DNA of 64,000 nucleotides, from NCBI RefSeq assembly GCF_002105155.1, contig NW_019028980.1, positions 992,001-1,056,000 on the forward strand, written 5' to 3'. Origin of the DNA: Lobosporangium transversale. Its lineage: Eukaryota. A program made the position numbers and the translations under genes. Of the stretch, positions 1 through 64,000 are shown in pieces (the stretch's first letter is position 1; each line of letters opens with the position of its first letter). A model generated the notes under the pieces. That model was given only the letters and a program-made list of their open reading frames with translations. It was not told the origin of the DNA and ran no database searches.

Positions 1-84
1 GAAGTCGGATACCAACATCAACATGAACAACCACAACAGATTATAGGGCTAGAACAAGTCGCTATGATGACAGCTCGATCATAG
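1..84 (+). CDS. Possible 3' end of a gene entering the window
   Basis: Frame 1 is open from position 1 to TAG at 82-84 (EVGYQHQHEQPQQ...), followed by AT-rich UTR-like sequence. Too short to identify. Confidence 0.25.
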   Translation, partial: EVGYQHQHEQPQQIIGLEQVAMMTARS

Positions 85-577
85 AGGGAGGGAATTGACA
101 TACATAAAAAGTTTTTTATTTGGTGTAACATGATAATTAAAGGTCTCGACCAATCAAAAAGATTTTGCTTATGCCATATGTGAATAAGATATGTACCCGG
201 CTCTATTCATCACTCTTCTGTGAATACATCCATTCTACCCTACTTTATTTTATTTAATGAAGAAAGTGGAATGACAGTTTATCCCAAACTTATATTTTAG
301 ATGATCTTACTCTCCATTCATAAGACAATGGCGAGGATGATATATAACTCTTGTTTTAAGAAGAAGTAGAAGAAAGCTTAGATCATTAATGAGTTAATCT
401 CCCTTGATGGAGGTAAATAGGAGAGGAGAGAAGGAAGGAAGCAAGAACCTTAAAGAAAAAAAGGTCTACAGCTTCTTTTCTTTAAGTACAACAAGAGCAG
501 CATGCTCTTCCTTTTTTTCCCTTTTTCAGAAATCTCACAAGAAGAAAAGAGGAAAAAAAAAGCGAAACAAAAGTAAA

Positions 578-649
578 TGATCTACGCAGGGGTCGAACCT
601 GCAATCTCCTGATTCGTAGTCAGACGCCTTTCCATTGGGCCAGTAGACC
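578..649 (-). tRNA. tRNA-Arg, anticodon ACG, intronless
   Basis: Reverse complement GGTCTACTGGCCCAATGGAAAGGCGTCTGACTACGAATCAGGAGATTGCAGGTTCGACCCCTGCGTAGATCA folds as a cloverleaf: acceptor GGTCTAC/GTAGATC, anticodon arm TCTGA-CTACGAA-TCAGG, T-loop GGTTCGA. T-runs follow on the minus strand. Confidence 0.95.
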
Positions 650-753
650 GTTTTTGAACTTGATATACGTTGCTTATCGTGATTATGTTAAATGACAAGT
701 CTACCGATTAACATCACGTGAACTTATTTACAATAGCGACTTAAAGCTGTTGC

Positions 754-1477
754 TTAGGACCTACGCTTGACCCAGCCCAATGGCTGAGTAGTATACTCGT
801 CAGGGCACCCCCCTGTCTAGCCCAGGGGCCGGGTTCGAGTCCTGGTTAAGGCACATAAAGTGAAGCAAACATGTGCCAGGTCAGGGATTTGCTTGAGTTT
901 TTATACTTTCTCTCCGAGACAGCCTAGTGTTCTCCGCTAAGGCTAAGATCGTGGGTGCACTACCCTAAGTCGCCTGGCTGGCCACATGTCTTAGGTTTAT
1001 ATTCCACCCCCCAGCCGAACCAGCGGTACATCTGGCAGCACATCCCCCCCATCCACCCACTTGACTAGGACAGCGATGATCACAAAGTTTGACGGAGTCC
1101 AAAGTAGAAATTTCAGACCAATCCCGCAAGATTTGGGTCCACATGCCAGTGGATTTGATCGAATAGAAAAAAAATTAAAAGTCGTCCTTAGCTAGAGTCG
1201 GCACGCCAGCCTCCGCGGCTTTTCACGGGCGCAACAGGCCACATCGGAAGGATGGACTTCGAGTACCGATCACGGTGTACATTGGTAGAGAAAAACATGG
1301 ATACGAATTGGCTCTTCACAGCCATGCCGTGCGAACTTTGAGAGTTTCGCTTGTTTCATAGTTGAGGGCGATATCATTACTTTAGAGCGAGATTATGAAA
1401 TAAAATTCCTCACCTCTGTGGGTTCTTGTTAACAGGAAAAAAAAAAAAAAAAAAAATTAGGACCTACGCTTGACCCA
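754..1477. repeat. 21-bp target-site duplication (754-774 and 1457-1477)
   Basis: Exact direct repeat abutting the tRNA-like head and the poly(A) tail. Confidence 0.93.
775..1456 (+). mobile_element. tRNA-derived SINE-like retroposon (about 680 bp) with poly(A) tail
   Basis: Head 775-853 has an A-box-like TGGCTGAGTAG and a B-box GGTTCGAGTCC. AATAAA lies near 1399 and an A20 tail at 1437-1456. An identical 21-mer TTAGGACCTACGCTTGACCCA flanks it at 754-774 and 1457-1477. No long ORF inside. Confidence 0.88.
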
Positions 1478-2058
1478 TCGCAGATAAGGTTCTGTTGCAG
1501 AGCTTGTTAGGATAGCGGCGGTGGTCAACCGCGGAAAGGATGGGGGCGAATCCTTTCCTGTAACAGGATGTTATCGACGTTAAACATGGTGGTGAGCTGT
1601 GGCGATGGTTACGCGACATTTGAAGGGGCTTACCGAGGGAAGGTGACAAGACTTATGGCGACTGTAAAAGCGATTCTCTCCGGACGTTGGAGCATCAAGT
1701 ACATTCTAGACTAGATATTTTTTTGAGTTTATAGCGTTGTTCGTTTAGAGAAACAGATTGTAATAAAAAAAAGAAAAAGTGGCTTAAAGCGGTCGCTTTG
1801 ATCAACAAAATGGAGGTTGTTTTTTCTTGCACACAACAGGTCGAGTAGGAAAATAAATCCTACATGACCTCGTGGGACATTATCACAAAAAAAAAAAAAA
1901 AAAAAAAAAAGAGTTTGCACATAGTGTTTGCAGGAAAGAAGAGAAACTAAACCAAACATTAGCAGCGTATGGGTTTTTGATCAGCAGACATGGTTTCCGC
2001 GCAATAAGGAGGGGGCGCGTTTAAAAGTAGCAATGTTTTACATTTCGCCGCCTCACAC

Positions 2059-2089
<31 letters not shown>

Positions 2090-2693
2090 AAGAGGAGTCT
2101 GGTCTAGCAACCACAAGTCTCTTTCTCACATAGACTTTCCTCTGTCAATAAAAAAATATAAAGGAGAATAAGAACACGAGCATGTGCGATGGGGAAGTAT
2201 ATGAAGTTATCCATTTCTCGTTCCTCAAGTCATCAAGGCACATTTTCATATGGACTCTTGTCTCTAACAAAACGTTTTTGAAAAAAGACATACAGGATGG
2301 CTATACTGCAAACGGATTGATCTCGCTCGTTATTATTATACATGTGCATTAGCACGGAAAAAACGATTATGTAACAAAAATATATATATGTATATGCTAT
2401 AGTTGTATAAAAAAGGCTTCCTCGTCAGATAGCCTCTTGATGAAATGAGTAAAATGAATACAAAGAAAAAAGCAAAAAGTTAACAGGAACGACCCTTTTT
2501 TTTTTTTTTTTTTTTTTTTTTTCGCTTCCTTTTTGTTTTGTGAAGAGTCGAGCATAAAAGGAAAAAAAAAAAAAAAAAAAAAAAAATTGCGGTATATGCG
2601 CGATAGCAACGAATGGAATCTATAAGTGGATACAGAAAGCATAAAAAAAAAAAGCGACAGGTGTGTATACAGGAAAGTGACATGACCGAAGAA

Positions 2694-5600
2694 TTAACGG
2701 GGGTCGCGATCCCGAGAAGCTGAGTAATGAGCATCAGAGCGCGAATACGACACATGATGTGGCATTTCCTGTCCGTGACGGTCCACAGGTCTCCCGTCCA
2801 TACCGGAATGATGTGGCGTATATCGACCATTATTCGAGGATGGTCCACTTGAAGCAGATCCTGACGAACCTACCGCTTGAGATTGATGTGGTGAGTGGGG
2901 TGGAGGAGGACCACCTTGCTGTTGCTGCTGTGGTGCATAGCCGCCATACCGAAGTTGATGCTGCAAATGAGATATCTGCTGTTGCTGTTGCTGCATCTGA
3001 TGCTGGAGTTTCTCAACCATATACATCATGGAGTCTTGCTTCTCCAAATCCGATCGTCTGTACACGTCCAATTGTGACAGGTACTCTCGCATGATGTGTA
3101 GTTCAGTGAGAACATCCCTATACTGCTGGAAGGAAGGGGCAGACGTCATAGCATCGGGTACAGCCATGTCGCGAGAAGGTGGGGAAGGTTGAATAGGGCG
3201 ACCATGAGAGTCAACTGTGGGTCCTCTGCTAGAGTATCCGCTGCTATATCGATAGTTAGGCTCTTCTCTTTCGCGGTTATGCTGACCGTGGACAGGGATC
3301 TGCCGACCACTAGTGGGTGATGCAGGTCTTGTCCTATCTGAACGTGAGATATCCATAGCGTCATGCATACTCCTGCTACCAGTTCGTGCATGCTTTATGG
3401 GTCTTCTACCCTCTGTAGGCTCAGCAAAGTCGCCCTGGGAGTAGTGACGCGAGTGGCTGGGAGCATGCGGCTCCGCGCTGGGAGGTGTATGAACTGGAAG
3501 TGGGGATGATAGCGGTGTAGATTGCATTGCTAATCCTTGCTTAGGATTTTCAGGAGAACCGTTTGTTGGAGATTGATATGTTTTTGGCTCAGTTCCTTCA
3601 ACTTCCCAAGTGCGATTTGGATGCTGTCCATCTTTAATATTCCCATCTGCGTTTTGTACTGGTAGACTTCGTGTTCTGTCCGAAGAATTGCGGCTAGAAG
3701 GTCTGTTGGAGGGAGCAGAGGGAACCGGGTTGCGAGGACGGCCTCTCTTAGCAGGTGTGACCGGAGTAGATGAGGATCCAGAGGGGATAGGGGGTGCTGA
3801 AGTTAAGTTCGAAGGCGTTGTTGGTTGCGTAGACGGGGAAGGAAGTGCTGGAGCAGAGGGGGAGACGGGCGTAATAGTTGCGGGTTGAGTGCCTTCTTCC
3901 TGGTTTTTTGACGTTTTTTGTTGCTCTGTATCACTACGGGACTTCATGTCTTGATCCTCATCTTCCTCAAGCTCATCGTCTTCCTGAGGCTGGCTCTGAT
4001 CTTTGGATTCCATGAAGGTATCCTCCTGTTCATCAGAATCTGACATGCCTGATCCACTATCGTCATCACCCGAGTTACCCTCATCCAGAGATCCTCCTTG
4101 ACCTGACATTTTCATAAGATTGATAACTTGCTTGACAAGATCATCATTGGCTTCTTTCATGTCATCTGGAATGTTGCCCTTGTACATTCGCTCTCGTAGT
4201 TGATAGGGCTTAACCATCCTGTTCACTCTTCGAATACACTGACGGGCGTGGACCTTCATTCCAAGAGCATCACGCACATCTTCCCAGGCCTTTGCAACCT
4301 GGCCCACTTTCTGCGCAAAAGGATTTAGTCGGATGGTCTCAAGAAGAAGGCGTCTATCTGTATCTTCAGAACGATATCGGCGCTTTTTCTGCATCCTTTT
4401 GAGTGCCTGAGGCTGGTTCATCATATCAAAGAGCTGCTCCAACAGTTTCTTCTTTGTTGCTTGTTGCTCCTCCGTCCCTACTGGTCGGTCACGTCCAGCA
4501 ATGCTTGCCTGGATGATATTATCGAATCGTCGAGAGCAAGTTCTCGCTCTGATACCCTGCTCTCTAGAAATCATCTCCCATGCTTGGGTGGTCTTTCGGA
4601 TAGCGCAATTAAACGGATCATGTTGAAGGACACTGGTCAATAAGCTAATCTGAATATCAATAGGAAGAGGTCCTTTAGGGGTACCGCGAGCAGATTGGAT
4701 CTTGAAAGGCTCATCCTTCTTTTGTTGATGCTGTCCTGAGTTATAGTGTTGCTGTTGAGAATGATTAGCTCTGCCAAGCCCTGAATCTTCAGAACCGGGA
4801 TATCGAGGAGGTCGGGGGGCAAGTGGTGGTAGCCCATCAACAGGAGCAGAACCTGAATATGCGTGGTAATCTCTCGAATAATCGGCATAGGCTTGATGGT
4901 GAGGTTTTACAACATTCGGATCTGTGTATTGATAAGGTGTACCATGATATGGTTCACGTTCACGGTGTGGCATGTGATGCGATTTCGGATCGCTGATCTG
5001 GCCATACCGATACCGACTCTCATGGTCTGAATATCCATCGGAGTCTGAATTGTGTCGATGACGTTTGCCTTGATATGATTCTGACGAGTCATGGGACGGA
5101 GTCATGGTTGGATATGTAGATTCGGAGTAATTTCTCTGTAGTGACATATCTGGGTGTGGTGGGCGCATTGGATAATGTGGAGGCGAGCGAGGTCGCATAA
5201 CGGGTGCATGACGGGTAAACGATAAATGTCTATTGCTGGCAGAAGGCGATGCGGGGCGTGACCAAGCCGTAGAGGAATTATTGTAATAAGCTTCGTTGTG
5301 ATACGAGCTGTTGAATTGATGTGGGAAAATATGAATAATATTAGAACATGTATAATTTTATACTTCCGTCATGGGTAGCGTTTTAATTGATCATATCGGT
5401 AGAAACAAAAATGTCGACAAAAGAAACAAAACAAAAAAAAAAAAAAGACAAAAGACAAAATGGACTATGTGTATTACGAATAAGCTCTGGCGCTGATTGC
5501 TCAATTGTCCAGGCAACATCTGTGATCATAAACAAGCTGGTGGGATATAAATCGTTACCTTGAAGGCGGATGACGCTCGTGCTCACGAGTGTCCATGTAC

Positions 5601-6019
5601 ACATTATCCTTGGCTTGCGACTGTGGCCACGGGGCACGATGCTCATGCCCGGATGTACCATTGTATCCACGATGTTCATCCATGCGTGGTTGATGAGAAT
5701 CGCCATATGGCGGCTGAGTATTTGACCTGCCAGAGGGAGAGTGATGAGATACTGGAGATGATGGAGGATGCTGTTGACCGTCATTATTTGAAAGAGCCCG
5801 TCGATGACCAAGACCATATGTCTTATCCTGGTCAAGATCCTTGGATGTAGGTCCAGCTGGAGCGGAAGTGTGTGATGGAGCAGGTGAGGGACTAGTTGGA
5901 CCCATAGTTTTATTGGGGGACATGGCTGGCGAAGGCGTATGCGCCTGACCGGAATGCGTCATGTCGACTTGATCCGGTGGCGTATGTGGACGTGTAGCGA
6001 TAGTCGAATTAGAAGGCAT
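2694..6019 (-). CDS. Putative transcription factor with two Myb/SANT-like (trihelix-type) repeats, disordered regions and a C-terminal coiled coil; exons 6019-5559 and 5307-2694
   Basis: A GTAACG...CAG intron (5558-5308) joins the 154-aa and 834-aa ORFs in frame. Two related helical repeats: LLTSVLQHDPF...AWEMIS...ARTCSRRF and LLLETIRLNPF...AWEDVR...ARQCIRRV. Q-rich coiled coil near the C-terminus. Confidence 0.8.
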
Positions 6020-7589
6020 GCGGTTGAGGATTGGAGGAAGATGAACGACCAGGACTTTTTCAACAAGGTGTTAGGGAGAGAGCATATAAGAAAAAGAGAG
6101 AGGGTAAGAATTTCTCTGATAGAAAGTTAGACAGGAGTAAAGAGTGGGGAGTTGAAGGTTACGTCAAAGAAAAAGAAAAAAAAATTAAAAAAAAAAAAAG
6201 AGTGGCAGTGATAACTGTCAACTTCAAATGAAGCCGTGGCAAGTGGTATCAGTTATCGGAGCTGCGTCCAAAGGAAGTGCGACGTCAATTTAACGCTAAC
6301 CACGAGGCGCAGGAAGAAACAAAAAAGAAACCAAAAATTATGGGTTAGTGTGGGTCATATCGGGTATGATCAATTATGGGTTGTTTTCATAAATGAAGAT
6401 GGCCTCTCCTCCCTCCCTCCCTCTTGGACTTTTTCTTGGCAACCACGTAAAAAAAAAATAAAAATAAAAATAAAAAAAAGAAAGAAAGAAAGGGAAGGAA
6501 GGGAAAGAGGAAGAAGGATAAAGACAACAACTAGTCAGATCGGCCAACGTTCCCTCGCACAGAACACAGTACACACTACATCTGCCAGGGGAAAGAAGTT
6601 GAGTTGGGCCCAGATCCGGTCCGATTGCATAAATGGTTTGTTTAATCAGGCGTTAGCGCAAAAAGAGGAGTTCTATCCGAAATCCCAAGAGGGGATTGTT
6701 TCAATATTCTTCTTTTTGGAAAACCATTGAGTAAGAGCTATTTATCCGTCCAAGCTCGCCAGGGAAGACCATGTATGTGCCCTGAACACTTTGTTCAGTT
6801 GCTCACTATGTACCTCTATGAATCAGCGATTAATCTTTGTTTCCCGTGAAATATCGGGAGATCACAAAAAGAGATGAATAATACAACAATAATAATAGGG
6901 GTGATAAGTTTAGCTTTCAACCTTAGAAGGAAGTCAATGAACGAGGAATGACGATAAATAAACTTTCATCTTTAAGAGTATTGTATGGACATTTGGGAAA
7001 GAGAGAGTGAAAGAGAAACCACAAAAGGCTTAGCAATGAGCTGAGTGAAAGAAAGGTGTGAAAGATATGAAAAGGTGTGAAATGAAGGGAAAAGCGTGAT
7101 TGGCCCTGAGATTATGAACTAATTGTCAAACAACGATAAGTAAAATAATAACAAATAAATAAAAATTGACTGACGTTGTCTCAAAAAAAAAAAAAATAAA
7201 AAAAAAAATAAAAAAATTGGACGTATTGAAGGAGCCTGGTCCAAACAATCACAAAAAGAAAGGGAGTATACGCAATGTTACTGTTTGTTTGTCGCCACTT
7301 TTGAGGAGAAGGGAAGGTGAGAGTGGAAATGATCCACTTTTTGCAATTGCACTGGTTCTTGTCCAATCAAACATAGGGCGGCGATTGACTAAGCGGCGAC
7401 CAATCGTCACGGCGTTCCCGATCTCCCCAGCCAGAGCAATCTCTTCAATGACTACATCAATCTTTTGCTTGCTGTCTGTTTTATTGTTATTAAAGAATTC
7501 AATCCTTAAATCAAAAATTGTAGATCTGCTTGTCCATCCCATTCCTTACCCCTTTCGTCTCTTTTATTTTTCCTTTTCCTTTTCCTTTT

Positions 7590-7624
<35 letters not shown>

Positions 7625-8235
7625 CAGTCAAATCTGTCGTGCAGATCATTCAGTTTTTTTTTCTTTTGACGTCGTCACAGGGAAATCTGCAACGGACAAA
7701 AAAAAGGAAATGTATGCTCCAAACAAAGTAACAAATGTAAATATACCATACAAATTTGGTATCATAACACATAGCATCATCTGGCTCTCTGCAAAAAAAA
7801 AAAAAAAAAAAAAAGATCGATAGACGTCGAGAGCATATCTCGAGAGAGAGAAAGTATGGATATCTTACTGATAAGAAATATATGTAAAGTTGTAGTAGGG
7901 ATGGTGATACTAAGTATTTAGACTAGCATGTGAATAACGTGAATGATTTAATAAAATAAAAAATAAAAAATAAAAAAGCCGATCGCTTTTTTTTTTTCTT
8001 TTGGTAATATGATGGCTATCAACTCATGTTGATTCAGAAAGGAAAGAAGGGACGAAGGATAGAGTAGACAAAGAGGGTAGAGTGAAGAAGGAATAAGAAT
8101 AACAGGGAGTGAAAGAGTCGTTTATTGAATGTGGATGAATAAGGGAAATCTTACATGTAAATGTGAGTGAGCAGAGTGATTAGGACGTTACTACTTTCGA
8201 TGGTGCATACAAGGTATTGAGAAACAGTCGTTGAT

Positions 8236-8238
<3 letters not shown>

Positions 8239-8273
<35 letters not shown>
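8239..8273. repeat. (AG)n microsatellite, about 17 units
   Basis: Direct reading. Confidence 0.9.
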
Positions 8274-8278
<5 letters not shown>

Positions 8279-9323
8279 GTAATGGAGAAGAAAAGAATGT
8301 GAGTGAGAAGAGGAAGAATGTTTGTATAAGGAAAAAAGAAGAAGAGAAGAAAGGGGAAAAGGCCGTGTGTTTGACGGAAGAAGACAGAGGAAAGAGAGGA
8401 AGTTGGGGTGGGGAGAAGAATGAAAAAATAAAGCTGCTGTACGCTTCTACAACAGTCGACACCGCAGAAAAAAATATTTCAAATAAACTCAATAATTAAA
8501 GCTGAGAAAGAGAGGGAAAAAAGGCTGGAGCCTAGTCCGCTTTGCCTTCACATTGAATTCTCTCGCGTTTGCTTTGCTTGCGATGAACAGCTTTGAAGTG
8601 AAAATAGTATGAGAATGTGATTTTCCAATAAAGACTCAACATATTAAAAGCATGAGGAAGTGGGATGCTGTGAGGGGCAAGGAGAGATAATCGGCCAGGA
8701 GCCAGAAGCAGATCTAAACCATTTGTATCTAAAGCAAGACATTTCTTCTCTTCCATTGGCGACCACAATCGACAAAAAGCGAACACAGGCAAAAGGAATC
8801 TCCAAAACCATTGTGCATTCATTACAGTTCACTTTGAATCTTTTTACTCTTTTTTAGATGAAGAGGGAACTGGGCTTCTCGCTCTTCTCGCTTTTCCCCG
8901 CGGGTGCCGATCTAAACGGCGCTGTAGACCTCGTGTATATATATATATAATACAATTGGTATTTGAGCAAATCATGAATACACAACTGAATGCAAAACAA
9001 TGGACATATAAATTATATATACATTTATATAATAATAAATGAAAGTATGAATGAATGAATTGCAAAATCAATTGTAAATAAAGAATAAATAAAATTAATA
9101 TCGTTATAAAAAAACCTTACAAATGAACAAACATGATGGGCGATCTGCGCGATTGTTTACACTAAACAAATAAAGAATAGTCCTCAAGGGACGACGCTAT
9201 TGTACTCGTTTTTCTTTGAAGCATTCGATAGACAAATGATTGATGTTGTTGTCGTTATAACAAATTGCTGGTATGTACTATTTATGTGTGATGAAAATAG
9301 CAGCTGACACTTGGAAGGATCTG

Positions 9324-9356
<33 letters not shown>

Positions 9357-11636
9357 GGAGCAAATGAACGAACAAACAAATGAGCGGACGAACGACATGA
9401 TGTGAATGTGTTTTTTAAAGCATGTTATGCAGGCTGCCTTGGAACATGAATATATTTCGGATCGAAGCATCTGCCCTGAGCATCAAACCAAAAGAAAAAA
9501 AAAAAAAAAAAAATAAACACATCTACTGAATCTTTGTGAATATGTACGACTAAACATTTTCATCTTTTTATACGACATGTTTCTTACCCCATCCTGTGGA
9601 AAAGCTATTAGAGTTCATTCAATACAGTGATTTATATATATAAATATATATTTTTTGTCTACACATCCGATTGATTCATGGCCTCCAAGTTTAGATGTAT
9701 TGAAACCTTTGTTTATTACGATGGTTTGTCCACCAGATGATATATATCGTTAAGTCATAATTCTTCCACCACATCTTGTTTACGACATTAATTAGATGGT
9801 TTTTCGTTCTTTCTTTCTTAGCGTCGACATCGGCGTATCTCGTCAATCAGAATCGTTTCCTGCATCAATGTTAATTGAACATGTATATTTATAACTATAC
9901 TGAGTACAATATGAAATACACGCATGACATGCGCAAACAGATCATTCAATCATTCATTCGGAAAAATAAAAAAGGTAACAAGTCAGAGCCTTTACCGTGT
10001 TCTTGGTAGGCGTGGAGATGCAGTCAGTCCATTTGTATGTTGTAAACCTATTATTTGTATTGCCTGGGTAGAGGTCCCCCTGTTTTGTCTTACCACTCTA
10101 GTGAAATGGTGAGCTAAATGAAACCGTCTGGGGACAACATCGATAACGTACTGTAGACTCCATACCACAGAGAATAAAAATATATGTAATTGCCCATGCA
10201 TCATGACATTGCTTATTCACTTTAATTGGATCTCGTTTAATGGTTTATACTCTCTTTTATTTTAGAAATGACGGAGTAAAAATAAAACAAAAATGTATGA
10301 CTATGAGAGAATGAGAGGGAATGGTGTCAGATCCGGCCAAAGAGGTAAAGTTATTTTACGATCACCAGGGGAGGGGTTCCCCGCGTCTATGATAATGCTC
10401 CGGTGTGAACAAATGGACATTGATGCCAACAGTCATATCGCTTTGTCAAATAGTCTTTACTCTAAAAAAGTTAGTTCGTCCTTTGCTCTCTTTATATTCT
10501 GACATGAGCTCTATTTGGACGTACTTCCGGACTCATAAGCGAGAGATCACTAATGATAGGCAAATTTAAAAACCTCTTCTCAGCCAATTTTATAATTAAA
10601 GCTTTCTGTATTCTGTAGTATTCACAATGGCATTCCAGACCTCGCATCCATGCGTTTTAATGAATGGTCTGGATACTGTTTCTTTTTTTTTCTTTTTTTT
10701 TTTTTTTTGTTAGGAGTAGGAGAGAAGATAGGATGAAGAGCTCGTTATTATCGTTCATTGCGCTCCCATGTTTCCCATCTTTATCATTCAATCTTCAAAA
10801 TGAATGGGGATGTGAAAGAAAAAGAAAAAATTAGGGGAAGGTTGAGGACAGGCACACAGAGATGTATACTTGCATACTCACATACTCACATCGCATACTC
10901 ATAAATACACACACAAACACATAACAGGTTTTTTCTTCGACGTTTATCACGACATGATTTGTTTACACCAATGCTTCGCCCTAATGCAACGGCCACTCGA
11001 TGATTGGAGTAAGTGAAGAGAAGGGACTAGACCCATAAGATGTTGAGAGCGACACGCACATCTGGAGTAAAAACTCCGAGCGTTCATATTGTGTTATGTC
11101 TTTATTCTCTATTCGTTTCCTTTTTGGTTCTCTTCTTGTGCGGTATGTACTTTTTTTTTTTTTTTTTTCTTCTTCATACACCTTTATGTATGATATATAT
11201 ATATATATATATATACTGTAAATATACATTTTCCGTTTTATTCACAAGAACGTAAAAAAAAAAAAGCTCCAAACATTCATTTGGTAGATCACGCTCTGGG
11301 AGTTTGAATAGAGTTGCATGCAGCTTAGTATATACAACCATGTTACAGAATAGTCCAGTGAACAAGGAGTAAAGCTTTCGCATTTTCTAATTGTCCGCTT
11401 TGCTTTGTCGCATCCTTCTCCCCTCCTACTTCAGACAGGCAAGCAGGCGGTCAGTGAGTCCGAAATGGATGGAGTGATACGGGTCATTTGGTTTATCCCT
11501 TTTGTGTCTTGTAGTTGCAGAAGGGAAAAAAAAAAAAAAAAAAAAAAAAAAAAGGAGAGAATTGAAAGCCGAAGAGTATTTCAGTCGATCTTTTGACGAC
11601 TAAAAGAGGAATAGCATGAAAACAGAGACAACAAAG

Positions 11637-11825
11637 TACTCCGTCCCATTTGGTCAGTAATTCATATATTTTTTGAATAATCTTGATTGAAGTGGGAGCC
11701 AATTATATTCCTTGGCACCAGTTCGTCACGGAGGGTGAAATGTCAAAATCAGCCACCAAATCAATTCAATCATCGTTTTTTGAATAGAAAATATATGAAT
11801 CACTGACCAAACGAGTTGGAGGATA
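11637..11825. mobile_element. Degenerate MITE, same family as 30145-30363
   Basis: Imperfect inverted repeat CATTTGGTCAGTAATTCATATATTTT / AAAATATATGAATCACTGACCAAACG. Shares internal motifs with the 30.1-kb element (CAAAATCAGCCACC vs GGTGGCTGATTTTG; CCAAATCAATTCAAT). Confidence 0.65.
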
Positions 11826-14800
11826 CAGTCATGAAAAAATGTGTATTGCTGACCTCTCAGTTTTTCCTTTTTGTCCCGACCCTTAGGTTGGCATTTATAT
11901 AAATATACAGTTAAGTCCTTTGTTGAATACATAATGTATTGAAATTCTTTACTTTACGGTGTACAACGTTTATCAATGTCTATAAGGTTGGATGGGATGG
12001 GAAATATATACATTCTGGATGAGTACATGTCCCTATTTGACTGGTAAGCAGTCGATTTAGTCACCAGTGAATACGATAGAGTATATATATATATAAATGA
12101 ACAAGGTAGAACAAAAAGGAATAGCTAATTGGTAACTTGCATTGTTAAAGTTAAAAATTACGTTTAAAAATGATTCGCGATTGGTTGCGCAGATGAGGAG
12201 GATTTATAAAATAGGAGAAAGACCCCTTGTGGCGAAGTTGGCGTCAAAAAAACAACAAAAAAAGATGGGCTTTTTTTCTCTTCTGTGTCTAGTCTTGACC
12301 TTTGTCTTCAAAGTGTGTCTGTATTTGTATACCATTTCATCAAGGTTGAATCCAAGTCAAATAAATAAAGTTCTTTTGAAAGTGTGATTGGTCAATGATT
12401 GTTACGATCATTTCCAGTATGAGAAAATCCCGAATGACGCTCACCCTCATTCAGGACCAAAGGATTTTCCAATTTTTTTTTTTTTTTTTTTTTTTTTTGC
12501 TGATGTGAAGTTCATTTTTTTTATTTCTTTACTAAATACTAGACTGCCGATGTTAACTAAAATAAAATAAAATAAAATAAAATAAAATAAAAAAAAATAA
12601 AAAAAAAAGAACAGTTTTATGAGCTCTTGCAAAGGCAACTTCGCGCATGGGCATGCACTAAGATCTTGCATGCATTTTCCTTTCTCTTAATGTACCTCAT
12701 ATGATTAGAACACCATGCTTAAGAAGAAAAAAAGAAAAAAAAAAGGTAGAGAAGATAACCCTCTTTCGAAACCATTTGAAACTAGTTGCCGAAACAAAAC
12801 GCCAACAGCAAGGACTTCCGCCGATCACCTCATCATTTATTTTTATTTTAAAGTTGAATGCAAAGAAAAAAGCTGGGGAGAAATAGAAAGCAAAAGTTTG
12901 GTGGTATCCATATGTATCAGGCTCTGGATGTCTCGATTGGTAAAAAAAAAAAGTTCAAATGAATATCGTCATCAATAACGTGGTGAAATATTTGCTCGGA
13001 GCAGGGAAATTGACATGTATGCAATACCGATCTCGACTGCAACAAAGGATAGGACTAAAATATGTATATTATATATTTATATACTTTGGTGTAATATATT
13101 TTGTACAAATTTTATTGTTTGATTTGCCGATCTTCCCATCGAGTCATTTTGAAATCGATAGCAAGCTAATGCCAACATTACATGGACAGACTCGTCTTTT
13201 TTTTTTTTACGAACTAATGGTGGTCAAAGTTTTTGGTGCGATATGATTTTGGGCTATGCTGCATATCAGTAATTAACAGACAAACGCAAATATTAAAGTA
13301 CAATCGCAGATATATACTTGACGTTTGCAAAGACATTTACAAAAAATACATGTTCACTTGTTGTATCACCAGAGTATTCCTTATTTCGTTTTTACAATCT
13401 GATCTCAGGCAGTAACCTGCAGTGATGAAAAGCGGACATAATCGTTCCAGAACGACTTGTTCTTGTTATCCAATTTGAGAAAAAAGATAAGGTCGTTTAC
13501 AGTGGGGCTAATGAGATGTTAATTTGAAATGTGGAAATGATTTTTTTTTTCCCCCCTATTCACTAACCTGAATTAATATATCCAGTGTAAACATGCAAAC
13601 ATTCACGTATGCGTACTTTATTGGAGAACAAGGGGGTCTCTTCAGCACTGTTGGCCGCCGCGCGTTTTTTTTTTTTGTGGCCCTTTAATTCTTTTAATTT
13701 TAATTATATATATTCATGTAGCCTATTATATATAAATGAATAGATATTGTAAAAACAAATATATATATTTATATATATATATGTATTTGATTCATTCGTA
13801 TATAACTCTTTATTCTATTTTCCGAGTCTCTCCGGTATATTAGTGAAAGGATCCATACTGCAATTTTTTCTCCATGAAAATGACAATGACATGGAATCAC
13901 TTTCTCTCTATCTCTCTTTATACCTAACAAACGTCTATCCATCGACGTACACAAAGAAAAAAGCAAAATAAAAAAGAAGAAAGTATGCTTGAATAAGAAA
14001 CAGAACGAAGCTTATCGTTGTCGTAATTGTTTGGTTAAACCTTTCTTTTGACCATCTCAACTTGCATGTTTGTTTTTTATTTTATTATTTTTATTCAATT
14101 GTGGTTCTTGAGAACAGCTTTGAGTCAAGCAAAAAAAAAAAAAAAAAAAAAAAGAAAAAGAAAAAACTCCCAAAAGCCTAATATAGAGTATAAGAATATA
14201 TATATATATACATATATATTTATATTTTAATAGGAGAACTATCAATTGTTACCAATCATGTCAGTATTCAAAGTTGTGGACTCGTTTGCCATTTGTCATT
14301 AGGGCTGGCCATATGATCATATGCTCCAAGGTTTGTTTCTGGATCAAGAAAAAATGGTGGCGTCTTGAATAAGAAAAAAAGAGAGTTAAAGCTTGTATGA
14401 GGAAGCTAAAAAAAAAGGTTGCTCGACGCCGATCACTCTTAATGCTCTCGGTCATCCCGCTCTGATGCTTGCTGAGCGCAACATTTTCTCTTCAGGTTGC
14501 GGTCCAGATTTACATAACGTGGGGTCATTTGGACGGTAGACACGAGAAAGCCAACCTTTTCCTTGTCAATCAAATTATATATATACAATAGACATCAATA
14601 TATATACATGTATATATAATTACTTGTTTACTTTATTTTTTTTTATTTTTTTTATTTTTTTTTCCACAGCAAACTAACGACACTGAGAACCGGGCCCTTC
14701 TTTATATGGCCCATGACGCTATTTATATGACATGACCCAGGCAGGCAGAGCAATAACCAGTTGAATTGCACCAAATGAATGAATGCCTTTGAGTGGTTCG

Positions 14801-17041
14801 AACTAGTTTGACTATCAACCACGCTTTTTTTTTTTTTTTTTTTTTTTCTGAATAAACACACTTAATAATTTTATCCGGAGCTGATTGTTCTACGCCTTGC
14901 CACGGCCCAAAGGTTAAACAAGCTGTCGTACCATGGTTTGAATCAGATTTTTTTCTTTTCCAATTATACTTAATCTGAATATGCGGCTTTTTGCATGTCA
15001 ACTTGCCATATTCAGACATGTGCAATTTTTTTTTTTTTTTTTTTTTTTTTTTGCCTGTTGCACTCGCATGGTCTTTTCCTTTTGTTGTTTTCCGTGTTCG
15101 CAACTTCATTTGGTTCTATTCCCGCTTCCACTAGGATCAGGGTAACTTTTTTTTTATCATTGAGTTCTCCTTTATGCTTCACTCCTTAGCTGTACACTTT
15201 TTTTTTTTTTTTTTTTTTGTGTTTTACATCTTCACCTTTATACAAAATACATATACGATTCACGGCAGCAAACAACATGGATGAAGGAGAGACATTGTAA
15301 AATAATGTCAAAGACATGAAAATACAGATCTACGAATATATAAAAAAAAAAAAGTCTAGGCCTATACTTTAATTGAGCAATTTGCTTTCTACTTTTTATT
15401 ATTATTTTTTTTCCTTCGCCACCAAGGGCACAAATCTTATTATATTTTTTTGTAATACAAACATGTCGTTCTTTGAACAGTGATCAATGGGAATAAAAGA
15501 AGAGGGAGGGCTATTCACAAGTTTTTCTCCTTCCTTCCAATCTCCCAATCTCACATCCAAAAAATTCTATCGGTTTTTTCCATTTCACCCTTTTTTTTTT
15601 TTTTTTTTTTTTTATATCGACATTTTCTGAAAGAGTAAGAAAATAAGAATTATAGATCCATTATTATATCCAAATGTCTGCAGGATAGTGCATGTCAATG
15701 CATACAGGGAAGCAGCTGGTGAGGCTAACACAAGCCTTTGAGGGGATGAGGATAGATATATATGAATACGTTTATTCATCGAAATATATCTATTCAGTTC
15801 CATTACAAAAAAAAAAAAAAAAAAAAAAAAAACTGCATTATACATGTATGTTTTCGGCCCATTGTTTGACCGCAATCCGTGCTTACATACTCAGGCTTGT
15901 GGGCCCCAAAGCGTTAAACATTCACTTGGTAATTTAGGTCTGCGGATCAAAATTTATAGCCTTTCCACACTCATGACCTTCAACCCGGAGTATATGTTTT
16001 TCTTTTTTTGATATGAAGAGGACCCTTCGGGGTATGGAGCATATTTTCTATACTCTTTGGACTGTGGGCAAAACGCCCCAGACACATATCTGATAAGCAG
16101 CTATTTCTGCGCAAACAGCTAAGCTGTATCCATGGATTTCATAAACCCTGGTTGCCGTCGTTGATACTCAAAATCCGTGGTCTTCAATCTTCAAAATATA
16201 TCAAGATGTTTTTTTTTTTTTTTTTTTTTTCTTATTTGGTCACGATCGGATATTTTTCTTTCTTTTCTTTTCTATTTTTTTTTTTTTTTTTTTTTTTTGT
16301 ATAATCTTTCAAATGTATTGTCAAGGACGGCGAAGTACACGTATAAAGGTAAATCCCGCTACCTATTAAAGCAATCCAATCGTCTTTGTTTTTTAATATT
16401 ATATATTTAAATATGACTTCGTTACCGAAAGAAATGGACGTCTGTTTGTCTGTCCATCTGTTGTTGTTGTTGCTGCTTTTTTTGTCTTCCCCAAACCTTT
16501 TTTTTTTCCTCCAACCTCGGTAACTTACCCTTAGTGCGCTATTGTTTTACATGTGGGTTGCTTCCTTAGGGGAAGGGACCCTTGAAGTAAGACAGTTTAT
16601 GATACATTTTGTCTATCAAAATGAAGTTGAAATTGACTCCATCCTTTAGAGCGTTGTGTTACGATATTTCATCAAACAATTGTCAAATAGTCTCTCAGAT
16701 TTTTACTCTTCCATCTCTTTCTTATTGGGTATAATTGTTCCATCTTTCTATCGCCGCTCGCTCGTTACTGTTGTATAATATATACTTTTTATTCTTCTCT
16801 TTGTCTGCTACATTAACACCTCCTATTGATTATTAGAATTAGATTAGGGACTAATAGTATATATCTATATTATTGATATTTGATAAGAAAGGCTTTTTTT
16901 GTGTTTTCTTTTTTTTTTTGTCTCTGAAAGTTCGCACGCCCCATGCAAACTGTTTACGCTGATATGGGTTGTGGTCCTTCAATTTTCTATCACGGATTCT
17001 CTATCCATTTTTTTTTTTATTGGATCAGTCCGGTCTCTTTT

Positions 17042-17590
17042 TCAGAGAATCACGCACTTTGCCTTTTTTCTCTTTCGATCACGATCTTTAACCCCTTGCT
17101 TCCGTTGTTGAATCTGCCTCATCAAAAGCGTGTAAACTTCATCCACATTTTGCCTCGTCTTGGCTGATGTCTCAATATACCGACAGTTCCACTCTGCAGC
17201 TCTAGCGGCTGCTTCCTGTGGATCGACTTTTCGAAGCTGACCCAAATCAGCCTTGTTGCCAACTAAGATAATAGGGATCTAATAGCAAATACGAAAAAAA
17301 AAAAAATCAGGTTACTTTTTCAAGGTCCCTTTTTTTTTTTTTTTTTTTTTTTTTCGCACCCCTCTTTAGATGTCTATTTATATTTCAGACTCTTCACTCC
17401 CCCATCCCCTTGCCAACCCTTATTTTTGCTTTTGTTTTTTTTTTTTTTACCTTGTCATCATCTAGGACGCGAATGATTTGATCCTTGAATTCTTGTGTAT
17501 GTAAGAAGGATTCATATTCACATATCGAAAACACGCAGAGAAAACCTTCGCCGGATCGATAGTAATTATCACGGATCTGGTAGAGTGAAA

Positions 17591-17621
<31 letters not shown>

Positions 17622-18218
17622 GATATCAGCATATTTTGTTTTATTTGTATTAGCGTGGAAATTTTTGAGCAATTGTGCCAAAGACGCAGTCACGACGCGC
17701 TTTAGTGAGGGGAAGGTTCAGGTAATGTTTTTTTTATCTTGGGCGAAATATGAAGAAATACATGGCTGTATGTACCTACATAATCTACACGCATAATATA
17801 ATAATTATGATGATGATTACGCGCATGTAGTGATGTAGTAGGCTCCCAGCCATTAATGAGAGGATAAAAAAAAAGAAAAAAATACAAGAAAAGTAGGATG
17901 GATGTGGATATAGAAAAAGATGAAGAAGGTGCAGCGAATGGAGAGAGAGAAAGAGAGAGAGAGGAAGAAGAGGAGTTGGCACTATATTTCACTTACAGCA
18001 GCGTATTCTTCCTGACCAGCTGTATCCAAAATGTCGATTTGACAGGGTTGGTTGTCAAGATTGATCTTCTTCCTGTAAGAATCCGCTTTGGTTGGGTCAT
18101 ATTCTTCTACAAAGTCGCCATACATGTATTGCAATGTCAGAGCAGACTTTCCAACGCCTCCAGATCCGACCATGATCACCTTGTGCAAAGGGACTTCCTG
18201 TTTTGCTTTCTTTCCCAT
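17042..18218 (-). CDS. RAL: Ral-type Ras-family small GTPase, 194 aa; exons 18218-17997, 17576-17451, 17278-17042
   Basis: [20 protein letters not shown], effector region [46 protein letters not shown], polybasic tail and CAAX CVIL. Two phase-0 GT-AG introns. Confidence 0.92.
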
Positions 18219-21200
18219 GATGTGTTATTTATAAATGTAGTTTGACGAAAAAGTGAAAAGGGAAGAGAAAGGGAGAGGAGATGGATGTGTATGTGGATTG
18301 TGTATGAATATTGATTTGGAGATAGGTGAGGTGCGGTTCCTGAATGTCAAAAACTTGTTTGTCCTACAATGAGGCTGCAGACCACAAACAAAGTTGAGCT
18401 GAATGAGAAAGATGAACGAGTGATTGGGATGGAAAGAAGAATGGAAAGAGAGGGAGAGAGAGAGAGACAGAAAGAGGAAAGAGGAAGGGAGAAAGGAGAT
18501 GTGAACCCAATAGAAGGATAACGAATAACAAAAAGAACACTGCCAGGTACATCCTTTCTACTCCTTTATTATTATTTTTTTTTTTTTTACTTACCTCTCT
18601 ATCTGTCTCGGACAGGTGCGGCTCGAGGATGTATTGGTTTTTCTTTGTTGCGTGTTTTTTATTATTATTATTATTGAGAGCTTAATGAGCTGAATGAGAA
18701 AAACTGAGCTCCATTCCATCACATGACCCCATTTAAAAAAAAAAGATGTCAGGCCACGCCAGGTTCATGCCCGGAACCGATGAGCAAACTCTTGTCTCCA
18801 TCATCCTCATATGATGGCTCCGTCTTTTATTATCATCGATGTTATGTTTATTTTAGCAATGTTGGGGTGGATAGTATTCGCAAAGGAAAAAGGCAAGCTC
18901 GCCTTACATGTACAATGTATATTCAAGAAGCGTGAGCATATTGAGTTCTGTGTAGGATTAATGTAGGATGATTAAAATAGAACTGCACGATTGTTGGATT
19001 GTTGAACAGAAACCTTTTCATCGTTATCCAACAGAAGCTAGATTTAGCCCTTGAGAAGTTGGATCTCATACCTGAAGGGTTATCATCCAAACCTAATGAT
19101 GATCCTTCCTTCTTCATTCGCCTTCAATATTTGCGCGAATGATGGAAACAGGGTTGCCAGTTTGTTGTTTTATGATTGATTATATAAAAATACACGCGAG
19201 CTTTTGCAACGCGTCAGAAGATCCTAAAAACCACAGCCTGGCTTGGTCATAAAAAATAAATAAATCTCCGTTTCTCCTAATCGTACATGACAGGTGTTTA
19301 ACGAATTGCTTTTTTCAGCTTTGCGTGCTCAGTCCATTCGCACATGTTTGTACATGTTTGTCATTAATGGTCTATATGTCGCATGTAGCAATGGAGCATG
19401 CATAACCTTCAGAAGGTTTGTAGTTTGTTTTTCTAAAAAAAAAAAGACAATGCATCTCCCAGATTGTTATCTATTTTGCCTTTGGATCTTGTCTTCATCT
19501 TTGAACATGTTCAAAATGCATGGATCGGTTAGGGGTTGGTTGGGGGGTATGGTAGGGGAACCGTAGCAAGAAACCTTTAAACTTTCGAGCCCATGCAAAA
19601 ACATAGACACATCAAGCATATCAATATGAATAGAGTATCTCTTTTGGCTTTTTCTGGACAAACTTTTTTTTTTTTTTAGCCCATTCTTGAAAAAACCTCC
19701 TTCCCTTCCATCAGCAAAGTTTACTACCAATAACATCTGTTCTCAAAACAAGACAGCTACAATAAGAACTGTCCTGCCTACTAATACACAGGAACGTCGT
19801 TGTAAACTATAAGACAATTAATCTATGTGCTACACCCGGGGCCTAGTTGCCTTATCCTTGTACTGTACATATAAAGCTGCTCTCAGAATAAAGTATGCTA
19901 TGAATAAAACAGAGCAACCTGGTCTTGGTCTATTGGCTCAACTCAAATAATAAAAATGTTACAAGGAGTCAAACTAATAAAATATATAATAATGTGGCTA
20001 ATAATCAACTGCGATCCACACTCCACGCGAAACCTTCTCAGGTTATAATCCTTCAAATGTGGTAATAACCAATGTTGTCCTCTTTAAGGCACCAGACATA
20101 GTGCCTATGGTCATGTATACCACCCCATTTTGATGACATGGTCCCTTTATTTAGACCAGTAACTTGTGCATTAATTGTTCGTCCTTGCACCGGTAGCACG
20201 TAAAAGATGTAAGAACTTTCATCAGCGTAGACTCGGGGTCTACAGATATCCTTTTAGCTGGGTCTAATAGTGAAGTAGAATACAGTCTGTGGGGTATTTC
20301 GCTTAAAGCAAATCGAATCACAATAGGGACTGTGTGTTTAGTCTACGCAAGCTTATTTCTCAAAAAAAAGAAAAAACTCACCTTGGATAATCTGCGGCAT
20401 GCTTATCTGCCACTTCGGATGACAATGTACCAAAGCGGTCTCTAAGAGAGCAGCTGAAGATCATTTGGTTGCCACACCATCTGTATGTAGTTTCCGAGAG
20501 AATGATGTGTAAAAAATATTATTGGTGAACATCTATACTTTCTGTTTTCGATTTTCTATTCCACCGCGGCACATGGTAGCACGGACGAATCAATGCATCT
20601 TAAATCGTATAGACTACGCCTCATATCTACAACTGCTTTGAGTGGGCATTGCCTTATAGCGAGAGGATATCGAAGGACATTTTATGACTGATCATCTATC
20701 ATAAGATGACTATTTGCTAGCTATTACTGTTATGTAAGTAGTCTCAAAACCATCTTTCAAAACTTCTTTATAGTAGCCCATGGAGATGTCGCTAAATTCT
20801 GTATACCTTTGGCTCGATATAGGACCCTGATTCTCTTGCTGCTTAAGGCAAAAGTATGTTCTTCCGCACTATGAGTGTAATCATTATTGATAGCTACTAC
20901 AGGCTTTGCGATCGCATCTTGATCGTAGCGGTAAAACGATGCTTTAGCGCTAAGTAAGTAAGACACTGATGTGGATAATGCTTTGCACCAATATTGAGTC
21001 TGTAGGTCCCTTTGTACCTCTTAAGAAGCAAGGGCTTCTTCGAAAATTCATGCTACGACTCATGTATCCGTTTCATACATGCTTGGGTCATTTGTCACTT
21101 TTATAAGCATTTTTTGTAGAAAAAAAAAAAAAAAAAAAAAAGACAAATAGGGATGTACTTCAGGATAGTTCAACTCGTGAATGTAAAAAGATGGAGTGTT

Positions 21201-21715
21201 GTGTATAGGTGTGGGGATTGAATGTCTGGAAAAAACGTTGAACTTGACCCAATGATGTTCACGAAAGAGCGTAAAAGATTAACTATGGCTCGATCGCAGT
21301 TGTGGCACGCGTGAGCTTGTGTCTTGTAACACAAGTCGGGATCAAAATCATGGTGGAATTCTAATGTATGGTTTACTTAATGAGTTCTTTGCGGGTGACT
21401 GAGGGTCCAAAGGATCTTTCTCTTTCTCCCTTTTTCATTGTGCATGAGAATGAGATACTACACATCTTCTTGGCCGTTGCTCAGACAATGCCATCGTGTA
21501 CAAGCCACCAACACATTGGTTGTGGGGCGAAGACAAAGGCCTTTCTGCATCAGGAATTTTTTTTTTTAGGTGTTCACGAACTACTTTCTTTTTCATCTCC
21601 GCCCTTGTCATCATTCAAAATCTTTTTACATCCTCCATCCGCCATCCACCATCATCCAGACTACATCTGATATTTCAGCTTCACTCCTGGAGAGCCCTGT
21701 TTAATATTGACTGAC

Positions 21716-23122
21716 ATGACGCCTCGTAGTCATCCACTTTTTAAATCAAGGCAGAAAATCCTTGTTGGCCTGGCGGTTGCTCTCGCAGCAGGGCTATTGC
21801 TCCTCGAACTTTATGCTCTTAACCAAGGCCGACAAGATCTGAAATATACAAACGAGGATCCAGTAGATTCAGAACAAGGACCACATCAGACGCCAGATTA
21901 CCTATCCAAAAATGAAGAAGAAGATCTTTACAATACCCCACCAGAAAAGATCGGAGGGAACGGTATCTGCAATAACCTGCCTGAGCCTCGCCATCCTCGT
22001 AAATTGTTGATTTCGCACAAAGACAAGGGCCAACCCATCAGAATTTTACGCTGGAGTTTCCTTCCATACTGGCGCGAGATCGATTGGAAGAAGGAGTCCC
22101 TGAAACTGTGTCCTTTCCCACATGAGCTTCAAATAGCCATTGATCGATACAAGGAAACCACTGTCAAAGACATGTCACTCTCCTGGGGCAAAGGATATGC
22201 GCCATGCTATCTCTGGGAAATTGACTATGATGATGCTGGCAGCTGTGAAACCGAGCAGCATGGCAAAATCGAATACACCATCACACATAATTACACGCAA
22301 TTCAGGACCGCTGATATCATCTGGATGAACAGTCTCTTTCCATTTTATACTTCTGAGGCGCCATGGTTTGATGCAAAATTGTTGCCCCCAAGGCTTGCGG
22401 ATCACAAATGGGTGTCCAACTTCCACTCAGAGTCCGTAGCCTACTATCCATTCGTGGCCTTGCCAGAGTACAATCAATTGTTTGATCTAACAGTAGGAAG
22501 TCCGCCCAGTATGATGGATGTTCCCATGCCAATGTACCCAATTTCACATGAGATGGCACTGGATCTAGCGAACGTGGAGCCATCTTACCCTTTTGACAGG
22601 AAACCAAGGGATTATATCGCATTCTTTGTTTCTAATTGTTGGTCAAAGAACAGCCGCGAAAGGCTTATGCAGGGCCTCATTGATGGAATCGGTGCTCATT
22701 CGTTTGGAAACTGCTTGCATAATAAGGACCTTAATAGCGAACCATCTGGCAAGAATCCGAACTGGGAGCAAAACAAAAAGGAGAAGTTGAAGGAGTACCC
22801 TTTTGTACTGGCAGCTGAGAATTCTAACTGTCTTGGATATGTTTCAGAAAAGATCTACGACGCTTTAGCAATTGGTGCTGTGCCCATCTATTTGGGTGCA
22901 GACGACATTAATGATTATGTACCTGAAGGAAGTTACATCAATGCGGCTGATTTCAAGGATACAAACGAGTTGGTCAAGTATATGAGGAATGTTGACAGAT
23001 CGCAGTTCTTCAGATGGAAGGCTGATGTCAAACAGGATGTTACCAAGTTTTGCAAAAAGTGTTTTGGCGATAAAAACAAGAAATTGGAGTGCAGTATCTT
23101 GGAGCGTATCGAATACGTTTAG
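21716..23122 (+). CDS. GT10-family alpha-1,3-fucosyltransferase, type II membrane protein, intronless
   Basis: N-terminal TM helix (ILVGLAVALAAGLLLL), FFVSNC, and the GT10 signature YPFVLAAENSNCLGYVSEKIYDALAIGAVPIYLG. First ATG at 21716. Confidence 0.9.
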   Translation: MTPRSHPLFKSRQKILVGLAVALAAGLLLLELYALNQGRQDLKYTNEDPVDSEQGPHQTPDYLSKNEEEDLYNTPPEKIGGNGICNNLPEPRHPRKLLISHKDKGQPIRILRWSFLPYWREIDWKKESLKLCPFPHELQIAIDRYKETTVKDMSLSWGKGYAPCYLWEIDYDDAGSCETEQHGKIEYTITHNYTQFRTADIIWMNSLFPFYTSEAPWFDAKLLPPRLADHKWVSNFHSESVAYYPFVALPEYNQLFDLTVGSPPSMMDVPMPMYPISHEMALDLANVEPSYPFDRKPRDYIAFFVSNCWSKNSRERLMQGLIDGIGAHSFGNCLHNKDLNSEPSGKNPNWEQNKKEKLKEYPFVLAAENSNCLGYVSEKIYDALAIGAVPIYLGADDINDYVPEGSYINAADFKDTNELVKYMRNVDRSQFFRWKADVKQDVTKFCKKCFGDKNKKLECSILERIEYV

Positions 23123-23605
23123 GAGAAAAGAGGGGGAAAGAAAAATAGATTAATAAATTAACATTTGATACTGTCATAAATGCGATAAATCATTGACATT
23201 TGAAAGTTGTGTTTTGATACTAAAAAAAAAAAAAAAAACCAGCTTTTTATGTCTCCAGAAACCTGCAAATTCAAAAATGTGTCCTGTGCGTAACTGCTGC
23301 GACAACGTGCCAAATCAAACCTGACCATTCACAATTGCTACATGCATGTCAACAAAGGGGGCAACAAGGGGAGGAGAAAAAGTGAAAGCGAGTACATATT
23401 TTGATTATATTCTGACTGACAACTAATCCAAATATAGTCTCATGCTTTTACCTTTAAAAATAAAAAAAGATTTATGAGCATTCGAATCCATTTTTTTTTT
23501 TTTTTTTTTTTTACATTTTTTTATTAAGAGAATAGATGAAGGATGCTAGGAAGTACATGATATAGTATGTAATATAAGTATACAGAAAGATGGTATTTTT
23601 TTTGT

Positions 23606-24692
23606 TTAGTTCTTGTACCATGCGCTCTCGGGGATTCCCAAGCAAGTACCAACGGTGACGACCTTGTAGCCCTTGCTAAGGGCATAGTCGACAGCCAGGG
23701 GTCCCACCTTCTTGGCGGTGAGCTCGTGGACATCGTGCTGAAGGAAAATATGACCAGGCTTCTTAAGCTCACTAGACTTTTTCAAGACAGTCTTGTAAAG
23801 ATCGAGACTCTTCTTATAGTCCTTGGTGTCTATTTTTTTTTAAACCATAGTAATGAATGATACTGTTAACATTGGTAATAAAGTGGTGATCATGGATCAA
23901 ACATAATAATAGTCGATCATGTTTTTTTTTTTTTTTTTTTTTTTTTCTGTATGTTACTTACGTTGCCAGTCGTTGGTATCCTGATCCCAGTTGATGACCT
24001 TGTAACCGAGGTTACCCAAGGTAGTCAAGGCCAAAGCGTTGGTGCTACCGTAGGGAGGACGCATGAATGTAGGAGCCTTGCCAATGATAGCTCTGAGGGC
24101 AACCTCGACTAATTTATTGAACGATTTTTTAAGTGATTATTAACCAGAGTCAGTACAGATTAAAAAAACACATGGTCCCATACACGAGTCTCACATATAA
24201 CAATATGGCTCTATTTTATGATCAATGAAAGGAAAACTTACGCTTAGTCATTTCTTGAATGATAGCAGCGCCCTTGAGCGTAGCCAAGTCCTGATGGGAC
24301 CAGGTGTGGGAGGCAATCTGGTGTCCATCAGCCAACATCTGCTTAAGGACTGATGAGTGTTGGGTAAGGGGACCAAAGTTCTCTCCGTTAATGAAGAAGG
24401 TGACCTTGGCATTCTTCTTGCGCAGATTGTCCAAGAGACCCTTGGTGTAGATGTGTGGACCGTCGTCAAAAGTGATGGCAACGGTGCCAGGGAGAGTGCA
24501 GCGGGTGATGACGGTCGCAGCGGGGGCGCGTTTGAAGAGGGCGTGACCTTCCTCACCTCCAACAGCAACAGGAGCTCCCATCAAAGCGGGTGCTGGGGCA
24601 TCAGCTGGAGCAGGTGCAAAAACAGGAGCGGCATTGACGAATGCGGAGCAAACGAGGGTTGCCACAAGAGCCAAACGGGTGATAGGGGCCAT
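23606..24692 (-). CDS. Secreted CE4/NodB polysaccharide (chitin) deacetylase, about 273 aa; exons 24692-24242, 24108-23962, 23829-23606
   Basis: Signal peptide plus the CE4 motifs TFDDGP, HTWSH, RPPYG, DTNDW and LQHD, assembled through two GTAAGT...AG introns. Confidence 0.93.
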
Positions 24693-27556
24693 TATAATAG
24701 AAGTGATATGTTGTTCCTGAAAGGATGGAAGGGAGAACTGAGTCCTAGGGTACTGAGGGAAGAAGGGAGAGAGGTGATGATTTACTGATTTGTTTTGAGG
24801 ATTGAAGCAGCTTTTTATATGAAATGGAGAGGTTCAAAACACTATAATACAATATAGTTTTGTTCCTTTTTTTTTTGACAAAGAGCCGTGAGCAGGAAAA
24901 ATAAAAGGGCGACAATAATAAGAGGTCCGTTCCAACGTGCAGTTTGTGAGCCAAAAAGCGCATCAAAGGTAGCCTTTTGAACTTGCTACATCCTCAGCGT
25001 AAGAGACAGCGAATCGAAAAGATTTGTTGTTCGATTTTGACGAACCAAGCTTGCCCATTGGCCTGTTTGTGAACATAAAAATAAAAATTAAAATGACGAA
25101 AAAGAACCAAGAATTTCTTTACTGGACGAGTAGGAATATGAGTTTTATTGCTACCCACCAGTGAAAGATTCCATCAAGTGGTCCCTCGGTCTTGGTATAT
25201 TAAAAAGTAATAATGAAAAAAAAAAAAAAAAAAAGCCCCATCGGCGCTATCGCACCCAATCTCTTTCCTGACGTGTTCGTGACATTGTCAATCATCCTTT
25301 TTAAGCCATGAAGTAATAGCCGGAACGGATTTCATCCATGTTTGTTTATTCCACATCAGAAATAGAAACGGAGACTGTTAATAGCATATTTTAAAATCCA
25401 ACATCCAGGGGGAATACAACATGTCTTGCATTAAAAATTAAAATAGAAAAATAAGCCCGATCGATACGATGGTTTTTACGAAGTTGCTAAAAAAAAAAAA
25501 TCAATTTAAATCGTAGAACAATGCCATCGTTGCCATATTAGTCGGCTCAAAGACATGCTTTCTTTCCCATGGGAAAGAGTTTACAGAGAGGGAGATTTAC
25601 ATAGATCATTGTTCGCAACTCCTTTTCTCAAAGGCATAAAGATGATCCCGCCTCCAGAAAGACGCCCTTTATCATCACTCTTCCTGATGGGTATGGTTTT
25701 GGATTAAGTTGTACACCACTCTCGTAAAAATTAACGTTAATATGTTACATCCAATAAATATATTTGTTTTGGTCATAGAAAGTATATACATTACATTTTA
25801 ATATGTATTTATAGTCTTTTTACATATTGAAATACAGTATCCACAAGCTCAAGCTGTATATAAACCATGTATATATCTCAAACTGTTGAGAAGGAATGAG
25901 GAGATGAAGATGGGTAAAAGGCTATAATGGGTCTTCAATGGACAGGTCTGGCTCAGATCGAAGGTGACAAATATTTCTCCGTTACAAAATCATTGGGTAA
26001 CACAACATTAAGAGAAGGAGGCCAAGTCGAATTTTTGTTATTGGTCAACCCTGAACTATTGTGAACATGAACAACATCGACTATTTTTAATCATGGTATT
26101 CATTTGGCATAACATGTCATGTATGGTGTGTATATATTGTTGATGTAGTTTTCTACATGTACTTGGTTGGTCCTCAAAAGAAAACAAAAAAGAACTTTTT
26201 TTTTTTTTTTTTTTTTTTTGCTTTGAGAGGATTGTAATTCCTTCTGGAATCCTTCATAATGCAAAAAAGGCATTTTTGAAGTCTAGGCAGATGTTGAGCA
26301 TACCATAAACACATAAACAAACGTAAAAAAAAAAAAAAAAGATTAAGTGGCGTGCCTTTTTTTTTTTTTTATTAACCGTTGTGGTAAGAACCTTGATTGA
26401 TTACATGCATCCTACTTCCTCGCTCTCGGGTAAATGCATCTAATCTCACAGCCTCACCTTTCTTTTTTTTCTTTTTCTCTTTTAATCAAATTCTAATTCC
26501 ATCATTGCTAACGTGATTCTCTTCATCTACTTTAATATCATTGTAGAGAGCTATTTGCATGCTTTCGAGAAAGAAAAAAAAGAAGTAGATATATATTTTG
26601 TGCAAATTCCAGGTTTCCTTATATTTGCTTCCAAAAGTTGGACGATTGACAAAAAGCAAAGGACCTTGCTGGCCAAGTCTGATGAATTAGAGATCAACTC
26701 TGTTTGTCGGCTTTGCCTTAAATATTATTGATAAAAGAAATAAATTGAAGGGCAATTAATGGGACCCCATTTTACTACAGTACAATAAGGCAGAATATAT
26801 AACATCTGTGTAATACGAATGCGACTTGATTACGGCAGATGCTGGAACGCTAGACTAAATATAGAGAGCAAAGTAGACGCCACAGCTCATTTGGGAGGTC
26901 CAGATCCCTTTTTTTTTTTTTTTACTTTGAAGCTCTCAAACGTTTTTCTGAGGACACGACGAGGGACAATTCGATTAGGAAAGCTATAGATTTTCCGGTA
27001 GGAGAGAGCATGAGAGTATAGGATATAAAGGAATATGCCTTTGTTGGAGATACATGGATTCCCTAGGTACTTGACAGTTATCCATTTCGGTCGGGTACAG
27101 CCAAAGATTTTATTTGGTATAACAAGCAACTAAATTCACTGCTGATATCTTTCATAGATGGGTCAGGTAACAAGCACGGTTTGCGGGAGTGAAACCGTCG
27201 TAGAGTTGTCTTTATCTAGACAGAACGTAGATTTTGGCAATTTGGGCTACGCTGTGGGCGCCGCAAGGATTGCGGATGGATAGCAATGCTACAGGTGTGG
27301 TTAATGCAGGTAGCTTTACGACCCTACATTATCGCACTGTGGGTAGATACCACAAGTGAGCGCCACGAGCAACGGTGAATTCACCAGCAACCAATAAGAA
27401 ATATGTAATGGTTTATTTCGTTGATTGCCAGACATAGAGACTACAAGGATATTTTTCTATATTTCATTATGTTACGCCAAAGACACTCTTGAGTAGAGCA
27501 GCAATATCCTCGTCAACGTTGATAAAAATAAATAAAGTCAAAAAAAAAAGGTATTT

Positions 27557-28510
27557 CTAATCTTGTTTGATATCTTTGCCATCAGCTTCTTCCTTCTGTG
27601 CTTCAGGTGATTTCGCAGGGAATTTTCTCATAATCGCCAAGAGGAAAGCCGATCCTACAGCCATGGCAATCATGGGATGCTCGCCTGAGAACCGAATCAA
27701 TTCGCGGGCCCGTCCATTCAGGTATCTGAAGCCCTTTTGAGGTAGGCTCAGCATTGACTTGGGCGTTAGCAGTCCAGACTCAACCTCGGAAATGTAGTTC
27801 AACAATGAGCTTTGCTCAACAGGTACACGGCGACCATCCAAGCCATACGGGTAGTAAATCTCCTCACGACTGTTGATCACCAAGACGGCAGGCAAGCTTG
27901 CTAAGTCTAGTTTTAAAGCACCACGGACATAGCCCTCCCATTTGGGTGCATCCAAGATCACAAAGCGTAAAGGCTGGCCATCCAAGGTAGTACGGTCTGC
28001 GATTGTTGCATAATACTGGTATGCAGTCTCAATCAATTCACGACGGGCGTTCTCTGTAGCGGGGTTCGATGGGTCAAAGAGACCAATGACAGTCCAGCCG
28101 TGTTTGGATAGAACCGTCCCTGTGTTCTCGTTTGTGAGGGTGGTCACTAAAGGGTTTTTAGTCTCTTTGATCCAAGCCTTCACTGCTGCCTCATCCGTCA
28201 AAGATCCTTGATATTGGTACTGGCGATTGTCTTTTAAGGCTACAAGAGCAGGGCTAGAAACAGACAGCTGATGGGCAAGCTCAGTATCATCTGCTCCATG
28301 CAATGCAATCTGTTCGTAAAAGGTCTGAGAAGTCCTGTCAATCAAGGCTTTGATATCGGGATTAACTTTAGAGTCATGGACGAAAACATAAGCAACGTCG
28401 TTATTATTTTTTATGTCATTGAGGTCTTTTGCTGTGATAGATTTGACAGAGGGCCTATTATGATCAAGTAACAGAAGTAAGTGACGATTTAGCCGATGAA
28501 ATATACTAAG

Positions 28511-28543
<33 letters not shown>

Positions 28544-29639
28544 CTTCATGCCAATATTCACCTACACGATGGCCCCGAGAGCAAAGTCGGACAAATGTTG
28601 GAGGGTGCGATGCTTCATATATTCAATCGACTGGCCATATTGACGGAGCTTGATCGTAGGATATCCCCTGACCTCTTCACTCATGCAGATTGCTTGATTC
28701 TGTGTGCAATCAACCTTGGCAACGTTAACCTTATCCTTGAGGGCTCCCGCAAGCTCTTCATAGATAGGAGCCAGGTTCTTGCAGTGTCCACACCAAGGAG
28801 CATAGTATTCAATCAACCAGGGGCCAAACCTGGTACGCCTGTCATAGCTCTCCTTATCCAGTACAATTACTTTTCCAAAAGGATTAACCTTAACTTCCCC
28901 TACTTCTTTGGTGCTGATATTCGAAGGCACATTGATGTATTCAGCCGACATTGATGCTACATACTCATTCAGCAACTCGCTCGTTCTCCTCTTGTTGTAT
29001 TTTGCTACGGGCTTTCCTTTATAATACCTATATGAGTAATGAGCAGAAAAAGATAAAAATGAAGCGACTTGATTTCAACTGTTCAAATAATTATCATCCC
29101 ATGTGCATCCACTTACAGTTGCATAGTTGGGTAGGAAACAACGTCGTTGTCCTCACAAAGATCTCCTTGAGCCAAACAGTCGACCTCAGCAAATTTGAAC
29201 CCTCTAGCGCGGCTCCAGTCCTTATGATCCATTGCCAACTGCTCCCACGTCGGTGCTTCATAATCCCCAAGAAAATTAAAAAGAATAGATGAGTTTTGGA
29301 TTCACAATTTGTAATCGTCTCCATATGGTCCTCCGTAGTCCCTTACCGAGATTCTGACTATGAGGGCATTCTGGTGAGTAGAACTTGACGAAGCTAAAGT
29401 AGTTGCCGAGGTATGGGGGAAATGTTAATAGACCAACATATATTTCTTATATCCCTTTGAAGCGCATTCACTCATACATTAAGGTGATCACAATAAAAGA
29501 TATTCATTTACGTTGCACCGTCAGCGATGGCAGCTGCAAAATCGGAGCTTGTCAAGCTCTTTGAGGCGGCAGAGGCGTGTGTGCCGGATGTGCAAAGCGT
29601 GATGGCCACGGTTGCGCAGAGAATGCTGCGAATGAACAT
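27557..29639 (-). CDS. Membrane-anchored ER protein disulfide isomerase (Eps1/TMX3-like), multi-exon
   Basis: Signal peptide from ATG 29639. First thioredoxin domain FVKFYSPECPHS, second YYAPWCGHCK, then redox-inactive Trx folds, a C-terminal TM helix and a tail ending KDIKQD. Confidence 0.85.
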
Positions 29640-30144
29640 TTCGTTTTAGTCGAGGTTAAAGAGGATGAGAAATGAGGTGAGGTAGAGCTAATTTTTTAAT
29701 TTTAATGATGGGAAAATTTCTGGTGTTTCTTTCCTCAATAAGGTTTAGTCAAACCAAACACAGAAATTTATGTGCATACAACAAAGAAGAGCATTGGCTT
29801 GAATGTACATGTACACCATTGGTCTTTGTTTTCATGCTTGACTTCTCTGACATCGGATGCTGTTCCGTAGCCTCATATCACCTTTCAAATAGAGAAATGC
29901 CTCGTAGAATAAAAATATGGTCTGGCAGTGATGATTTTGTATCTCTTTTTTACTTTCCCTCCCTTTTCCTTTGACCTTTTTCGATTCAGCGTGGTTCGGA
30001 GATGATCTGGCACCAACAAGATCTTCTGTAAATTCATATACGGCATTCCTCTTTAAACTTTTTGTGTTTCTTTTTGGAAAACCACTCAGAAGTTACTGTC
30101 GATTGAGCGATTGTGACATTTTGCTCTTTGACAATGTCTACATG

Positions 30145-30363
30145 TATTGTCCTCGTCATTTGGTCATGCACATATTGTAAAAATATATTGATTGAATTGG
30201 CCCCAGAAAAAGCGCGTCACATTGAATGGGATTTGTGTATTGAATCGGTGGCTGATTTTGGCCACCAACTCATTTAAGATTATTCAAAATTCTGAGCCGA
30301 CCAAATCAATTCAATAATTATATGTTTTTAGAATATGTGCATGACCAAATGACGAGGACAATA
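30145..30363. mobile_element. MITE with a 32-bp perfect inverted repeat including probable TA TSD (Tc1/mariner-like)
   Basis: TATTGTCCTCGTCATTTGGTCATGCACATATT (30145-30176) is the exact reverse complement of 30332-30363. Non-coding interior. Confidence 0.85.
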
Positions 30364-30603
30364 TATACTGTCAAGCAAATATATATATAATACTCAAGAA
30401 CACAAAGTAACGTTTGCTCTGAAAGAGCTTAAAGTGCACTTTAATTATTGCATCCATACTAGAACACAAAGAATATGTTTGTATTGTTGGATACAGGTTA
30501 GATATCTAGAAGATATCAGCCCTTCATGCCTCGACAAGTAGACCATGCGGCTTTTATTGTAAAAGTGAGATGAATAACGAAGAACGATGAGGGCGGGACA
30601 TCT

Positions 30604-33600
30604 TCACTCCATTAGATCGACATGCATGTTCTCCTCCTTATGATGCTGGTCATTATTGTCGATGCTGTCGTATGTGCCGCTTAGGATAAAATGTGCAACT
30701 TCACACTCATCACATTCGCTACATTTGCTGCATATGAATCGATATCCCTTAGTCACCTCACTTTTAGCGATCAATAATCTTGCTCTGGAACCGTCCTTCT
30801 TTGAGTTCGTATTCGAAACATCTCCTCCCAGCTCTTTAGCCTCTAATGGCATAGGCATTGTTGTGTTGATATCGTGGCTTACTTCAGGGGAAGTTGGACA
30901 CTCTGTTGGATCATCAACAGCTCCATATTGTTTCAAAAGCTTTCTGTTGGCTTCACTTAAGCCAGCTACGTCTCGAATGCTTGCTTCGGAGGCATTAAGA
31001 ATTGATTGCTTTGTGCTCCACTTCAAGCGGGTATGGCATTGGCCATCCTCACTCTTGGCAATCTGCCACATCCGAATAGAGCCGTCATCATGGCCTGTAA
31101 CCAGAAAACAGCCTTCCTCGGAAACATTCCAGACAAGAGCTTCAACGTAGCCTCCTACATATGGAATAATAGCCAAGCACTGGGCTGACTCTGGGTCCCA
31201 TAGTCGTACAGTCGTGTCAACACTACTTGAGGCAACATATTGGCCATCACATGAATAAGAAATGGCAGTTATACGTCCGGTATGCCCTTCAAGTACATGC
31301 AATATGTTGCCTGATTCAAGATCTACCATACTAATTGCCCCTTTTGCACTTCCAACTACCATCAGTTGGCTGGATGGTGAAAATGAGATCTTCCTTTGAG
31401 GCTTATAGAATTTTGTTTCATGACAGAACTGGCCTGTCTCTGCGCTCCATAGTTGCAGTTTCATAGAGTCCTGGATAAATGCTAGCTTTAGGCTGTTAGG
31501 AGTATAAACCAAATAAGAGGTACTATATCCCACGCCTTCTAACTCGTGCAGGAGATCTTCTGAGTGTGCTGTCCATATTCTGATCCTATTAGCTTCGTCA
31601 TAGGAAGCAATCTGGTGGCCACTAGGCGAGAACAGCACGCCTTCCACACGACTATCATGTCCCTGTAGAGTGCGTACAAGTAGTCCTGTTTGAGTGTTCC
31701 ACACACTCACGTTTCCGCTTTGATGACCACAGGCAATTAGGTGGCCAATGGGTGAAATATCAGAGGTCACGATGTCGCCGTCCTGATTTGGTGAATCTAG
31801 GGCGTAAACAACTTGACCCGATTCAGCATCCCAAAGATAAAGGTGCTGATCACCATTGAGGGTGCAAAAGGCAAGCAGTCGACCATCAGGTGTATACTTG
31901 ACATCGTTCGATCGGCACTGCAAAACATGAATACATTGTCCTGTTCGACTATCCCACACGCGCACTGTATTGTCATGACTGCATGAGGCTATGTGTTGTC
32001 CATCTGGTGAAAACCTTACTAAGGAAATTAGCTTTGTATGACCATATGAATGGTGGCTAGACTGCCGTGAATGTGCGTCCCACAGGCGTATCGTTCCATC
32101 TTTGCTGAATGATGCAATCTGATGACTGTTTGGCGAACACGCCACACCATATATAATACTGGAGTGACCATATAGTGTGTTGGTCAGTTGTCCTGAACGG
32201 GCATCCCAAAGCCGCACTGTATTGTCCCATGCACAAATGACTATCTGTTCTCCATTTGGCAAATATTTCAAGTCGATGATAGAATAGAAGTGATCCAAAA
32301 GAGTATGAATCATTTCTCCTGTTTGCATATTCCACTGAAATGCCGTCTTCCAGGAGAATGATGCGGCATGCTTCCCATCGGGAGAATATTGGACATCATT
32401 AGGAGGGAAGCTATGCTCTAATGCCCATTTCTTCTGACCAGAGCTTGCATCCCACACATCCAGCGAGTAACCGTAGTAGTCACGAGTGATGATTTCTTGG
32501 CTGTTAGGTGAATATACGATTTGTCTGACCTGAGACCCAGAGTCCCGGAGCATCAGTACCAACTTCCCTGATGACGTATCCCAAAGCCGTACCGTCTCGT
32601 CTACGCCTCCAGTTGCAATCTGCTTCCCGTCAGATGAATACACCACGTTTGTCACCTCACCAGTATGACCCTCTAATATGTATTGGACCACGCCAGTCCT
32701 GGTGTCCCATACATGCACTGATCCATTTTTACTGGCTGAAGCGAGGCGGCCGCCATCTGGCGAGTACACTGCATAGTTAACAATGTCTGTATGGCCCTTT
32801 AAGGTTTGAATTAATGCACCCGATGTTGTATCCAGCACATGAATTGCGCCCTTCCCATACCAAACGGCAATGTGTCGACTGTCTGGAGAGTAGATAAAGC
32901 TGTAGTTGCGCACATTGATCTCCAAAGTCATTCGCTTCTCCCATGTCAACGTATCATAGATGCTGATGTAACCATCGCTACTTTGCCTTTTGTTGATAGC
33001 TGCAACGAATGTCTTGCCATCAGTCGAATACGATCCTCTGAATACATATCCTCCTTCACGAAGTAGTGCCCATTCTCCGAACCGTACGCCTGCCATCTTT
33101 GCTCCACTCAGGTCTGCTTCTTGAAGCCAACACCTGCTAAGGTTGACGTTCCTCAAATCTGCTCTTTGTAGCTGAGCACAGTCAAATACTCCATGACTAA
33201 GATCTGCTCCTGGGATCTGGATATCTCGTAAGTCCGCCTCGATGAACGATTCGCCTGCTCGGACTAAGATCGTCATTGCATTCGCTGCTGCTGTCCGCCA
33301 TTTTTTATCACTCCTCGATAGCTCAACATACTCGTACAGCTGGCGCTTGAACTCGACTTCCATTCGAACACGATCTTTCAGGAACTCAAGGATAGATGGC
33401 TCGTTGACAAAGCTTCTCCAGACTAAGGGCGAGTTCTCATCTACCTTGACTAAATTTACTTCCTGCTCAACCATTTTAGTCTCTTCAGCCTCAAAGCTGT
33501 ATATGGAGCCAACACTGTGCCGGCGGCAAGTCTGTGTCGCTGCTACTTCTCTACTGATCGCTAACGCATTCGTCACTTCCTGTGGTTCAAATATCGCTCG

Positions 33601-36600
33601 CACCACACAATACTCTAGAATGGAGTGGTGAACAAATCGATACTGATTGCCTGTGCGACTCAGAGGCGATGCTTCTCGTAAGAGATCCTTCCTGCTCTCT
33701 CTGCTAAAATACTTCTCTTTCCATGTGTCCTTATGTTTAGATGGAGAGTATTCCACCACTGGGTTACCATCTTGATGCTTGTAGATCTCCACAGCTAAGT
33801 CTGTTAGGTACCTGACCCCATTCTGTGCGAAGCCTTCATCACACAGCGTTCGGAACATTCTCTTATCTGATGCTGATATCTCGCCTAGCCGCTTCTTGCC
33901 TCGTTCGAACCACAGCTCAACGAACTGGTCATACAGAGTGATGCGTTTAATCTGCTTTCGGGATATATTCTGATGCGGGTCTACCATCCGTGGCAGTACT
34001 TCCAGTGACATCGATAGTAAGAATGGGTTCCTTACAAGCTCTTGTAGGCTAGGAACCATCTTAAGTGCACGCCGGTAGTCCTCCACACCCCACAGTAGAT
34101 CCATAGTTGCAACATACTGTTCAATATAGTCATCGATCTGAGCCTCAGAGAATGGTACAATTACAGCCTCTTGGAATAACCCTACCTCTGCTTGGCGGTT
34201 GCGGTCCATAGGCTGGAAACGGTCTCGATAATCTGTCCCAAGATACTCGCTGCGACAACTAACCACCATCTGACACATCCACTCGCCAGGCTGGTTGAGA
34301 CGGTTGGTGACGTACAGATTGTTGGTCTGCATGGTCTCATCGTACCCATCACAGATCAGGATGAATGACCGAGCCATTTTCAGCTCCTTGATCTGTTCCT
34401 CGGTGAAATCATGCATTCGCAGTTGTTTAGCGACCATATCCTTGGTTGGATTATCGATGGATGGCAGGTTGATAAACAATGGGATTTGACCATGATTTTT
34501 CCGATACGCCTCCCAAAGAGTGCACTCTAGAGTTCGGTTGAATGTCGATTTGCCTACTCCTGAGTCGCCTTGGACAAGCATCACCTTCTGGTCACTATCC
34601 AGGAACTGCTTCACCTTATCCATCAGCAAGAATAGTTTGTCATTACTTGCTTGAGGGTTCGCTTTGGCATATTGTTGGATGTAGAAATACTTGTCATCTC
34701 TGGTCTCCATTCGCTGCCGCTTGAGTAAGCGCAGACTCTTCTCGACATCAGGCTTATTCTGCACACGGTCAAGTAGTGATGAGGATAAAGGTGGGGTCTG
34801 CGCGCCAATGAAGGGGTACTGGCTTACTGGCTCATCAGAACAATCCTTGTAGAGCTGTTGTTTGTTAGCGTCTCCATCTATAGCAAGATCTCTCAGGAGT
34901 GAATTTGCAGCTACAAATAAATGCATGTAGAACATAGTGTACTATTAGTCTCAGTATCCTCACTTCACAATTGAGTTGATGCCGAGGCCGCATATTTACT
35001 CACCTTGTAGGCCATCCGTTGACAGCGAAGCTAGTCCCTTCAGTATACTAACAATACATTGCTTGATCTCCACATGATGCCTCCAATCCTTGTCATTTTT
35101 GTACATCTCCCCAAGGAAAGCAACCGCATCTTGTCGAGTCTCCATAGTCCATTGTGTGTTAGCAGCAACCCGTCCCAGCCGCTGACACAATCCCCACTGG
35201 AATGCAAGCTCCTGTCGGCAAGGTGCCTCACACACAAGAATCTTGAACTTGGTGAGTTCGCCTGTCTGGAGAAATGCATCAGCTCCACGGAGTGCTGGAT
35301 ACCATGCAGTCTTGCGACTAAAGCCAAGTGCTTCTTCCATAATCTGCTTAAATGCCGCTCCGCTCTCGTATAATGGGATTGCATTCTCATACAAATCTGA
35401 CCCCACGTCAACAATATCTGCCGCAGATGGAAGTTGTTCCTGGATATCGCTTAGTTCATCCACGAAGGTATTGAGGTCCCAGTCTTTGACCGCACTCACT
35501 ACTCCAAATATCCCTCGTACCACTGCTGACGTACGCCGAAGCATGGCTTGCATAGGCGTTTCATCATCTGGAATATACAACAGAGCTTGGAAGGCGTAGG
35601 CTGCATGGTATACCAGATGAGGATCTGAACTATCTTTTAGTCCCTCCAAATAGGCTGCTAGTGGCTCATGAAGCTGTTCTCGCTTCAGACCCTTGACTTG
35701 ATTGTTAACCATGGCATCGAGCACGTGCGAAACTGCCACACACAGCCGATAGACGTGGCCGCTAGATTGCTCATGCGTTCCCTGTAAGCGAGAACTGAGG
35801 GCACTGAGGATGTTAACCAGATCATCAGAGTCGAGGTACTTGGGAGAAGCATGCTGCATCAGCTGAACTAATCCTTCCAGCAAGTGGGTCTCCAGCATGA
35901 TATTCTGACCGATTCCATTGACCAAGGTCATGAGTATTGTCCTATATTGGTCATAATCGAGAACTGGAGCCAGAGCCACAACCTCAGCAACAGTAGCCTC
36001 AGACTTAATATCATCGTGGATAAACAGTGTAATCACATCTGAAACCAAGTTGTGAAGTCGATCTTGTTCATCTTGGTCATCCAACCTGGCCAAACACCAT
36101 TCCTGTTCCTGGGCTGTGAGGTCATTTAGTGGTTGATGTGCAAAAGAAAGTAGGCTGAGACAGTAGACGAGCTGGTGGATATCGATAAGATGAGTATCTG
36201 GACGAGGCAGGTTGTACTTGAAGATCACTCGCGCTACATCATGGCGGAATATTTCTCTTGGAATGATTGCAACACTGTATGTTGTATTGGTTCTCTCTGC
36301 TTTAATTATCTCCTTCGGTCTATTGATACTGGTGCCACTGCATTCTTGGTTAGTATTGGTGTTGCTGTTGCATGATAGCTCTTGGCAGGTGATGTTGCTC
36401 CCTTGGACATAACCCCACTTCTCTGCCTTTCTATCACTTTTTTGTGCATCACTTGAGCGACCTAGGCGTTCGAACAAGCGAGCAATTTCAAAGTGGGCCG
36501 AAGCGATACTTTGATATAGCACCATATCTTCAAGGGAACCTGAAGAGACAAGGTCCCTCCTCTCCGACCGCTGGATTCGAGACAATGCAAAGTTTGCATC

Positions 36601-36732
36601 GAGGCACAGCTCCGTGAGGATATCGGGGTCATCATTCATTCTCTGAGTGTCCTCCATGTAAAGGTTGAAGAGTTTCAGCGCCTTTGATGGCGAGAGGACA
36701 CCTCGTGACGAAGTAAACCTAGTGCCAAGCAT
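30604..36732 (-). CDS. NLR-like STAND protein: helical/ARM-like N-terminus, NACHT, pentapeptide repeats, WD40 repeats; about 2011 aa; exons 36732-35004 and 34910-30604
   Basis: A phase-1 GTGAGT...TAG intron joins the 578-aa and 1443-aa ORFs. Walker A GDSGVGKS, Walker B LICDGYDE, NPFLL motif, A(D/N)L pentapeptides, many GH...WD repeats. Confidence 0.92.
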
Positions 36733-37431
36733 TTTTTTTTATTATTATTGTTTTTATTTTTTCGCCAGTACTCTATTGATTTTAATGAAAGAACAACCAT
36801 TTTGAATGGCAATATTAGAGAGTAGCTTATATTTAAATGGATAAATGCGTTTATACGGATCGTGAGTGTTTGCTGCATACAGCTATTTCCGAAAACGTCG
36901 ATATGTAAATGGTTGGCTAGGGAAATGCTTCTTTATGAAAGGGGTATTTAGTGCGATTCAAGAAAGGAAGGAGAAGAAAAGCAAAGGGAAGGTAGATGTG
37001 AAAGAAAGAGAGGAAGAGGATCGACAATTGCAAACAGGGCTTTGCGAAGTCGAAGAGCCCATTTGTGTTCTGTTTGTATTTTACCAAGCGAATAACCATT
37101 AAAAAATACCTTGACGAAATCCTCTAGCTCCAACTTTCGACTCAATCCAACAAAAAAAAAAAGCTCACTTTTCTCAATAGAAAAATCTGTGATCACAGAA
37201 TAAAAAAGGTTGGTCCCAAAAACATCGCAGTTTAGAGCTGTTCTTGGCCTTTTTTTGTTTTGCTTCTCTTTTCTCTAAATATTTGTAAACCAGCTGTAAA
37301 GATATACATGTATGACTTGAATTGTTGCCCGCTACCTAGACAACGAAAAGACTTTTTTTTTTTTTTTTTTTTTTTTTTCGATAACAAGGACTTTCAAGAA
37401 GAAAATAATGAAAAGATAGGAAAATGAAGGG

Positions 37432-40400
37432 CTAAGTTTGAATAGCTAATATACGGGAAGTCTTTTTTTGGTGGGACTCCTTCCTCAACTTCTCCAAAAA
37501 GCTTTTGTGCCGCTTAGAGCGTGGTCTGCCCTTTTGATTGCCCTTGACAGGGTTCTCTATGTAAGTGCTGTCTCTTCCTTCGATGATGGCCTCTTCTAGT
37601 TTGCTTAAGACTGCATCATAGACATCAGGATCATTTTCCACAGAATTGACTGGGCGCTTTGTCAGCGCTGTTAGAGCTGCATACTTCCGTTTTCTGGATA
37701 TTAGAGCCTGGTCTTCTGAGGGGACAGCGATTGGAGGTACGAAAACTCTTCTCAAATCGTCCATGTAAGTGATCGGTGGTGTCTCGCTTTCCACTTGATA
37801 ATGTGACATGGCATATTGGAATGCCTCTGTTGAAACATCAAGTTCAGGATCGTCTTGCAATGTGTCTCTAAACCATCGCCTTGGGATCAGGCTAATATGA
37901 TACCTACATCTCGGGGTAACTGTCGTCAAATGGAAAAAATGGCGGCACACAATTCCGGAATTTTGCAAGAGAAGACAAGAGCAGACGTAGGAACCGTCAT
38001 TGAGGACTACAAGCTGTTGCCGTTCCGCTCCTGTGTGGTCCAACATGTAGGTGACCTCGTATGCAAATGTGATCTGTTGTGTCCCGATTCTGGAAACAAA
38101 GGAATCTAGTGAGAACTTCCGGCGGTCCTGCCTTGCGCTCAGCTCAATGCGCTAATCGTGAGATGAAAAATAATAAATAAATATGTATATATTATATTTC
38201 TATATATATTTTATTTTTATTTTTTAAAACAAAATAAAAAATAAAGAAATCATCTCACCTCATTGGGCTCATGGCTTCCATTTCTGGAGAGTGGAGCAAG
38301 GAATTCGGCAGGCTCGCAGAGCTTCGAACGATAATAGAAGGACCGGATCATCTCCATAGCCATTTGGTTCCTAGCCGCAACACCAAGGAAGTGATTGTTC
38401 CTTTCGTAAACCGAATTAAATATTTGCCTTGCAACAGTAGAGACGGTGGGTCCATCGTTCTGATCCATTCTGTATAAAAGGTACTCTGAAGTCCGCTCTT
38501 GTGATGCAAGTACCTCCTCGATTTTATCGAATAGAGATACAAGCTCTGTCTTCCTGGAGAGGTTTTTCTTCAAGACTGCGTGGATCCCTTTGACTCTCTG
38601 TGTCGACGCCATTCCTGCTGTAAACTTCACGCCAATCCAAGCCCACGCCCACTTCGCACGCTTTTGGTAAAGCCTATTCAGGTAGGACCGCACCTTCTCG
38701 TCCTCCTCACCGTATACAGCGACCTCTTCTTCCCACCTTGTTTCGAATTCGTGTACAGTGATGGAATTTCTGACCCTCCAGAAAGAAGAGTAGAAGAGCT
38801 CCCATTCGTCACGCAGAGGGCTCCGAAGCTTCTTCTTAAGGTTCTCGCTCATGTGCCAGATACAGTTGAGAAGGATCGTATCGGCAAGTATGTCACGGCA
38901 GGCTGCCTCCATGGCTGGGTCATCATCCACAATTATCACACCGGGAGCCTTTCCGTCGCATGCTTCTAGTAAAGCACTCAATATCCATGCATAGTCCTCG
39001 GTTGTCTCGTTCAAAACTAAAGAGCTTGCCACAAGGCGGCTTCTGCCAGCGCTATCCACCACAACAAAGACGTTCAGGTACATGTTGAATCGGTTGGTGT
39101 TTGATGTGTTGTCATTCAACACAACATCTCGGTAGCGACCGTAACAGGATCGTTGAGAAGGCGACATCCAGAAAACCTTGCTGAGTCTATTTTTTTGATC
39201 TCGCTCTATTTTGAAGAACCAACCATTGTCTTGGCGAATTCTGTCCTCCAGCACTTTAACCAGCGCACTAGCTTCTGAATAGTCGCAGGCACACTTCTTG
39301 AGCGCCTTAACTTTTTGGATGGCATTGGATACTTGTCGACGATGGAACATCCCTCCAACGAAATCCGTCTGGAGGAGGTACATTATATTATCTAAGCTGA
39401 GGCCCCCTGCAGCATAGTGGCCTATCTTTCCTAGGACTTCCTGACTCAAGGGGTCGATGTGTACGCCGGCTTCTACTTCGCAAGCATGATTATGTTCGCG
39501 CTCTAGCGTGGTGATATGCCAGAGCGGAGCAATTATATTAGGGGACCTAATGGTAAGCTTGAAAGGGCATTGCTTACGTCCTGACTTTGACCTCCGTTGC
39601 ATAGATGGATCAGAAGTCTTGGAAGATTTACTTTTCCCTGAGTGCTTGCATAAAAAGACCACTATTTGTAATAAGAAGGAAGTTAGAGCTATAAATCTAA
39701 CAAGTAACAAAAAAAAACAAAAAAAAGACGTGTCTTTTACCACGGGGCCGTTCACTATAATTAGCCTGTCCAATACGCGCTCTGAACCCACTGCGTCTAG
39801 CCCACGTTTTGATTGCGGCCTCTGCTTCAGGAAAGCTGTCAAACACATAGTGGAAACGAGGCTCCCAATGAGCAATGTCCTTTGAGCCAGCCTCACTAGC
39901 TAAATTAGAGCATTGACGCTCTTCATCATCCTCTGTCTCCTCCCCGTTAGTATTCCTTTGACTATCCTCATCGGTATCGCTTAGGCGATAGCCTTCTCTG
40001 TCATAGTAGCCCCCAGTTTCGCTATCACTCTGGCTGCCATCACAACTACCACTTTGACTCTCACCCTCGACGTCCTTTTGTTGGCCACTTTCCTCATCTT
40101 GCCCGACTTCACTGCTGTCGCTTGAACCTTCCTTGGGGACCTCGGGGACCTCGGGGGGAGAAAGCTATAATGAAGGCCGTAATATGTCGATGGCTTCAGT
40201 GAACGGCATTTAGGCCCTCAGCGCCGAAAGGACTTAACATATCCAAAATGGAATAGTTATTTAGACTACTTACTGTGGAGTAGGCGGTTACTAACTCAAG
40301 CATGCGCATGCGATGTTCTACAGCACTCTGGGGCTCCCAGAGGCTTATGCTTGGGTTAACAGCATGCTCAATTGCATTGAGAGCAATTATTCCACATGAA

Positions 40401-41365
40401 CCGCTTGTTGATGGTTGCCGGGCGATACGAAACAACCCCATTCCTCTCTTCCATTTATTTTCTCCAATTTTGCAGGCCACCAGCCATTTCCTGATCCCAG
40501 ACTCTACAGTAATTGGGCAATTCATCGCAAGAGAGTCACCAAATGACAACTCCTGGTTGATGAAGTCGATCTGTACGGCTCCCCAATGATCTAAATGCTG
40601 CATGTGGACTACAGCGAAGGCCTTTTCGACTCGCCCACTTTCAAGCTCTTCTTTTTTCCAGAGAAATGACTTGTTGTATTTAGTGCTGCTCGTCCATTGC
40701 TGGATTCTTAATGGTGGGATGAAAATATACTGATTATTGGCTGTATAGTGCTCCGAAAAAAGGTCCAGGACAAGACGTATTGCTTCGTCATCGATGTATT
40801 GCTCGTTCCTGAAAAACAAGGCACTGCTCAAGTTGAGTGGCACATGAGTAGATGCTCTAAAGCTTAGTTGCATAATGTTTGGGGCATTGAGTAACTGGTC
40901 GCGGAACCAAACAGCAAATGGGTCTCTCGCAGAAGAGGCATTGTCCCCAATCCATTTCAGCATTTCACGGATGCCTCTAGCCATATCCATAGCTTCGAAC
41001 ACTATTGGGTCGAGAAGCTTGATTGTCGTTTTATCGAAATTACCGAAGCTACCGATCCTCACGGCCCAGGAGCCTTCATTTGTATGGGAGCGTGTTCTTG
41101 CCCCAGTATCAAGCTCGCCAATAAGGCGTTTAGCGTAAAGGAGGTTCTTGGCCGAGGGAATTGTTTGGAGAGTTGCGATTTCACTACAAGGAATGATTGA
41201 ATTCTCATCCTTCTTGCAAAAAATGCCCTCGATCGCGGCCTCACTGATCTCGGTAACGCTTGGGAAAGCCCAATTAAGCAGGTCCCGACCAGTCAAGGCT
41301 TCCCTCCACTCACGGCTATAGGGGGTCGATGGTCCGGAAGAAGGAGTTTGGTTGGCAGAAGTCAT
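37432..41365 (-). CDS. Mutator-like (MULE) transposase with an N-terminal Ulp1/C48 peptidase domain; predicted exons 41365-40274, 40164-39741, 39661-38259, 38151-37432 (about 1212 aa)
   Basis: Ulp1 motifs HW, GDSL and QPSTSGSCG. Acidic linker. FAR1-type domain (FDSFPEAEAAIKTWARRSGF...CKH...CPF...HNH). MULE core LNDNTSNTN, IIVDDD, CIWH. SWIM finger CSC...GIVCRH. Three GT-AG introns preserve frame. Confidence 0.82.
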
Positions 41366-41769
41366 GCTTCCCAAACTAAATTTAAGATATTAGATGAGCT
41401 GTACCGATACTTTCATTAACTTTCCATTATCAGCCTGTCTACACAGGTACGAAAATCGGAAGAAAAAGTTTCAGTATGTACTTAGGCAGTTATAGTTACT
41501 GGAAATAGGTGTAAAGCACGTTTTGTGAGGGAAGAATGATGGCTTTTAAAGCAAAATTTCGAAATCGCGGAGCTTGGTCCTCTCTGGTCCTGTACTTTTA
41601 TTAATGCTATTTTACAGGATCCTAAATAATACTGTTAATCCGGTTTAGGATCTCCTCCATCTTTTACTCATTAGGTCAAAACATCGTGTACCATTTTTGT
41701 CATTAATTTTTGACACTCAGCGTCATGATAGAGATGCACTGTAAACACTAATTCAGCATGCTTTGCTGC

Positions 41770-42175
41770 GTCGGATCCGGCGCTTGCAGCCTGTGCTCTG
41801 TACTATATCCTATTATATATCTTTCCTGTTGCATGTTCCCTAAAATTTACATCCGACGTCTGTACTCTGTGTCACATACCGAATCCGGCATCTGCAGTCT
41901 GTACTCTGCGTTACATTTACTATTCGTTTTCTCTTCCGTACCTTTCCTAAAATTTACATCCGGCACCTGTACTCTGTGTCGCACATCGGATCCGGCATCT
42001 GCAGTCTGTACTCTGTGTTGCATCTTACTATACGCTTTCTCGGTCGTATGTTCCTAAAATTTACATCCGGCGCCTGTACTCTGTGTCACACACCGAGTTT
42101 GGCATCTGCAGTCTGTACTCTATGGCACATCTTACTGTACGCTTTCCCTGCTGCATGCTCCCTTACGTTTATACC
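41770..42175. repeat. Tandem array, 107-bp period, about 3.8 copies
   Basis: CTAAAATTTACATCCG at 41840, 41947 and 42054. CTGTACTCT at 41860, 41899, 41967, 42006, 42074 and 42113. Confidence 0.93.
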
Positions 42176-42296
42176 TGGGGGCAAATAGGGCTCGATCCGG
42201 TATAAATATGCACTAGAACCCACTTTTCGCTTTGCAACTAATCTACCTCACTCAATCCGCTTACTTTCCATTAGAAACCATCACTTTCAATTCAAA

Positions 42297-43899
42297 ATGA
42301 AGTATATCAGCATTATTCCTGACTTTTTGACTCTAAAATGGCTACGCAGCGCCAATAGAACGGGAGAAGAGCTGATTCAGGCTCTGCTCCGTATGCCACA
42401 GCCGGTTACAACAGGAACACCAACTTATCTGGAAAACCCCTCCGACGACGAGCTCAAAGCCGCTCTTCAGCGTGATGAAGCCCTTGCATTGCCGGCGGTT
42501 CCTTCTGTGCAGCCCGGAGTCATCCGGGAACTACAAAACAAAGACTCTAGCTGTCTGGCCAATTTTAAGGAGTTTGACTTTTGTTACACAAACGAAGCCG
42601 TCTACGCGATAAACGAGGTAAGCTTTGAGGTTGATGTAACTGCTGCTTTATGTACTTTATAATATTCACAACTGAAGCCCTTTCATATCCTATATTTTAT
42701 AAGGCGAACCTTACGAGGAGGTTTGCAGAACGCCGCAAAAATGAGTTGGATTGGCTCGCAACTTTTGCCAACGGACCTGGTAAGCTTCACCGCGACTTTG
42801 CTACCTGGCTCAGCCAAGAAATCAACCAAAGAACCCCTGTCCATTGTATGATGTTCAATCAAGAGGAGTTCGACAATTCACATTCGCATATAGAGAGTAT
42901 AGTTTCTCTTGGCACGGATGAATGCCTGAACGTGCACGCGGTCCGTGGCATCTTAGCTTTTTTCCGAAAATGCTATGGTCAAAACGGTCGTTACTTGTTC
43001 TTGGACCCTTCCTTGAGCTTGGAAGATGGGCCGAGTCGAGTGGAGAGGAAACTTATTGAACGGGGTAAAACCGAAAAGGTGTTCGCTATTTTTATGTAGA
43101 GGATTACTGGACTGCTGCCTACCTTGATCTCCCTCAATATCGGGCTTATGTTGGTGATTTCTGCTGTCGAAGTGAGAAGTATGTAGCTGAGACTCTAGTG
43201 GCATGGTTGGCGCCACTAAGCGTGGACAAAGAAAGGTGGAGGCAAGCTCATGAAAATATGGGCTCATTCCAGGTCCGAAAGTGCCGAAAACGGGACTCTT
43301 GTGGCATCCATGCTGCAATCGCCATCGAACAGGTCGTCAACCCATACGCCACCTGGGGAAACTATGTCAATACCGTATACCAGAGGATCCGATTCTCACG
43401 GTTATTGACTGGTAATCTAAAGGTAATGTCTACTTCTTGTCAATTTCATTAACAGCTAGGGAAGACAATATCTACGTGAACATTAATCACTTCTGATCAT
43501 TAGGTAAATATGGATTTTATTGCCAACGCCTTTAAGAAGCAAGTTCCTGAAGGCCCAAATGAGCCAACACAGATTGCCTTGTTTGAGAAGGAGCTACAAG
43601 CAATATACTTGGATAACAGGAATGATGTGGATGTCTTCGATCAGGTTCTAGCATCGGCAAGGAAGGGCAAACGGAACATTCGGAAACTGCCTTTGAAGGA
43701 CGAGGCTCAAGATAGCGCGGTTCCCGTACTAAAAAAACGGTGCATTGTTGTCGAATCCGATGACGATATAGCCTTTATTGGATCTAACGGGCCACTTAGT
43801 TCTAAGACTCAGGATGAGCCTGGCACCGATACAGTTTTTGTTGAGCACAAAGCAGCTAATAACCACTTGAAGCGCAGGCGCACCAAGCGGAGTAACTAG
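42297..43899 (+). pseudogene. Second Ulp1-like gene, frameshifted and catalytically degenerate
   Basis: Exons about 42297-42617, 42703-43422 and 43504-43899. Aligns with the 40.3-41.4 kb Ulp1 domain (DSCGIHAAIAIEQVVNP vs GSCGIIALNAIEHAVNP). Frame break at the T5 run 43089-43093. HW reads YW. Confidence 0.7.
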
Positions 43900-44060
43900 T
43901 TACCTAGAGGAAAAGTGGGATAAGGGTTTTTGCTGATGGACAAAAAAAAAGACTTCCTTTGAGTATCTTTGTACAATCTCTATTAAAATGATCGAAACAA
44001 TTAATTCTATAAGCAAAAGCCTTGCAGATTGCATCTGTGTCCTTTTAACATCACTCATTC

Positions 44061-44097
<37 letters not shown>

Positions 44098-44171
44098 AGT
44101 TGGTCGTTTTTCAACCAAAGGGTCCCTTCTGGTTACAGCAAGTGCCTCAGTGAGATTTGGGCTAGATTTTT

Positions 44172-45592
44172 TTATTTCAACCTGTTTGCGCCATCGTCGA
44201 CGTCCTCAACTTCAACTGATTTACGTTTTGTCTTATCCTCATAGCTGTTCATCGCTTCTCCCCCCACTTTATCTCTCTCCTCTTCATCCTTGACCTCCAC
44301 TAGGTCTTCTTCATGTCCCTCCTCCATCTCTTCTCTTTCTTCTCCCTTATAATCTTCAGGCTTTAGTCCTGCTTTAGTAAACACCTTTTTTGGGTCAAAG
44401 AGATGATCATTATTAGAGACTCTTTTCTCCTCCCCTTTATACTTTACAAAATCCTCAGTCTTCCATCCTTCTTTTTTTAATATTCCTTTCAGCTCCTTTA
44501 TATGATCATCATCGGTCATATCGTTAGTATCGCTACCATCAGTATCCTCCTCTTCATAATCTTCATCATCCTCAGGCTTCGATGCTAATCTTGTAAACAT
44601 CTTTTGTAGCATCTCGGAATAAACAGTATTCAGCGGAAGTCTCCTGGTGTCTACTATGGACGGTGGGGGCATACCATTGGCATCTGCCCTGGCCTTGAGG
44701 GATTCCATTTGATTTGGGCTTATACAATGACCTAATGGACAGATATAAATTTTAGAGTGAAAAATATATTAGCCTCTTAAAAGTCCAAAATGTTCACGCC
44801 AGAGAGCCTCGCTTACTCGGGGTTGACGTCTCAATCTTACCTTCAGTCATAAGTGTATGAAAGAGAGCAATGGATCTTTGTGTCCTGGCTTCTTCGCGGA
44901 CTTTTTTTCTTGCAATTCTATTATTTTCTTCCAAGGAAATGGACAATCGACTCAACTCATATGTCATGTTGACTATAAGGGGTCGAATCTTGGAGATCTC
45001 CGCCTTGAGATCAGAGAGCGAGGGCCCCTCTTGGACCAGCTCCTTCTCCGCTTCCTGATTTTCGTCAAGTTCAGCAAAAAAAAACTCGCGCTGCTTTGAT
45101 GAGCTCTGATGTTACGTTAGATTTTTTTTTTATCTGTGGTTTTTCGACCAAAGTTGCGCCAATGGGCTTGCTAGGGACGTTGCTAGTCACTGCAGAATTC
45201 TGGTGCTCTTTCTCAATTTCTTCTGGAGCCGGCCTATCAGAGGCAGTGGGGCTGTCAGCGAAGACAGGGCTGCTAGAACGAGTAATGGTAGGATTGGTAT
45301 TAGTGTTGCCAGAAGCTTGGAAGGGGTCTTCCATGAACTTCCTGCACTTCTTGTGGTGCTTTGGAGGGTCCGATGCGAGGTTCGATATGTGATTACAACT
45401 TATATGTGGACAAGCATAATAAAAAAAGCGATTGGGATCACGGTCGACAGTGAGAAGGTCACCCGTATAATGCGATCTAAATTTTATTGTCCTCAAGGAG
45501 TGATATTCGTTTATGTGCGCTTCTGTCCCATCCTGGATTTCGAGAGAACATTGACCGATATCGAATTTTGTGCATCGAGGAACACGGGGCAT
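44172..45592 (-). CDS. Unknown protein: N-terminal Cys/His motifs, coiled coil, acidic tail; apparent frameshift at the homopolymer near 45080
   Basis: CPHISCNH...HHKKC motif. Reading resumes in another frame (FFAELDENQEAEKE...). A GTAAGA...TAG intron near 44840-44732 joins in frame to the 178-aa acidic ORF. Confidence 0.55.
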
Positions 45593-45897
45593 GATGAAAA
45601 CGAAGACGAAGGTGAAAAAAGAAGTGAAATAGAAAGGGAAGAAGCAAAAGTCTTTGTTATACTTCGAGGCTCAAACTGCATTCAAATCCCTCGACGCTTG
45701 GTTATCTACTAGCCCCAAATAGGATTCGAGTATGCTTAGTCACAAAGGCCATTCGGAGGTAGAGAGAGTTACAGTTCTGGAAAAGACACTGCCCTCAATC
45801 CCGCCTTGCCAAAAGTTGTGAACAAATATAAAAAAGCCTTGTATATTATATAATGTATAACAACTCTGTTGTTTTTTTTTTTTTTTTCACTTCAATT

Positions 45898-45985
45898 TAA
45901 GGCCCTTGCCAAAAAGTCATAAACTGGATATATTTTATATTTTAAATTGAATAGAGTACACATCCTTTTCTTTACACAAAGAAAG
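45898..45985. mobile_element. Degenerate solo end of the 46461-46679 MITE family
   Basis: 33 of 39 bases match the MITE TIR, and similarity continues into TTTAAATTGAATAGA as in the MITE right end. Confidence 0.7.
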
Positions 45986-46179
45986 GCTCCCATTGTTTTC
46001 TCAGTATATTCCAAATTTATTATCAGATTTGGTCCTTCATGGCGCACCACTAGTGACTGGCAGTTGTGTGATGCATAATTGTCTGCAATGTTCTTTAGTA
46101 GGTGAGGTTTATTGCAAAGGGAAAAAAAGAAAAAGTCTGCAGACAGCAATAAGAACGTTAAATCTTATTACGAATGTAA

Positions 46180-46287
46180 TTAACCGCACCGCCACCGATT
46201 AACCAGTTATCACAGGTTTTCACCAGTTTAACCGTTTTAACCAGTTTTAATCTGTTATAACCGGTTAAAAATATGTCAAAATCGCTG
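46180..46287 (-). mobile_element. Possible hAT-like transposon terminus with subterminal AACC(G/A)GTT repeats
   Basis: Minus strand begins CAGCGATTTTGACA, followed by clustered AACCGGTT/AACTGGTT/AACGGTT motifs. No partner end seen. Confidence 0.35.
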
Positions 46288-46460
46288 CTCATCTCAGAAG
46301 GGACGTCAGCGCTTTGGGCAATGGTATCTGCAGCAATATCTTATTGAAAGCGGAGTGGAGGTGCGGTAGTTATTCCTAAAGCTTACACTTTTCTTAGATA
46401 CGCTTAGACAAAGCAAATTGCGGTGGCATTGCGTCCTTCTTTTTTCTTCCTTGATTAGAG

Positions 46461-46679
46461 TAGAGTCCTCGCCAGAAAGTCATGAACTGGATATATTTTA
46501 AAATACTCAATTTGAATTATTATTTGCAAAAATACAATTTTCGTACGAAGCTTGAAAAGCACAATAGAAAAAAAAAAAAAAAATTCTCAAAATTCTTGAT
46601 GTCCAAAAATGGAAGTATTCTATTCAATTTAAATGCCTGAAAAATATATCCAGTTCATGACTTTCTGGCGAGGACTCTA
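46461..46679. mobile_element. MITE with a 39-bp perfect inverted repeat including probable TA TSD
   Basis: TAGAGTCCTCGCCAGAAAGTCATGAACTGGATATATTTT (46461-46499) is the exact reverse complement of 46641-46679. Confidence 0.88.
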
Positions 46680-46742
46680 GTTCCTGCATTAGTAGCAATA
46701 ACAATATTAGTATTAAAAGGGTCTTATTGGGCATTTTCTGGC

Positions 46743-46973
46743 ATGGCTCGCTCTGCAGTCATTTGCGCCTCCAACCAGAGTCCAAGCATGGAGGTACACA
46801 ACGTGCTACTATCTATAATCTTTTTTTGAGATACCAATCTATAGTTGGTTGTTGGTACCCGATAGGAATCAGAAGATCAATACCTCTCCAAAAATATACC
46901 CGGAAAGAGCAGAAAGGAGTTTGATGTAGTCATCACTTGCGAAGAGCGCCTCTTTGATACGATGTACGAGGCT
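46743..46973 (+). pseudogene. SSU72: Ssu72 CTD phosphatase gene relic
   Basis: MARSAVICASNQSPSMEVHNVL resembles the Ssu72 catalytic loop VCASNxNRSMEAH. Downstream, DRNQKI and FDVVITCEERLFD resemble DRN and FDxxITCEER. The middle is missing and there are stops and frameshifts. Confidence 0.8.
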
Positions 46974-47684
46974 TTTCTTTCTTCCTTTCTTTTACTTTCT
47001 CATTGAGTAATCAGTAGAGTGAAATGTCATTTGATTGATTTATGCTATGATTTGTCCCGCATATGTCGAATAGGGACTTTCTTTCTCTTTCTTTCTTTCT
47101 TCGAACTACACCTACATTATGATCATCCAATTTTAATGAAGAGAACAAAAATATTTGCTTTTTTTTTTTTTTTGACAAGAGGAATAATGAATAAGATTAA
47201 CATCTGATTTCTTCCCGCTCTTTTTCTCGCTGAATAACCAAACATGGTCGATGCATTCTGGACGGTATTATAAACCCCTAGGAGGTGAATCCTTAGAAAT
47301 AAAAAGGAATGAAGTCTTGGGAAGAGGAGAAAAAGGTATATACTAAGGCCCCAAAGTCCATAAAGACAACTTCTACCCGCTTAAAGCCTCTATTGTTAAC
47401 TCCAGTCCCTAGAGCGAATGATAGCATTGATGAAGAGCGTTATAATGCTTCCTCTTACATTCTCGTTCGTCGGCCGAATTTTATTTTCTCGAATGTCGTG
47501 CGATAATGCGAAATGAACATAGACTGCAGAGATATTGGTGGCATACAATTTTTTTTTATTGTTATTTTACACGATTGTAGAACGTTGTATCCAACCCTAG
47601 TTGTTAAATATATAAGTATATATACTATGTTTGATCCTGTTCCCACCTCACTTTACGCCTTACAGTTGTTCAGAAGTAAAAGGT

Positions 47685-61654: not shown

Positions 61655-64000
61655 GTTTTGTTTTACTTTCTTCTTTTCATTTCCTTCGAAAGCGCGTGTC
61701 ATTAATGAAATGGATACACGATCAAGAGTTCGAGAGTCATCGAGCGCTATTATTCCTATTCCTCGTTTCGCATGTTGTAGTAGTAAGTCTATAATTCTAA
61801 AAAAAAAGTAGTCATAGAAATAAAGGTCCGTATAATGCAATTCTAACCGTGCGGAACAAATCTTCTATGGCTTTGAAAGTACACATCTCCAGACTTGAAC
61901 GTTGATCCGCGGATTATCTCTGTATTTTTGGCGCTGTCGACGATCAAGAAACAGATTATGCAGGAAATGGATAAATTTCTGGCGATATGTTGGGATCGAT
62001 TAGGCGTTCAATCTCCGGAGCAACAGCGACTCTCGACAGATCAGCCTCAGAACGAATCGCCCAATCATCACCATCATCATAGCAGTAGCAACAATAGCAG
62101 TGGTAGTAATGCCAACCGTGGCAACTCAAATTCAGTTGCTAGCGTATTTACGCCAGGAAGATGTGTACCTGTCCTCGTGTTTGTGATCGAGCGAGTTCCT
62201 GTTGTGGTACCATGGTTTGATTCTGGAGCCACTGAAAGCCAGATTGTTGAGGTAAATATATATATATGGCTCTTTGTTACTTTATTTGTATACGAATCTA
62301 ACAGCACGCTTCTCTCTTTTCTTATGATATTACTATAGCAATTAAGACAACACGTACTCAAAAAATCAGTCGACGCATTGCAGACAAGATTAAGATACGT
62401 CTTCAGAGCATGCAAATTGATCCAGAGTCTCGACGCTCCGGCTGGAGTATTTGACGCGTGAGTGAGGGATCCCTAAGAGAAGGAAACAGAAGGAGTGATG
62501 ATGACTATTACTGCTACCGCTATCGTTATTATTGCTAAGTCTTTTTTTTTTTTTTTTTTTTTTTTTTCGCACCAGTCGACAGCTTTTTGTGCTACCAGGC
62601 CCATCATCCACGCCATTTGTTCATGTCATCCCATACTTTACAGGACAACTAAATCTACTACAAACGGACTACGCACTATCATCACCAGCAACAACATTGA
62701 CAACTTCCATGCACAGTAGCAACGACGTGAATGGTGGAGATGCTGTACTAGATCCGGCGGAAGAAGTGCTGTTAAGGCAAAAGATTAAGTCTGCACCAAA
62801 CAAGAAACATGGAGGAGGAGGAAGTCAAGGTTCAAAAGGCCAATTTTCAAGGAATAGTCAACGGGAGAAGACAGCGCATGTAGGAGCGACTTTGCTATCG
62901 TCACAAGCAACCATTGATAAAAAGACGCAGTTCAACAATACCTTTAACTTGTTTGGTATACCAGCACTACGAGATGTTTATGATGCAGCAGTGCATATAA
63001 GAGATAACTCACTTGCTGCAGGAACTAGTCGAGAAGATACCGCCGTCGTTACTTCAACAACACCGAGTGTGTCACTAGGTTCATTATATTTGGATTATTC
63101 AGAACCGTTGTTGAAGCAATTCGTGTATGGATGGCTCAAGAACCTTTCCACAACTGGTGGATATGGCAACGCTGTCGGAAAGCGAAACGTTGGAAATGTC
63201 GATGTATGTTTTGTTTTTTTTATGATGTTACTGTTGTGGTTATTGATTTCACAATGTTAAAAAAAAAGTCTTGGCGTTTCTCCAGTTTTTCCTGTTACCA
63301 ATGACCAATGAGAAGATATCTAGCTAAGACAGGCCTTGCATATGCTAACTTTCTCCCCATTTGCTCTCCTTCTCCCTTTTTTCCTTACAGTTACCCACAT
63401 TGAAACAGTGGCTGGCAGGGAGCTTAGGCGTTTGTGAAGCGCTTGGTATGGGCTCCTTTGCATCGCCTATCATCATGCGGGACCAGACCGATATGACGGG
63501 ATCGACAGATGATACTGATTCTGGCGTTGTTGATCAAAGTCAAGCATCGGGAGAAGACCAACCATTGAATACCAAATTGTCAAAGTCAAGCGCTAACTTA
63601 GGTTCAGGAGGAGGACGACGTTCTGGCGGTAAAAGATACTCGCAGCGATGTGTCAACATGGTACAAAAGAAAATCCAGGATTATGTTCTTACGGATGAGG
63701 TGATGGAAGAACTGTAAGTCATGGATTAAGTTTTCTTTTTTTTTTTTTTTTTATTATTATTTATTTTTTTTAACATTTTGGGAAAATCACTTTATGAAGG
63801 TATGGTTCAAAGATAGATGGGATAGCAACAACATCATCAGCTTCCACATCGACTAGAGCTCATTCCGAGAGGTACCATCAACTGAAGGTAAGGGAAATAC
63901 ACGTTACGCAATGTAACACATGCTCCGACTCAGAAGTTGCGGGAACTAAGCCCTGATTATCAAGACATGACATGAGAGGAGACGAATAAAAAAAATACCT
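60452..64000 (+). CDS. SMG8: Probable nonsense-mediated decay factor SMG8, multi-exon, runs off the window end
   Basis: Segments TPGRCVPVLVFV, LQTRLRYVFRACKLI, LFVLP...PFVHVIP and LPTLKQWLAGS occur in the order of recalled SMG8 blocks (PCPPRLLFLF, LEDQIYRIFRKSRVL, LFTVPANQAFVYIVP, LPTYQKWISAA). Confidence 0.7.

Follow-up and report, generated by a model that had tools for sequence, protein, structure and literature searches.

The DNA analysed here, a 64,000-nucleotide (64-kb) stretch that we refer to as the window, contains at 754-1477 an inserted element that we interpret as a young, multi-copy and likely tRNA-derived SINE of Mortierellaceae, likely copied by a LINE and likely steered to sites on the upstream side of tRNA genes, ~85-190 nt away and in head-to-head orientation. 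That the element is a SINE we consider highly probable, and it is referred to as such below. That its insertions are targeted upstream of tRNA genes appears probable, and this targeting is likely seen in two Mortierellaceae hosts. The interpretation as a whole is put forward a shade more cautiously than the targeting. An initial annotation of the locus had described the anatomy of the element correctly and had missed the neighbouring tRNA gene and an older, nested insertion, which hold most of the interest.

Results

Anatomy of the element

The SINE comprises the following features, all on the plus strand.

754..774, +: left target-site duplication (TSD) of the SINE, which at the same time forms the start of the older element (exact 21-bp match)
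775..853, +: tRNA-like head of the SINE (folding, Rfam and B-box scans; the majority contig of run X3 starts at ~774)
781..791, +: A-box-like motif (10/11 of the A-box consensus)
832..842, +: perfect B-box within a T-arm-like stem-loop (pattern scan, folding)
854..1436, +: non-coding body of the SINE (no Pfam match; contig depth 264-343 vs 4-10 for single-copy flanks)
898..902, +: T5 run in the body, possible leaky Pol III terminator (sequence; unchanged in the majority contigs)
1229..1404, +: 3' region partly common to other repeat families, candidate partner-LINE tail (contig matches)
1399..1404, +: AATAAA (sequence)
1437..1456, +: A20 tail (sequence)
1457..1477, +: right TSD of the SINE (exact match to 754-774)

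The perfect TSD reported initially is confirmed: the sequences at 754-774 and 1457-1477 agree at every position over a length of exactly 21 bp, the boundary with the element being ambiguous by 1 nt (A774). This TSD is the sole exact complex 21-mer repeat on the plus strand of the 64 kb, aside from one 107-bp tandem array, and it is also the one case in the window of a complex TSD directly behind an A-run, the other match being a low-complexity A-rich 14-mer. The A20 tail and the AATAAA signal are likewise present, at 1437-1456 and at 1399, 32 nt before the tail. The window holds an unusually high density of A/T homopolymers (41 runs of at least 18 nt in 64 kb); because A-runs are so abundant, the tail is weak evidence unless it is paired with a TSD.

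The proposed A/B-box head holds at the level of sequence. The pattern used finds one B-box in the window, a perfect one at 832, and 51 nt upstream of it stands an A-box-like 11-mer (781-791) that matches, as judged by eye, the A-box consensus at 10 of 11 positions; neither ARAGORN nor the Rfam tRNA model calls a tRNA in the head. Its best Rfam match is to the tRNA-like mascRNA family (19 bits, E 0.36), and its alignment to the neighbouring tRNA-Arg is marginal, with 23 of 500 shuffles scoring as well. An anticodon-like (~810-828) and a T-like (829-845) stem-loop fold in the head, with a z-score of -1.2 that is not significant alone.

The body, initially described as ~600 nt of unique sequence, measures 583 nt (854-1436); it is unique within the window but repeated in the genome. 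The element as a whole is short (682 nt including the tail) and non-coding, without a Pfam match in six-frame translation, and the body matches no ribozyme or other Rfam RNA family. Its ends carry no terminal repeat except the 21-bp TSD. A conserved 3' stem-loop was considered and is unsupported (z 0.25 and -1.2). Judging from its sequence, the T5 run at 898-902 could stop Pol III at +124.

Host, data and scope

Among 30 homologues of a protein encoded in the window, those with a named source are from Mortierellaceae, bar one from Calcarisporiella at 34%. Copy numbers and junctions were assessed from public sequencing contigs aligned to the window, with their depth compared with that of single-copy flank contigs. 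Runs X5 and X8 are of a kind guessed to be RNA, and X6 is a small, noisy run. Run X9, which has the same species label, differs only by C>T and G>A changes, as in a bisulfite library, and is thus uninformative on an empty site. In X8, from a second organism (B), one exact 149-nt piece of the element occurs at depth 3.7; this is perhaps carry-over and was not counted as a relative. Exact element patterns had no match in viral contigs, metagenomes or prokaryote genomes.

Copy number and age

Contigs of the element reach depths of 289-343 in X3 and 264-295 in X4, compared with depths of 10.1 and 8.8 for the long contig of the single-copy flank. In the three DNA samples X1, X3 and X4 this amounts to 29-34 times the single-copy depth, i.e., ~30 near-identical copies, a number that rises to as many as ~75 if the shallower right-flank contig is used as the yardstick. 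In X5, whose kind is only guessed to be RNA, element contigs are found at depths of 2300-7300, yet positions 300-527 are uncovered. Most aligned element contigs are 95-100% alike, and the dominant ones differ from the window copy by few substitutions and by homopolymer gaps; some single-copy variants (91-94%) have internal deletions. This makes the family a young one that includes some older members.

The initial annotation had considered that the element might be single-copy and lack a related tail; we find instead ~30 copies and a 3' region common to other repeats. Its proposal of LINE-type target-primed retrotransposition is the best reading of a non-coding element whose many copies are nearly identical and which combines a head of Pol III type with an A tail and a TSD. 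The exact TSD and the near-identical copies also bear out its view that the insertion is recent and the SINE young.

No empty allele was seen in X1-X4, which appear to carry the insertion and may be one strain. Their contigs extend across the right junction by 28-36 letters before 1466, judging from record offsets. No listed contig spans the left junction, positions 699-755 being uncovered in X1, X3, X4 and X5. An assembly artefact is disfavored by the right junction in the contigs, and two nested pairs of TSDs would be hard to obtain by misassembly. In single contigs of X6, element positions 921 and 1338 are immediately preceded by a poly(A) run, which would fit the insertion of newer elements into or beside truncated copies.

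A tRNA gene and an older retroposon at the same locus

The SINE shares its locus with a tRNA gene and with an older insertion.

578..649, -: tRNA-Arg(ACG) gene, 5' end toward the insertions, proposed targeting landmark (ARAGORN; Rfam 56.5 bits)
735..755, +: left copy of the older retroposon's decayed TSD (17/21 identical to 1778-1798; starts 86 nt upstream of the tRNA)
1478..1777, +: remainder of the older, 5'-truncated, A-tailed retroposon, with the SINE in its 5' edge (contig pattern)
1778..1798, +: right copy of the older retroposon's decayed TSD (match to 735-755)

The TSD of the SINE lies 105-125 nt upstream of the 5' end of the tRNA-Arg(ACG) gene, of which depth indicates 8-10 copies in the genome, and the SINE itself starts at 126 nt. 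Because the gene is on the minus strand, the two are head to head. The score of the older TSD was reached by 0 of 3000 control stretches. Up to 13 contigs cover 1474-1772 at ~80% identity; their upstream continuation is absent from the window, and their flanks differ after 1772. Differing upstream sequence combined with a common end and differing flanks is what a 5'-truncated retroposon with an A tail shows. In the paralogues of this repeat, as far as the loose ends of the contigs show, sequence similar to the left TSD of the SINE precedes 1479. The nested TSD pairs thus record two retroposition events of very different ages, 19 nt apart and in the same orientation, at one tRNA gene.

Considered as the end of a LINE ORF2, the older repeat gave no Pfam match, and its 67-codon open frame matched only four unrelated repetitive proteins. 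The alignment of the SINE body with the older repeat is no better than with shuffled sequence (98/500).

Insertions at other tRNA-Arg genes

In a 551-nt contig of X5, the head of the SINE is joined, in the same orientation as in the window, to a tRNA-Arg gene whose downstream flank is a different one. The spacer between tRNA and SINE is 162 nt (551-353-36), provided that the contig ends with the 36 matching letters. In X2, a DNA run, a tRNA-Arg gene is followed by a loose end of 162 letters. From these two contigs, one of them from a run whose kind is guessed, we infer that a second tRNA-Arg gene of the host probably carries a SINE ~162 nt upstream. With random insertion of 30-50 copies into 37 Mb, the chance that a second of the 8-10 Arg genes would have a SINE within 200 nt is ~0.001. 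These two are the copies, out of ~30, that have been placed relative to tRNA genes.

A scan of metagenomes with the tRNA-Arg(ACG), which sampled Arg(ACG) genes only, yielded 29 loci. In two of these (L003 and L010), a TSD-flanked, A-tailed fragment lies upstream of the tRNA-Arg gene in the same orientation, with the tail pointing away from the gene. L003 contains a 41-nt fragment (5262-5302) followed by A11, with an exact 18-bp TSD (5244-5261/5314-5331) 95-112 nt upstream of the gene; L010 contains a 27-nt fragment (922-948) followed by A19, with a 16-bp TSD (one mismatch; 906-921/968-983) 175-190 nt upstream. The last 27 nt of the two fragments are identical, and their flanks are unlike. Both loci belong to one record set, in which they are 2 of 7; outside it the count is 0 of 22, so that 27 of the 29 loci are without such an insertion. 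A gene next to L010 is 98% identical to a Benniella protein, and the host thus differs from that of the window. The protein neighbouring L003 matched only itself, and the host of this locus was assigned by its record set and its identical tRNA. The L003 fragment aligns to the last 40 nt of the SINE with a score reached by 6 of 2000 shuffles; this score of 62 is not outstanding once all loci and the window are scanned, the background then reaching up to 86. The L003 tail had no match in prokaryote genomes.

Both non-tandem TSD-plus-A-tail matches in the 98.8 kb scanned fall within 300-nt divergent upstream zones, for which the chance is 0.002, and the strict scan found no such insert in the convergent or downstream zones of the metagenome loci. 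A TSD-like match in L009 was not counted, as it proved to be a tandem repeat lying 3.7 kb downstream. A relaxed scan returned 4 divergent-upstream and 0 convergent-upstream loci, and 3 and 0 downstream loci; the extra ones are probably due to chance. All five placed insertions, one of them inferred, are upstream of and head to head with the tRNA gene (chance 0.03); the SINE and the older element, being at one locus, are not fully independent. The TSDs start 86, 95, 105 and 175 nt upstream of the tRNA, i.e., the distance varies by ~90 nt. In L008 (5709-6064) and L022 (826-1124), we also observed tRNA-Leu(AAG) and tRNA-Arg(ACG) genes head to head, ~140-200 nt apart.

A motif in the target sites

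The three young TSDs have in common the motif CCTA-N1-2-GCT, 4-7 nt in, as did 27 of 20000 random triples; the motif was defined after seeing the three sites. The left copy of the older TSD has it with one mismatch at a similar offset, a match found afterwards that occurs in 0.9-2% of random 21-mers; the right copy is without it. In the window, the motif occurs at 8 other places, at none of which a TSD-flanked insertion was found, and it is therefore insufficient by itself. A preference for this motif, to which four sites point by their sequence, may serve as a lead.

Candidate partner LINE and proposed mechanism

As initially proposed, a LINE may share the 3' end of the SINE: other repeats have 1229-1275 or 1300-1374 in common with it, but no reverse transcriptase was recovered. 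Contigs matching these segments run on upstream in other sequence, one of them for at least 1269 nt, of which at most 30 letters are visible, and are candidates for the partner LINE. Neither the 124 ORFs of the metagenome loci nor the open frame of the older repeat yielded a reverse transcriptase or an endonuclease. An L1-type partner is suggested by the combination of long TSDs and an A tail.

In the mechanism that we propose, Pol III would transcribe the SINE from its A and B boxes, reading past the T5 run in some transcripts, and the RNA would be polyadenylated or carry its own A tail. The ORF2 protein of the partner LINE would bind the shared 3' region, nick the target and prime reverse transcription, giving TSDs of 16-21 bp. 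The Pol III factors on the tRNA gene (TFIIIB/TFIIIC) would probably serve as the tether for the retrotransposition particle, as is reported for Dictyostelium TRE5-A. Tethering would set the side and the orientation, and a local preference for CCTA-N1-2-GCT may pick the nick within a zone of ~90 nt. The transcription and target-priming steps draw on established knowledge of SINEs and LINEs, and the tethering on the analogy with TRE5-A.

Other features of the window

The window contains further repeats and genes. An ORF at 38250-39899 (-) resembles a MULE/FAR1 transposase (Pfam MULE, E 1e-17), with ORF pieces at 37432-38151 and 40196-41389; this region is probably a Mutator-type transposon. At 46461-46679 a perfect 39-bp inverted repeat flanks a MITE-like unit of 219 bp, with a third, diverged copy of the arm at 45904-45959; no TSD of 7-11 bp was found for this unit. 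A further MITE-like structure (30142-30366, 225 bp in total) has a 60-bp inverted repeat of 90% identity, again with no TSD found. A tandem array at 41839-42146 consists of 2.9 copies of a 107-bp unit that are 85% alike. The large gene at 30604-36738 (-) encodes ARM-like and WD40 repeats and is presumably of the NACHT/WD40 type, expanded in Mortierellaceae.

Discussion

Alternative explanations

The SINE might be an ordinary, untargeted one that inserts at random or favours open, gene-free DNA, the copies upstream of tRNA genes being merely those that survive selection. Most copies are unplaced, 27 of 29 tRNA-Arg loci of relatives are empty and the distances vary by ~90 nt, all of which this explanation accommodates. 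A passive bias of this kind, however, fails to explain why five of five insertions are head to head with the gene, and it leaves unexplained two insertions 19 nt apart at one gene, the occupation of 2 of 8-10 Arg genes by a family of only ~30 genomic copies, and a strict scan without TSD-plus-A-tail inserts in convergent or downstream zones. We therefore regard it as improbable. Somewhat less likely still is sequence-specific targeting, in which the endonuclease of the partner LINE cuts at a short motif or within an older transposon and the link to the tRNA gene is secondary. The TSDs do share CCTA-N1-2-GCT at offsets 4-7, and the SINE did land in an older repeat, for which SINEU-3/Tx1-Mar offers a precedent in the available part of its description (PMC4494074). 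The motif is nevertheless found at 8 other places in the window without a TSD-flanked insertion, and the flanks of L003 and L010 are alike only within the insert; these are therefore not copies of one target repeat.

Least probable among the alternatives, and quite unlikely, is that the element is a non-autonomous derivative of a LINE, of which TRE5-A.2 is an example, or else arose by retrocopying of a cellular Pol III RNA, the likeness of its head to a tRNA being no more than a resemblance. Rfam and ARAGORN do not score a tRNA there, the alignment to tRNA-Arg is marginal (23/500 shuffles), a T5 run stands at 898-902, and AATAAA is at a distance like that of Pol II signals. Set against this are a perfect B-box in a T-arm, preceded by an anticodon-like arm and, 51 nt upstream, by an A-box-like motif; a family 5' end that coincides with the head; and the lack of any coding remnant in the element or of an Rfam family for it. 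A tRNA-derived SINE steered to tRNA genes thus remains our preferred reading.

Comparison with known systems

Fungal SINEs related to tRNAs are known (MgSINE, Mgsr1, Foxy, Egr1, Nrs1, SINE2-1_BG and AfuSINE2), those listed in the accessible portion of PMC5063351 being from ascomycetes, so the class is not new. Compared by description only, the present SINE resembles them in its length of some hundreds of nt, its tens of copies, its tRNA-related head and its TSD, and differs in its Mortierellaceae host and in a TSD of 21 bp, as against 4-14 bp in AfuSINE2; that portion of the source mentions no targeting of tRNA genes (PMC5063351).

The closest parallels in targeting are the L1-clade elements TRE5, NLTR-A and NLTR-B of dictyostelids, which likewise insert upstream of tRNA genes, in opposite orientation to them, and have an A tail (PMC5911963, accessible sections). 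According to the same sections, the ORF1 protein of TRE5-A contacts TFIIIB, and targeting requires the B-box (PMC5911963). The distance upstream is 40-54 bp for TRE5 and 39-64 bp for NLTR-B, whereas the insertions described here are found at 86-175 nt; and these elements are LINEs with two or three ORFs, in contrast to a non-coding fungal SINE with its own A and B boxes (PMC5911963). The present element would thus work like TRE5 but is not a member of that group, having no ORFs and a wider and more distant window of insertion, and for the likeness convergence is as likely as kinship. In Table 1 of this 2018 review, as far as its text is available, the non-LTR elements targeted to tRNA genes are dictyostelid only, and the fungal entries are all LTR elements (PMC5911963). 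Among the latter, Ty1-4, Tj1, Tca8, Tyl3, Ylt1 and Tyl6 are similar in inserting upstream of Pol III genes, and differ in having LTRs and an integrase, the SINE being without LTRs and having an A tail and a long TSD (PMC5911963, same sections).

In SINEU-3 (Tx1-Mar), as described in the available text, a SINE inherits the target preference of its partner LINE and inserts repeatedly at one target, but the host is crocodilian, the head is derived from snRNA and the target is Mariner transposon sequence (PMC4494074). The Helenus TRIMs are fungal non-autonomous retroelements with tRNA-like sequence; according to the part of PMC10886601 available, they have LTRs and, in fungi, 5-bp TSDs, compared with the A tail and 21-bp TSD of the SINE. 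The portions of PMC5006619, PMC7175516 and PMC6416283 at hand describe no targeting of tRNA genes by a fungal non-LTR element or SINE. A literature search, with most subscription journals and Repbase Reports outside its reach, gave no report of a Mortierellaceae SINE or of any SINE targeted upstream of tRNA genes.

Significance

A new fungal SINE family would in itself be a modest finding; what matters is the targeting of tRNA genes. With slightly more confidence than doubt, we suggest that a non-LTR lineage of Mortierellaceae targets the upstream flanks of tRNA genes, as a counterpart of TRE5, and that the SINE rides on it, most of its copies being at tRNA genes. If the targeting is true, it would be another independent invention of tRNA-gene targeting, in a fungal family that can be cultured and with an element that was recently active. 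One could then test how an enzyme of target-primed reverse transcription is tethered to Pol III factors, and whether position-specific targeting is something that a SINE can acquire in trans. The finding would further hint at a natural system for safe-harbour integration in oleaginous fungi, and the SINE, itself a parasite of Pol III, would be one that settles next to other genes transcribed by this polymerase.

Follow-up and report, generated by a model that had tools for sequence, protein, structure and literature searches.

The gene described here lies on the minus strand of a 64,000-nt stretch of the Lobosporangium transversale genome (the window) and comprises four coding exons and three introns, the third of them predicted, encoding 1,212 amino acids without stops (Table 1). 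Its product follows the order Ulp1-FAR1-DDE-SWIM that had been put forward in the original prediction, with the protease domain in front of the transposase. The two are fused in one spliced transcript. In sequencing run X5, which is probably RNA and comes from one study, a single 3,863-nt contig omits exactly introns 40273-40165 and 39740-39662. It spans 38300-41511 with no other letters and no gaps relative to the window, and its joints, 40164/40274 and 39661/39741, read CT..AC on the plus strand and GT..AG on the gene strand, with 255 letters on the short side. Both introns are thus located as predicted (phase 0, and phase 1 with a CTAAC branch), and the two junctions proposed as a transcript check occur in one contig. 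No run matching the window is on record as RNA and the RNA status of X5 is our guess; we accepted it because two GT-AG introns are skipped exactly and the contig stops 146 nt above the ATG. The contig was assembled from short words and is one contig from one run. Within its 5′ leader, two short frames open at upstream ATGs, one with 3 codons and one with 8.

Table 1. Features of the fusion gene and its surroundings (window coordinates).
Feature	Position	Strand	Remarks
Likely 3′ untranslated part	37353..37431	-	Ends in a genomic 26-nt A-run; deduced from contig size
Exon 4, coding, aa 974-1212	37432..38151	-	SWIM-type motif and C-terminal KGRP motif
Intron 3, 107 nt, phase 0	38152..38258	-	GTGAGA...CTCAC...TAG, 87% A+T; deduced from sequence and contig size arithmetic
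Exon 3, aa 506-973	38259..39661	-	Remainder of FAR1 and MULE RNase H-like core
Lys863 (AAA)	38589..38591	-	Third DDE position (catalytic Glu); aligned with Glu of the RAESAH motif in P0001
Intron 2, 79 nt, phase 1	39662..39740	-	GTAAAA...CTAAC...TAG, CTAAC branch motif; absent from X5 contig
Exon 2, aa 365-505	39741..40164	-	Acidic Ser/Gly-rich linker and likely first third of FAR1 domain
Intron 1, 109 nt, phase 0	40165..40273	-	GTAAGT...TAG; absent from X5 contig
Exon 1, coding, aa 1-364	40274..41365	-	N-terminal extension, then Ulp1/SENP-like (clan CE) domain at about aa 130-355
Protease active-site codons	40394..40588	-	His260 40588-40586, Asp277 40537-40535, Gln317 40417-40415, Cys324 40396-40394
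5′ leader	41366..41511	-	In X5 contig, whose start need not be the transcription start
107-bp tandem repeat	41839..42146	.	2.9 copies, 85% matches; separates the two divergent Ulp1-like genes
Second, divergent Ulp1-like gene	42297..43899	+	Head-to-head with fusion gene; predicted introns 42618-42703, 43423-43503

Intron 3 is predicted from the sequence. By contig arithmetic, the last 798 letters would end at 37354, in a T-run behind the stop, if this intron is spliced and at 37461, within the coding frame, if it is retained. Given this third intron, which had previously been left unnamed, the predicted size of 1212 amino acids is correct.

The acceptor of intron 1 is ambiguous from sequence alone, as 19 of the 52 AG sites between 40230 and 39750 preserve the frame, and is settled by the joint 40164/40274 of the X5 contig. 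If intron 1 is kept, the frame stops at 40196 and yields a 389-aa product, and public databases (NCBI, UniRef, eukprot) represent the gene only by this unspliced piece; exact look-ups of five unspliced alternative products gave no match. The database entries speak for two genes as annotated, namely a protease of 389 aa that stops at 40196 and a 769-aa transposase that starts at ATG 39848 and reads through intron 2. That ATG does open a long frame when intron 2 is retained, and minor retained-intron transcripts are possible since contigs drop rare forms. However, the sole transcript contig skips both introns, a start at 39848 would swap the front of FAR1 for out-of-frame and intron sequence, and the out-of-frame ATG yields only 78 amino acids once intron 2 is spliced. 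We consider two separate genes very improbable. Transcripts ending near 40196 next to a transposase with its own start, the outcome set against the fusion when it was first proposed, are contradicted as the main form by the X5 contig.

The protease His, Asp, Gln and Cys, said in the original prediction to appear intact, were all found. H260, D277, Q317 and C324 follow the clan CE order, align with yeast Ulp1 (1euv) and SENP5 (9gnn), and are kept in P0003, a Mortierella homologue of the protease exon that is 37% identical to it. P0003, the sole homologue found, is incomplete and comes from a contig of 2.8 kb. Pfam Peptidase_C48 (PF02902) has no match in the window protein or in two sub-stretches of it, and P0003 itself stays under the cut-off (E 0.0054, 17 bits vs 20.7). 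A two-sequence profile matches yeast Ulp1 at E 0.0015, and the Atlas matches for P0003 belong to Peptidase_C48 clusters in 26 of 30 cases, the remaining 4 being SENP-like. A single-sequence AlphaFold model was unusable (pLDDT 32.5). With a low-confidence structure model (mean pLDDT 38.4), the best 10 Foldseek hits are all Ulp1/SENP/NEDD8 (NEDP1) proteases (E 2e-4 to 8e-4). VIA-align with the same low-confidence model returned SENP5 (Z 10.0, rmsd 4.5, 161 aligned) and SENP3 (Z 9.9), and nearly all of its best 29 rows are proteases of clan CE or effectors related to them.

The assignment of the N-terminal domain as Ulp1/SENP-like is therefore supported by the Mortierella homologue, the profile search, the language model and the fold search. 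It has the fold and the His-Asp-Gln-Cys order in common with the Ulp1/SENP/NEDP1 proteases (peptidase C48, clan CE), but it is only 12-18% identical to solved Ulp1/SENP members, scores under the Pfam cut-off, and its Gln-Cys spacing is one residue longer than that of yeast Ulp1. Furthermore, the Ulp1/SENP protease domain is usually C-terminal, whereas in the window protein it is N-terminal. Judged from its sequence, this predicted protease would likely free nearby proteins of SUMO or of a related modifier.

The transposase part matches Pfam MULE (PF10551) over the full profile (1-99 of 99; E 7.1e-18, 65.3 bits vs a cut-off of 27.6), and its Atlas neighbours are FAR1-MULE clusters. A match to IS256 (E 0.0011) is far under its cut-off, and solved structures gave no match to exon 3. 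Taken alone, the exon-3 part of the FAR1 domain scores below the Pfam threshold (PF03101; E 1.1e-5, 26.5 bits vs 28.1, profile 33-88 of 90), and a Pfam scan of the exon-2 tail by itself returned no match. In exon 4, no Pfam or NCBIfam match was found, SWIM included; this exon carries a CxC-x9-CxH motif at aa 1030-1044 (37983-37939), which we take as a candidate SWIM-type zinc finger.

Exon 3 contains Asp689, a cluster of Asp at 751-753 and the motif C772-x-x-H775, and aa 821-865 hold three Trp, one of which is aligned with a Trp of P0001, a transposase-like protein described below. A CxxH motif and a conserved Trp between the second Asp and the Glu are described as a Mutator transposase feature in the available text of PMC5225508. 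The DDE triad is incomplete, with Asp689 and the Asp751-753 cluster present and Lys863 as its third residue; this assignment is from one pairwise alignment with P0001, at 29% identity. The Lys863 codon is identical in the X5 contig, and a single G-to-A change accounts for it. In Muta1, replacement of the DDE Glu by Ala abolished transposition (PMC5225508, in part). With Lys rather than Glu as its third catalytic residue, the transposase part is, on sequence grounds, likely unable to cut DNA, and any activity of the protein would be that of a protease tethered to DNA.

Neither terminal inverted repeats nor a target duplication (8-11 bp) were detected around the gene in a search that included self-BLAST of the window. 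The 168 direct-repeat pairs examined for ends had at most 13/25 inverted matches inside, and local alignment of 36740-37431 with five right-hand intervals produced only short purine-rich or chance-level matches. The best end candidate (score 32; 0/50 and 1/50 shuffles) was discarded as a 23-nt purine run, and so was the inverted-repeat element at 46461-46679, for want of a partner left of the gene. Some Mutator elements with ULP are themselves reported to have no recognisable terminal repeats (PMC4948706; PMC2528002 section 10; both in part). With Lys at the third catalytic position, and neither terminal repeats nor a target duplication detectable, this copy has probably lost its mobility, and 'transposase' describes its ancestry rather than a likely present activity. 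The Glu-to-Lys change and the missing terminal repeats did not figure in the original prediction. Self-BLAST found one copy of the gene within the 64-kb window. Its flanking genes include a NACHT-WD40-type gene and a hexokinase. The level of CpG depletion does not set the gene apart (0.72-0.82 vs 0.62-0.78 for its neighbours).

The second Ulp1-like gene, at 42297-43899, is broken by a frameshift near 43097 and has Tyr in place of the catalytic His. Unlike the fused protease exon, it is a separate gene, on the opposite strand. Its intron behind the protease domain occupies the same position as in the fusion gene and leads to a different last exon of 131 amino acids without transposase similarity. 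The family thus also exists in unfused form, its intron in the matching position, and no fused relative was found in two size-restricted protein searches, as would be expected if a stand-alone Ulp1-like gene had lost its last exon by local accident and now splices into a downstream transposase remnant, giving a chimera without selected function. All four exons, however, are in frame without a stop. Exon 2 moreover joins the linker (29 D+E and 28 S+G per 98 amino acids) and the front of FAR1 in one frame, with neither an in-frame ATG nor a trace of a separate first exon, which leaves the transposase without an evident start of its own; the earliest Met past exon 1 is aa 526, within the FAR1 domain. 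We regard such an accident as quite unlikely.

In the two protein searches, exon 1 against proteins of 638-2000 amino acids gave no fused relative among 2852 candidates, and exon 3 against proteins of 819-2335 amino acids gave one match among 6228, P0001, which begins inside the transposase and lacks a protease domain. Both are weak negatives. Pattern matches in metagenome contigs (0/24 and 0/104) and viral contigs (0/68) were not confirmed as related loci. The literature searched contained no Mutator transposase with an N-terminal Ulp1: PMC6446971 makes no mention of Ulp, C48, peptidase or protease, C48 appears solely as a filter term in PMC5751038, and C48 and MULE appear solely as Table S4 rows in PMC10799480. 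Ulp1 accompanying Mutator is well known as a separate gene or in a downstream position; Ulp1 in front, as predicted here, appears to be a new arrangement in the literature searched.

In animal MuDR transposases (hydra, lancelet), Ulp1 is C-terminal. These proteins and Ginger1, as far as their partial descriptions go, resemble the window protein in having protease and transposase in one spliced polypeptide. The Ginger1 transposase is integrase-like, however, and its Ulp1 or OTU protease, proposed to act on SUMO/ubiquitin during transposition, is C-terminal (PMC2836005, in part), whereas the window protein is Mutator-type with the protease N-terminal. In Medicago MULE transposases, a WRKY-GCM1/FAR1 domain, the core, SWIM and a papain-like protease form one protein (PMC1702500, in part), but that protease is of the OTU type and C-terminal, not Ulp1-like and N-terminal. 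Plant Kaonashi elements and other C48-MULEs (Arabidopsis KI-MULE; melon, rice and grapevine ULP-MULEs) carry a Mutator transposase and Ulp1 (peptidase C48) in the same element and include Jittery/FAR1-like families (PMC4948706; PMC2528002 section 10); the window gene is likewise predicted to be FAR1-type. In the available text of these sources, ULP lies behind the transposase frame as a further gene that can face either way, whereas in the fungal window Ulp1 forms the first exon of the transcript that encodes the transposase. For rice, fusions of ULP proteins with MULE domains have been reported (main text of PMC12903978); their domain order, given in its Figure S7, is outside the present comparison. 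The FAR1/FHY3/FRS and fungal Aft/Rcs1 transcription factors have a FAR1-MULE-SWIM core like that predicted for the window protein and are immobile and expressed but, in the literature searched, no Ulp1 domain is reported for them. Domestication of such genes is defined by their conservation between species.

One alternative is a domesticated host gene, in which the fusion would be retained to deSUMOylate (or deNEDDylate) proteins at targeted sequences, as a chromatin regulator made from a non-cutting transposase. Consistent with this are (i) the open 1,212-codon frame, in which the DDE Glu is gone but the protease residues remain, (ii) clean splicing in an unbroken contig, (iii) the absence of terminal repeats and target duplication, (iv) the presence of 0.93-0.99 of the words of the stretch in four DNA runs of three studies, one of them marked as a possible source, and (v) the origin of Mutator-derived transcription factors at least 2 times in fungi (PMC1702500, in part). 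One short contig with only G-to-A changes also suggests, weakly, that exon 2 is without CpG methylation. However, the DNA runs may all come from one strain, a single G-to-A change suffices for the Lys, no fused orthologue was found (P0003 is partial and on a short contig), and the surroundings, with a broken paralogue, a tandem repeat and a small inverted-repeat element, resemble a mobile-element island. We hold domestication to be somewhat unlikely, although an intact 1,212-codon frame without terminal repeats suits it at least as well as it suits a recent dead copy. Its fullest form, that the fungus domesticated a Mutator transposase as the DNA-targeting arm of a sequence-specific chromatin deSUMOylase, from an undescribed Mortierellaceae lineage of protease-first Mutators hidden by split annotation and the Pfam miss, seems to us unlikely.

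From what was observed, namely both splice junctions, an open frame, the order of the domains, four protease residues and Lys863, we propose a model that we consider about equally likely to be right or wrong: the transcript joins a Ulp1/SENP-like exon to a FAR1-type Mutator gene and is the immobile, expressed remnant of a protease-carrying element. Its ancestor would be a Mutator element which resided in a Mortierellaceae-like fungus and, like plant Kaonashi elements, harboured Ulp1-like genes; one of these genes would have become joined to the transposase via the phase-0 intron behind the protease domain. While the element still worked, its tethered protease would have acted against SUMO-linked silencing or inhibition at the DNA of the element itself. 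This copy would later have lost the catalytic Glu and, showing no ends, would persist as an immobile yet expressed remnant, whose protein likely binds DNA, likely cannot cut it, and may deSUMOylate nearby proteins or strip them of a related modifier. As no second copy or fused relative turned up in the searches of proteins, metagenome and viral contigs, a fused ancestral element is something that we infer.

The importance of the locus is limited by its one copy, its likely dead transposase and conservation that is not established. It nevertheless exposes a blind spot: public annotation truncates the gene at intron 1 and Pfam does not recognise the domain, so that fusions of this kind would be undercounted. 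The literature gives no agreed reason for the Ulp1-like proteases of so many unrelated transposons; in the available text of PMC4948706 the function of Kaonashi KI is called unknown, and that of the Ginger1 paper offers only a proposal for the role of the protease (PMC2836005). The fungal fusion bears on this question, as it combines the same two components in an independent way, with the protease preceding the DNA-binding domain. With its intact protease residues and transcript support, it would allow a compact test of whether a tethered protease acts on SUMO at FAR1-bound DNA.

The original prediction of a Ulp1 peptidase spliced in frame to a MULE transposase placed introns 1 and 2 at 40273-40165 and 39740-39662, where we find GT-AG ends in phases 0 and 1 and, in intron 2, the predicted CTAAC branch. 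Its frame of 1,212 amino acids is open, although a third intron (38258-38152), absent from that prediction, is also required: with all three introns removed, the four exons join into 3,639 nt with the sole stop at the end. As 19 of the 52 AG sites downstream of the intron 1 donor would preserve the frame, the acceptor is not decided by sequence alone. The 9.9-kb stretch is contained in five of the seven listed sequencing runs, none of which is recorded as RNA (X5 is guessed to be). Over 38300-41800, four runs were compared: X5 gave one contig, X7 six short pieces, and X2 and X4 none. The X5 contig (3,863 letters) follows the window in three pieces (41511-40274, 40164-39741 and 39661-38300) with no other letters and no gaps, and its joints omit exactly 109 and 79 bases, bridging both predicted junctions. 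Because it drops two GT-AG introns and starts 146 nt above the ATG, this contig is best read as cDNA, from one run of one study, the two junctions sharing a contig and not necessarily a molecule. By length arithmetic, 798 of its letters remain after exon 3. With intron 3 removed they would reach to 37354, in a T-run beyond the stop; with intron 3 retained they would finish at 37461, within the coding frame. From this we infer that intron 3 is spliced out.

NCBI, UniRef, nr and eukprot hold the unspliced 389-aa protease product, and the public annotation therefore splits the fusion gene. That this two-gene annotation is correct, the transposase having its own start, appears very improbable, as the X5 contig skips both introns. 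Exon 2 has no in-frame ATG, the first Met after exon 1 is amino acid 526, and the out-of-frame ATGs (39848 and seven others) give 2-78 aa after splicing, so that a transcript starting in exon 2 would be without a usable start.

Exon 1 has no Pfam match and reaches SENP5 by phmmer at no better than E 0.33. The sole outside homologue found is P0003 of Mortierella sp. AD094, marked partial and from a 2.8-kb contig, which is 37% identical over 89% and keeps the HW, GDS, Gln and SCG residues. P0003 matches Peptidase_C48 below the Pfam cut-off (E 0.0054), its Atlas matches are C48 clusters (26 of 30) and SENP-like clusters (4 of 30), and a two-sequence profile of exon 1 and P0003 matched yeast Ulp1 at E 0.0015. 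The predicted protease model is weak (mean pLDDT 38.4); its Foldseek top 10 are Ulp1, SENP and NEDD8 proteases, and VIA-align places SENP5 at Z 10.0 and rmsd 4.5 over 161 aligned residues. The catalytic residues predicted to be intact are present (H260, D277, Q317 and C324), the Gln-Cys spacing exceeding that of yeast Ulp1 by one residue. These lines, which are not fully independent, agree on a putative divergent clan CE protease.

Exon 3 carries a full MULE domain (Pfam E 7e-18) and, at a score below the Pfam cut-off, a match to positions 33-88 of the 90 in the FAR1 profile, its last two thirds; the front of FAR1 is presumably the end of exon 2, a tail that alone has no Pfam match. The Atlas neighbours of exon 3 are FAR1-MULE-SWIM clusters, with no C48 among the ten matches listed, and exon 4 carries a CxC-x9-CxH motif. 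The Ulp1-FAR1-DDE-SWIM reading is supported but needs one correction: the transposase is probably dead. Asp is kept at the first and second catalytic positions, as is CxxH. The third DDE position has Lys863 where P0001, a transposase relative without the protease domain, has Glu, and the X5 contig reads the same letters there. Since replacing any DDE residue of Muta1 with Ala abolished transposition, according to PMC5225508, the fusion protein is likely unable to cut DNA, judging by one alignment and one family member. Self-comparison and alignment of the flanks revealed neither terminal inverted repeats nor a target duplication around the gene. As an autonomous element it falls short in its DDE triad and its ends, and it does not qualify as a Kaonashi-type two-gene element.

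The kept frame, the kept protease residues and the missing ends would suit domestication of the fusion as a host gene, a possibility we regard as rather unlikely. A weak hint in the same direction comes from X7, whose library type is not on record and whose short contigs have G-poor loose ends and G-to-A changes, as bisulfite conversion would give. In its contig over 39988-40134 (depth 3.5), the 21 other letters equal in number the G of that stretch, and all 11 of the changes listed are G-to-A; as three of them lie at CpG, exon 2 may be unmethylated. A local chimera without function is less probable still.

Features of the window outside the fusion gene
Feature	Position	Strand	Description
Open frame	2694-5357	-	887 aa; no Pfam match at E 0.001
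Small element	30142-30366		Just behind WD40-repeat gene; 47-bp inverted arms, 94% complementary
ARM-repeat and WD40 gene	30604-36738	-	ARM_5 E 2e-76; many WD40 repeats
107-bp tandem repeat	41839-42146		Shared upstream region between the two Ulp1-like genes; 2.9 copies, 85% matches
Second Ulp1-like gene	42297-43899	+	Head-to-head with fusion gene
Three open frames	44172-45670	-	199, 105 and 198 aa
Small element	46461-46679		219 bp; perfect 39-bp inverted ends

The window is eukaryotic in character, with short introns and many A-runs, and the Mortierella origin of P0003 makes a host of the Mortierellaceae type likely. The fusion-gene region is flanked by the ARM/WD40 gene ending near 36.7 kb, which contains a P-loop-like GDSGVGKS stretch and which we take to resemble the NACHT-WD40 receptors expanded in Mortierellaceae, and by a hexokinase gene from 47.8 kb. 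The block at 37.3-46.7 kb resembles an island of mobile elements. Its second Ulp1-like gene is 23-28% identical to the fusion protease in two pieces (E 5e-8 and 7e-5), with a frameshift near 43097 and Tyr in place of the catalytic His. A predicted intron (43423-43503) lies at the same place behind its protease domain as intron 1, which independently supports the intron 1 donor. The 131-aa exon that follows it does not resemble the transposase; the protease would therefore be a module closed by a phase-0 intron, after which different exons can stand. The tandem repeat could serve the FAR1 domain as an array of binding sites. The three open frames, which show a Cys/His motif, an acidic segment and what is likely a coiled coil, gave no Pfam family above cut-off in the two scanned, and may be further cargo of the island. 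The outermost letters of the 219-bp element could be a TA duplication, and a third copy of its end lies at 45898-45936 (33/39 matches, same direction as the left end). Over 36800-46700, X5 has 0.65 of the sampled words compared to the 0.39 of the stretch covered by the fusion contig, and other parts of the island may thus be transcribed too.

The association of Ulp1 with Mutator is established. In the sources cited here, Kaonashi elements carry Ulp1, of unknown function, as a second gene, some without terminal repeats (PMC4948706); in grapevine, Jittery-like families included, it follows the transposase frame and occurs in either orientation (PMC2528002); Ginger1 transposases have it C-terminally, and hydra, lancelet and plant Mutators contain it (PMC2836005). 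Others likewise describe it as recurring in the non-transposase proteins of active plant elements (PMC12973397) and as fused with MULE domains in rice, in the order given in Figure S7 (PMC12903978), and report a C-terminal OTU protease in Medicago MULEs (PMC1702500). No protease-first Mutator or fungal case was found in the full-text literature, mostly outside subscription papers and Repbase Reports. Judged by this literature, the protease-first order would be what is new relative to the known Ulp1-Mutator pairs, and it may be rare; the fusion would work like a protease-carrying Mutator protein.

We favor, at about even confidence, the following model. A Mutator element with Ulp1-like cargo would have been the source, its protease exon becoming spliced to the transposase. 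The FAR1 domain would tether the protein to the element's own DNA, where the protease would act on the transposase or on chromatin proteins close by, freeing them of SUMO or a related modifier. The present copy, having lost the Glu, would be immobile and still expressed.
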